A stretch of 64,000 nt of DNA from Blasia pusilla (Eukaryota), in assembly GCA_050084515.1 (NCBI GenBank), contig CM114271.1:17174001-17238000 (forward strand), given 5' to 3'. Of this stretch, positions 1-64,000 are shown in pieces. Position 1 is the stretch's first letter; every line of letters begins with the position of its first letter. A model generated the notes under the pieces. It did no database searches. It saw only the letters and a program-made list of their open reading frames with translations, and was not told the DNA's origin. The position numbers and the translations under genes are program-made.

Positions 1-1483
1 ACATGCCACTTGACTAGTATAATATAATATTTAACTTAAATGGAAGAAGGAAGGCACTAGTGTATTATCCATGTGTTATGTTACTCTTGTGTTGGAGCAA
101 AAAAAAAAAGCGAACTCCTTGTTTTCAATTGTTCATATTTCATTTGATGTCTACCCCAATAGCCAATAGATGTGTGTCAATGAATGCTAGGAACCAAGAT
201 TCCTAGAAGAACTTTTTCTCTTACACATATAAATAAAATATTTATCTGGAATTTCTATGATTAAGATAAGATTGAGCCTTATTTTTGGCCATGGCTCTAT
301 TTTTATTTTATTTTTAACTCAAGATCAAAGATTACAAGGATTTTGGTACGCGAGACCAAGACCTACAAAAGTGGGTAAAATATCTAATGTTAGGATACAT
401 TTTATTTTCATTTCATACCCTTAAGCACGATAAATATACAGGCCTACTTTCTTTTATTCCCTGAATTAAAAAATTAAATCCAAGGATCTTTTTAAAATAA
501 AATTTCTTTATTATAAATTATTCTGAATTTCAATATCTTCCTCGCTTGACATATTTTTGAAAAAAACAACATATGTGACTTACATGTTCCTCTACAGCAT
601 ATTTACTTTCATGATAATAAAAAAAAGATATGTGATCGCCGTGTTCCTCTTTAGCTTGATACGTTTTTTTATTATTTAAAAAAAACCACATGTGTGGGTA
701 AGCATGACCACCATGGGATAGAAATTGCACCCAATCAAGAAACTTGGAACCCCATAATATGTAGTACTCTTGTTATTGTTGCACAGAAAGAAACGATTTG
801 CTGTGTCCCATAAGTACGTGTGAGATGACATTAATACCTTTAAACATGAGTACTTAGAAACTGCAGGAATCTGTCGGCCCCAAAACGTATAGGCCTAATG
901 ATCTCAGAAGAGCTCTTAATTGGCTCTCTAGAGATTCCCAATTATATACTCGCCACTCACAACGAAAATAAGCAAAGAAAGTTTGCCTATGGGTTTCCAA
1001 AAGAGCAAAGAGCGAATAAAGTGCAGCCAACTTTTGGCACTTTAGGTCACATCGAAACTCGAGAGGAGACAACGGCTTTTGGAAGAGATGTGTAAGGAGA
1101 GAATGAAACATTTCATAAGTCGTGAGAAAGGAGAAGAAATCATTGCATGCAAAGGAGGCTTGAGGACACTTGGGAGAAGTGAGCGATTGGTAGCCCTTTT
1201 AATAATTGTGACGTTTGAGTAGTTGGCTGAGTGTATTTACCAATAGTGATGTGTAGGTAACAAGATAGTCTCATTTGAGCACCCAAAAAACTTAAGAAAG
1301 GATTTCTTAGGTGTGCTTATTCTCGTCCAGGCTAATCATAGCTTGATTAATTTGGTTGCCATTCAAGGGAGTTGTTTATACAGCTGCTCCTGAAATGTTT
1401 TTACCTTCCTTAAAAAAAATTAAATTGTGTATTTGATTGATACTTTTGCTACTCTCTTCATTTTCAAGCAATATATATGCTAA

Positions 1484-1620
1484 TCTATACTATTATTTGA
1501 GAAGCACTTCTCAAATGGCGACACGGGTTGCATTTTTGAAACCTTCAAACGGCGACACGCGACAGGCCATACATATGTAAAGGATTGTGCATCGCACGGT
1601 CCCTCACGAGCCCTAACTAG
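1484..1620 (+). mobile_element. Non-autonomous mini-Helitron (137 bp)
   Basis: Starts TCTATACTA after an A (1483). Subterminal hairpin TGTGCATCGCACGG at ~1586-1599. Ends CTAG (1617-1620) followed by T, giving an A|T target with no TSD. The hairpin matches the 3' end of the large Helitron at 58701. Confidence 0.65.
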
Positions 1621-2919
1621 TCCCATAGATCCCAACTCCTTGTTTCCTCACAACTTTCTTAAAGTAATGGAAATTCTTAATTTTTGCAACTTAGGGTTCA
1701 CTTCTAAATTGCTCACATCTTGGAAGAGATTATGGGTTAATATTTCAAATTTTATGAATCTCCATTCAATATTAAAAACATATGTAAAAAATTATTCGTT
1801 GAAATTATAAGGATTTTTGCATTTGACATGCTTAAGATAAATTGGAATTTTTTTAGTTGGAAATAGGATTTTTTTCTCAAGTCACTCCGTGAATTTTTTA
1901 AAAAGACTTGAAGTATTTTGGAGATAAAGCTATTTTGATGAAATAGGGGTTTCAAATTTTAATACAAATTTTGTAGTAATATTTTTATGATCAAGACTTA
2001 TAGTCTTGATTGTGTTAAGGGTTGCATTACAAGAATAAATCAACAAACATCTAAAAACACATGGTGGCAAAGGTTGAAAGAGTTTTTTTTCTTTGTGGCT
2101 TAAAATTATCCAGTGTCAAACCGAAAACGATTGGAAATTGGCGATTAATCCGGGTCTAATGGTAATTCAAAAGAGCCAAAAAGTGATTTTTTTTCCAATA
2201 AGTAAAATTTAAATTTCTGGAAGAAAATAAAATATTTTGATTACAATCTCAAGACAAGTATGGTGAGAAAGAGTTTGGACTTTGGAGTTGGACATGTCAT
2301 TCTACTCAATAGGAGATGATTATGATTGCAAGAAAGAGACAAGTTCACTCATGGCATATACATTGTATATAAGTTGACTTTATCATCTTATATTGCAGTA
2401 ACCGGAATGCATTTTTCCTCTCATGTGGCATACTTAAGTCCCCTAAAACTAACTTTATCCACATGCAATTTTCCATATCAATCCTCAACCATTGTTGCAA
2501 ACTTGCAATTGGTGTGAGGTATTTACTAACTACATTATTGGGGTATGCTCGACCTTGCTTGTGCCGGTATATCTATTCACTAAGTTATTTTCCAAAAATA
2601 CTTATTGATATTTATAAAACTCACTAGCAACTGTTTATATAAATGGAGGCAAGATAAGGTAACAAGTATCAGTCATACTATGCTATCTATACTTGTTTTA
2701 GCAATTTAGCTTGAATGGGGTACACCGGGAGGAAAGATTATTTGTACTAAACCCATGGAAAGAGCAATTCCTTCTCTTTCAAAATTTTCCTTAAAATTCA
2801 TTTATGTGGAAGCCCATTTTTTCTCTAATCGGAAAAGTGGGACATAAAAATATATTTTGCAACTCCATTGAAGCATTAGACGAGCCAAAATGGCGTGTGA
2901 TGATTTCATAAAATTAAAG

Positions 2920-3160
2920 TAGACAAGTACGTCCCTAAGACGGACATGGACGGACAAGTTTAGACATATCCACAGACATGCATTGCAGAAGGTAAAACAA
3001 AGGTGGGCAAGACAATAAGGGGGGACGAGTGGAGATGGAAGGAGGGAGAAAGGAGAGAGTACGGATCACGAAGGCAAGTGGGGGGATAAGACAGAAGGGG
3101 GAAATGGACAAGTCCTAGACATAAGTTCATAGATACGAAATTTATCCATATGCAACCTTG
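2920..3160. mobile_element. Degenerate hAT-MITE-family end fragment
   Basis: GGAC/GTCC-rich subterminal motifs and terminal TGCAACCTTG at 3151-3160, the same TIR as the neighbouring MITE. No left TIR or TSD found. Confidence 0.4.
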
Positions 3161-3253
3161 TGGTGTCTTATGTTAAAAATATACATGTCAAAATAACTAC
3201 AATGTACATAAGTTTCTTACATCAGTCTTATTAGCATAAACCCCAAAAAAGAG

Positions 3254-3746
3254 CAAGGTTGCCACGGAAAAAGTTCGTGTCCGCGGAGTTTGTCCATCCC
3301 TAGGATGAACATGTCCATGCGGGCCCGGGTACCCACTGCCCGTATGGGAGTCTGTCGAGCCTGTAACGTAAACTCAGGCTTGTCCAACCCGCACCCATTT
3401 TGTAGCCCATACGAAGCCCGCGGCCCCTGGTAGGCTTGCAACCTTGTTGTAGGGCGGGCCCAGGCACACACACAGCCCGCATAGCGAATTGAAGTCCACC
3501 CAGGGTAGGCTTGATTCTTGAGGCCGTCATAAGATGGGCTCAAGGTCGGCGCATGCTAACTATGCGAGCTTAGCCGTGGGCTTGAGCATGCTCAATAGGG
3601 GCCTAGCTCGCCCTACAGGCTACAAAATGGGTGTGGGCTGGATGAACCCGAGTCTACGTTACGGGCTCGGTGGGCTCAGATGCGGGTGGGAGACCCTTGG
3701 GCATGTCCATCCCATGGACGAACTTTTCCCTTTCCGTGCAACCTTG
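3254..3746. mobile_element. hAT-type MITE (493 bp)
   Basis: TIRs CAAGGTTGCCACGGAAA ... TTTCCGTGCAACCTTG. 8-bp TSD AAAAAGAG (3246-3253) / AAAAGGAG (3747-3754), 1 mismatch. Long internal inverted arms. Confidence 0.85.
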
Positions 3747-6700
3747 AAAAGGAGTCTATATTATTATGGGAGAGTGCCCTGTTGATTTTTGACCGCATCT
3801 TTTTTTGGCACCTTGCCTTGAAGTTCTTAATCAATATGATCATAAGACATTGATTTAAAAGATTAGTTAACAATTTTGGGGTTGATTAAATAGATAATCA
3901 TATTTTAACCATAATTATGGATATTTTAAATCACCCATCATGAACCACTAGTATTTTATTTATCATCATATAATAAACACATGGAAAAATTCTAAATAAA
4001 ATTAATCATATAGTTTTTTCTACCTTTTTGTGACTTTATGTTCTTGTCCACCTTAAAGTCTAAATCAAATAAACTAGTGGGCAGCTAGTGCATTCATGGG
4101 AGTGAAGGGAGATATTTTTTGCACAAATTATAATTTTCATTGTTTTATAATGGAATTTTTAAAATTTCCCGGTTATAAGCATAGAGGTGTTGCACATCAA
4201 AAAGACATAATAATACAATTTATTTCTCATAAAAATAAATTGCCTTAAAAATACAGAAAAGAAGACATAGATTCTTAGACACAAAAGGGGAAAAGAAAAC
4301 CCATCGGAAGTAAAGATTCAAAGAACACGTGTAAAATCACAACCGACCCAGAAAAAGAAAAGGGATTCTTTTGCCTTATGCCCGCGAGGGTCAGAACGAA
4401 AAGAAAAGCTTAGCATTGCGTCGATGTTAAAGGGCTTACTTACAATAACTGGAGCGAATAAGAAAATAATATCGGGAAAGGAAGATACGGAAAGCGCGCA
4501 TGTTTACGTGTGGGGCGGGTTTCCGGTTAAAAACCGGAAATTTCGCTCGAGATTCTTTTCCCATGGAACTTATTGAAGGAGAGCCTGAGCTGTGGCGGAC
4601 AAAGCAAAGCGTACCGAACTCCGCTGGCTGAGCGCACAGAGTACCAACAGCGACTAATGCTCATAACGTCAAAATACACGGGCGCCCAGGCTGACAGACG
4701 AAGTAGGGACTTCTCGGTCGGTCTGTTTGTCCATCCTTCCGTAGGGACAGGGTCCGGGGAGTTTTTTCGTGACAACCGGTACATTCCCGGTCTCTAAAAA
4801 ACCGAATGGCAATTTTCGAAGTTTTTTCCATTTCAGTCGGCTATACGAATACGAAGGACACCCTCCCTGAATCCTCGGCTTTTGGCCGGTCATCGGGAAT
4901 TCTCAAATTCTTCCGGCCCGAACATCGCGTAGGGATAATCGTGTCATCAGAACTTTGAATAGAGGATCGTGGTGCTAAAGGCAATACCGGTATGGAAGAG
5001 CATAAACTGCGTGGTCGCCCTACTGGCCTTCATCAAAGCGTTACTTTAGATTGGCAGGCTTTGAAGGGCTTTTGTACTATTGTAGTATCGCTGCCTGCTG
5101 AGTGCCCAAGTCCGCAAGTCCGAGTCCTGAGGCGCTCAGGTCCTTAGTAAGATCCAAAGTCGTAGCGCGGAGGCAGACCCACGTGGCTTGATCATGATTG
5201 AAAGAACGGCCTACTTGTAGACAGATAGGACACCAGTGCTGCCCGCACAGGTGGCATGCATTGGCTGGCAGATCTCGTCGTGGTCATCGTAGTCACAAAT
5301 TGCATATCCCCAGAGGGGCGGATTAGGACGGAATCAGGGCTAATGCCAGTACTGACGGTGTTTAACACCACTACTTAGTGCTGATTACTTCTTCCTTCCT
5401 ATCGGAGTCCGTGTACCACGTCATTATAGATTCATAAAAGTTGCGTTATTAAGATAATTAAGATAATGATATGTGACTCAAAATTGTCTTTCAAAAGTTT
5501 TTTATTTAAGAATAAAAATTTCGAATAATGTAAAATTAATTCTGAAAAGTAATCTATTTATTAAAAAAATCGGAACCAGTATGCAATCCTGGATTTTGGT
5601 TTAAAAAAAATAAAATTCATGTAACATATTAAGAGAATACTAACAATAAGAAGGCCACCTTAAATGGAATTATGGAAATGGCATGGATTAATACGGCAAG
5701 GCAAGGGCACCATGCCGTGGTACTCACTTACTAATACTAAAAAAGCGGAGGAGTAAACACCCTGAACCATTTTCCTCCCTTATTTAAAAAAATAAATTTT
5801 TTTGGAAGCTCTAGATCAATGGAATTAGGGGGACCATTTTCCAAACATAATATGACGTTGAATAATTGTGAGATTTTAAATTGTGAAAAATTGAACTTCA
5901 GGATATCCACCAATCTATATACACTATGGAGTCCTTATTGAATTCTCATTTCAATTGTGCATAATTTTCATTAAAACTCGTGTTAAAATTTCATCGCTCA
6001 ATCTCTACTCACATTGTGGAAGGATCCCTATTGGAAGGGGTGTAGCATCCAGTAAGTCTTCTTAGTCTCATAGAAAACAATGTACTTCCAATCCATAACT
6101 TTATGTGAGCAAGGTGAGGCTATTGGTGAAATTTACTTCCTCGGTCACTACGTATATTCGAAGAAAAAACACAAGCTTGATCACCTCCAAAATCCTATAT
6201 ACTTTTTGACTGCACAACCCAAGGATGTACAATATCCATCTAGAATTCTAGGGTCGATCTTGGGGTCATTATCTTGGCTCTCTCTATCTTAACTCAAAGT
6301 GGCAGCATACGTGGAGAAATATTGAGTGTATTGAGTGGCATTAGTGTGTTATGTACTTCTTAGCATTCATGTGGTGAAAGTAACTCCTCATTATGCTCCT
6401 TAAATCCACATGCATTGGAACTTGGAAAACGCCTACAAAAGAAAGAAAAAGATGCACTTCGATAAAAACGAGTGATGGAAAACCCATCGAAAGTACAAAA
6501 GAGGGGGACTCAAAGAGTCAAAACCTGAAGGCCACAACAAGACCTACAAACACACATTTGTATGTTGCCTACTCAATGCAAGGCATCCCTTCGTTTATCA
6601 CTCGTTTGATGTCCACTCTTATATGACTCATATGAGATCATGCAAATCATTGATTTTTAATTATTCCAAATGCTACTCGTCAACCTAAACCCTCATGCAC

Positions 6701-7447
6701 CGAGTGAAACATCTCCTTTTTCCTTTATTGGACAAGGTGATATATAGTCAAAATGCCAAATCTTTTTTAAAAAAATTCAAAAAAGAGGAAAAAATGTCTA
6801 TCAAAATGAGTTTACTTGACTCATTTGTAACTTTTGAATTGCATGATTTGACACCCATACATCGTTTGGGTGTTCAGGAGATGTTCCCTTGATGGCTTAA
6901 AGACATCAAGGGAGAAAAAAGAAAAACTGGTCCAGGATTGAAAACTTCTATATGCAAGTAATTATCAGATTGTCCAAATAAATCTTAATTGAACTAAACT
7001 CGACGTGAGAGTAAAAGATGTATATTTATATAGGAAAGGAAGGATGTTGTGATTGAACTTTATGGATTTCGAGAAATGAGATCATGGCAATAAGGACTAA
7101 TAGACAAGAGTAGTGGTAACTAGAATTGTTTATTAATTTTTTCCCATCACATTCTTTATGAGCCTATAAAGACCCTTCAAACAAATGGTTCCAAACCTCA
7201 AACTTTTCTTATGCATGAACAAAGATATATTAATTAAAAAAACTCAAACCTTTCTAGATTTTGAGATACCAAATCAGGCATCAAATCTTTACCTTTTTAC
7301 AAGCCCTTATATAGAAATATATCCACTTTATTATAAAAGAAACCTCATAAGAGGACAAAGAAAGGTAATGACAACTCAAAAGAGGAGTCAAAAAATGCAT
7401 ACAAGAATGCAAAAAGAAAATGGCAACAAGCCAACGTAAACACCGAC

Positions 7448-9378
7448 TCAACGAGCTACACGATTGATAGTTTGAAACAAATCTGACAAGAACACGAGTG
7501 GTTGGTCAGACGTGAATGGACGACGAGGGGAGCAACGAGCTACACGATTGATAGTTTGAAACAAATCTGACAAGAACACGAGTGGTTGGTCAGACGTGAA
7601 TGGACGACGAGGGGAGCGACCCCCCACCACCTCCGCACGACATATCAATGCCAAGGCTTGTGCACGTTGTAAGGCCACTGAGATGCATTGCCGAAAATAA
7701 GTAGTAACTACGAGAGAGAAGGACTACGGGAAGGGGCAAGGTGATGATTCTCGAGGGAGTGGTGAGCACATGTTTTCAAGAAAGTATCAAAAGACACATG
7801 TAAATGACCGAATACTTCCACTGCAAAAGGAATAAATCCATCAGTCGCATGTCTCACATCATAACTTAACTCCTTGATTCTTACTGTAGCTTCGGCCGCC
7901 AAACCTTTGGTATGTGCGGCTCGACACACCAAGTCAGAATGTGTTGGATCAGCAACCACCACATCACCTAGTGTCCGCAATCCACCTCAAGACATAACAA
8001 GATCACTCTTCCACGAGAGGTTGCTTGTGTGGTTGAAGGTAGGACGTGGAGTTGCTCTTGCCCAACGGTGTATCCTCCAGTACGAGCCACCGATGCTATC
8101 GCCTCTCTAATGACATTATGTGTGGCCGTTTGTTCTCCACCATGTGCACATCGGAGAATATGGATACCCTTGGCATCAATGGGATCCCCGCATACACAAT
8201 TCGGCACACCTAAGAGAGAAGGATGGGGAAGTCCAAGACGTAACCGCAAAGCTATCGAGAATATACTTCGAGGAAGACAAAATGGAAGAATAAGAGGATT
8301 GCAGTAAGCCACGGCCCCGCTCCGGTACGCGCACATGAACGTAGATGAGCTCCATTAGCGTCAGAGGATGCCTCGGAGAGAATGCTGGAAAAGTTGATTT
8401 GATACAGATTCTCGGAGATATTCTCTTGAAGTCGATCAAGCCCTTCCGTAATCAGTTGACTGAAAGGGGATAGAATTGCTTGTGTAGCAAGAGGAAGAAG
8501 AGATCGTGCAGATCTCAGTTGTTGTTGAAGTAACAAGTCCCCCTCCTCTACATGGGCGATTTGATCCATCAAGATAGGTGTATCTCCTTGGAGAAACCTT
8601 GAAGCCATAATCGGTGCTATCAACACCAAACTCCCCAAAAAGGCTGTGGGAGCAGATGCGATTGTGGAGGAAAGTCCCACTCCTCCAAAAGAAATAGGCA
8701 AGACAGCTTGTCGTGAAGCAAAGACACCATCCTCTCCCTCAAAGGTATGTGGGCCAAGAAGTTGACCAAAAGTTGCCAAGATAGAAGCATCAAAAGAGGC
8801 CAACCGATGTAAGAACCTTGAAGTAGGAGGACAAGTGCGAAGAAGGTAGGAAGGACATCGTAGAAAATATTGGGAGAGAATCCCATAAGCCCCTTGGGGA
8901 TCCCCTAGATGAGGTAACAAATGAAGCCATTCCATGTCTTTCAAAAGGGCCTCATCCAAGAACTTTGAGACATAGTCGATGAAGCTAATTGGGAACCCAA
9001 GAACTCTAACCCCTTCAATGTAGATGGGAAAATCATGAGTAGGTGGGATGAATGTTGAGGGAAGGCATGAAGGAGACCATACTCCATATTTACTAGGTTG
9101 AACTTTAAGGTTTAAGAAAGAGAGTTGCTCCACGAAATGGGTATAAGCAGGAACCACTTCAGAAGGAGGACCTATAATGTGAGTGTCATCAGCCGTAGAA
9201 GGGAAAAGACAAGATGGAAATACTTGCGCTGATGCTCGAAGGGCACCAAAATGGACAATGGCAAAGAGTGGGCCCCCCATGGGATCATCTTGACGTGTGC
9301 CACAAGCCGATTGTAGAATACGATATTCCTCAGAAGTAGCATGATGGGAATAGATAATGAGCGTATCATAGGATACAC
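7448..9378 (-). mobile_element. 5'-truncated, frameshifted non-LTR retrotransposon of CRE-like type (RT + Cys/His knuckle + restriction-like endonuclease)
   Basis: RT remnant TADDTHIIG and LPISFGGVGL (ORF 8252-9280). ALRLRLGLPHP..CVCG....G.HILRC.......HN (ORF 7968-8336). RLE-like DVVVADP..K...Y....FIPFAVEVFG (ORF 7708-7980). The protein is split across several frames. Confidence 0.8.
7449..7616. repeat. Perfect 84-bp tandem duplication inside the non-LTR element
   Basis: CAACGAGCTACACG...GACGACGAGGGGAG at 7449-7532 and again at 7533-7616. Visible as the repeated peptide SPRRPFTSDQPLVFLSDLFQTINRVAR. Confidence 0.95.
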
Positions 9379-10739
9379 ATAGAGATCCTTACATAGGATC
9401 TCTATGTGTATACGTTTTACAAAAGCTATCCCTTAAATCTAAGGGATCTCCTTATATAAAGATCTCTATAAACATGTAACATAAAAACCTCTAAAGTACT
9501 CACCTTCATCGAAAATCTATATCCACATATCCATAACTCCCTTAATAAAATCATATAAAAAGGTTTGGACTCTTAATTTTTTTTTAAAAAAAATCCCTTT
9601 GGTGTATAACTTTCTCTTTGCAAAGGATCCCAAATCCTCTTACAAGAGAACAATGGATTCCCTTTATGTATAAAAAAGATTTCTCCTTGAAAAATTATTT
9701 TATTTGGTCGCTCCACACTAGTTGAATTGGGGTGAGGTGGCTTTACGTTTTAAGTCCCAGATATCAAATCATTTACTAGGGCATGAGGAATTGTACTACT
9801 ATCTCTTGATGACCTTTCTAAGGATTATGAAATATTGAATTAAAAGTATTGAGGAAAGTTTTACCCTATGATCATTATTGTCATTTATTTGACTCAATAG
9901 ACTATTTTTTTATGGTGGTTATTTTATCGTTCCCTCCCTAGCGTATCTTTAAGTTCTCTCATCTCTAAAGATTCATATTTTATACAAGTTATATCTTTTG
10001 CTTAAAAATATCATAAATTTCAAATTTTTTGAGAGGATATGATATTCATTACAATATGAAACGAAAATTATTAAAAAATAATTTTTTATTTAAAAATTCA
10101 TATTATATCAAAATGACATCTCAACTAAATTGAGAAACTTTCAAGATTTTCAGACTATTTTAAATAATTTTTGGACAATTAAAAAATTCTTTGGAGATAA
10201 CTCGATTCTATTTGAGAGACTTGAAGTTCTTCATGTAATTTTGAATACTAAATTTGAGAAGAATAAAATTATTGATCGATTCTTAAAGTTTGAATTTGAA
10301 TTTAGATTGAAATTCCTTCAATGCTTCATATATTAATAACATTCCATGCTTCATATGTATCCGATTGTGTCATCCAAGCCACAAGAATGTGTCTTGTAAC
10401 ATTGGCACCAAGAAAAAGTTGGTGCCAACGAACAATAAGGATACAAATTTTTTCTTGATGCCAATGTTACGGGTAATTAAATTACCCCTAATTTACTTGT
10501 GCATAGCACGAACGTCCACTAGTAATTTTTGTGATAATAGTTCCGTAGGAAATGTTCAAGAAATTTCTTCCATGAGAAAAAGATTGAATTACATTTGTTT
10601 GACAAGAATTTTCTTAATAGAAGTAACATTAAAGCTTGCTAGCTTCCTAACAATATTTTAAGGATGCAATGGATTAATTTACAAATGCAAAAATTACCCA
10701 CGTGCCTGCAAATTTCAAACTAGTTTGTATAATATTTTC

Positions 10740-12480
10740 TCATTATGAATTCAATTTCAGCTTAAGCTAAGATTTTAAGGAAAACTTTTTTTAATGAAAC
10801 CTATAAAAATATCAAAAAATTTATGTTATTTTTGGACCTAAGCCATTGAACCTTCTTGAGAAAAGGGTCTTTCCATCTTGTACAAGGATCTTAGCTTAAG
10901 CTGAAATTTGGCTTACTTGCTCCCCCTAAATGTAGCTCTCTTGCAAATTTTCAAGCGAAATGAAACTAAGACCAAAAGTTCCAAAATGTTTAAGTCAATT
11001 TTGGACCCGCGCTTGCCATTAAACCTTCTATGTTAAAAGGGTCTTTCCATTTTCCATCTTGTGCAAGGATCTCATCTAGCAATCTTGAGCTTCATTTTGA
11101 CATAATTTCTTCCCATGGTCTATATAGCTCTCTTGCAAAAATTCAAACGAAATGAAGTTAAGACCAAGAGTTAAAAAATGTTAAAGTCATTTTTGGGCTC
11201 GCATCATTAAATCTTCTTTGAAAAAAGGATCTTTCCATTTTCCATCTTATCCAAGGATCTCATCTTGAGCTGAATTTTGGTACACTTACTCCCCTTGGTC
11301 TATCAAACTCTCTTGCAAAGTTTGAAGCAAAATGGATTAAAGACCAATAGTTTCAAAAACATTTAGCTCGTTTTTTGACTCGCGCCATTAAACCTTTTAT
11401 GAAAAAAGGGTCTTTCCTTTTTCCATCTCGTGTAAAGATCTCATCTTGAGCTGAATTTTGGCACACTTTCTCTCCATGTTCTATATAGATCTCATGAAAA
11501 TTTTCAAGCAAAATGGAGTTAAGACCAAGAGCTCAAAAATTGCTGTCATTTTTGGGCCTTGGCCGTTAAACCTTCTATCAAAAAAGGGTCTTTCCATTTT
11601 CCATTTTGTGCAAGGATCTCATCTTGAACTGAATTTTGGTACACTTTATCCCCATAGTCTATATAGCTCTGTTGCAAATTTTCAAGAAAAATTAAGCTAA
11701 GACCAAAACCTCAAAAATTCTTATATTAATTTTGGACCCATGCCATTAAACCTTCCATGAAAAAAAGCCTAAAAGGGTTTTTCCATTTTACATCTTGCGC
11801 AAGGATCTCATCTTGAGCTCAATTTTGATATACTTGCTCCCCTTGGTCTATGAATCTCTCTTGCAAAGTCTCAAGAAAAATGGAGTTAAGACCAAGACTT
11901 TCAAAAATTGTTATGTCATTGTTGGACCCGCTCCATTCAATCTTCTATGAAAAAATAGCTTTTTCATTTTCCATCTTGTGCAAGGATCTCATCTTGCGCT
12001 CAATTCTGGTACAATTTCTCCTTATGCTCTATGTAGATCTCTTGCAAAGTTTTAAGTAAAATGGATCTAAGAGCAAGAGGTCAAAAACATTTACGTCATT
12101 TTTGGACCCGCGCCATTAAACTTTTTATGAAAAAAGGATCTTTCCATTTTTCATCTTGTGCAAAGATCTCTTGCAAAGTTTCAACAAAAATAGAGTTGTG
12201 ACAACAAGCTCAAAAATTACTAAGTCCTTTTTGGACCCCAACCATTAAACCTTTAATGAAACGGAGGTTTTTCATTTTTCAACTTGTCCCACTTTCCCAT
12301 CTTGAGCCAAAATTTGGCACACATGATCCCTAAGGTGCATCTAGCACTCTTGCAAAGTTTCATCCAAAATTGAGTTATGACCACAAGCTCAAAACTTGGT
12401 AAGTCCTTTTTGGACCCGAACCATTAAACCTTCAATGAAAAAAAGGTTTTTTCATTTTTCATCTTGTCCAACTTTCCCAT
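10740..12480. repeat. Degenerate ~180-bp tandem repeat array (~10 units)
   Basis: Recurring TTGGACC..CCATTAAACC..AAAAGGGTCTTTCCATTTTCCATCTTGTGCAAGGATCTCATCTTGAGC. Anchors at ~10832, 11001, 11193, 11375, 11552, 11732, 11922, 12102, 12231, 12410. Confidence 0.9.
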
Positions 12481-12486
12481 CTATCT

Positions 12487-13702
12487 TTGTTTTGCCTAAT
12501 GGTGATCTGTATGGCTTTGGAGAATGGGACAAAAGCAATTAATCCATTGGATAGATGCTCAACTACTTTTGTCTGTGGAGATCAACATGCATCTTTGTCA
12601 TATGTCACAAATGTCATCTATAGCCATTACAAAATTCATGAACATGGCTTGAAGTGGGATGATGTGAATAGGTCTCACAGGAAGAAGAAACCACTTGTGC
12701 TTGGACTTAGCCATAGAGCGTAGTGTTGGTGTACCTTGACCATGCATGCTCCACCAATCAGAGGGACCAAGCTACCATCTCACGAGCTTGTGCAAAAATA
12801 CTACATCTCACAAGTTTGTGCAAAAATCTTGTCCATCCAAGGCCATTTACCCCACTCTTCGTAGACTAGATCAAGAGAATGTGATACACATCCACCCCAA
12901 GGAATATAAGGAAACTTTGCTTCGATAAGTTTCCCTGCTGCTCGCTCATTTTGGGATTTCCCCTTGATGTCTATCGACTCAATCATGACCTCACCTTGTG
13001 GACACAAGACCATGATGTTCACTAAAGACTTGCTCCTCACATTGGTCCAAGAATCCGTGATGATCGTGACCCCCAAACGTAAAGTATCCAATATGCCATC
13101 CACCTTTTCCTTCACCTTCCCTATATGTTTCTCAAGTAGGGTGGTGCGCAACGAATTATGATTAGGAATTGAGTAACCCTTCACCTTTGATGTTGCCAAC
13201 ACTACTTGTTTGAAAGCATCTTTCCCTACTACGTTGAATGGTATTCCACATTCGTAGAAACAGTTCGCCCATGTATCATTTGCAACTTCTATTCTTGGAT
13301 GTTGAAAGAATCTCTCAGGTCGGCTTGCTTCTTCCTAGAACTTATGCATTCCTCGAGACTATCATACGGTGGCATGTTCGCAACCGCATCAACATTTGGC
13401 ACAACATAAACACTATATCCTATCTGTTGCAAATCTATTTGTAATGGAATAATCTCTTCCACTTCACTCGAAGGTCTCGCTTCCCTTATTTGTCAATTTC
13501 CCACAAGTATCCTGTTTCGAAGATCCCGTTGCACCCTAGGAGGGTCCTTCACATATGCATTGGCATGATGGATTTCATGATTCCCATCCTTTTTCTTTCC
13601 TCTCTCTTGTGTAAAATGCTCCACCATCCGCGTGCTATGATAGATTTTCATAAAATAGGAATAATACTTGCATTGCCATCTGCTTGATGTTCCACCTTCC
13701 AT
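12487..13702 (-). pseudogene. hAT transposase remnant (BED-like zinc finger + DUF659)
   Basis: WQCKY..........RM..H (BED-like, ~13640-13700). LRTTLL..., GVTIITDSWTN....LVN and IPWGGCVSHSLDL are typical of DUF659 hAT transposases. Stops and frameshifts are present. Confidence 0.8.
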
Positions 13703-14029
13703 CTATACTTCTTCCCAATGTTCCTTCATGATCTGTTGGAGTTCTCTGGCTTTTGTCATGACTACAGGCAAACACTAATCCCACCCAACAATATTTGGAT
13801 AACTCGCAATGATTTACTATGTCAATAGTAGGATATATTGACCGGTAAAATATATGCAAATTATACCAAACATGGTATGTGAATGCTCCAATAACAAACT
13901 TAGAACACTCACCATAAACAAGAAAGATCAATATGTAACCTAGATAAGCAAGATACTTTAACTTATTAGGGTTATCCAATGGAAAAATATATTCTCACTT
14001 ATCAAGTTTAGCTATCTATGGAGAAAAAG

Positions 14030-14032
<3 letters not shown>

Positions 14033-14094
<62 letters not shown>
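14033..14094. repeat. (GA)31 microsatellite
   Basis: Perfect GA run read directly from the sequence. Confidence 0.98.
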
Positions 14095-14097
<3 letters not shown>

Positions 14098-14514
14098 AGG
14101 GAGGAATGAGATTGTGAGGGTATACAAAAAATGAGCAAGTTTATATAGGGGAGGATGGAAGGAAGATAATGAACCGTGGTAATTCCCCAAATAAACTACC
14201 CCAACTTACAATTGATTATTAAACCATCTCCACTAATTTTCATTTAACAAACCTTATTTTGTTCTCCTATTAGATTCCTTTTTGATCTATCCTAACTTCG
14301 TTACCTACTCTAAATTTCCAACAAACCTATTTTGCAATACAACAATCCTATTCAAATCTATTTTAACATTCTCCTTCCTACTACTATCCCCAATTCTTCA
14401 ATTACTCTCATTTCTAACTAACATATTCTCTACAACAACAACCCAAGCTACTCCAACCTCTCAAGCCGTCAATCATCCTACCCTTAGAAAATCCCATTTA
14501 ATTCCCCACTAGAA

Positions 14515-15042
14515 TCAACGGGCCCGCCCACAACCCCTTAGCCCACACGGCCCTAGCCCTAGCCCTAGTCCGCCAAGCCTATGCGCGAGCTTCTAGGCTT
14601 GCGCTTAACCCGAGCGCAGGATTCAGGGCCCGGGCCTAGCCCGCACGCGGGCTCAAGGGCCCGTGCCAAAAAAACCCTTGCTCGCGACCGGTTTTCCATG
14701 TCTGTGGTCATGTCCGGACATGTGCAACCTTGCATGCGGGCCCATAGAGCCCGCACAGACATAAGTCCACGGACAAGGACTTTTTCTGCATGCAACCTTG
14801 ATAGGCCCGCCTAGCCCGCCCGCAAGCCCGCACCATGCCCGCTCTCAACCCGCAAGGCCTGTGAGGGAGTCCGCCCTCAACCCGCGTTCCGCCCATTGCC
14901 CGCCTTCAGCCCGCACCCTTTATCCCAACCCGCACCTGTTCCCGCGGGCGAAGCCTACGCGGTCGATTCGAGCACTTAACAAACCCGGGTTGGTAACCGG
15001 TTTTTTCATGTATGTCGACATATCCGTGTGTGTGCAACCTTG
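14515..15042. mobile_element. GC-rich hAT terminal region with three stacked TGCAACCTTG ends
   Basis: TIR motif ends at 14732, 14800 and 15042. GCCCG/GGGC-rich subterminal repeats resemble the MITEs. Lies 5' of the minus-strand transposase remnant. Confidence 0.6.
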
Positions 15043-17010
15043 TGTGCATAGATAAGAACTCCCAAAGGAGAAGGTTTTTTTTTTCTCACCCTAATAGGAT
15101 GTGTAATGTGGGGGGCTACCAAGCTTGTATGACTTCAATCGACCATCCTTAGAGTGCCCACCACATTTATGGAGGTACCCTTTGACACCCTAGGGGACGT
15201 TGATTTGACAAATATGAATTAGTCCAGGTTTGTTATATGGAATATTAATTTTTGGATCACTTTTGCATAATTGATAAAAAAAAATAAAGAATTTCAGGAG
15301 TGACGGTCAAGAAACCGTTTTCCCGGCCGTTTTTCCTAACAGAAGACTTCCTTTTCCGTGGGCCCTTACGTAGGTCCCCAAATTAAAGTAAGTAAACATA
15401 AAATAGACGTACCTGCACCGTAAGGGATCTCAAGAAGTCTTGACTTCATGCTCTTTTAATACGAGACATTAGAACTTTCTATATTATTTGAAAAAAAAAT
15501 CTAGATATTTTGGGAAAGAATTCCAACGGGTAAATTTCATGAAATGTACGGCCGAAGTACGCGTGGGGTCATGTTTGTTTTAACTCAGACCCCTATTAGG
15601 GCGTCTCATTTGGTTTGGAGTTACGGCCAATATCGTAAGTTCCTGTTACGGGAAAGGAACCGCGTCCCTGGGGCTCGTCCCCCAAAAGAGGATAGAGGAC
15701 AAAGTCCTCTCCCCGGACCCGCGATGCAAGCTAGAGATAGGCCACAGGTACGATTGTAACCCCACCCATCGATCGGCTCCCTGCAAGTGGTCGGTCGCAG
15801 ACGGTCCGAACGATCGAGCAATCGCAGTGGTTGTTGTCATGTGGAGCCAGTTGCTGTCATGCCGGTAGCTCTCTCGGGGATCGTACGGCGTCCAGAGCTG
15901 GTGACGGATTTCAGTGGATGATGGAAGGAAGTACGGAGGGAGTTACGGAGTCAAGTCGCGCTTTGGGTCATCGTGATCGATCATGATGGATCGATCGATC
16001 ACGAGGGAAAGAAGTCTTCTCAGGGCCCGCAGCGATCGGCCGCAGAAGCAGTGCCCGGGCAGCGCGCGAAGAATAATTCTGAACACGGTCTCCCTGAGGT
16101 GTCCGAATCCTTGTGGTTTGGTCGGGTTCAGACAAGCGCTCGCCCGGACGTTCCTGGTGGGGTCCGTCACGGCCGGCTATCAACTCCACGACGGGGCCTA
16201 ATCCAGCCGCCTGCCGGAGGGTCCCGCGGCACCCAACCCCAAGGGCCGATGGTTATAGTTGACGGAGGGTCAATACTCAAGATAATGAATGGTGCAGACA
16301 GCTTTTAGAAAGACTTCACCTTTGCACGAATACACGTACAAGCACACCCTCCAATCCGGGGACTCGGTCCTTACAAAGGGACCCAGAACTGCTCATGAGA
16401 CAAGAGAGAGAAGGAGCGCGCGATGACGGGGGTACGTTATGACATCGGGATCAGTTACGTTGAATGCACGACTACGTACGTTCACCGAGTTCCGTCGCAT
16501 TTAGAAGCCGTGTAGGCAATGAAGAGGGAAGCGAAGAATCGGGGCGGTGATCGAGTGCCGATCGTGACCTCGGTCGGTCCATCGAAGTAACCGTCGGTCG
16601 ATCGATGGATCAAGTAAGTAGTCCCGACGATGCATCCGCCGACGGGAGTTCCCCACCCTGGAAAGATTACCCTCCCCCGCAGTGCCTCCGTTTCGTCCTA
16701 ACGACGGATGTTGGAAATCGCTCAGCGATCGCCCGCGAAGAGTAAGAATTCCCCCGCCATCGCCGACGACTTCAATGAGGAGATCTCGAGCCTAAGAAAT
16801 CGATGCCGGCGTCGAAAGTGCGTAGGATTCACCTAATGTACAACCTGAGCCGTGCTGGGCCCCGGCCTCCCTGTGCTGTTCGATTTTAACCAATCCCGGG
16901 TTTGTGCCATGGAGCCCGGCCCACCGACCGCAATTTGCTCCCTAGAGGTGAAGGTACCGGTGGTTGGAGCAGGAGCGAGCATTGATCGATACCACTAAAT
17001 TGAAGGCGAG

Positions 17011-20000
17011 ATGGGCGTTACAGACTTGCTGACGCGGGCGGAATTTCTATGTAAGAAGTACGAGAAGTATGATCTGGACAAGAAGGAGGGCGTGGAGGTT
17101 TCCAAACATGATCGCTTTCTTGTCCTCTATACGAGTATTCAGGCAGACATCGACGCTGCAATGCAAGTACGCGCGCTCTCCCGATCTCCGAGGCCATCGA
17201 TGGATCGAGATGTAGAGCTCTGCCGATGACCTAAATAATTAACCGTCACGATGAGAGAATTTGAGGGATGACGCACGACAATTAAGAGCGACAGATTTCT
17301 AATCGGTTTCATCCTTGGCGTGCTTCTGCAATCTCATACCCTCCCTCACCCCTCCCCTAAACTGAGCGTCGGTTACATTGCTAAAACATGAGCGTTGATT
17401 TCTGATCCACACTCTTTCGTTGCCAGCAATTGCTTGCGGCCGGGAAGTATATGTGTGGCATCGATCTCTCTGGAACTATGCGAATTCGATCAATGTTTTC
17501 CAGATTGACAGAAGGCGGGATTTCTCGTCACGTCATAATTATGAGCAGTTGCATGCGACTGTTATAATGGGATCGAAATCGGACGTCATCATCATGTCGT
17601 ATCTTCGGGGTGATCGATCGATGTCAGAAGTGGACACATATTAGCTTCCCTCCATAGCAATTCATGTGGCAGCCTAGCTGCATGTGGACAGCTTAGCTTC
17701 AAGACCATGAACATAGACCGATAGCATCGGCCGTTTATTTATATCATGTACCGTTACTGTGGGGCCGAAAGACTTTCCTGGGATGTGAATGTGACGAGTG
17801 TTTTCTCGTTCGGCAAGACTACTGCACACATCCAGATGGACTCCCCCCACCCCACCTCACTGGACTTCGTGGAGGTAGAGATCGAGAGATGGTGGATCGA
17901 TCGGTGTGACCACTTCATTCGTAGAATATTTTGCGTAGCTCTCCAGCGCCGAGTGACCTTCAGGATGTGGCTAGGTTTACAGTTCAGAACATGGCCCGGC
18001 GTCTGTCACGTTGCGCTTCCATGGGAGCACAAGAATCGGCGAGAGATCGAGGCCTACCTGAAAAATCTGTCAGTGCAGGTAGGTCAGATGCTCAATCGAA
18101 CACTTTCACTCTCTGTTCGTATGTCGATCTTGGGGGAATCGAAACAATGAATTTTTACTTTTACTTTCTATTTGATTTCAGTGCGATTCCTCGGGGTAGA
18201 GTCTCAAGGACCTGTCCATGATCCATAGGAAACGATCCATCCGCGTTCCTCTCGCTCGCTCGCTCGCTCCAACCGAATTGGCAGTTTCAAGAATCCCAAT
18301 TCGGTTGATTGTGATTCCATCATTCCGGAGGCGAAGCGGCTGCCTTTGGATTGATCTGGTCGAAGGAAAGATTATTTATCACTTGACGTAGAGCATCTTT
18401 TGAATGCGACTTTCGAAGTCCTGCTGCATGCTGCAAGCCAATTCATCTCAAATGCAATATGCTCCGAAATGTAAGCACATATAGTTCGAATCCTCAGTAC
18501 ATGCAGTTCAATTTCTAGTTCGAAGAGCGGTGTAGGGAATGTGGAGCCATCGTTGATACACGACGTGCAGTGAGGCATGGGACAGGTATAAGGAGCGACG
18601 TGGTGGTCGTTCTTACCTTTAAGCGAATTCGATACTTGTTTACAGTTCAAAAGGGTGGATTGTCAGATAATCATCAACGTTGTGATCTTGGTGAGATCTA
18701 GCCTTCGCTGGTGATGGGCCCAGAGTTCATGAACATGGAGCTTTATTTTCTCCTGGAGTCCATTTGCTAGCTAGCTTGGTGATCAGGTTGATGGATCTGT
18801 CGGTATTTATGCATGGCAAATGATGTTGTGAGTGCAGAAAGCAGCTGACGCCTCCATCGAAAAGAATAGAGCAGTGGTTGCCACCTTGAATGCCGAAGTG
18901 CGACGCGCCAAGGCGACTCTGAAGGAGCAGATCCCAAAGCTCGAAAAGTATGCCACCAAAAAGGTCCGTCGTCTTTCCCCGAGCTTCATTCAACGTGCTG
19001 TCCATGTCCTGATTGACTTCTCGATCGGTGTCGGTGAAGTTCAACCTGGAGCTTTCTGTCTCGAATTAACTAATGGACACCGATCTTTCGGCTTCGAAGC
19101 TCACATGGATTGATTGTCGAAATTTCGGTTTCCATATCTATATCTATATATGTATATTCGTATATTTATATATATCATCCGTGGTCGATGCTTGTGCATG
19201 GGGAACCAGTAGCGTTGGAATTCTGAAAGCATCCACTTCCCCCTCCGAAATTAAATATTGGCACGTTCTTTGAGAGCAGGACCGCGATGATCCGGTCTCA
19301 TGCTCTCACCCTGGAGAGTGATAGTTGCTAGGTACCTGAAGCTCTAGCGTGCTGGTTTGATACGTGTATAGGAAACAGCGTCGTCGCAAGTCTCAGGACT
19401 AGCCAGCCGTTGTGTTTCCATCCACGAATCCTTCGTCTCTCTCGCTTAGATCTGTCTGTCTGCCGGACCCATGTACATGTTTCCCTGGCAGGCGCACGAA
19501 TTGCTCGGGAGGTCGGTAGGTTGCGTTGGGCTGGGCACGCCGCGGGATCCAATCATCCAACAGATCTGCCCAGTCCACACGTGTATCTAGTCTAGATCTG
19601 CAGGCATTGGTTGTGCCATGTTTCCAAACTTCTCCAGCCGCTCCCGGGAAAAGAATGCATAGAAAATCTTCCGGCTCTATTCGGATCCATCCGCGCCTAT
19701 TGGTGAGCAGTCTCCTTGGCCCACTAATATCTCCTAGACTAGCCGTGATATTGAGTTGGCTGGCTGGCTGGCTCGGTGCGACGCACCGGGTTCCATACTT
19801 TGCAGTTGTGAATCTCGACGTCTACTTCTCACTGTCTAGATGGCTAGATGCTTCCTGCAGGTGGACATGTCTCTTTTGCCGCTTCGCTTTTTGAGACCCC
19901 CCAAAGACCGCTCTGTTTTGTCCGTTCCGGCCATCAGCGCTTAGCTTTAGGGTGCGCGCAGATCCGATCCTCTTCGATTTTCGAGCTTGAGCTCCTGCCC

Positions 20001-23000
20001 TCCTGAATCCATCTTGTCACCCGGGGTTTCCTGCCGCGGAACATCCAGAGGGAACATGGCATTGACATCGTAGTAATTGTACAGGTCGTGCACATGAATG
20101 CTAGACAGTCCGCTTCATTGCTTCGTTCTAGCTGGCGTGCTAGCTTTTTTAGGGGGTCAACCCTACTCTTCCTCTGGGTAAAGGAAAAAGGCCCCGAATG
20201 ATGATATGTTTCTGAGACACATGCGGTCCAGCGATAGAGAGAGCGATGGAGTTCGACGACCAGACGCACTTTAATTTGTTAAGAGACGGACTTTGGAGAG
20301 TTAAGCTTCGAAATTACTACTATCCGTGCCGTGGAATGTGAATTATCTGATGTTCCGAAGGGGTCCTAGCTTCGATCACGATCAATAATTGCACGCGTGT
20401 AGGTTAAGGGGGTCACTCCGGAGAGCCTCGCTTTACGTCCGGATATGGTGCTGAGCATCACCGCGAAGATCGAAGAAATCCCAGAGGGCACTGCCGCTAC
20501 ACGAAAGGCTAAAATCAACAAAGGGAAGAAGGGCAAGGAAGTGGAGACGATCAAAATAGATGCTGTGAGTCCGGGTATGTACGGCATTTCCCTGATATTT
20601 GTGCATCCATATTTCATCTCGCAATAATGCGACTGCACATCTGTGATCTGTCTACCCGTGAGGAACATTATACCCATAGATCCTACGTGTGTGGAGCTGG
20701 GTTGTATAGATCTATGCTGATTGCGAATTTAATGGAATACATTCCGCAATCCCCAATCGTTTAGAGTCAAGTCCTTCGCGGACTCTCAAGAAAGCAAGTC
20801 ATCAACAAGCCCTTGAGCGCTTCCCTAGCGCGAGGATCGAATCAGCATATGAACTTTACTTTACGATGACTAAGAATCAAAGCTTCACTGAACTAAGAAG
20901 TAATCAGTATTAAGGTCCGCACCATCGGCCGCTTCATTTACTTGCGCTAGCTGGAGAACCTCGTCGAGACGCTGCGAAGGTAGGGCAGCATCGGCGTGTT
21001 TACTGGGACCTGAGGCGATATGGGACGGGCGGGTACGCAGAGGACATAATCCGCGCTGGACAGGCAGGAAAATCCAAAGAGTCAGAAGCGTTTGGGCAGG
21101 AGGTTGATCAGCGAGCTAAGAAACAGGTCCGAGAACTTTGGAACCTGGTCAATTAATGAACATTACTCCAGATCGTCGCTTCGGAAGGAAAATGTCGATT
21201 GATGATGCAGTGAATCGTTGACCCACCTTCTTGCTTCCGTATATTCTCGGGGTTCAAATTAGTACCTTTGAAGATTACAAGCACTTGCAGTGAAGGAATT
21301 CAATGGTTCACGTCAATCTGATCCAGATGAAGATCGATCGAGCTGGTCAACTTTCACATAGTTGTTGGCCCCGGATGTCGTCGTAGCTAAAGCTTCAGTC
21401 ACAGTCTATATATGGGCATCGCTCGAGTCAATAGCTCAGCTTGTCTATGATCCAGAAGTGTTTCGCTGTGCATTGATTGATGGATGTATTTGTGGATCTT
21501 ACCCTTTGAGCTTCCCTCTGGCTGCAGGATGAGAGTCTAGAAATGATCTCTGAAGGTCTCACGACACTTGGGAACATGGCGCAAGACATCAATGAGGTTC
21601 TCCTAGCTCTTCAGGCGATCCTGTTTCTTGCGTCCATTCGTGCGGAAAGTTAACGCTCGGTGACCTTTGCACATGGTTTAGGTCTGTTCAGCTCTTGCGT
21701 AATCAGGCGAGTGATAATAGAAGGACTTCTATCTAGCGACTGTGAAAACTATAGCACTCTCAACTATCACATCTGTTCAGCCGTTCCTCGCTCTGAGATG
21801 GAGCTGGAGCTGGAGCACTCGGCCTCGCCTGGATGCATCGCTCGGGAGAGAAACAAGGTCCCAACGATAAGTACGTACTGTGCGTTCTGACATACAGGGC
21901 TTTTCAAATCAGTGACATATGAACGTACTTGTGTCCATGTGCAGGAATTAGATAAGCAGGTTGCTCTAGTGGACGAGATCGACTCAAAGGTAACTTATTT
22001 TGCAAATCTCTTGAGGTAATTGAATCTGCTCCAGTGATTTCGTGCGTTAAGTGCTTGAGTCAGCTCGATCGGGACTCCACAATAGATCTCCCTCGGTCCG
22101 ACAGTTTCAGATGCTTTAGCGGATCTAGTTCAACTCGCACTGTCTCGAATCGAACGATCGTCGATCTAGATACTTCTCGGTAGATCGGCCTTGTGACTCC
22201 AAGGAACCGTGATGCCAGGTTGACAAGGCGCAGACTGAAATGAGAAACACAAACACAAGGCTCAAGGAGACTTTGACCAAGGTGCGTCTCAATACTCGAT
22301 CTTCAAGGCCGAAGAAGGAAAAAACCCTAAACACTGAAAATTTGCTTAGATTTCTGGCTGACATGATATCGGCTTTCCAGTCATGAAGGAAAAATACTAA
22401 TTATCCGAGTGACCTATTGATATATTATTGTCACAAATTCATGCGTGCACTTATCTATGGTATGGGTCTTGGAGGCCTGTGCACTCATTCTTGGGCTGAC
22501 AAGCTGCTGTTACTGAAGTAATCATGAGTTCTGGAACCGTTTCTTGCTAAATAGTGACGAGGGCACAAATTCTGTCATGAGCAGTTGCGCTCCAGTCGAA
22601 ATTTCGTCGTGGACATCATTTTACTGATCATCATTCTATCGATCGCTGCGTACTTGTACAAGTGCGTGCTCAAGATCATTAAAACCCTTTCGTGTTCTCT
22701 CTTCTTCTGAGGTTTCACTGTCAGCTGTATGTCTTTATCGAGAACCTCGGAATCGATACAGACACAGCGTTGATTTAAAGTACGTATATAGGTATATAGC
22801 TAGCTGGCTAGCATCTTCAAGAGCTCCCGGGGAGAGACTGTTCTTCGTCCGATCATATCATTAATTTGATGGTCTCAAAAGGAAGAATCTATGATGAATT
22901 TCCATTTAATCGACCGGAGCACATGGACGGGTTCCTATCCGATGTTGGACTAGATTTGGGCGGCCCGAAGCTAATTCATCACTTTGGAAAATGTCTCTGC

Positions 23001-23065
23001 GCTGATCGGACCGATACTTTCGCAGGGTGATCTCGTCCAAGAAGAAGGCTGCTGCGGCATCGTAG
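17011..23065 (+). CDS. SYP7: SYP7-family Qc-SNARE syntaxin (SYP71-like), 9 exons, 277 aa
   Basis: Exons 17011-17166, 18838-18963, 20403-20574, 21041-21126, 21528-21596, 21945-21989, 22219-22281, 22585-22661, 23026-23065. All introns are GT-AG and phase-consistent; 834 nt total. Protein MGVTDLLTRAEFLCKKYEKYD...EKNRAVVATLNAEVRRAKA...DESLEMISEGL..LGNMAQDINEELDKQV.LVDEIDSKVD...LRSSRNFVVDIILLIIILSIAAYLYK matches the SYP71 pattern with a C-terminal TM helix. Confidence 0.93.
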
Positions 23066-23596
23066 GCCGAAATCAACGCAGAAGACAGATCTCTGGAGTC
23101 TGGATGCAGTTCGCTTGGGACCATAGTCATAGACCAGTCGCTATCGATCCTTGGACTAGGAGAACGAAACGCGCGCTGGCCCACTCGACGGACCGATCCG
23201 CGGTGGGGTACGTACGCACTTCCGCGCGAAATTGCAAGCGTTCCCTTAGACTTTTGAGAGCTTTGGTCTGCCTGACGTCATGAATGCGTGCAATCGTAAA
23301 TGAGCATCTCTCGTTACTGCCGGACGCTTTTCTTATGGAGGCTCGCTCGTCCAGCGACGCAGAATGATCAATGCCTGCACCTGCTCGCCCATTATGAACG
23401 CAACTTTTCGCCGATGTGCTGCGGACATGTCATCGCTTGCTTAAGCCAGTCAGCTTGAATAATCGATTCAGCTAATTCCTGGAGGATTGATGGGATTGGA
23501 GGGAGCCAAGGGCTCCGAGAAATGTCACACTCGATCCACCGTCTGCGATGTGCAAGAGCTGGGAGAGCTACACCTCATGCGAACCGAGACGTGGTG

Positions 23597-23637
23597 TAGT
23601 AGTAGTAGTAGTAGTAGTAATAATACTAGTAGTAGTG
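23597..23637. repeat. Imperfect (TAG)n microsatellite
   Basis: GTAGTAGTAG... run with short interruptions. Confidence 0.8.
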
Positions 23638-25549
23638 GTATACACGTGGATTCACGGTCATCGGAGGGAATAGCTCGAATCGAATAGAAACATGATACTG
23701 AGCAACAAAAAGCCCCTGCAATTACGTTGACGACGCGTGTCTGAAAATGTCGGACCCGATATGGTCGCCGAATTTAATCTCAGTTGAGAGTTTATATATG
23801 AAATGAAAATACCTGTCGCCGAGACCTAGTGCATAAACTCACGCCATCATAACAGGTCGTTAACGACGGTAACTCGATTAGGCAACTCGAAATTCTAAAT
23901 TCCCTCTGAATCGTGAAGGGAATTAGTCAAACCTGAGGATTTTGTCGTCGTCATTTTAGGCGGAGATATTCTGTCACTGTTGGGCTTCGTTTCCGGCTCG
24001 CGATTGGTCGCCTGAGGGATGGAATTCTTTCCGGAATGCCAGTCCCATGACCTGTTACTTCATCCCGCTCACAAATTCAAGTTCTAATATTTTCTCGTGG
24101 TATTAAATTATTTTCTTGCTGTCAGATTAGACCACCTGTCACGTAGAAGCTATCCTCCCAATACATTAGTCCATCCACCCCCCAGCGTGCCATGGCGGAA
24201 TAGAATAGGTTTTAGGTAAATTTCGTTATTTAACTACTAGAATTATGTTAAAATTATTCTTATTTATTTATGCGTATATCTTCCACTTGACATGATTGGG
24301 AACGGCGGGTGCGAAGAAAGAGGAATGAGATGTTTGACAATGATGACAACAAACTACGAAGCCCAATGCATCGCGAATCTACGTCCGGGGAGGTTCTGCC
24401 CCGGCACCGATACCGTCCCAGTATTCATACCGTCAGACGGTAAGTTTCGAAGTTCACTCGGTTCCGGCCGGCTTTTGACACGAAGAACGACTGGCTCGCA
24501 TCCCGGTTTGTACCGGCGATTCGGAAAGAGAAAGGTCGACCGTCGAGATCCACACGTAGCCCCCCCGGTTCTCTCTCCGGACATCGCCGGCGACAGCAAA
24601 TTGCTACAGAGACAGAGCTGACACTCCAGGTTTACAGGTGAAAGAGTCAGATCTTCCACCTGGGGCCGCAGAGCTTATCATATTTTGATGATTACTCTCA
24701 CACCCTCTGTCAGCCGGCCAGACAGCCAGAGCGTGCTCTTCCGCTCCGTCGTAGACGTTCGAGCCCGTCCGCTAGCTCTAATGGAATGGAACATCCCACG
24801 GCATCAGATCCTGAGGGATCGATCGAGATCGAGACGGCGTTGTTGCTCATCGCGTGTGTTTTGCGCGCGGCGATTTCGGTCGGCATGTGCTGTCTGTCTG
24901 CTTCCCTCGCCAGGGAATAAACATATCATATATATACATATGTAGAAAAAGCATGGGAAACCCATCGCGATACAAAGAGGCCCAGAGGCTGCTTCCCTCG
25001 CCAGGTTCTAGGAGCCAAGCTCCCGTCCCCGTCCCAGCCCCCTACCGATATCTCATGAAAGAACTCCGAGAGAAAGCTGCAATTAACGCCGCTCGATCAT
25101 GACGCTTCGCGGTGACAAGGCTGGTGACGCTATTACGTAAAGAAAACGAGGATATGCCACCGCAGTCGACCGAGATCGCTGCAAAGACTAGGCTCCCATG
25201 CGATTCATACATAAGAGCGCCACTTTACATGTGCAAGATCCTAAACGGTCGTCTCCTCTCACCCGTCATCGGCATCGGCACACCGACCACAATCAACCGA
25301 TACTCGTGCGGGAAACGACAACGCTGAGCGCCATCTTTCGAGCTTCTTTCCCGTGCTACAGTAGCCGTATCCGGAGGAGACCTTCGGTCCACACATCAGA
25401 GGTAGCGTAGGAATAAAACATATACATACGGTAATGCCATACGGTGATGGAAAGATATTCATATTTTTGCATTTTGGGGTGATTTCTAAATTAGGCACGT
25501 GACAAATTTTATTATGAAAACATATTGAAAGATGACAAAGAAAGTTACA

Positions 25550-28450
25550 ACATCCATGAAAAGGAGGAGAAAATATAAAAAGAATTCGATAACTTGTGTG
25601 TGGCCTTGAATAGATGGACGAAACTATGGAGCTAGGTAAAGTAAACTAAACATGTTGAGGAAGCCTACCTATGGAGCATCTTTCGAAGTAGGGCCTTGGA
25701 ACATGATCGGGAGTATGTAGTGGGCATGACATTGGCTGATCTATGCCGTCGACTGCGTAGAAATGCGGATAGGTGAAGGGGATGGGACCTCATATTATAT
25801 TTTGTGAATGTGGTTGTGGATAAAATTGGACTTCATGAAAGTCGAATGGGCAACTCGCAGGTGTGAAAATTGCTCAAGACGACGACGACAACAACAACGC
25901 AATTGCAAATGCTGCAATGCTCACTGATTGATTTTTGAAAGCGCGAAAAATGGGCAATAGCTTGAGGAATAGCTCAACGGGTATCCATGCAATAGGATAG
26001 TACAACTTATACCAAAAAAATCAAAATGAAGTTGACTAATGTTGGAGTGGCATTGTTCAGGTCTTTTTGGACAAACTCTTCCATGAGAATGCAACATGGG
26101 TTGATTGCGTTTTAGGGTAGTAGTAGATAATTTCATTGAGAGGATATGATTGCCAAAAAAAACAAAATGAGTTGAGGAATGCTAGAGTTACATTTTTGAG
26201 GTTGATGGATGATCTCTTAACGAGAATCCAAGATGGTTCGGGAGTTGTGCAAGTAGTAGATAATTGCATCAAGATCACATGATTACATAATAAAAGAGGA
26301 TATGAGTGAATAAGATGCGCAAATATTTAGACGTGTACTTCCAAGTAGGAAGTTGTTCAAATTGATAAATTAAATGTGCATATCCTCATTGAAAGAGATG
26401 TAGCTACATCCAAGCAATATCTATCATCACACGAGAGACTCAATGATAGAAGCGTGGAGAACAAGTTTGGGATCACTCTCAGAGTCTCAATGTAACCTCT
26501 AATGCTGCTCAAGAAACTTTTGAACTGATCCCTAGCAACTTTCAACTTCTCTTTTACGCTATCTAATCTGGTTGTACTAGCTTGATAACCCTCTTGCTCA
26601 AGCTAAAGTACATCAATGAGGACACACATCTCAACGGAAAGATGTATTGAGAGTTCTTGAGCTTCATCCAAAGCTGATTGGATACATTCATACACTAGGT
26701 GGTTTGGAACTCCATGAGGATGATGGTCCCAATTTGCACCACCTTGAGTAATATATGCTTGCTCGAAATAGTCTTATTTGAGAATATCACTCCAAAATTG
26801 CATGGCATAGAAAAATGGAACACATCGAAGGAAATTAGCCACCATGATAAAGAATGTTGAAATTTTGAAGATAGAATGAATTAAAAATGCAAAAAAAATA
26901 ACACCATGTACAAAAATCAAATGGCTCCTATATGAGGGAGACCAAGTTGAACATTAGTGCTAAATATCAAGTATTAAGGTGAAAAATGAAGTACAAAAAT
27001 ATGAGTATTAAGGACTAAAAATATAACCATAAGAGATGCCATGAATTCGATTACTCAGACAAAAAATACTGATTATTAAGAAAAAGAGAAATATAGAGGA
27101 AGAGGAAACCAAGTACATACGGTGGTGGACATGTCTAAAAGTTGAAATCCACATTTTGTGGACAAAAATATAAAATGTGGATGTGATTGCCACTCATTAG
27201 TGGCATGTGCATAGAGAATGACTCTACAAATGTCTTCCAGAAAGCATACAACTAGTTTTATCAAAGGAGGCTGCTTGGTGCACAAGACAACGGAATAACT
27301 TGTAATTGAATGCAAACTTAGTATAAGCTACTCATGGCTGAAGTTTCATGAGCAGGTAAAAAATAACTTTGAAATTATAGAAAAGAGAATGATGGTAGGT
27401 TTATACCATTGAGTAGCAAATGGACTAAGTGCATTTTCTCTTGCTTGGAGACTTCATAGTAGACCTAAAATCACTGCTCTAATGTGGTGTAGCATTAACC
27501 ATAAGTTCATTGAAATTTTATTGAAAGGGAGTGGTTATATAGATTGTAGGGCCATAAGATAAATGATAACATCATCAAAGTAAGGCAACTACCCATTATC
27601 TTGGGTTGTTTTCATGTGGTTAATAAGATGGATGGCCTTAGTTCATCCAACATCATGTGGAATGGTAAGTGCATCTAGTGTCTTAACACAAGGAGATCAT
27701 CCACCCTAATACCACTAGAAACAAGGTTGAAAAATCTCGTTACGTCCTTCCTTGTTAAGGATTTCTCTTTGAAATCAACATTGTTGAATCTTAGGACCTC
27801 CTTCTAAATGCCTAAGAGATGTCTTAATACAATGTAAGTTTATCATTGTGGAAGAGAATACACTTGTAAAACATGATATGTGAAAGTTAGTAAGAGAGTA
27901 CAACTAAACCAAATTCTACCTTGTGTTGGAGTTATTGTATCCTTGTTGAGCCTTTAAAACTTAGCGTCCCACAACTGGCCCTAGCTAACTAGGCTCTGTA
28001 TCTACTTGCTTGCTACACCATGCTCTCAGGTTGAAGGGACCATTTGTGAATTATCCACGTATTTAATGTGGTTATCCAACGGGAAAAATGAAATTGGGCT
28101 TTGACTCTTCAAGTTGAGCATGGATATCTGACAAGACCATATCCGTGAAGTCTAGGTAGCTTGGGGAACTTGCAAATGATAAGGTACGTATAGCTATGGC
28201 AAAAGAGTAAAAATAATGAGGCATTGAAGGAATAGATAGTAACCTCCATGAGTGCTTGATCTTGGTGGTACCATTGTAAGGAAAATTGAGCATCAGGTGC
28301 ATTATTGGGATTGGTATTATGCTCATACAATAGTTGCTCATTCTCCAATAGCTAAACTGCTGATCTCATATTCCTGCTCTTGGAAGGGCTACTTTGCTAC
28401 GACATATATTAATAGGAATGTCATGAACATTATCATGACCTAAAATGTGA
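25550..28450 (-). mobile_element. Heavily decayed Ty3/gypsy-like pol relic
   Basis: Minus-strand PYFDDVII RT-like motif (YFDD at 27571-27582). Integrase-like NWD remnant near 26730. The RT-then-integrase order fits gypsy. No intact ORF; boundaries approximate. Confidence 0.45.
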
Positions 28451-29079
28451 AACTCATGCCTCCTTTTGACCAAACACAATAAAATCTGTTGGTCTTAATG
28501 TATCTTATATTCTAAGTTGTTCTCTCTTCCTAACTCTAGATAAAATGACATAGGCTAGTCCAATGGCAAAGATAGACAGACTAGCAAACAAGGACCAATA
28601 ATAGTGGATCCTTGATTCTTATTCGTAGTTATGTATTGCATATCCCAAAATAAAATTAGTTTTTCATATATTTTTTAATTAAATCATATCTCAGTATAGA
28701 GAAATTAGTTCTACTTATTTTGATTCAGTTTCCATTAGACTCTAGTGTAATAATAATAATAATAACTAGTTCACTATTATATTCAAGATCATAAAAAATT
28801 ATTTCCAAATATCCATTTGCTACCTCGTATTTTAAATTTACATTAGAAATGGTCATCACTCGACAATGAAGTGCAAAAAAATCTAATTGGTAAAAATAAT
28901 ATTTATTTATCCATGCATTGGATTATGGAATCTTGCTTCTTACGCGCATCTAAAACTATATTAACCTTTACAATGGAAGAATCTCTATGGAGTTACAATA
29001 TCAAGTGCAGTTATTGTATCAAAAAAATTACTAACAGACTAAATATCTCTTAGTTATGATTCATCACATAGGAGCAATC

Positions 29080-32000
29080 GTCAAGAAAGATTCTACAAGA
29101 GATTAGTACATTGACTTTGAAACGTCAAATCTTATGACGTTACAAACTAACTGATTCAGTAGTATAGAGCTTGTGAAAGATCCAACAATAGTACTCATAG
29201 AAGATGATACACAACATCATATAACGTATACCAATAAATTTCCAAAAGCATTAGATTATTGTTGTACTCTAGGAAATATTCTTTATGTTCCTACCATTGC
29301 AAAAAAATTGATCTCTGTAGGCCACATAGTAGAACATGCTTATCAAATGAAGTTTAACATATATGACTATTTTATTGAAACAATGGATGACTAGACTATG
29401 ATAGCAAAATGAACAAGATCTAGTAGAATGTTTCTATTATATGTTTCTCTACTAGAGATTCAAACAATACCGTATGATCAAACTAGCCAATAAGTCATAG
29501 ATCTGAATGTATTGCATAAGAGAATTGGGCATATAAATCTTCAAAGACCACTAAGTATTTCATCATCTAATTTAAAAATTGAACTCGTGAAATTATCAAG
29601 TCCTATTATGTTAGAGGTATGCCCTATTTGTCAATTTGTAAAACAAACTAGATTTCCATTTCCAGAGCAAGGGAGAAGAGCATCCAAGATATTAAAATTG
29701 ATTCACAATGATATGTAGACAACATCACAATTGTTACATAGCCTTACTGGTTTTCATTAATTTATTTCATTTATTGTGACTTCTATATATATATATATAT
29801 ATATGAATATGATTTTTGAAAGACAAGCTAGAAGTGTTCTCAATATTCCAAATTTTCAAAATTCTAGTTTAGAAGAAAACGAGACAAAATTTCTTAAATT
29901 GCATACGTTGTGATGAAAAAGGAAAATCTCTCAATAGAGGTTAATGGCTACTTACATAAAAATACCATCTAATAACAAGTCACTTACTATTACACTTCAC
30001 AACAAAATAGAGTGGTTGAGCGAAAGAATTGACATATTGTTTAGATAACATGCGCTATATTGAATGAGAATAACATATCTAAGGAATATTGGGAAAAGGC
30101 TATAGTGTGGATAGCTTCTTAATGAATTGAACTCTAATAGCATAAGAAGCCTCGTAGTACACTTAAGGCTTCTTACTCAACATAAGAAGCAAGATTTTAG
30201 GATAAGTCTATATTCGAAGTCTTCACGGGTAGTAAATCTCATTTTTGATTCCTCAACGTTTTTGGTTATATTTGTTATGCTCTTGTTTCTTTTGAAAGTG
30301 TCAGAAATTAGATCCAAAATCTAAGAGATATATATTCATCAGTTATGTTGATGAAATTAAGGGATTTAAATGCTACATTCTATCATCTAGACAACTTGTT
30401 ATTAGCTCCAATGTTATTTTTATAAGTTAAAGTTATGGAATGATTCCTCTTAATATATTTTGCCTCTAAGTATATATATTGAGGGAGATAATATAACTAT
30501 AAATCAAAAGATGTAGCCTATAAATTCTGCAAGAACTAGTGCAAGGCTAGAAGAATACCTAGACTCTTGAGTTAAATCTGTCAATTCATGGTCAAGAAGA
30601 TTAGGTATTCAATCTGTTGACACTAGTCATAGCTCAAATTGGATATTTGAGTGATTCATCTCTAAAAAAAAACTTCATAGATCAATAGATCACACATCTT
30701 ATTCATAGATTCATAAATGAAGAAGTTCTTCCAACACTTCATGCATATATAATGATTTTCCTAATGAAATAGTAATTAGGTTATTTTGAATAAGTTGCAT
30801 GTACGATCAAATGGATTGAAGTTATGGAGAAAGAGGTTATTATGTTTAGATGTCATTTAACTTTGGAATTGGTTCATGTACCTCTTCATAAGGAAGTTAT
30901 TGGTTGTAGATGAGTTTATAAGGTCAAGTGAAATCGAAAAAAAAAAAACCAAGGGCTATGTATAACAATATGGTATTGACTACAATAAGACATTGAGCTC
31001 TATTGCAAAGATGGCGACTACAAGAAGGATGGTTAGAATTGCAGTAAGTAAGAAGTGGAGACTATGTCGTATGGATATAAAGATTACATTCTTGAATGGA
31101 GATTTTTATGAGGATATATAGATAACTAAATCACTTAGACATGAACATCTAGAATTTCCACTCCCCCTAGACAGATCAAAAAATGCTCTATATGTGCTCA
31201 AGCAAGTTGCAAGACTTTGGTATGGCAATATTATATATCTAGCACGAGAGTTTGGTTTTGATTCCTTGCCATATGTCTTGAGAAGACATGGTCATATGGT
31301 TATCTTTATATTGTATATTGATGATCTCTTGATTATTGTGAGTATTGAAGATATGATAAAACAATTCAAACTAAAGTTAAAAGCAGAATTTAATATGAAG
31401 GACTTAAGAGAACTCAAGTACTTCCTTGGTGTTGAGTTTATCAAATTTGGAGAGAGCATGTGATTATTACAAACATAGCATATTCTTCAAATACTTTCAA
31501 AATGTGGTATGACAACTTATTAGCAAATCTCCATGTTGTTAGATCATAGCATGAAGTTAATAATCGACAAATGAGAGTTTTTAGAAAACTTCACAATATG
31601 TACATGCGCATGGTTGGAAGTTTGATCTATCTCATTATAACAAGACTAGACTTGAGTCATGCTTTTTGCTTAGTAAGATTTTCCATACAAGCATCTTAGA
31701 AACGTCACCTTCATTTTGTGAGGAGGATTATACGGTATGTGAAGTTCTCTATTGAGTTTAGGCTTCAATTTAAATCTCCATCTGAACTAGGAACTGCAAA
31801 GACTCAAAGATGTTGATTAGGTAAGAAGCGCGTTTTATAAACATTCTACATCTTTCTATTCTTTCATCTTGGGAAGCACAATTATAAGTTGGGCTTCAAT
31901 GAAGAAACCGAAGTTGCTTTATCTTCAACAAAGGCTAAGAACAAAGGAGTAACCAATGCAATATAGAAGGTGATATGGCTACATTGATTACTTACTGCGA

Positions 32001-32270
32001 TGGATGCTAATAACTCAAGACCTTGTGTAATATATGTAGATAATATTAGAAGGATTAAGTTTACTAATCATCTTGTATATATATTTCATGCTAAAAAAAA
32101 ACATGTAGAGGTGCACCACTAATTTATTATTAATAAATTGATCTCATGTTTATAGGAACAAATCAACAAATTCATGATATCTTTATAAAGGTATTGTCTT
32201 GAGATAATTTTGAGATGATAATAAACGATTTAGGTATTAGAGCTATCGATATGCGCTTGAGGAGAAGTAT
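29080..32270 (+). mobile_element. Decayed Ty1/copia LTR retrotransposon internal region
   Basis: Protease-like YID..TSNLMT (~29107). GAG-pre-integrase HKRIGHIN...CPICQ.VKQTR.PF. Integrase-like Q.N.V.ERKN (~30000). RT LYIDDLLI...FNMKDLRELKYFLGVE. RNase H-like K.KHVEV. PPT-like TTGAGGAGAAGTA at ~32257-32269. Confidence 0.88.
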
Positions 32271-32878
32271 TGAAGCTTGAGTTATAGTCAAGCTCATCTG
32301 ACACACAAACTCCTATATTTGATACTCATACAAAATCTAAAATCTAAATCTTGGTTAATCAATTAAGCATAATTATTTTAATTGTAATTAGAATAACTAG
32401 ACAATATGGTTAGGGTTAGGGTTGCTTGTACACACCCTATGTACTTAAGAAGGGGATCAACCCCTACTCATTCTCTCATTGCAAAATGTTTTCCTAATGA
32501 CGGTGTGTATGTGTGGGACTCGTATTTCATTAGTCATGCTCCATAAGAAAATGTTTTTAACGTCTACATATGAAAACCTCTAGAGAGAAGTATTAAAGCA
32601 ACCAATCACCACCACCACGTGAACATCAATCAGGTCCATCTTCATCATCCAATTGACATAGTCATTAGGAAAATTGACATAGTCATTACGATCATAGCCA
32701 TAGTTGATCATCACATCTCCTAGCTAGGACACAAGCGTAGCTTTTACGAAACCAAACTTGAATCGTAAATGGTTGTGAACTACTACTAGAGGTGTTCCTC
32801 ACACTCATCAGAGAAATAAAATTAGATAGCTAGTGCTAACTAATTATCTAGTTAGCCTATATAGATGTAACTAGTAGT

Positions 32879-33259
32879 CAAGGTTGCATTGAAACGGACA
32901 AGTCCATCCATGGGACGGACATGCCCGGCCCGCATGTGAGCCCCTCGAGAGCCCACCACCTAGACCTGGGCTAACGGAGCCCATACCAATTGCATACATG
33001 CGGTCTGCATCCATTGCGTGGCCCTTAACCATGCGCTTAACTAGGCCCACGTAGGGCTCATATGGCGGGCTGCAGGGGGCGCCGCACCGAGCTCAGGCCC
33101 GCATAGGGTCCACCACGCTAAATGTCCCTAGTTGGTATGGGCGGGCTTAAGCCTGCCCAATGGGCGTGTTTGTAGGCCACGCAACGGGTACGTGCCGTAG
33201 GTACCTGGGCCCGCACAGACTTAAGTCTGCGGACACAATCTTTGTCGTGTGTAACCTTG
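32879..33259. mobile_element. hAT-type MITE (381 bp)
   Basis: TIRs CAAGGTTGCA ... TGTAACCTTG. 8-bp TSD CTAGTAGT (32871-32878) / CTAGTAAT (33260-33267). Confidence 0.85.
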
Positions 33260-36200
33260 CTAGTAATACGTGTGGGCATATCAACGTAGATAGTACTTTT
33301 CTAAATAAATGACTATAGACAAATGAAAATAAATAATACGTCCGTATTGTATTAATTATTCCACTTTTTTATAGTGCTCTATCTCATTTATACGATTCTA
33401 AATTCCTAAGAAAAAGATCAAATTTTATGGTGCATGCTTTTTAATTCGGTCTCGCCAAAAGACTAGAAAAAGTTATGCAAATATCCATAAAAAGGTTTCT
33501 TTTTCTCTTATTGGTAAAATCCCATTTGCAAGTTTCATAATTAATTAACAACCATAAAATTTTGGGCCTCACATAAAATAATACTTACATTAACATCTGC
33601 ACAAAAATGGAAAATTGCAGTTCTCAGTGTATGTCCAACTACTATCTTGGAGTTGTCAAGAGTCATAAGTTCACAAATATCTACAGATATCTTACAACTC
33701 AACAAGTTAATGATGCTTAAGATATCTATAGATACCTAAAAATTTGCAACTCTCGAAAGCTACAAGATTCCCTATCATGCTCGTACTAACCAAGTAGCAT
33801 ACTCAAAGAGATTGAGTATCAATACCTGTAGACCAAAGGTAGTATATTGAGAAAGAAGGTAACTTATATGAGTAGGTCATGTAACCCAATTCTTTGAAAC
33901 TATTTGTGCTTATATTAGCCTAGTTAATGTTCGAGGTAAAATTTTTAATTTTCAACCTTATTTGATATTTTTTCATATTGTGGAAACGCAATGTATTCTT
34001 GGACACTAGGGCTTGGTTGGTCATTTATATGCACAAGTCATATTGGGAGGCTTGGGAGCAAGGTTATACATAAATCAAATATTTAGTAATTTTTTAAAAC
34101 TTCCCAAATATTCAATCCCAAACTTCCCAATAGATACCCCATCATTGATGTGACATATACTTTTTACCTGTGTGGCAAGAAAAAATCTGAATATTTGTAA
34201 AAAATTTCCAAAAATTCTTGAAATTTCCATATCGAATATCTGGTCTCAAATATTATGCTAAAATTTGCCTTCAAGAGAGTGAGAGGGATGTATTTACTCC
34301 TGAGAGAAAATCTTGGAGATCATTTTTTGATTATTGAGTCTATCCACATAGAGATACTTGAGCACCTAAAATTTTCCTTGGTGTGTGTAACCCAAGTCTC
34401 TTCACCAAGAGATTGGGTTTGGTTTGAATCTCACCTTAAGGAGAGCTTAAGAGTTTACTTGCAAATTTAGTACTGAAAATTTGGTAGTTGATCATGTGTG
34501 TATCTAGCTTCCATGAATGGTTTCTAACTTTAGGAGTCTTGTCGATGATGAAAAGGATGCAAGTCGTGCGACAACACATATATTTCTTGAATGTCTTGAT
34601 TTTAATGTTGAGCTCATTACTATTAGACTTTGTATGACAAAAGAGGATAATCAATGACAAAGTATATAATGGCTCACACAAATTCTTCCAAATTTAATGG
34701 ATTTAAAGGTGGAGATAGGTTGCTATACGTAGGTAGATTTTTAATTGGAAACATGAATAGGGAAGAATATTTCCTTTTACAAGAAAATTTGGAAAGTAGT
34801 CAACGATATTTATTTATTCACATTACCTTAGAAAGGAGAAAAATTAATGTGCTGCACATGTGTACACTATGATAGAAAAGCATTCAACCCATCATTCCCT
34901 CTATACACATATCTTCCATATGAGGAGCCTAGTGTTGAAAAGCATTAAACCCATTTCCCATAATATACATATATCTTCAACATGATGAACCTAGTATCTT
35001 TGCAAATGGGTTATTATGTCATGCTCAAGATGGGAGAATATTAAGGCTAGGAGGCAATTATTTCTTTTCATTATGTTGAGGGAATCTATTGTGTTATTTT
35101 ATTATTCTAGATTATAATTAAGATCACGTCCTCTTTTGCAATTGATCAAATATATATACTTGTTCATGGTATTTGACTATTTGAAGCCTAAATTCCTTTT
35201 TCTTGCATTTTTTAGGGTTTTCCCATCTTCTTTTTATAAATTCTTGTACAACACCTTTCTTCCTTTTTTCAAGTAATTTATAGAAAGTCCTAGTGTTTAC
35301 ACTCTTTGTGAACATTATCAAATTGTTATAGTTTGCGTGGTCTCCCCCTTGCAAAGCCGTGACAACTATGACTAATTATTCAAGAGATATAATTTTTATA
35401 TCAATGTGAAATTTAATCGAGCACTCATTGACAAATGGTTATAGGTAAAAGCGGGCTAGACAACTTTTCATATTCTTTGATTTTTTTTCAAAGTTTTTTC
35501 TAATTAAAGATTACTATCATGCAAGGTGACTCTTGAAGTTCTTGATCATGGTCTTATGATTGGAATATATTGTTCTTTGTCATACCCTTGATATTGAATA
35601 GATCCTTCCCAAAAATCCTCTCAGAATGTATTAAAATCAGATAGAGTCGTGTAAAGGAAAATGTTATAGGAGCTCATAAGTGGCATAGACTTTGATTTAG
35701 CTAGTGAAAATCTCACTCCTCTTTCAAGAATTTCAATGATTTACTTAAAAATAAAATAAAGATTGAAAATATAAGAAAACAATTTATCCACCCTTATTAG
35801 AAGATTATTTTCAATCTATCTCAAAAAACTAGAAGAAAATCTTGATTTTTATGATTGAGTTTTTGAATGACTCATTAGATCCATTTAGTCATATAATTAT
35901 TAAACAAATAGTACTAAAAATTTTAGTTGTGTACCAATCATATTAGCATCACTTATAAAGTAATTATAAACACATATATAAGAATACTTCAATTATGAAC
36001 TAGCAAAAATATTATTGAGTATTAGTCATAAAGAGACGATGTGAAGAAATAGGCTTCACCATTTATACAAGATCCCTTTTAGAAACTACTATCATAAGTT
36101 TATTAGGAATTTCAATATAAAAAATTTCCACCACAAAACAATAAGTTGACCCATAATATTGATCACATGGGAGATGTAATTTAGAAAAAAATTATAAGAA

Positions 36201-36540
36201 TATGAAATCACCTATATCATTTATCCTTTCAACTTGCAATCCTTATTGAATGGTCGGTCCTTGTAGTCTTATTTTATTTTTTGGCTACCTCCTCTAAGAT
36301 TGGACCATATGGAACGTACACTTAATATACTCTATTAAATGTCATGTGGACATGTGTGACATTCATATTATGTTAAAATAATTGTTATTTGTGATAAATA
36401 AACTTATAAAGAGGACCGAAAAGGAATTACATTTATTATGATGCCCATCATACACTTCTTAATCCCAATTATCCCTCCTCTTCTTTTGAAAATGTTTCAT
36501 TTTTCTTCCAAAATTTTTGAAATCTTTTGGGAAAAAAATT

Positions 36541-37000
36541 AAAGGTTTCACACGGACAAAGTCTCTATCCACGAACATGTCCATGTCTGTGGATTGATGT
36601 CCATCTCTATTATGAACATGTCCTTATGAGCCCGTGTACCCAAAACCTGCACCCAAGCCCACCTTGTCCACAAGGTAGACCCGGCCTTGACCAACTCGTG
36701 TCCAATCTAGGATCTCATCGATCGCCCACTCTTGCCACTCATTTTGTAGTGTACACGAGCGCACATTGGCCCACAGAAAGTCCGCATTGGGCCCACGGCT
36801 AGGCTCGTACAAGTTTAGGATTAGGATTTAGGTTGGCAGTCCTAGCTTGCCTTACGCCTGTTCGCGAGTGTTGTGTGGGATTAGAGCAGGCCAAGGCAAG
36901 CTCGATGCAAGCCAAGAAATGGCTCATAGCCCATATACCCATTTGATCCTTGCCTGCCTCCCTTAATCCAAGCCGACAGACATGTTTATCTTAGGGACAT
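36541..37000. mobile_element. Degenerate hAT-MITE copy
   Basis: AAAGGTTTCACACGGACAAAG left-end-like sequence plus GGAC/GTCC and GCCC repeats. Right TIR not found. Confidence 0.45.
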
Positions 37001-39678
37001 ACATAAATGGCATAAGACAAAAGATTTCCTTGGATAAAGTTAATCTCTACAAATTTAATCTCTTACTTAGTACAATCCTCTATAAGCTAATCTTATATTC
37101 TTAGAGTTGACTTAGTGAGTTGATGTTTTCTTATTTTTTGGTTTCTCCTATGTTATCTCCACTTTTCTTCTCTAAGTTCATCTCAAGCTTTCTTGTTTGT
37201 CTTAAGAAAATCTTATTATTGCAAATATCTCCAATTTCATGGCACAAGTAGACTTTGTGCCATGAAATTGATTGGTAGCCTCATCACTTTTAATACAATA
37301 GTCTACAAGGGGTTCTCTAAATTTTTTTTATTGCCAGATTGGAAGATATGCGTTATTTTCCATCCATCTTTAATTAATACCATCACAATTTATGAAAAAT
37401 AAATAAATTTATAAAGTGATATTTATGAGTATGAAATTTTTTAAATACATTGCAACTTCAACACAAGTGTCAATTTTTGATGTAGATAGTTAAAAATAGG
37501 TTTATTGACATTTCTTGAAATTAAGAATTCGCCCACTCTCCTTCTAAAATTTTCGTATCTTCTATTTTCCTGTATTCAAACATGATGTGATGAAATCACT
37601 CAAACATGTTACAAATCTTGAAGATGCAAAGTGGCCTAGTTCGTCCATGCGCTCATAGAAGAGCTTTGATGAAACTTGAACATGGAGATAACTCGACATA
37701 CAACTATTGTTGCAGCTCTTGACTATTTGACTAATTATGAAACTCGGGATTTTTTTATTGTTTTCTTCCTTTCTATTAATAGAAATATTTGCAGGGGGTT
37801 GGGCCCTCAAACCCCCTCCAGGCATGAAGTGGCCCATACTTTGATGCAACATAGGGTTAGATAATCATAATAACCCTACTCCATAAACCACCTATGTCAT
37901 ATTACTATGACTCCTTTGATGTCTAAGTTAAAACAATTAATCTAAGCTTCTCCTCATATAAAGGGTCCGATCACATTAACGGTGCATAACGAGAAGTGGA
38001 TATTGAGAATCCCATATTTCTTGTCATGATTTAAACTTCTTTCTCCAATCTTTAGTGGGCTTGCTCATAGGGAGATGTATGAGGGGGGAAAGGGCATGAG
38101 TCTCCCAAAATACCAAGTTAACTTGATATATCCTATTTGAGTGGAGGGAAGGAGGAAGAGAGTTGAGATGTTGATGAAGGAGACTAGACAAGCCATAGAT
38201 ATCGTAGTGGTATAGATGCCAAACTGGAAAAACATTGTATTTTAGAGTATGATGAAAGATGTTGTGGAGGAGCCCATGGAAGGTGAGGCAAAACTTCCTT
38301 ATTACCACCACATCCATATCTCTACATGAAACACGTCCACCTCATACCTATTCCATCTTCTCATTGTGGGAGACTCAAAGAGGCTAGCAATATCAACGCA
38401 ATCCATAATTGCCTACATTAGTAGTTTTTGATTAATGGTAATTCACGATTATTTCCCACATCATTGATATTTCCCCTAAGTTATATTTTTTCCCCAAATA
38501 AATGTTCTTGGTCTGCACAATTTGGATAATATGCAATGAAGTTTCCAACGATGTTTCCAATTGGATGTGGGTGGTGTGTGTAAACCATTTGGCATTTGTG
38601 AATATGCTATACCTTAGAGATATGAGAATATAAGGATATATTTTTCAACACAATGGTAAGAATCCTCTTGCCCTACGTCCATCTTTTACTCATATGTGTT
38701 TTCATTTAATTTAATTAGGTTTTATTTTATGATGCCGAAGTGTTTCCTACCATTCATCAAATATACTGGTCAGAGAGGATTATGCTCTGCCTATCTATGG
38801 AAAAAATGGAAAGCCTAGAAAGGGAGGCACACACAAAGACCTCTTCACATATACAATAATCATGAATGATGCCAAGATGACTTTGTGAGGCTGATAAGAA
38901 TGAAAAATTAGAGAAATAAGAGGATGCAAATCAAGAGATTAAGAGTACAACCACAAACTCAATACTTAATGTATAAATTGGAAACTAGATAATAATATAA
39001 TTCAATAATTGGCATAAAAAATTGACCATATGTCGATCACTCTTATGTATCGCTTATATGGTTGTATTGATGCCCTTAGATGATAAATTTGAGCTTAAAG
39101 CTTCTCTTGGGAGGAATTTTTTTTGACTTAATACAAGAATGTATTACATGTACCAATTATTTTGATATAATTTGGGTTATAAAAATTAAACTAATTATTC
39201 AATGATTATATTGATAAATGATAAATTAATGCCTCACTTTGACCTTATAAAATATACATGGTCTTTTATGACGATAAGGAAATCTCAAATATTAGAAATG
39301 CTATACATCTTTTTCTATTGGTTGAAATATTTTATTTAATTAAAATAATATATTTTGATCCATTTTTCTATACTTCCTAATTTTCCTATTCAAAGAAATA
39401 AAAAATAGAAAAGAAAATATCTTTGAAGAACTACCCACATACCAAAGACATCCAAGATCAACTTTAGACTACTCAAAGTGGAAAATCTTATGTATTAAAG
39501 AGGATACAACTAGGAAATCAATTGAGTACGAAAATAAGGAGAAATTACAAGATCAACCAAGTTTGAAGCAACAATTGATAAAAATGGAAAGAGCAACAAG
39601 ACTTTTTTCTAGATAGATTTCTTCAATGAACTAATATCACGAGTAAATAAAAGAATAACTACACCAATGGAAAAACTA

Positions 39679-40040
39679 CAAGGTTGCACAGAAACCGATA
39701 AGTTCGGACATGTTCACGGACATGCCACCCGTGTACGCACCGCCTGTATGGGAGCCCGCCCCTGAGCCCGTCGAGCCCGTAGTGTAGACTTGGGCCGGCC
39801 AAGCCTGCACTGATTTTGTGGCCCACGCGCAGCTTACTATAACAAAAAATGTGAAAATAGAATGAGATCTTAAAAGGTAATTTGTGATCATTGAAAAATC
39901 CTTAGAATGGTGGAAAGGAGGTTAGGCATGAGCTACAAGAGGCACGACTAGCTGTGGGTGAATATCCCACACTCATAAGTTTGTCCATATGATGACTTGT
40001 GGATGATTGTAGACACAAAGATTTGTCGGGTGTAACCTTG
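39679..40040. mobile_element. hAT-MITE copy with both TIRs, no recognisable TSD
   Basis: CAAGGTTGCACAG at 39679 and TGTAACCTTG ending at 40040. The flanks do not match. Confidence 0.6.
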
Positions 40041-41884
40041 ATGTTAGCTCATCTAGGGGAGCATTAGATTTTTGATGGGATGTTGATGTTTAACTTGGTG
40101 TATTATACGACACGAAAAAAAACATCCCCTATCCTATGATGCAACAGGCTTAGAAAGTACCAAGGAAGTATCTCTTATGTAATGGAAGTATTTGAACATC
40201 TTGAAGCACTTACATACATTTTTTGATACTTTCCTTGAAATATGTGCTCTACATTCCCTCATAAATCATCAACTTAGTCGCTTTTTGTAATCCTTTTCTC
40301 TCAATAGTTATTAGAATTGAAAATACTTCTCAACAATGGGATTACCACATGCAAAAGCCTCTAGATAAAGATATGGAGCCATCGTGATTTATGACCAATC
40401 ATATCAGTGTCCTAATTGATCAACTACTCAAATTCGTGTCAAATTTGTTTCAAGCAATCATATGTGTAACTACAAGAAGTGTTTTTTTTTTCGTTTCCTT
40501 GGTTTCTATTTTTTCTATTTCCATTCGACTTACTCTGATTTTTTTGAATTCCATTTTTGAATTTTCTCCACTTTCCTCTTGGACTACTTTTGAAATTTCT
40601 TTTCATATCTTCCTATTAGCTTTTTATATAATAAACTTAAATGTAATGAATTCCAGGTTAGAAAATCATGCCAAGTTGCCTTAAGCAAACATGCTGGGAC
40701 TGGAGTGGTCCAACTGAAATCCACCACGTCACAAGGTATAGTTGGCTCATGAAAAAAGGTTAGGAGCCAACATCCACTCAAATATAAAAGAAAATTTGAA
40801 GAAGTTTATCAATATTATTGAATGAAGAGGTCTTTATCGAGAAAGATTTTTCTTTCCTCTTTGATAGACCTTATTAAGAGAATGACCCACTTCATTTTCT
40901 TCCTTCTTTTGTAAAAATTGAATGAGTTGTTTTTTTAATTTTTATTAAAAGTGTTATAATGGAATGTACATGTGCTATTACTAGATACTAGTTAGCATCC
41001 TCATGCTTGCACACAAAAATGGTTTGTTTAATAATTTATAGATATTTTTCATTTCAAAATAAATCTATAATTCCCACTTTCTTAAAATTTAAATTAAAAT
41101 ATTAATAAGATTTCACTTAAAAATAACTCTACCCCTAAATTAAAATTTAAATAATACCCAAATCTTGTAAATAATCTGATTGACTCTTCCATAAAAGTTT
41201 AAAAAATACCTACTCTTCCCCCTTCCACTCTTCTCACCAAAATAACTTTCAGTAGGAAAATTATTATTTAATTTAAGTTAATTTAATAATATCTATTTTA
41301 CATTCAAATTAATTTTCATATCCTAAAATATCAAACATGAATTAAAATGATTATATTAAAAAATAATCATATTTTTTATTTAATTTTTTAAATCTTAGAA
41401 GAATAATAAAGTTTCACTCTTCTAAGTAATTTCACCCCTTGATTAAAATTTAAATGATATTCCACTCCCCTAAATAATTCCAGAATAAAATTTGAACATG
41501 AAAATTTGTTTTTCCTTCCCATAAAAAATGAATTAAGGGTCAAACTTTTAGAGTTTTTGGTATTTAAAAAACTTAACCCATTATTTTGTCTTACTATACA
41601 TGATCATCCATTATAATATAGATTATAGCCTAAGATCACTAATAATTTAAATAATTTATAATTGATTAATAAAAAATATTTTCCTCATCCACTTAAGTTC
41701 ATTCTCTCTATCAATCTAATATAATATGTTTCAATTAACAAAATTCAAACATGTTGCTATTTTTTTTCCGATTTTCTCATTATTTTGTCTAATTTTAATA
41801 TAGATTATTTCTTAATGAATGATTAATATTAGTATTCCAACTCTTACATTGTTATCCATGCAAATCCTTTAGTTATAATTAAAA

Positions 41885-42089
41885 CTAGTATGTTGCTCGT
41901 GCGATGCATCCGTGTTCTATTAATTTAATTATTATCTTTAAATGATATCTCTTGTCTCAAGAGAATAGATATAGATCATAGAGGAACCTTAAAAAGACAA
42001 GTGTTGATCATAGAAGACATTTAAAAGGGTAGGTATCAACACACCCGAGGAGGGTTTCTTACAAAGCCATCCTCTTTTAATTGTATAGA
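41885..42089 (-). mobile_element. Probable non-autonomous mini-Helitron
   Basis: On +, A|CTAG (41885) is followed by the degenerate hairpin CGTGCGATGCA. The other end, TTGTATAGA|T (42089), reads TCTATACAA on the minus strand. Confidence 0.45.
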
Positions 42090-45089
42090 TTGTTCAACAA
42101 TTATACTACTAGAGAATGATATAAAATATAGAAATCCCATTCTATTATGTCATTAAACTATTCCGTTTTTTTAATATATCTCCCAAGCCACATACAAACA
42201 TAAAACCTTTCAATGTGGCCACATATTTTTATATTTACCCTATAATCATATTATTAAGGGCGTTAGCTCACTTTCAAGACCAATGAATAAATGACACTAA
42301 TTAGATTTGTACATGAATCCTAGTTCTAAGTAGAAAATAAGAATGGGTAAGATTTTAATAATTAGGTTAATTCTTCTTGATGAAATCTTCTACAATTTCT
42401 TTCATTTTTATTATCTTATCTCATTTGGAAATTTAAAATCAAAATTTCAAGGTTCATGCCAACAAAATTATGACAAAAAATGATTTAAAGTTTAGTTTTG
42501 AAGGAAAATAATTAACTTTCCTTGAAGGAAGAACAAGAGGATAATAGGACACTAATGGGGCAAGAATTATTCTTCAAAATAGTGGAAGACATATTATTTC
42601 TATTTTATTTTCAATTTTCAAGTTAGATTTGGAAAAAAGTTAGTGAGAAAAAAAACTCATCAAAATATGTGATTTTCTTTTACTTACTGGAAGATGGGAA
42701 TTAGAAAAGAGATAAATTACTTTTTCAAAAATTAGTATGAATAAATATATGAACATCTTTCTTAAACCAAATTTAATATATTATAAGAAATTCCATTTTT
42801 CTTGTTTTTAGACGTCTACATACACTCGTTTTTTCTTCTCATTATCTAACTTATCACACGAATATCATAATTAATTCTCCTCCTAAATAAAGTTTTTCAT
42901 TTAAAAAAATTAAACTTTAAATTTTATTCATCTTGTTTCCCTTTATTTCAGATTATCATCCTCGTTTGTCCACTAATTTCCCATCACCTCGGGGAACAAA
43001 TTAATAGTAATATCAAACCATTGCTTAGAAGACGTAGAACCGCATTAGAAGCAGCAGTTGGCCGCTGCCCTTAGTAGTTCGTCTATGACGCGTGGCTGTC
43101 CACGTAGATACTCACGGCCACGGGGGACGTATATTGTCATTACGGGTGGCGTTTCGCCTTCCGTGAGGTGTGAGGAATGCGAACAGGCAGCGTAAGGCTT
43201 AACTGTCACCACGTCTGTACCGTCCATCCATCTCAGATGGACGACCAGGATAGTTCCTCGCGCTTTACCCTCTTGGCCGTCCACACCAGATTCGCAACAG
43301 CGTACACGTACATGTGAGCTAATTGCGTAGGCTGCCCTAATTCATTTTTATTAGAATTAATCTATATCCGTCAAGGAGAGTGTGTTTGTTTGGAATCGAT
43401 TTTATGTAATCATCCGGGAAATTTTTCTAATTTGACATGAAAGTTTGTGAAAATTTTCTGATTTGATATGAAAATTTCTGAAATTAAAGAGTTGATAATG
43501 TGTTCTCTTTGTTATTTTCAAAATTTTTATTGAAGAAAAAGACCCATAGTAAGTATATAAAATTATTTAGGTTGTCCTTGTTAATTATGACTTACGTATT
43601 GTTTTCCATTTCGCCTTTGCCACTTCCTATTCAAATCTGCACAAATACATAATTTTGAATTATAAGGGATTCTTTTGGCTTCGACAACCAGAGATTCTAG
43701 ACTAAAAAGGTGAGGTGATTTCAAAATGAAGAGGTGATGTACAATAATCAAAATTCTATAATAACATGATGGTTAAAAAAATTAAAAATAAATTATAGCA
43801 TAATGTGGAGTGAAATAGCTAGTCTCAATATTTGAGGTTGACATTTGAACAAAATACATGAGGTGAGAGGAACGAGAAAGTTCCAAGTCTAGTAGGGGCC
43901 GAATTAGAAACGGTTTTAGAGTATACCCTATCAATTAGAATACCATAAACATTAGAACGCTTTTTGGAGGAGCCTATCTCCTCTTTAAACCCTTCGCCTT
44001 CCCTTCTTGGAGCTTGGGTTACTTTACTAAAACCATACATAGAAAGTTTTCTTTAACTCAACTTTGGATAACCAAGGTTTTAATTCTCTTCAAGAGCCCA
44101 ATACCATGCGCTTTTTTCCCTCGCATCCTTAAAAAATATTCTCTCAAATTATTGGGAGAAATATCGAAGAAAATCATCCTCATTTCCTTCAAATGAGAAT
44201 GATTTTCTTCAAATTTTCTCCCAGTTATTTGAGAGGATTTTTTTTGAAAATGCTTAATGTCCACATGTTGTCTTATTTTTCTACCCCTTAACAATTTGGG
44301 GCTGATTGTGACTCCAAAAATGGAGTTGCCCCAACTTGTGGGACAATCCCTACCATGGATCTTTAAGGTCCACGTTCCCTAGGATGAGTGTCTCCTAGAG
44401 AATCCTTAAATTTGTTGTCTTAATGAACCATGGTGCAAATAGGATCCCTGATTTTGGATTCAATGTCATTAGGACTCTCGACATCCTCCAAGTCATCTTA
44501 CTCGGATGGGATTAGGTCGTGAGAATGGGTTAGCATGTAGCAGAATTTATTAACCGTTACAAAACCCGAAAACTCAAACATTTAATGGATGATTCGGAGC
44601 AATTGGAGAGGGTGACCTTTCCATTTCTACTTCTGAATAATAATTCCGCACTAATTTTCTTGTGAACTAATCATCGTGGATATGCAGCACCTCGTTGGGT
44701 GCGGTCCTTCAAGGCTTCCACAATGCGGAGTGTAGCTTCTATACTTAGTTTGGGAGCGTTAGGGTGACTGCGGAGTGTGCATGCCTACACTCTTAGTATC
44801 TCCAGGGGATTTGCTTAATTATTAGGCGGCGAATATCTGTAATGTGTTTTGCATCGTCGCTAGAGGGGTGTCCTCCGACCATCCACTCAAGGATATCCGG
44901 GGTAGCGGCGGGTTGATTAAGCATATCTATCGAAAAACGGACGTACTGATTAAGCAGTCCTTAATTCGCGTACGTTATCCGTCACATGATATACGTAGGT
45001 GAGTTGCTTGCTGCGCTCATTTGTATGCGGAAGAAAATCCCGACTGAGGGAAAGAAGGCCAAAAGAAGAGCAAAGCAAGTTTCCGATCC

Positions 45090-47507
45090 GTGATCCATCC
45101 AACTCACTCACTCACTCACGGCGCGGAAACGAGCGTGAGGGATAGCGGAGACGGAAACGAGGAAAGGCACGGGTTTGGCGGAGAGGCTAGGAGTAGGGGG
45201 TCAGTCAGTCACAGATGGGGTATGTCTGCTGGGGGTGGGGCCGAGAGGCAGAGAGGCGGCGGGGCCAGGGCAAACGCAAGAGGAGGTGGCACCCGACATT
45301 AGGACAGCAACCCCACAAAACACACATTCGTTTTCGACTGGAGTGGAGAGGGAGTTGTGGATCTTTTCGACTGCAGTTAGTTGTCTGGAACTGTACTGTA
45401 AAGAGACTGACGAAAGACTGCGAATCGGATTGGTGATCTCCCGGTTCTCTGTACGTATTCCGTCACGGAGGCGTAGTTACTGCGTTCGCGCGTGGCGTGG
45501 AGTGCGGTGACGGTGACGGAGAGTTGGACGGGGAAACCTTCCATGGGTCCCGAACTGCAAGACGGTATTTGGCATGGGAGGTAGGAAGCTCCCACCTCAA
45601 TCGTCCGCGAGTGGCGGTGAGGAGACGAGCCATCGATCCGTATGGCGAGAGCGATACTAGAGGGCTGGGGACACCCCCGGGAGGAGACCACCATAAACCG
45701 GCACGCTTTGTAGGTTACTCTCGCGATTGAATCACTGAGGTGCCCACCTGGTTGCGTGTTTGCCGCTGGGCTCTCTAGCGCGCGCACAATTTGCGAGTAT
45801 AGTCTCGAGATCTCTTGAACCGAGGGGCCTCTCTAGATCTTCTCGTCATATGATCCAGTGCCAGCCCACAAGTCTGGTCGCGAACTTTAGTGTTGTTCTA
45901 GCAGCTCTAGAGTTGTCGACATATGTATGCGTCTCGCTTCGCTCAACTAGTTCAAGAGCGAGCGGTTTCTAGAGACCCATGCGGGGACCTCGTCGGAGTT
46001 GTGAACGTCGTCCAGGGCGTCTTTTGCTCCGTGCCAGGAGTGCATACCGCCCTTCGCGCCGTTTCTTGTTGAGAAAGCCCTGAGTGTTTTCAGAGCACCG
46101 TGAGCATCTGGACAATTTTGGCTATGTGCTCTATTCCGGGTTCAATGCGCCGCCGTTAGATCTACTAGACTTCTCATGAATGACCAGCTTCCACTACCCA
46201 CCAATGGTCAGTGTGCTCTTTACGATCGGACTATAGCCTGGAAACTCACCCCACGTACGTCGACCTTCAAAGCTCAGAAACTTGTCGGGGATGCTTCCAT
46301 CTTGTCGTCGTCTTCCCAGATATCATTCACAGATCTAGAAGATGAAAACGATATCTAGTAGTGGCCTATGGTGCCTCTGGGTCGATTCTAGTTGCAATTG
46401 TTGGATCGCTGTCCGGTCTGATGCTTGTAACTAGTGAGTTCCAACGAAATCGTTGTGTCGAAAACAAGGAAACCCGCCGCGCCTTGATTGATTGATGCGC
46501 TCTCGGAGCTTTGGACCATCTGCCCTAAAGCTTTTCCGGGGCTTGAGCGCGCGCAGACCGGCGTATCTAAAAGTGACTTCGTGTTCGAACGTCGAACGTC
46601 CTACTCGAAGATTGATCACGCGTGCGTACGGGTGGCAATCAGTACCCGACTTCGGATATCTCTTCAGGACGATCGACAGATCGAGACGGTCACCTAGGCG
46701 AGGACTTCCTCGCCAGCTGAAGATGAAACTTTGCCATGACTCGTTGCTTGAGTAGACGACACAGGAATTCGAACCGGTGGTCAGCGGAAGGTTTTGCCCA
46801 CAGCAGATACACTTCCACAAAGCCAGATGAAACACAGCTCACGGATAGGTGTCATGCCATCAAATGCAGCACCCTCTCCATCGGGGCCGGTAAGTGTTGG
46901 TTTCGTCCCTTCCTTCTACATAGGAAATGGATTATGTCTCGGCGAACGTGTACTTTGCTTCACTGTTTCAAGATGTCAATTCGAGAGGTTTTCAAAGGTA
47001 ATCGTTGGAGAGACTAGTCTGCACCGAGCTGTGTACATATCTTAGAAGGCGGTGGCTGTCGAGAAACACCAGTACTACATATACTCATCTATCTAGAGTT
47101 CTAGAGTCTGACTTTGCAGGGACGAATGGGCGGCGATCATCAGGGACTGAAGGTTCCGTAGAATTAGAGTCTTGGTTCAAAGTTCTGATTACATCCTGGT
47201 CAACTTAATTCTTGTATATCTGTGTGTAGATGTAGGGTTTTCTTCCTTTCTTTCTGTCTTTAGACTGTCAGAAATTGATCGAGTCCACACGGGTACGACT
47301 TGTGCTTTGGATCTGTGAGAGGAAGTCCTATTTTGTATATGTTGGGGTCTGCACTGTGTGAAGTGCTCAAGCACAAGTTGTGCATGTGGGTTGGGGGTGC
47401 AGTTGTCACCGAGGGCAGAGACAGCTCTCAGTCCAGAAGGACCGTTACTGAGAGACAGCAATGCGCAGCCTTACTTGGCTTTGGATGGGAGTAATCACGA
47501 ATCGACT
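45090..47507 (+). promoter_or_regulatory. Probable long GC-rich 5' leader of the MYB gene with a UTR intron (46890-47263)
   Basis: Sharp AT-to-GC transition near 44.7-45.1 kb. (TCAC)n pyrimidine patch at ~45102-45119. Donor G|GTAAGT at 46890. Polypyrimidine acceptor TTCTTTCTGTCTTTAG ending at 47263. TSS is inferred. Confidence 0.5.
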
Positions 47508-50500
47508 ATGAGTGGAGGCAAGAACTCGCACATAGAGCTTGATTCCTTGGGTCTGGGGTACGCTCTCGGTCATCTGCTGAACGGACCCCGTTCAGGCATC
47601 TTGCCAACCTGTCTGACGAATCAGGGTGCCACTGACTACATCTCCTCCGAGGTATCACACAACGAGAGCAGATGCTTTGATAGGTCGCAACCTGCGTTGT
47701 TCCACACAGACGCTGGTCCTGAGAATCACCTCCAGGCTATGAGCCTTCAAAGTTTCAAGCAGAAGCTGTCTTTGAGTGCGAATTTGCATGACTATAGAGA
47801 TCTACAGGGTGGGAGAAAATCTGTGTTCGAATTATATAAAACTGTCAGCGGACCCCGGAGAGGAAGGAGAAGAGAGAAGAGCTCGTTAGAACAAAAGGCC
47901 AGACTTGCTGCCGACTGGCAAAGCCGTGAAATATCGGCGACGTCCTTGGGGCGTGTACCAATCGTCGACAGTGAAGGGAGCAATTTGAGCCTAGGAGCTT
48001 GCGGCACTGGCGTGGTCGTTGAGATGGACATGCATATGGATTGGGGCACGGAATTGATGAAAGATACCAACAATCAGACAGGAAATGGCAACGCCGCCAT
48101 GCAATCCATGACGAATGCGTCTCAGAGGTGGTGTAGCGATAAGAGGGCAAAGACCAATCAACAGATGGATTATGGACCGACTATTGGCTCGTCGCACCAG
48201 CCTACTTCCGAATGGCAAACTGACGGGGGAGGTAGCCTGAAACGACCTCTGGTGTGGAAGTCTATTCCGAGCAAGGCACCCTTCGCGGTTGAGGTCAGCA
48301 GCGCTGAGGCAGCTCACAAGCAGAAAACCGCAGTTTACGCAGCTGCAACTGGTCATGATTCAAGAGAATCTGGGAAGATAGACCATCCGAGCCTGACCGC
48401 GGGCGTTCAATATGTCTCTCCGAAAAGCTTGAGCAATGAAGGCTTCAGCACCAGCGAAGCGCAGGCCTTTGGTGACATCTGCGGTTCTTCTACTGAGGAC
48501 GTCGCGGTCACAACACTTAGCAGTCAGCAGCTTCATAATCAAGCAGTCGATCCTCAAATCATCGATATCGTCCCTGGTAGCGTCTCTTCTGGCATCAGTG
48601 CCGAGCCTCTGGACTTTCAGCAAGGCTCGGGCTCGCAGGATCTTAGTCGACTCTGGAAGCATCTATCTCAAGAAAGACGATATCAGCAGATCGTAGAACG
48701 AGCTCGAGTACGAGCTGCAGCAACTTTCCTCACGCACACACCAAACTGCAGCACCGACAAGGAGCTAGAGGAAGATGATCTGGAGAGCGAGGCCAACACA
48801 TCTCAGTTGCAGCAATTAATCAACGCTCAACAGCAGAGCGGTCTACAGGCTCTACATTTGGCTGCGGCCCAGCAAAGCTCCGCTGCAGAACCAGCACTGG
48901 GCAAATGTGATTCAAGCCGTACATTCAATAGTTTACATTCATCAGATCATGGGGGTGCCTTCTCGGACGCCGGTGAATCTTGGCCCGAAGGTGTCTGTGT
49001 GGGGGACTACTTGATGCTGACCAGTGCCATGCACAAGGCACAGATTCTGGATCTGCAGCTGGAGGAAAATCAACGCCACCGACAGCAATCTAGCAAGCGA
49101 TCTAGAGAGAGTACGATGGTAGAGACTGATCATGTCAGGCTAGACAGCGGACAGTCCAGTAAGAGGGAAGCCGAAGATGGTAGCTGTCCGGGCGGGAGTT
49201 GTGGTTCGGTAACACCGAGGCAAAATTACTTTGCTGACGAATGTTCAATCGAAATGCAGAGACCCACAGGGGACCAGCAGCTCACCGCAAGGGAGGCATA
49301 CGAGAAGGCCAAAAACGAGCAGCACGATGATCTGCCTGGAAAACGTATGTTCAAGCGTTCTTCCAAAGGAGGCCCGAGGAGGCCGAACATTATCAAAGGT
49401 CAATGGACTCCCGAGGAAGATAGGTGAGAGCTCCATCAACGAAATGAATCATGCGGTTTCCATTTTCAAACTCTTCTTTCCTAGCTAGAGGCTCAAATAA
49501 TCTATTCCTAGACAGCCACGAAACTGCCTAGACCTGTGTTTGAGCAAAAATTGCTTGCGATGCTCTCAATTATGCTTGTCACTGACGACGTGAACTAGCC
49601 ATCAGAAGCGACCCTGGAACACATAATTTTGATGTCCTTGAGATAGTCGATGGTATATACCCCTAGCCCGAATCCGTTTTCCCTGCTTCCTTAAATGAAG
49701 CGAAGGCAAGCGGCTGCGTGCCAAAAGTACTCACTTCCAACGTCCCGCAAGCCTGAGGCAAGGATTCGTGTTACGTGTTTATACATCCGAAGCAGGGTCC
49801 GGGTCTACATGTCGACGATAGATCTGGTAGAGAAGTGCGGCTTCTCCAAACTGAGCAATCATCAATCTGTATAATTTGTGCCGCAACGAATGCACGGGTA
49901 TCGACTCCTGTACATATCTCCTTGAGCGGCACGAACGGTTGGTGAATCTTTGGATTAGCTTTAATTGTGCTCAGCAGGTTACTTCCAGTCCCAGCACATT
50001 GCTGTTGCCGCATGCATAGATCACTGCGCGCTAGACGTAGATAGGAAATAGATCGGTCCGTCGCAGAAACCCCAATCCGGATATGGGAGTCTAGCATCTT
50101 ACCACGACCGGGTCCTGCCCCTCGTGCGCTCCATGTACAGCTAGATCGAAATCCCGATGATTGTTCAAAGGAAAATCTTGACTGGCGCACTGGACATTCA
50201 TCACGTGGAAAGCTCTACAGTACGATGTGTGCTGGCAGGAACGTAATTCTGCATCGTCCAATTTGCGCTCGCTCGTTCGAGATTGACGTCTTTATTGTCT
50301 GAACCGAGAGCTCCGTACGTGTAGTAACAAACTGGCTTGTGTTGTACATGACTAAAGTAAGCTAACCTGGTGAAAATCCATCTTCTCTCCTGCAGATACT
50401 TGATGGAGCTTGTTGAGAGACATGGCCAGCAAAGGTGGTCACATATAGCCACCTACTTGACGGGGCGAATTGGCAAGCAATGTCGAGAGCGCTGGCATAA

Positions 50501-53500
50501 TCATCTTCGCCCTGATATCAAGGTCCTTTTCTCTTCCTTTTCAAGTGCACGCGCACTCGAGAAGACTCATTCATTAACATTGTTGTGTAGAATCGTAGAT
50601 AGCCGGACGGTTGTTGGGGCCGTTCTCGCGTTTTTATTCTACTGGACATCGCCTGGAATCGTCAACGCTTTGAATGAATTCGTTGTATGTTGATAAATTC
50701 GGAGCTTAATTTATCTGACCAAGGTGCTTTATAAGCACACACTGGTTCATAATTTCCAAACTCGCATTGGTTGTGCGGTTTACGATGAGATTTCACGTTG
50801 AGTTTTGATGCTTTCGCAGTGGTCTTCGCTGCGGCTTTCAATGTATAGCTAGAACATTCTCCATCACCGGTTTAGGTTGTAAGTCCTCAATTATGCGCGT
50901 ATACTCATTCGTTAGTTGGTTTGAAATCTTCTGCTCTTTACGCATAGCCAGTTTGCCAAAATCGAACGATTGACCAGTCTCAAGAGCTTGAAAGTGAATC
51001 TGCGTGCACTCGTGCGTTCGGGTGCTGATCATGAACGTAAGATGACTTCACATACACGTTTCGAGATATGTACCTCATATGGGGCTGAATTTTCCATGCA
51101 GAGAGACGGATGGAACACTGAAGAGGAGGAAGCGCTCGTGCACGCGCACAACAAACTGGGCAATCGCTGGGCAGACATAGCCAAGTTGATCCCCGGCCGG
51201 ACTGAAAATGCAATAAAAAATCACTGGAACGCGACCATGCGTAGGAAGGATCTCCGGAGAAAGCACCGCAAAGCAGTGGATGGATCGACTGACGGGCTGG
51301 AGGTAGTCCCTCGCTGTACTGTTCTTCGTGACTACCAGCAGAAAGTGATTCAGCACTCCGAGCAGAAAGGCTCAGGCTCAGCACCGCCATCTGATGGCGA
51401 GCGTCAGGTCTCTCTAGACGAGGTCCACACCAGAACACCAGATCTGGAATCACCTCAGGTGACATGTGACTCGACGGCTGGCTGGAGCTATGATCGAAGG
51501 AGTGGCGGAACCAGTAACCAAGTGGACGAGAATTCTTTCCTGGTTCAGTCTCGGCCGTCGTCTGAAGAGATGAGCCCTGCAGAAGTGGACCATTTGTTGC
51601 GCATGATATGTGCCCAAGATCAGGAGGACGAAGGGTCCCGGATTGCTGCAGGACTCCACCAGCAAGGAAATATGGTTCTTCAGGCTAACGGTTTCGGGCC
51701 CTTCGGACCGTTTAATGGGCCATTCACCTTACAGACACGAGTGTCTGTGTGGGGTCAAGGGGCTAGTAATATGAGCTATGGCGGCAGCCCTCAGGTGACA
51801 GTTTGGGGTCACGGAGGCTGGAGTGGAAATAGTTCGTATGATGGCGCAGGCAGCAGCGGTAACCCTCAGATGGTGTCAGGAACAGTGGGTGCAGAAATGT
51901 GGGATGCCTTCCCACAAATACCTGCTGGAGCTACAGCAGGTTTTGTGGCTTCTTCGTCGTCTTCTGAGCCGAAAGTGGCCCCAGATAGATGTCCCCCGGC
52001 CGGCCAGCACGCGGGATCATGCGGTCCTCCAGCTTTGACTGCCTGCGGTTGCTGCGAGGATGCCAATTTCCATAACCTCCCGCAGGATTCGCAGAGCTTG
52101 AATGTCACAAACGCACAGTTCAGTTGCGCTGAGAGGGTAAGCGAAGGCCATTCGAATTCGTCTCTTCCTTATCCTCTCGAAGCGGAACAATCCTCCGCGT
52201 CACGATGTAAGCTGACAGTTTTGGAAACAGCTGCAGTCTTGAGTCCCAACAACAGAGGATCTGGAACTCTCGCTGATCTAGACGCCGGGTGCTTGACCAC
52301 TCAACAGTACCAGATCGACAACCTACTGACATCGACTTTGCATCTGGATTGCGTACAATTCGCAGGAGGCCAGTCCACAGGCGGCTGCAACATCACTCAG
52401 CTTCTGTCACAAGAGAAAGTGCTGGAGAGGCTCGCAACTTATAATCTAGGAATCGCAGCTGCAGGAGGCGCGAGCAACAAGAATTTGATGTTACAACCTT
52501 CATCCTCAAATGTGCACGTCGACGGCTCGGAGTTCAGCAATAACAACCACGAGCATTGTCCGACCTTGCAGCTGGAATCTTTCAAAACGACTTCGGGTCC
52601 GGTTGTTGTCCAGGCCTTGAACACAGTTGATTATCAGCAGGACCCGACTTGTGGATTCCCCAAAAGTGATTCCGCCGCAGCACAAGCAGTGGCGACCGGT
52701 CCCTCAGCGGTCATGGATCTGTGCTTTCTCCAAGATAATATCTCAGGAAGGGGACAAACTAGTCCCCACTACGGTATGGTCTCTCAAGAAGATTGGATGA
52801 GATCGAACTACGGGGGCCCGGCAAACGGGGCGCAACCCAAGAACAGTGGCTTGGCGCAATATGGCCATGGAGAGGATCTCGTCGAATTCCTAGCCATGCC
52901 TTTGGATCTCGGGGTCTACATAAGAAAGATGAAGAATAATTTCGCTCGGGAGGTGGGTTCGTATGCGTGTACAGTGCCGCACGTTCGAGCCGATGGGCAA
53001 CGCATCACAGGCATAGACTACGAGCAGCGTCCAGCCCCAGTGGCTGAAGCCAAACTTAGGGATATCTGTCGTCAAATGAGGGCTCAGTGGCAAATCGAAT
53101 CCATCGCCCTAGCACACAGGTAATCACGATTGACCTTGATCGGTTATGCACATGATGAATGCGACTGCCCAAATACAAATATTGGAAAATACTCAGTTTC
53201 CTCCATAGATTTAATCCTTCTCTGCATGTAGTGCAACTGTTGAACCACAGATAAAGAGCCTCGAACTCAGCTCAGCCTGGATGAATAGTCTTAACAGTTT
53301 GCAACCCCTAGATCATTAGTAATCTGATCATTATGAAGACTTACAAAGATCTAGAGAGAGCATTTTCCGAGTCAGGACGCTTATGAAGATTCATGTTGGG
53401 ATGTGGATTGCAGGGTGGGGTTTGTACAAGCGGGGGAGGCGAACGTGGCCATAGTGGTCTCGAGCTGCGATTTCATGGAGTCGATGAATGCTGTGCAATA

Positions 53501-53555
53501 TGCTGTGGGTAGATTTAGGAGTGATAATATTTTAGCCTGCCACTACATTGTGTAG
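47508..53555 (+). CDS. FGMYB: R2R3-MYB transcription factor, MYB98/MYB64/MYB119/FGMYB-type, ~1400 aa, with C-terminal MoaE-like domain
   Basis: Exons 47508-49423, 50396-50522, 51102-53119, 53414-53555 (GT-AG, phases 2/0/2; 4203 nt). R2: [54 protein letters not shown]|. R3: [48 protein letters not shown]. The start is the first in-frame ATG of the 47358-49427 ORF. The symbol is a clade-level assignment. Confidence 0.88.
52869..53555 (+). other. Degenerate MoaE/CNX6 (molybdopterin synthase large subunit)-like domain, in frame at the MYB C-terminus
   Basis: [22 protein letters not shown]...[79 protein letters not shown] follows the MoaE pattern G+.V..L.YE.Y.PMA...L..IC...R..W.I..IA.AHRLG.V..GE.SV..AVSS. 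Confidence 0.8.
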
Positions 53556-56500
53556 CGAATCTGGCGATGGATCACGTAGTTAGATAGCCTAAAGTTTCGA
53601 CTGGACCATTCTACTCTCTAAAGAATTTCAAACCTACAGCGATAGATAGCTATGCAGTAGCATACATAATACGCCGGGAGAGCAGAATCTTAGCCGCCAC
53701 TCTGAAGGTTCCTCTATGTCTCTATTCCTCAAGAAATGAGCAATCATTCGGAAACCAACCAGTGGACACAACTTTAACATGACACTGTTCTGAAAACAAA
53801 CTATGCTTGACTGTATGTGTACAAACTTGCATGTATGTCTCAAGAGCTCCAACTATTGTGTTAATTCATATTCCAAGGTTTGCAATTGTGTGAGGATCGT
53901 CCCTAAAATTCAATATATTTTACCTCGTGATGAGTGCATTTTTCTGGTGGACGTCTCGTGGATGCCTTGAACACCAATTCAGAGCTCTTCCTAAGTCTAA
54001 TGTGGACGTGAACAGCTTGGCTAAAGATGATCTGCACGAATCACCTCTTCTCCATCGTATATACCCATCTACAAACGGAATCGGCACTCGTCTGTTTCAC
54101 CAGAGATTTCCTCGGAAAAAGGGTGTTGTTGGGTACCTCCTTGAGAGGAGAAATTACAATCGCCAGTTGGCGCATGCAGTCTCTGAAGCTCATTGTACGA
54201 GCGGTACATTTATGTTCATGACAGTCCCGTTTCCATGATCATATCAAACATTAGTCCACACCGCTGATTTATGTCACTGATTATGCTGAAACGTATTTCA
54301 AACCTGCGTTCTATTTTACCTGTATAAAATTGGAAGCACGGAACACGATCACTGACAGTAGTTTCTGGAAAATTTCATAATCTAACAAAAGGAATTGAAT
54401 TCAAAACTAATCTGCATTAATACCGAAGGAAAGTCATCTGCAAGTCTGTTGGAGATCATAAAGCTCTGTTCATACCTGGATGACACCGGCGTCCCTTGAT
54501 ACCAACTTGCTCAAGTCGATGCAAGCTTGCAGTACTAGCATTACGACTCGGTGGAAATTTTCGTTCCCAGAAGAGTTCAGTAGCTAAGGTTGAATCGGAT
54601 AGTCTAAATTCGAGTTCGCCTTCAATAATCATAGTGCAGATTTTTTGAGACTTCAAAATTCCATCGCTTCGTGCTCATCCGCAATCACGCTCGAGTTTAT
54701 CGTATAAGTTTCGATTAGTACATGTCCATGTCAAATTTGCGCTGGTCACGATCCCTACGAGTACTTTTAAAACATTAATATCCATTGAGATGGGAAATAA
54801 GTGCCGACTGCTCAAGGCAACCCTGCAAATGTCTGATCATAGGGATGCCTACACTGACGTTTGAGCACTGCCTCATCCACAGCTACAAGATCAAACTAGT
54901 TCCATAATAGTCATGTAAACTGTTGGTCTCATAGACTTTGGGCAGTCCTGACGCAGATTGAACAATCGCATCAGTCAAAGGCCAGCGATTTCAAAGAGTC
55001 AGTTCTGTGTATCCGTATCATCAAGTGCCGTTTGCTGATCCGACCGCAGAGTCTTCGGGCTTAATTAATAGATTTAGGCTTCAAATTGTAGACCGCTCTT
55101 GAGAACGAATTTGAGTTCCAGATCACCGACAGTACAACCGTCGTCTTGTTGTAGTACAACTGAACGCGTCCACCCTACGATCGATCGAGTCCAGACCTTC
55201 ATTCTCTCCTTCGCCAGGGCTTGTCATGATTTCAGATTTCCGAGAGCCCTAAGACATGGCCGTTTCAAGAACACTTTTTCCTAATTTCGTCGAGTTTTCC
55301 TGCGCACCTTGTCCTCCTGCTTATTTATACGTTTTGTCCGGATCAGCTGCAGTTGTGCATTGTTGCTAAGTGGACACTTCCAGTGCTAGAATCAGAAACA
55401 TGGCAGTTGAATCCACCTGGGATGACTTGGAAACCCGTTTATGCCGAGGTCGGATTTTTTCTCCAAAGCAGAAGAATCTGATCATACTGTTAACCTGGAT
55501 TCGAATCGAACCTCGGGGCGGCAAAGAATATTGGGGAGCTCCTTTTGCTCGGTACCAGAGTTTGAGGAGAAATTTAGACCAATGGTCTGCAATGATTCAT
55601 TCTTACTCCTCCGTTTACCGTCCAGGACCGGGCTTTTAATTAAAATCCTTGTTCGATTGAATTTCCCCATCCATCAGCGTTCAGCGTCAGAACGGAGATC
55701 TCGCCATAGAACGTACTACACAGACATCCTCAGAACTTTTGATTTATCAGTAGCAAAACCCGCTCGACCAGCTTAGGCCGTACCCCATGAGTTGTCAGCC
55801 GAAGAGCGCACCGGATAGCAGTTCTCAATTTTTCAGATGGCGGACCCTGCCCTGCCACCCTAGCTCTAGCTACAGTCGTAGCTTCAGATGATGCCCCCTG
55901 ATCCCCTGATTAACAGGACCTCTGTACTGACTGTTTCCTTGCTCATTTTCGGGACACAGACAGTGTTGCCACCAGCCGTAGGTCCGGACTAATTACTCGC
56001 GACCGACATCCTTGGCCATCTGGTTTGTACTAACACCACGATCGATGGTACGAGCTACCTATACCACTCCTCTGCACACTGTAAAGGAAGATCAGAACAG
56101 CCGTCTGACTTCGTCTGAAGGTTGAACATGAATCATGCTGGATGTGGGATAGCTGGTCCAACGTTGCACCCTCCCGATCCCACCTTCGCAGAGCCGGTCC
56201 CATGATCCATGAGCCTCATCGGTCCCATTCCCAGCGGATGTAGTGTAGCAGCAACGGACAGGGTCCCATGCATGTCTCATTTAAGATTTGGTCGATTCCG
56301 CAGGGGTTTAGTCCAAGTGATTCATCATCTCTCTAGACTTCGGGCACAATTGATGCGATGTAACACGAAACATGATCTCTCTCCCCGATGGAGAGAGACT
56401 CTGACGGGGTTTGCACACACCGTCTCCTGCCCTGCATCCCATGGGAAGATCACTTTCTAATCTCGCAACTCCTCCTCTTCAACTCATCATCTTTCTACAT

Positions 56501-56934
56501 CCCATCATAGGTTTCTAGACTTCGTCAACCCTTCCGAGTCTCCTCCCTAGTGGCCGAGTAAGAACAGAAAAAGTTTTGTCGACGATCACCTTACACCCCA
56601 TTCGACTTTGGAGGGCCCCTTTGAGCTCCAGGAAATCACGAACATCCCTCCGTCCTCTCTATGCATGCATCTCTTCCAACTATGCTCGTCGGCTCTAAAC
56701 CTAGCTACATCCCAAACCCGAATCCGATACCTCGCTCATCTGGAGGAGCCCAGTGGAAGGAAACAATGCGTTAAAAAAATTTGCGAGTATGAGTAATGGA
56801 CGGATGAGAACGGGAAGTCAAATAAAAGTTACACAGTCCCCTTTTCGTTTCGCGGCGAGATTACCTCTGCAGTTGGCTGTCAGCTAGAGAAACCCTCGTT
56901 CTGGTGAGCTCTGTGGCACATCCGGTAAATATGG

Positions 56935-57359
56935 ACTCATCCTCTCTCTAGAACGAGAGCTTGAACCAGACACATGCAAGTCAAAAAAAGCGGCTGGAAC
57001 GGCATATGAAGTTCGACCATCATCCCTCTACAACGAAGAGAGAGCTTCTAAGCTGGCCCTTTAGAGCTTGACTTAATCTGACTCGAGATGCATGCGTGCG
57101 CACAACAACCGCGCCTGTGGATCATCTTTCCAGGCAACCACTCCTCCACCAAGAACTCCGGCGATTTGAGAGGGACACGCTGGGAGGTACTCATCCTCTC
57201 TCTAGATGGAACGCCATTAGAAACTAGTATCATGCATCATCTTTCAAGGCCTCTCGCCAACCGCGCACTACCCCATCCCTTCTCCCCGCTTGCTAAGCAA
57301 ACCAACTACCAAACCCGCGTTCCGACGGGATATATTTACGCACCCATCCTCTCTCTAGA
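56935..57359. repeat. Dispersed repeated motif (ACT)CATCCTCTCTCTAGA
   Basis: Identical 18-mer ACTCATCCTCTCTCTAGA at 56935-56952 and 57189-57206. 15-mer at 57345-57359. Partial CATCTCTCTAGA at 56326-56337. Confidence 0.8.
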
Positions 57360-58009
57360 GACGCGCGAGCTTTTGCAGTCCATGGAGGCATCATCTCTCA
57401 AGACGCGCCAATCGCACCGCGCCACACTTCGAAGCAGCAGGGCTTCGCCAGCTCTCTGTCCCCCCGTCCATGGATGCATCATCTTTCTTCAGCTTTCCTC
57501 AGTGATGCCATGTGAGAGGACTCCGATCATCAACCACTCTAATATCGTTTCGATTCGATGGCCACTACGGCAGTACTTCGGCACCAGACTTCTTCCCCTC
57601 AGACCGACGGATATTCCCGGCACCTGCTCCGGGTGGTTCTGCCGACGCGCTCAGGAATCTCGCCGCACAGGAGTATAATGGACGAGATCACTCGCACTCT
57701 CTCTCTTCCGATCCGAAATCTGCGCAGCACAGGCGTCCCCCCGCGGGAGATGGGGGGACGCCATTGGATCCGCGGTTTCAAACAAACGAATCATACCCAC
57801 AGTCCGAAATATATCGGGGGACCACTGTTCTTGAACGGGAATGAGACTGGGTATACGAACAGGAGTAGACTCATAGGCACTGGGAATCTCACAAGAACTA
57901 GGCTACGGCTCTCATACGCGCGCCGGGACCGCTGGAAAAGTGGACGCACAGGCATGTCTGACACCCAAGCCACGAGTTCTAGTATGGGGGATGGCCTCCA
58001 TACACGGAC

Positions 58010-58200
58010 ACAGTTTATAACCATGTGAGGCCCTCCGCTCGTTGCGCGCCGTACACTCGGCGAACCCGAACGCGGCACGTGAAATCGCGGGTCGGGTCCT
58101 TGTACAAAATCGGTGCCATCCCGCGAGTTTCGTGTGATCATTAGAATACCACCCTTTGCCGTCTTTCTCTTGTAGAAATGACCTCCGCTTGACGTGACGA
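58010..58200 (-). promoter_or_regulatory. Candidate minus-strand promoter facing the MYB gene
   Basis: TATAAA on minus at 58014-58019, G-box CACGTG at 58076-58081 and TGACGT near 58190, at the edge of a GC-rich block. Motif evidence only. Confidence 0.3.
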
Positions 58201-58700
58201 ACGTCAGCTACAACCCAAGAAAAGAGATCCTTGTGGGTCCACTTCTGCACTCCGACACTTCTTAAAGGTAAGTCCTTGCAGTCATATCTTTTTCTTAGTA
58301 CCACAAACAATAATAATAACAACTAGTGCAAGCCCGTGCTATGCGATCGCACGGATTTAAATTACCTCCGGTAATTTTCAACCGTCATTTTTAATTCATT
58401 TCGAATCATCCTATTGGTCGAAAAAGAACCAAATATTGGGCTGAAAGTGCCCGATGTTTGCCAGGCACTTTTCATTTGGCAAACCACAATCTTCCCTTTT
58501 CCCTATTGCCCCGTTGAGTTTGTTCTCATGTGGTGTTCTCCTTTTCTAGTGGCGTCTTTTTCTTGTTACGACGTTTTCCCTCTCTTCTTTTCCCGAGCAC
58601 CCTTTCTGAATCGGTCGTCCTGTCGTGGTTATACGGAATTCCGTTCCTTGAGATTTACCCCGTTCGGTTACACTTAGTTTACCGAGACTTATTTAACGAA

Positions 58701-61700
58701 CTAGTAAGGTGCCCGTGCGATGCACGGATAAAATAAGGTAGTATAAAATGAACGGGTGAAATAAGGTAGTATAGACTCAAGATACATTTTATCAAATTTA
58801 TTTCATCTCAATATTTCTTTATATATTACATTTCGTGTGTAGTTATTTGAATGTTCATCTCTTCCAATGGTAATGTGGATGGAACTTCTCTTTCCTACTC
58901 TAGATAATGCTACATACAATTGACCATGAGAAAATACAGGAGTAGGCAAGTAAATGCCAACCTTTTGCAAAGTTTGACCTTGCGACTTATTAATAGTCAT
59001 AGCAAAAGCCGGCCTAACAGGGAATTGAAACCTACGCAAATCAAATGGCAAACCAGAATCTGATGCAATCAATGGAATACGTGGAATAAAAACGCGATCT
59101 CCAATATTTTTCCCAGTGATAATTTCAGCATCGATGCAATGTCTCATAAATCCACGAATCACCAATCTTCTTCCGTTTGCTTGTCCATGTGACCCATTCA
59201 TGTTTCGCAAGAGCATGATTGGTGCACCAATCTTCAAACACAAACGATGTGGAGGAAGTCCAGAAGGCAAGCATGTGTTCAAGAATTCAGTTGGATAGAT
59301 ATGACTCATTCTCTCATTCGGAATAGAGTCGACGCTAAGGTAAATATGCTCCTGTACACAATATGTAATGTATTAGTGAGAAATGGAAATATTAGTATCC
59401 AAACTTCCAAAAAACATATTGATAGAGGTAAAAATGAGATAAGTCTAAAGGATTACCTCTCAGGGGAACCGAGACATAATTGTGCATTTATGTAAATCAA
59501 CATCTTTATTTCTCAGAGCCAAAATAGTTGTATCTCTTAAGAATTCAATGTCATGGAATCGGCTAAGAAAATCTCCATAGATCAAATCAATAAGATCACA
59601 TATTTTGTTACTATTAGTAACAATATCAGATGGTAATCGTAAGAAGTCTTCTCCCAAATGAGGGTGTAAAAGTACACGACCCTCTCCCACCTCCAGTAAC
59701 CAATCAGCAAAAGCTTGTTGTTCATCACGCAAATGACCATCCAACCTTTGAATTCTTATGTTTGTTTTCAACTTCATAACCCTTACATTAGACCAAAGAG
59801 ATGATCTCTTTATGGTGGCTTGGATGATTTGCGGTCGATCCCCATGACGAACAACAGGCAACACTTGACGAAAATCACCACCAAATACCATAAGTTTTCC
59901 ACCAAACGGTAATTGCCGTAAATCATCCGAAACAACTCCCATGATATCCTGTAAGGTCCGATTCACGGCCTCAAAGGCATGACGATGAGCCATAGGTGCC
60001 TCATCCCATATAATGAGCATCGCCTCACGGATTAAGCGCGCTCCATCACTATCGACCGATAAACTACCAGCAAAAAGGGAAGAAAATTAGAAGCTGAAAC
60101 AATTTGAGCAATTAACAAAATCTTGCTAATTAAGACAACTTGTGGTACTTACTTGCAAGTAGAGCTTTCATGAAGATTAATGGGGATCTTGAAGCGTGAA
60201 TGAGCAGTACGTCCTTCGTCTAACAATAGCGCAGCTATACCAGATGATGCAACGGCCAATGCTATATCTCTAACGCTCCTTACACTTGCAAGAAGAAGAT
60301 TATATAAAAATGTTTTTCCAGTTCCACCTGGACCATCGATGAAAAAAACTTTTGGAGATGGTGGAGCATTCGCGCATATTTGATCAAGCTCATCATGTAT
60401 AGCGTCCCATATCATGCGTTGTCCTTTGTTTAGGCACGCTTCTTCCAATTGCACTTGCTCAAATAATTTTTCCGTGTCATATGATAGCTCTTGTTCCTCC
60501 AAATATGAGTATGAATGAAGGCTTTCGAAATTAGCTTGGGGCATGTGTGGGAAGTCAGATAGTCTCTTTCCTTGATCTTGTAAATAATAATGGACTTCCA
60601 ATAATGCGGTATTAATAATAGCATCATCAACAGCAAGGTTATGAATTCTTGTTTTCTGTAATGGATGAGCTCAAAAAAAGGTTAAAATTATGGTTAGTAT
60701 CTGGGACTGTCAATGTAAGTGAGATGGAAAACGTTACAACTATTAGGAATGAAATTGTTTTGAAGGAGTTGTAGTATTGGATTCTTACTTGACGTCGTTC
60801 ATATAAGAGATCTTCGACCAATGGAACCAAGAACTGACTCCATAATATTGCAGTTGGTTGAGCGGGTGTGTTATAAGTGGAATACTTGCAAAGAGTCGGC
60901 GTAATGAAGAACCCGTACGGATTATGGAAGCTTCTTCAAAGCAAGTAAACACCTCCCTATCATCCTCAAGAAGTCCTAATTGGATAGCAGCCTCCTTGAA
61001 TGTTGGACATAATATCCCATGAACCGTTCTTAAGCATTCGTATGTAGTTGCTCCTCGAACATGATGGAGGAGTAATCTCAACCAATGTCGTTCTCCTTCA
61101 CCTATGACAAAGTAAAAAAGTGAGCTCATCTATCTATATATAAAAGAAAATGGGCGAGGCTGGTATATAAAAAGGAGTAAATATATATAAAGAATTTAAG
61201 TTTTTACCTGGATGAGTAAGGTATAAGCGGCCAATGGGATGACCACAATCATTAAATTTTTTCACCCTACGAATCCATCTCTTGTTACTCCAATGATAAT
61301 ATGAAGGGAAATCTATATATAGATACTGTTGAGAAGTGGAGTCAGATAGATTGGTAGCAAACCATTGGGTCAAAGTTGTCTCTCTATTTATTTGCAAAAT
61401 ATTTTGAGGAGCGTCAACATCATTGAAGTAGACTATTTGTTGCTCCGGAAGATGAACTGCTAATCTCACAATACTTGGAAGTTCAGCATGTAGAGAAAAC
61501 TTGAAGAGACGCCAACATGCTTCTGAAGAAGATATATATCTGGAAAAATAAGAATTCCAAGTATTCAAATTAGGAGAATGAACATGATGGATAAGAAATA
61601 GAATGGAATGCATCACATCAATGAAAGCAGAATCATACCTGCATCAAGATATGATGTTTGTCGTCAATAACATCAATTGCATTGGATGTATCCGTGTCCT

Positions 61701-64000
61701 TTGACAACTTAAATGACACCGCATCAGACCCCTTATAGACATATTTGTATAAGTACTTGACGGCAAAAACACTACTTGTGATTTCAAGATTAATGTGACA
61801 ATCGAAGAGGGTGCATAACATAGGATTGTAGGGCACAACCCAACGATTATCCAGTGAATGTTGGCTCTTAATTATCGCCCTCCCATTCTTCAATCTAAAA
61901 AAATACAATAACAAATCATAAATATGCTTTCCAATACTACATCATATGTCTTACAATAATACTGAGATAAGACAAAATTAAAGGATCCTTACCTACGATA
62001 GATTGGATAGCCATCTTCCTCTCTCTGTAGTGTTGGCTAAAAGCCTTAGGATAGCCTTTGGTGCACTTTTTGGTTTCTTTATCCATACATTGTGCATTTG
62101 GATTTAATGGTCCACATGGCCCATGAACCATGCAATTAGCAATGAGAATACAACCTTGGATGGGTAGATTGATCAGGATCTCTGCTGAAATAATACGATC
62201 ATAATCATGAGTGGCGTGGTTTATCCTCCCGCCCCTAATATAATAAGAACGTGCATATCGGCAAACCTTTTTTGGAATTCCACCACATGGATACATCCTG
62301 CAACTCGTCCTAATATTTGCTTCTTGATGATAAGCCTTAATAACTCTTTCTTTTTCTTCTCAAAAACCCGTACAACCAAATCTGGTCGGTCTGCAACCGA
62401 TTGACCAGGAATAAGGTTGATGTAATCTCCTCCCACTTTGGATTGCATGTCATAGTCAAAAAGTAGTCCGGCTTCCCCAAATGTCTTACAATTGCCATTG
62501 CATCTTGATACACTTGATGCATGTGACGCGGTCCTCCAATAAAAGAAGAAGGTAATATAATGCGCCTCCCAACCTTGCGACTATCCACATCATGTCGATG
62601 TATAGCATCCTTTACACCTTGATATAATTCAACCCTTAACTCCTTTTGATTCAAGCGAACCCATGATAATCGTTGCATCTCTACAGTTGCATAGAGGTCA
62701 ACCATATATTCTTGAGTAAGTCGACCAAACCGCAATAACCGATTGTCATCTTCGCCTTCAATCCGCGTTTGAAGTCGAAAACATGCAAATTGCAAGGCCG
62801 TAACACTCTTTGTTTTTCTTTCCACAAAAATATCACCATCAAGTCTTTCCTCATCCATCCAATCTTCTAAAGGATCCACGTGTCCCTCCTCATGAATAAT
62901 CCGGCCCAATCGTTCGGATTCTCTATGACCTTCAATCCTCCCGAAGGGTATTCCACGATGCCAACCTGCTTCACCATAGGTAAATAGGAGAACAAAATGT
63001 AGTGGAATATATGCTTCATTGAGGTCTGATATACGCTTCACTCCTCCTCCATGTAGTCGTACAATTATATCACGATGGTCAACATGTTCACTACCATCAC
63101 CCGGCAATATAGCCGCAACCTCAGAAGCAATTGGTAAATTATAACGCTTAGCATCGAGACCTCTCTTACTTGCCTTGAGGATGATCTGCATATTAACGTC
63201 AATTGCTTCATATGCCATATGACGAAAGATCTTCACATATGGGTTGCATGCATGTAACATGTCTTGTAGCCCTCTCAAAATATCTGAATTAAGATCAGAA
63301 GATCTAGACATAACTCTTTCACGATTCTCCAATTCATTTGCGGTATCATGGATGTAGAGTTGAGCAAATTGGGGATGACCCCCCATATCAGGATGTAAGG
63401 ATCCAATAGAATGATAAATTCCGCCTTGGATCCTAAAGTGTCCGGTGCCACCTATTTGTTCATTTATATGCACTCCAGTAGAGGCAAGTTGAAGCGCAGA
63501 ATTGTAAGCTCTAGCATGTGTAAGAAAATGAAGACTTCTAGGACCAACACCTGAAATCAAGGATTTCAGGAATGGAGGAGACGATTTCAAGAGGGGTAAA
63601 TGTATTCTCCCATGGCCACAACACATGCCATATGGTGAGTCACTAATCTTTAAGCCTTTCACCCTTTCACATTTCCAATGTAAAGCATGACATGATGGGC
63701 ATATCTCTGTCATATAACCCAACGTATGACGACCGTTGACACGATTCAAACTCCTCTGTAATCTCAACTTCCTAATATCATTTTCTTGGAAATTTGGTCT
63801 TCTTGCAAGATTCAATAATGTATTTAATCTTACAATCCTATCAACAACAGACAACGGAGGAACCCTAGAAGCATTTTGTATAGTGGCACTTTCTGGAGAT
63901 AACACGACTCCATTAATGGTAGAAGACGAAGGATCTACTCTTGAGCTTGCTTCATCCTCGGAACGGGGAAGAGTTGAAGAATTCTCACCAACTTCATGTT
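58701..64000 (-). mobile_element. Helitron encoding a disrupted Rep/PIF1-helicase; runs off the window
   Basis: 3' end CCGTGCATCGCACGG hairpin + CTAG|T at 58701. PIF1 motifs [51 protein letters not shown]. Rep motifs LPSSFIGGPRHM...PDYFLTMTCNPKW and KYLYKYVYKG. Contains introns (e.g. ~60064-60152) and frameshifts. Confidence 0.95.

What the first reader, a model, noticed from the sequence alone, without database searches (positions are those of the whole stretch)
47508..53555. Female-gametophyte-type R2R3-MYB fused to a catalytically dead MoaE (molybdopterin synthase)-like domain
Seen in sequence: the 2-kb third exon stays in frame from the MYB R3 repeat into ~84 aa ending IALAH-AG|gtaatc (53119). 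A phase-matched acceptor at 53413 adds [47 protein letters not shown]. This last exon is absent from the ORF track. Established knowledge: the joined ~130 aa follow the MoaE/CNX6/MOCS2B pattern along their whole length (N-terminal LVEFL/PLDL, G..I..IDYE, A...L.DIC...R.QW.I..IALAHRVG.V.AGE.NV.IVVSS). The conserved catalytic motifs are replaced: FxGxxR becomes YACTVP; the SxHR His-Arg pair (E. coli His103-Arg104) becomes SCDF; the Lys119 position appears to be Arg; and the PIWKKE motif (Lys126) is missing. Inference: a Moco-biosynthesis fold has been co-opted as a non-enzymatic module on a probable sexual-differentiation transcription factor. It could serve for dimerisation (MoaE is a homodimer), for binding a ubiquitin-like MoaD/CNX7/URM1 partner, or for co-activator recruitment. 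A precedent for a transcriptional role is the MoaE-MBIP subunit of the Drosophila ATAC acetyltransferase complex. I cannot tell from here whether this fusion is already described.
Basis: partly seen in the sequence, partly recalled or inferred. Interest (0 to 1): 0.92.

Follow-up and report, generated by a model that had tools for sequence, protein, structure and literature searches.

The report
Dead MoaE-like domain on liverwort FGMYB
A liverwort copy of the female-promoting MYB transcription factor ends in a conserved, spliced, enzyme-derived (MoaE-like) domain that has lost its catalytic residues, is shared with mosses and a clubmoss, and seems to be undescribed in print.

Summary
The long exon ends at 53119 (AG|gtaatc) and the last exon runs 53414..53555. 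One contig of run X1 has no mismatch and lacks exactly this 294-nt GT..AG intron. The exon tail alone passes Pfam MoaE (30.9 bits, cut-off 23.4), and the last exon continues the profile collinearly.

The same MYB-MoaE architecture occurs in Calypogeia fissa, Physcomitrium patens and Diphasiastrum complanatum, and in four unnamed clusters and one metagenome locus. After the MYB domain it is the best conserved part of the protein: 71% identity to Calypogeia against 42-43% elsewhere.

The residues matching E. coli H103, R104, K119 and K126 and the FxGxxR motif are replaced, and the chain stops near the PIWKKE strand. The annotated Marchantia polymorpha and Riccia proteins lack most of the domain. 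Seed-plant relatives keep only its first strand as a C-terminal EMDLIEMV-type motif.

A homodimer model passed its controls, possibly from memory of solved MoaE dimers. Function is untested. Five paper searches found no description.

The parts
46827..46889 (+). Upstream coding exon: MKHSSRIGVMPSNAAPSPSGP, with an alternative ATG at 46854. It encodes the start of the conserved N-terminal FGMYB motif.
   Evidence: Sequence read. Donor GTAAGT at 46890 and acceptor GTGCAG ending at 47402. The joined N-terminus is identical to Marchantia P0185 at 36 of 45 positions and to Calypogeia P0186 at 33 of 45, across the junction. No RNA evidence for this junction.
47403..49423 (+). Long N-terminal coding exon, from LSPRAETALSPEGP... 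to the start of the R2 repeat.
   Evidence: Open frame 47319..49427. Donor TAG|GTGAGA. Contigs of run X1 lie at 47961..48283 and 49020..49198.
50396..50522 (+). Exon encoding most of the R2 Myb repeat.
   Evidence: Acceptor CTGCAG and donor AAG|GTCCTT. The MYB region is 96% identical to Calypogeia.
51102..53119 (+). Long exon: R3 Myb repeat, 541-aa linker and the first 82 residues of the MoaE-like domain.
   Evidence: Pfam Myb_DNA-binding at 59 bits and MoaE at 26.4 bits on this exon. Exon ends CAG|GTAATC.
52872..53119 (+). MoaE-like domain, part 1: EDLVEFL (strand 1) through ...[11 protein letters not shown] plus the first two bases of the Arg codon.
   Evidence: PF02391 at 30.9 bits against a cut-off of 23.4, profile positions 5-76. 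72% identical to the Calypogeia tail.
53120..53413 (+). Phase-2 GT..AG intron of 294 nt inside the MoaE-like domain.
   Evidence: Skipped exactly by contig record 3 of run X1. The position and phase are the same in metagenome locus L001. All exon-only ORFs of relatives end ...IALAHR.
53414..53555 (+). Last exon: MoaE-like domain, part 2 (R)VGFVQAGE...SSCDF...[14 protein letters not shown], with stop TAG at 53553..53555.
   Evidence: PF02391 profile positions 79-110 at 12.9 bits. Homologous last exons occur in Calypogeia, Physcomitrium, Diphasiastrum, P0039 and L001.
49389..51248 (+). R2R3 Myb DNA-binding domain (residues 628-730 of the 1400-aa numbering), spanning two introns.
   Evidence: Landmarks located. 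Pfam PF00249 and PF13921.

Best explanation
Shown:
- The window holds the FGMYB-subfamily R2R3-MYB gene of a liverwort. That liverwort is sister to Marchantia+Riccia in the protein tree.
- The mRNA is spliced at 53119|53414. The protein therefore ends in a roughly 129-aa domain homologous to MoaE/MOCS2B/CNX6, the large subunit of molybdopterin synthase.
- The domain arose once. It follows the species tree in liverworts, mosses and a lycophyte, and it is kept under constraint there.
- It cannot make molybdopterin in the known way. The essential Lys119 position is Arg, Lys126 is Cys, His103-Arg104 are Asp-Phe, and the FxGxxR loop is YACTVP. The chain also ends where the PIWKKE strand lies.

Inferred:
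- The domain is a structural protein-protein interaction module. Most likely it makes the factor a homodimer through the family-specific strand REVGSYxCTVP and helix 1, so that two MYB DNA-binding domains are paired on target promoters.
- The module was dispensable in some lineages. Marchantia+Riccia, one moss paralogue, Selaginella and the seed plants kept only its first strand, as the E(L/M)DL(I/V)E(L/M)V motif.

Odds: real, conserved, non-catalytic MoaE-derived domain about 0.9; homodimerisation as its main role about 0.45.
For: Sequence and fold:
- Pfam MoaE is above threshold on the window's exon tail. The orthologues score 55.8 bits (Calypogeia), 42.1 (Diphasiastrum), 36.5 (Physcomitrium) and 44.1 (P0039).
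- A PDB sequence search with the Diphasiastrum tail gave human MOCS2B at E 6.7e-8 and E. coli MoaE at 1.8e-5.
- The AlphaFold2 model of the Diphasiastrum tail has pLDDT 93.8. Foldseek gives TM 0.82-0.85 to MOCS2B, with 33 matches at E<=1e-3, and every one of these that the output listed is a MoaE-type chain.

Expression and gene structure:
- One RNA-type contig shows the spliced junction.
- The intron site is conserved in L001 and in all exon-only ORFs of relatives.

Constraint, domain identity against N-terminus and linker:
- Calypogeia: 71% against 42-43%.
- Physcomitrium: 45% against 25-28%.
- Diphasiastrum: 50% against 23-27%.

Origin:
- All 6 fused domains form one clade (SH-aLRT 100) on a stem of 2.08 changes per site. 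Liverwort and moss subclades lie inside it.

Catalytic positions:
- The replacements are mapped.
- K119 is reported essential and K126A about 60-fold slower (passage of PMC4443979).

Homodimer model of the Diphasiastrum domain:
- Score 0.54, best of 3 controls 0.00.
- The mark was reached by 21 of 30 proteins solved as pairs of one chain and by 0 of 23 solved as single chains.
- On eukaryotes it was reached by 17 of 29, but by only 1 of the 7 with no older solved relative.
- The runs agree in at least 94% of their contacts, and the partner's pLDDT is at least 83.
- The interface (residues 15-17, 20-21, 24, 29-37, 39...) includes the invariant Cys of the family.
Against: - MoaE dimers are solved structures, so the dimer pass may come from memory and shows likeness only. 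It was also run on the lycophyte orthologue, not on the window's protein.
- The confident fold model used an alignment in which 73 of 80 rows were true MoaE. With the 9-row alignment of fused domains only, AlphaFold2 gave pLDDT 48.8, which is uninformative.
- The annotated M. polymorpha protein lacks most of the domain. This is the only FGMYB whose function I saw tested genetically in a bryophyte. The domain is therefore not needed for the female-promoting function there.
- The splice evidence is one contig of one sample whose RNA label is a guess.
- No dN/dS was computed.
- Other partners were not tested.
Confidence: 0.55

Rival explanations
1. The domain is a docking site for a ubiquitin-fold partner (CNX7/MoaD, URM1 or a relative), as proposed for the MoaE-like part of animal MBIP. 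That would link the factor to a sulfur-carrier or ubiquitin-like system.
For: MoaE's native partner is MoaD. The review PMC9228816 (section 3 read) states that MBIP's MoaE-like region lost catalytic residues but keeps 7 of the 10 MoaD-contact residues.
Against: The pocket residues that hold the MoaD tail and the substrate (H103, R104, K119, K126, FxGxxR) are all replaced, and the C-terminal segment is missing. The MoaD-contact residues were not mapped here, and no partner was modelled.
Confidence: 0.15
2. The domain, or mainly its acidic-hydrophobic first strand, is a transcriptional activation or co-activator docking surface rather than a dimeriser.
For: The first-strand motif E(L/M)DL(I/V)E(L/M)V survives near the C-terminus where the rest of the domain is gone. 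This holds for mosses P0005 and P0006, Selaginella and Ginkgo, and the motif was found in 21 of the 31 proteins P0008-P0038 (Ginkgo among them), with 3 near-misses.
Against: This does not explain why the whole fold is kept at 45-71% identity in other lineages. No activation assay exists.
Confidence: 0.2
3. The domain senses a pterin intermediate (cPMP or molybdopterin) and couples Moco status to female differentiation.
For: The MoaE fold binds precursor Z and molybdopterin: PDB entry 2qie is a MoaE complex with precursor Z (title listed).
Against: The substrate-contacting basic residues are replaced, and the pocket is truncated.
Confidence: 0.05
4. The tail is a decaying relic of a gene fusion with no function of its own, or an annotation or splicing accident.
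For: It was lost or truncated in several lineages.
Against: It is the second most conserved region of the protein across liverwort, moss and lycophyte. The intron site and phase are conserved. The spliced contig exists. The fused domains form one clade with short internal branches.
Confidence: 0.04

Closest known systems
MpFGMYB / FGMYB subfamily of R2R3-MYB factors (Marchantia polymorpha; Arabidopsis MYB64, MYB119, MYB98)
   Same: It has the R2R3 domain, the N-terminal motif and the long linker. Overall identity to the M. polymorpha protein P0185 is 59%, and the window's protein is sister to Marchantia+Riccia in the tree.
   Different: The annotated Marchantia and Riccia proteins stop shortly after helix 1 of the domain. 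The passages I saw of the FGMYB paper (PMC6418429) draw only the MYB domain and an N-terminal motif. That P0185 (named MpR2R3-MYB1) is MpFGMYB is my inference, not shown by a call.
MoaE / MOCS2B / CNX6, catalytic subunit of molybdopterin synthase
   Same: It has Pfam PF02391 homology, the same predicted fold (TM 0.82-0.85 to 4ap8 and 5mpo) and the conserved core W...IA..HR.G....GE.
   Different: The catalytic positions matching K119, K126, H103-R104 and FxGxxR are replaced. The C-terminal roughly 25 residues are absent. It is fused to a transcription factor, on a stem of 2.08 changes per site.
MBIP (MoaE-like N-terminus) and Drosophila Mocs2B/dMoaE-MBIP in the ATAC acetyltransferase complex
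   Same: A MoaE-derived module sits in a transcription-related protein. In vertebrate MBIP it has lost most catalytic residues (PMC9228816, sections 2 and 3 read).
   Different: This is an independent event in plants. No MBIP part is present, and the module is fused to a sequence-specific DNA-binding domain. In Drosophila it is the MBIP part, not the MoaE part, that brings the protein into ATAC.
BZR1-BAM factors (Arabidopsis BAM7/BAM8): an inactive beta-amylase-like domain on a DNA-binding domain
   Same: Plant transcription factors that carry a former metabolic enzyme domain as a regulatory module. This is recalled from memory. I only saw the search listing of PMC6394054.
   Different: The enzyme family and the DNA-binding family are both unrelated to this case. 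No test was made here.

Membership tests
Pfam PF02391 MoaE (sequence family) | Profile match above the curated gathering score | tested here: met
   The window's exon tail alone scores 30.9 bits against 23.4, and the last exon adds a collinear 12.9 bits. The Calypogeia orthologue, 71% identical in the domain, scores 55.8 bits over profile positions 5-112 of 114.
MoaE fold | Predicted structure superposes on solved MoaE/MOCS2B | tested here: met
   The model of the Diphasiastrum tail has pLDDT 93.8 and TM 0.82-0.85 to 4ap8 and 5mpo. Caveats: 73 of the 80 alignment rows were true MoaE; the fused-only alignment gave pLDDT 48.8; the window's own joined domain was not folded.
Molybdopterin synthase catalytic subunit (functional enzyme) | Lys at the E. 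coli K119 position (reported essential) | tested here: not met
   It is Arg in the window, Calypogeia, Diphasiastrum and P0039, and Gln in Physcomitrium. The role of K119 comes from a passage of PMC4443979.
Molybdopterin synthase catalytic subunit (functional enzyme) | PIWKKE strand with the Lys at E. coli K126, plus the C-terminal segment | tested here: not met
   The window reads NILACHYIV* (Cys at the K126 position) and Diphasiastrum reads PFLQRLIC*. The chain ends 4-6 residues later.
Molybdopterin synthase catalytic subunit (functional enzyme) | SxHR (H103-R104) and the FxGxxR loop | tested here: not met
   SSCDF and YACTVP in the window; SSSSF, SSTSF, TSQDF and C(T/I)VP in the relatives. 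That these motifs are catalytic is recalled, not read in a paper here.
FGMYB subfamily of R2R3-MYB | R2R3 Myb repeats and grouping with MpFGMYB, PpFGMYBs and AtMYB64/119/98 | tested here: met
   Pfam Myb repeats. The best named hits are the Marchantia, Riccia, Calypogeia and Physcomitrium long MYBs and angiosperm MYB119/64/98. Liverwort clade 100/99. No tree with other MYB subfamilies was built.
FGMYB subfamily of R2R3-MYB | Conserved amino-terminal motif shared by MpFGMYB and the PpFGMYBs (figure legend in PMC6418429) | tested here: met
   MPSNAAPSPSGP|LSPRAE... lies across the predicted first intron. It is identical to Marchantia at 36 of 45 positions and to Physcomitrium at 23 of 45. That this is the motif drawn in the paper is inferred, since figures are not held.
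MBIP-type MoaE-like module | MBIP domain next to the MoaE-like part, and membership of ATAC | not tested
   Pfam found nothing besides Myb and MoaE in the exons scanned. ATAC association cannot be tested with these tools. It is used only as a functional analogy.

The most novel reading that the evidence does not exclude
The FGMYB factor of the ancestral land plant is discussed in print as a candidate ancestral female sex determinant. On this reading it carried a pseudo-MoaE domain as a regulatory switch that pairs the factor or binds a ubiquitin-fold or sulfur-carrier partner. The conserved C-terminal EMDLIEMV motif of seed-plant MYB64/MYB119 would then be the surviving first beta-strand of that domain. 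It would still work through the same partner surface, for example by strand complementation with a MoaE-fold protein such as CNX6.
Probability: 0.12. Interest if true: 0.85.

Novelty: new variant of a known kind. Interest (0 to 1): 0.62.

Why it matters
FGMYB is the female-promoting switch of Marchantia. The passages I read of PMC12409103 propose it as the ancestral sex-determining gene of hornworts and perhaps of land plants.

A second conserved domain has gone unremarked, most likely because the model species lacks it by annotation. That changes what the ancestral protein looked like and gives a concrete handle on its mechanism: dimerisation or partner recruitment.

It also offers an origin for the C-terminal motif of seed-plant MYB64/119-type proteins. 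And it adds a plant case, independent of animal MBIP, of a molybdenum-cofactor enzyme fold reused in transcription control.

All of this can be tested with standard moss and liverwort genetics.

Tried and rejected
- **Own genome:** none is held for this window. The species' own CNX6 gene, its intron positions and any paralogues could therefore not be examined.
- **First protein search:** the search with the 106-aa tail among longer proteins found nothing, although relatives exist. That was a limit of the word index, not absence.
- **RNA runs:** no RNA holder is listed. Only 2 runs came back. X1 holds 0.19 of the sampled words and its RNA label is a guess; X2 holds next to none and nothing of it was laid. 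No contig covers exons 50396..50522 or 51102..52951, or the other junctions, so a single transcript from the MYB exons to the last exon is not shown.
- **AlphaFold2 on fused domains only:** the 9-row alignment gave pLDDT 48.8 and was not searched further.
- **Origin of the domain:** in the domain tree the midpoint root falls on the long fused-clade stem, so the sister group (plant CNX6 or other) is unresolved.
- **Metagenome scan:** it gave 1 confirmed locus out of 3 pattern matches.
- **P0078:** this 1415-aa repetitive protein from the representatives search was dropped as spurious.
- **Literature:** searches for FGMYB+MoaE, MYB+MoaE, R2R3-MYB+'molybdopterin synthase', the motif letters, and MoaE+pseudoenzyme+'transcription factor'+plant found nothing on the fusion.
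- **MpR2R3-MYB1 search:** it matched only MpR2R3-MYB19. The equation of P0185 with MpFGMYB therefore remains an inference.
- **Earlier scan notes:** none bears on this finding.
- **dN/dS:** not computed. DNA was available only for the window and for the distant L001.
- **Supplements:** the paper supplements (FGMYB sequence sets) could not be seen and may show the tails.
Full report
**1. The observation**

The frame 50925..53123 on the + strand is open from the R3 Myb repeat to ...[11 protein letters not shown], followed by AG|gtaatc. The exon ends at 53119. Left unspliced, the reading is AGG TAA.

An acceptor ag lies at 53412-53413. From 53414 the frame reads (R)[46 protein letters not shown], with a stop at 53553..53555.

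Pfam scores the exon tail alone (window 52800..53117) at 30.9 bits against MoaE, PF02391. The E-value is 3.4e-7, the curated cut-off is 23.4, and the match covers profile positions 5-76 of 114. The last exon matches positions 79-110 at 12.9 bits, which is collinear but below the cut-off by itself. The match is therefore more than chance.

**2. Splicing**

Only two runs were offered. Neither is on record as RNA, and both labels are a guess.

Run X1 gave three contigs with no mismatch to the window. One of them, 358 nt long, joins 52952..53116(+3) to 53411(+3)..53603. It skips 294 nt with GT..AG ends on the + strand. That is exactly the predicted 53119|53414 junction, and the GT..AG orientation fits the sense strand.

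This is one contig from one sample. It does not show that the MYB exons and the last exon lie on one molecule.

**3. Gene model**

With canonical sites, the exons 47508..49423, 50396..50522, 51102..53119 and 53414..53555 give 1400 codons without an internal stop.

The start is probably further upstream. The stretch 46827..46889 encodes MKHSSRIGVMPSNAAPSPSGP (second ATG at 46854) and is followed by GTAAGT. An acceptor GTGCAG ends at 47402, and the frame goes on as LSPRAETALSPEGP.

The joined N-terminus is identical to the Marchantia protein at 36 of 45 positions, to Calypogeia at 33 of 45 and to Physcomitrium at 23 of 45. The motif pattern was not found in the two Riccia models. This five-exon model gives 1456 aa. 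The junction has no read support.

[quoted passage not shown] I take this to be that motif.

**4. Which gene it is**

Exon 51102..53117 found the following proteins:

| Protein | Species | Length | Identity |
|---|---|---|---|
| P0185, MpR2R3-MYB1 | M. polymorpha | 1279 aa | 55% |
| P0186 | Calypogeia fissa | 1513 aa | 47% |
| P0187 | Riccia fluitans | 1405 aa | 48% |
| P0188 | Riccia sorocarpa | 1327 aa | 45% |
| P0189 | Physcomitrium patens | 1348 aa | 32% |
| P0004 | Diphasiastrum complanatum | 743 aa | 36% |

It also found shorter moss, Selaginella and Ginkgo proteins, and angiosperm proteins named MYB119, MYB64 and MYB98.

In a tree of 11 full-length proteins the five liverwort rows form a clade (100/99). 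The window is sister to Marchantia+Riccia (100/100, joined at 89/92), and Calypogeia lies outside.

So the window comes from a liverwort that is not M. polymorpha, and the gene belongs to the FGMYB subfamily. That P0185 is MpFGMYB itself is my inference.

**5. The same fusion elsewhere**

Full MoaE-like tails are present in:
- Calypogeia: PF02391 at 55.8 bits, profile positions 5-112.
- Physcomitrium P0189: 36.5 bits.
- Diphasiastrum: 42.1 bits.
- The unnamed fragment P0039: 44.1 bits.

The exhaustive representatives search with the Diphasiastrum tail gave 132 proteins at E<=1e-3:
- 5 are of the fused type: P0004 itself, P0039, P0040, P0042 and P0049.
- 1 (P0078) is a spurious repetitive protein.
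- The other 126 look like ordinary MoaE by length and matched stretch. I put 73 of them into alignment A3 and did not check the rest one by one.

P0003, P0040, P0042 and P0049 are exon-only ORFs, and all of them end ...IALAHR. The intron site is therefore conserved.

The metagenome scan gave 1 confirmed locus out of 3 pattern matches. In L001 the exon ends ...IALAH+AG|gtagag. After an intron, gggacag|G opens RVGIVGAGEIYAAVVVSSQDPANSTNAVNFAVNKLQNEAILQQELIV*. Site and phase are the same as in the window.

**6. Constraint**

Identity of the window's protein to each orthologue, by region:

| Orthologue | N-terminus | MYB | Linker | MoaE-like domain |
|---|---|---|---|---|
| Calypogeia | 42% | 96% | 43% | 71% |
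| Physcomitrium | 25% | 91% | 28% | 45% |
| Diphasiastrum | 27% | 86% | 23% | 50% |

The domain is the second most conserved part of the protein.

In a tree of 80 MoaE-type domains, the 6 fused ones form one clade (SH-aLRT 100) on a stem of 2.08 changes per site. Inside it, liverworts (window+Calypogeia, 92) and mosses (L001+Physcomitrium+P0039, 93) group as expected. This fits one old fusion followed by vertical descent.

The sister group of the clade is not resolved. No dN/dS was computed.

**7. Loss of the enzyme's working parts**

The window was compared with true MoaE rows (A2). E. coli numbering was taken from the Diphasiastrum tail's alignment to chain 1nvj_A and carried to the window through the A2/A4 column alignment.

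| MoaE feature | Window | Relatives |
|---|---|---|
| FxGTTR | YACTVP | Cys invariant in all 9 rows of A4 |
| H103-R104 | D-F | S-F in Diphasiastrum and Calypogeia; D-F in Physcomitrium |
| K119 | R | — |
| K126 position | C | Q in Diphasiastrum |

The chain ends four to six residues later, whereas true MoaE continues for about 25 more residues.

A passage of PMC4443979 states that bacterial K119 is essential and that K126A is nearly 60 times slower. The roles of H103/R104 and of the FxGxxR loop are recalled, not read here. By these tests the domain is not a molybdopterin synthase.

**8. Fold**

The Diphasiastrum tail (132 aa) was folded with A3. That alignment has 80 rows, of which 7 are fused-type and 73 are true MoaE. 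The model has pLDDT 93.8 and pTM 0.87.

Foldseek against the PDB gave human MOCS2B (4ap8, 5mpo) at TM 0.81-0.85 and E 6e-10, then bacterial MoaE chains. There were 33 matches at E<=1e-3.

In the model the motif ELDLIDLV is strand 1 (residues 4-8), and the last residues form a strand where PIWKKE lies.

As a control, the fused-only alignment A4 (9 rows, with Calypogeia as the query) gave pLDDT 48.8, which says nothing either way. The confident model thus leans on the true MoaE rows. The window's own joined domain was not folded.

**9. Lineages without the domain**

The annotated Marchantia and Riccia proteins follow the window through EDLVEFxxxPxDLGYYxRK and then end in short, unrelated tails. 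Only 31, 40 and 23 of the 129 domain residues can be aligned, and there is no Pfam MoaE hit. With the tree, one loss in their common ancestor would be enough. These are gene models, though, and I could not inspect their DNA.

The short moss paralogue (Physcomitrium P0174, Ceratodon P0005) ends right after E(L/I)D(L/F)(M/I)E(L/I)(V/I)AS. Selaginella and Ginkgo run on for about 40 unrelated residues.

The motif E(M/V)DL(I/V/M)EM(V/I) lies within the last 200 residues in 21 of the 31 proteins P0008-P0038. Three more are near-misses: P0011 is cut at EMD, and P0013 and P0027 are variants. Seven have none. The seed-plant C-terminal motif thus aligns with strand 1 of the domain. That it is a vestige of the domain is my inference.

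**10. How it may work**

A two-copy model of the Diphasiastrum domain was made with ESMFold2; the alignment was not used. It scored 0.54, against 0.00 for the best of 3 controls.
- The mark was reached by 21 of 30 proteins solved as pairs of one chain and by 0 of 23 solved as single chains.
- On eukaryotes it was reached by 17 of 29, but by only 1 of the 7 with no older solved relative.
- The runs agree in at least 94% of their contacts, and the partner's pLDDT is at least 83.

The interface is helix 1 (residues 15-24) and strand 29-39, REVGSYVCTVP. This strand carries the family's invariant Cys and pairs with itself across the axis.

MoaE dimers are solved structures, so this pass may be from memory. 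It shows likeness, not binding.

My best reading is a structural dimerising or partner-binding module. The rivals are a ubiquitin-fold partner site, an activation surface, a pterin sensor, and a relic. The fact that Marchantia does without the domain argues that it modulates the factor rather than being essential to it.

**11. What is in print**

- No paper in the library holds both FGMYB and MoaE.
- Three papers hold both MYB and MoaE; judging by their titles they are unrelated.
- None holds R2R3-MYB together with 'molybdopterin synthase'.
- None holds the motif letters.
- The MoaE+pseudoenzyme+'transcription factor'+plant search listed nothing relevant.
- The passages I saw of PMC6418429, PMC11020262, PMC11923412 and PMC12409103 do not mention the domain. 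Their supplements were not available.

The Pfam label is already attached automatically to the Calypogeia, Physcomitrium and Diphasiastrum records. The architecture is therefore visible in databases but, as far as these searches reach, it has not been discussed.

The closest described analogue is the degenerate MoaE-like part of animal MBIP (PMC9228816, sections 2-3).

**12. Verdict**

It is a new variant of a known kind: an FGMYB factor with a pseudo-enzyme domain. Interest is moderate to high for plant sex-determination and domain-evolution research. The mechanism is open.

Noticed in passing
A small exon encodes MKHSSRIGVMPSNAAPSPSGP, a 513-nt GT..AG intron follows, and the conserved LSPRAE..SPEGPLLR motif is shared with the Marchantia, Calypogeia and Physcomitrium proteins.
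   Followed up: yes
proteins P0185, P0187, P0188 (Marchantia polymorpha, Riccia fluitans, R. sorocarpa): The annotated tails diverge from the window right after Y(V/L)(R/Q)K of helix 1 and stop 6-21 residues later. The Marchantia tail ...GDEYGSCGF faintly resembles the window's ...AREVGSYAC. This would fit a truncated, decaying domain, or mis-called 3' ends.
   Followed up: partly
proteins P0008-P0038 (angiosperm MYB64/119/98-like) and P0022 (Ginkgo): A C-terminal motif (K)KEMDLIEMV(S)SSQFSQGS recurs in 21 of 31 proteins. It aligns with strand 1 of the MoaE-like domain. No paper in the library holds these letters.
   Followed up: partly
window 58803..63998, minus strand: There are fragments of a Helitron-type element. 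Helitron_like_N lies in 62337..63998, and PIF1 helicase pieces lie in 58803..59369, 59460..60083 and 60149..60667. They are split over several frames.
   Followed up: no
window 12801..13331, minus strand: An ORF matches DUF659, a domain I recall as common in hAT-type transposases.
   Followed up: no
window 50980..51684, minus strand: A 234-aa open frame lies antisense to the MYB/linker exon. In Marchantia an antisense lncRNA (SUF) overlaps FGMYB. I did not test whether anything antisense is transcribed here.
   Followed up: no
alignment A4, column of Cys34 (Calypogeia tail numbering): The Gly of MoaE's FxGxxR loop is an invariant Cys in all 9 fused-type rows, within C(T/I)VP. The residue after that motif is His in 5 of the 9. 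Why this Cys is fixed is unexplained: it may be an interface residue, or a metal or redox site.
   Followed up: no
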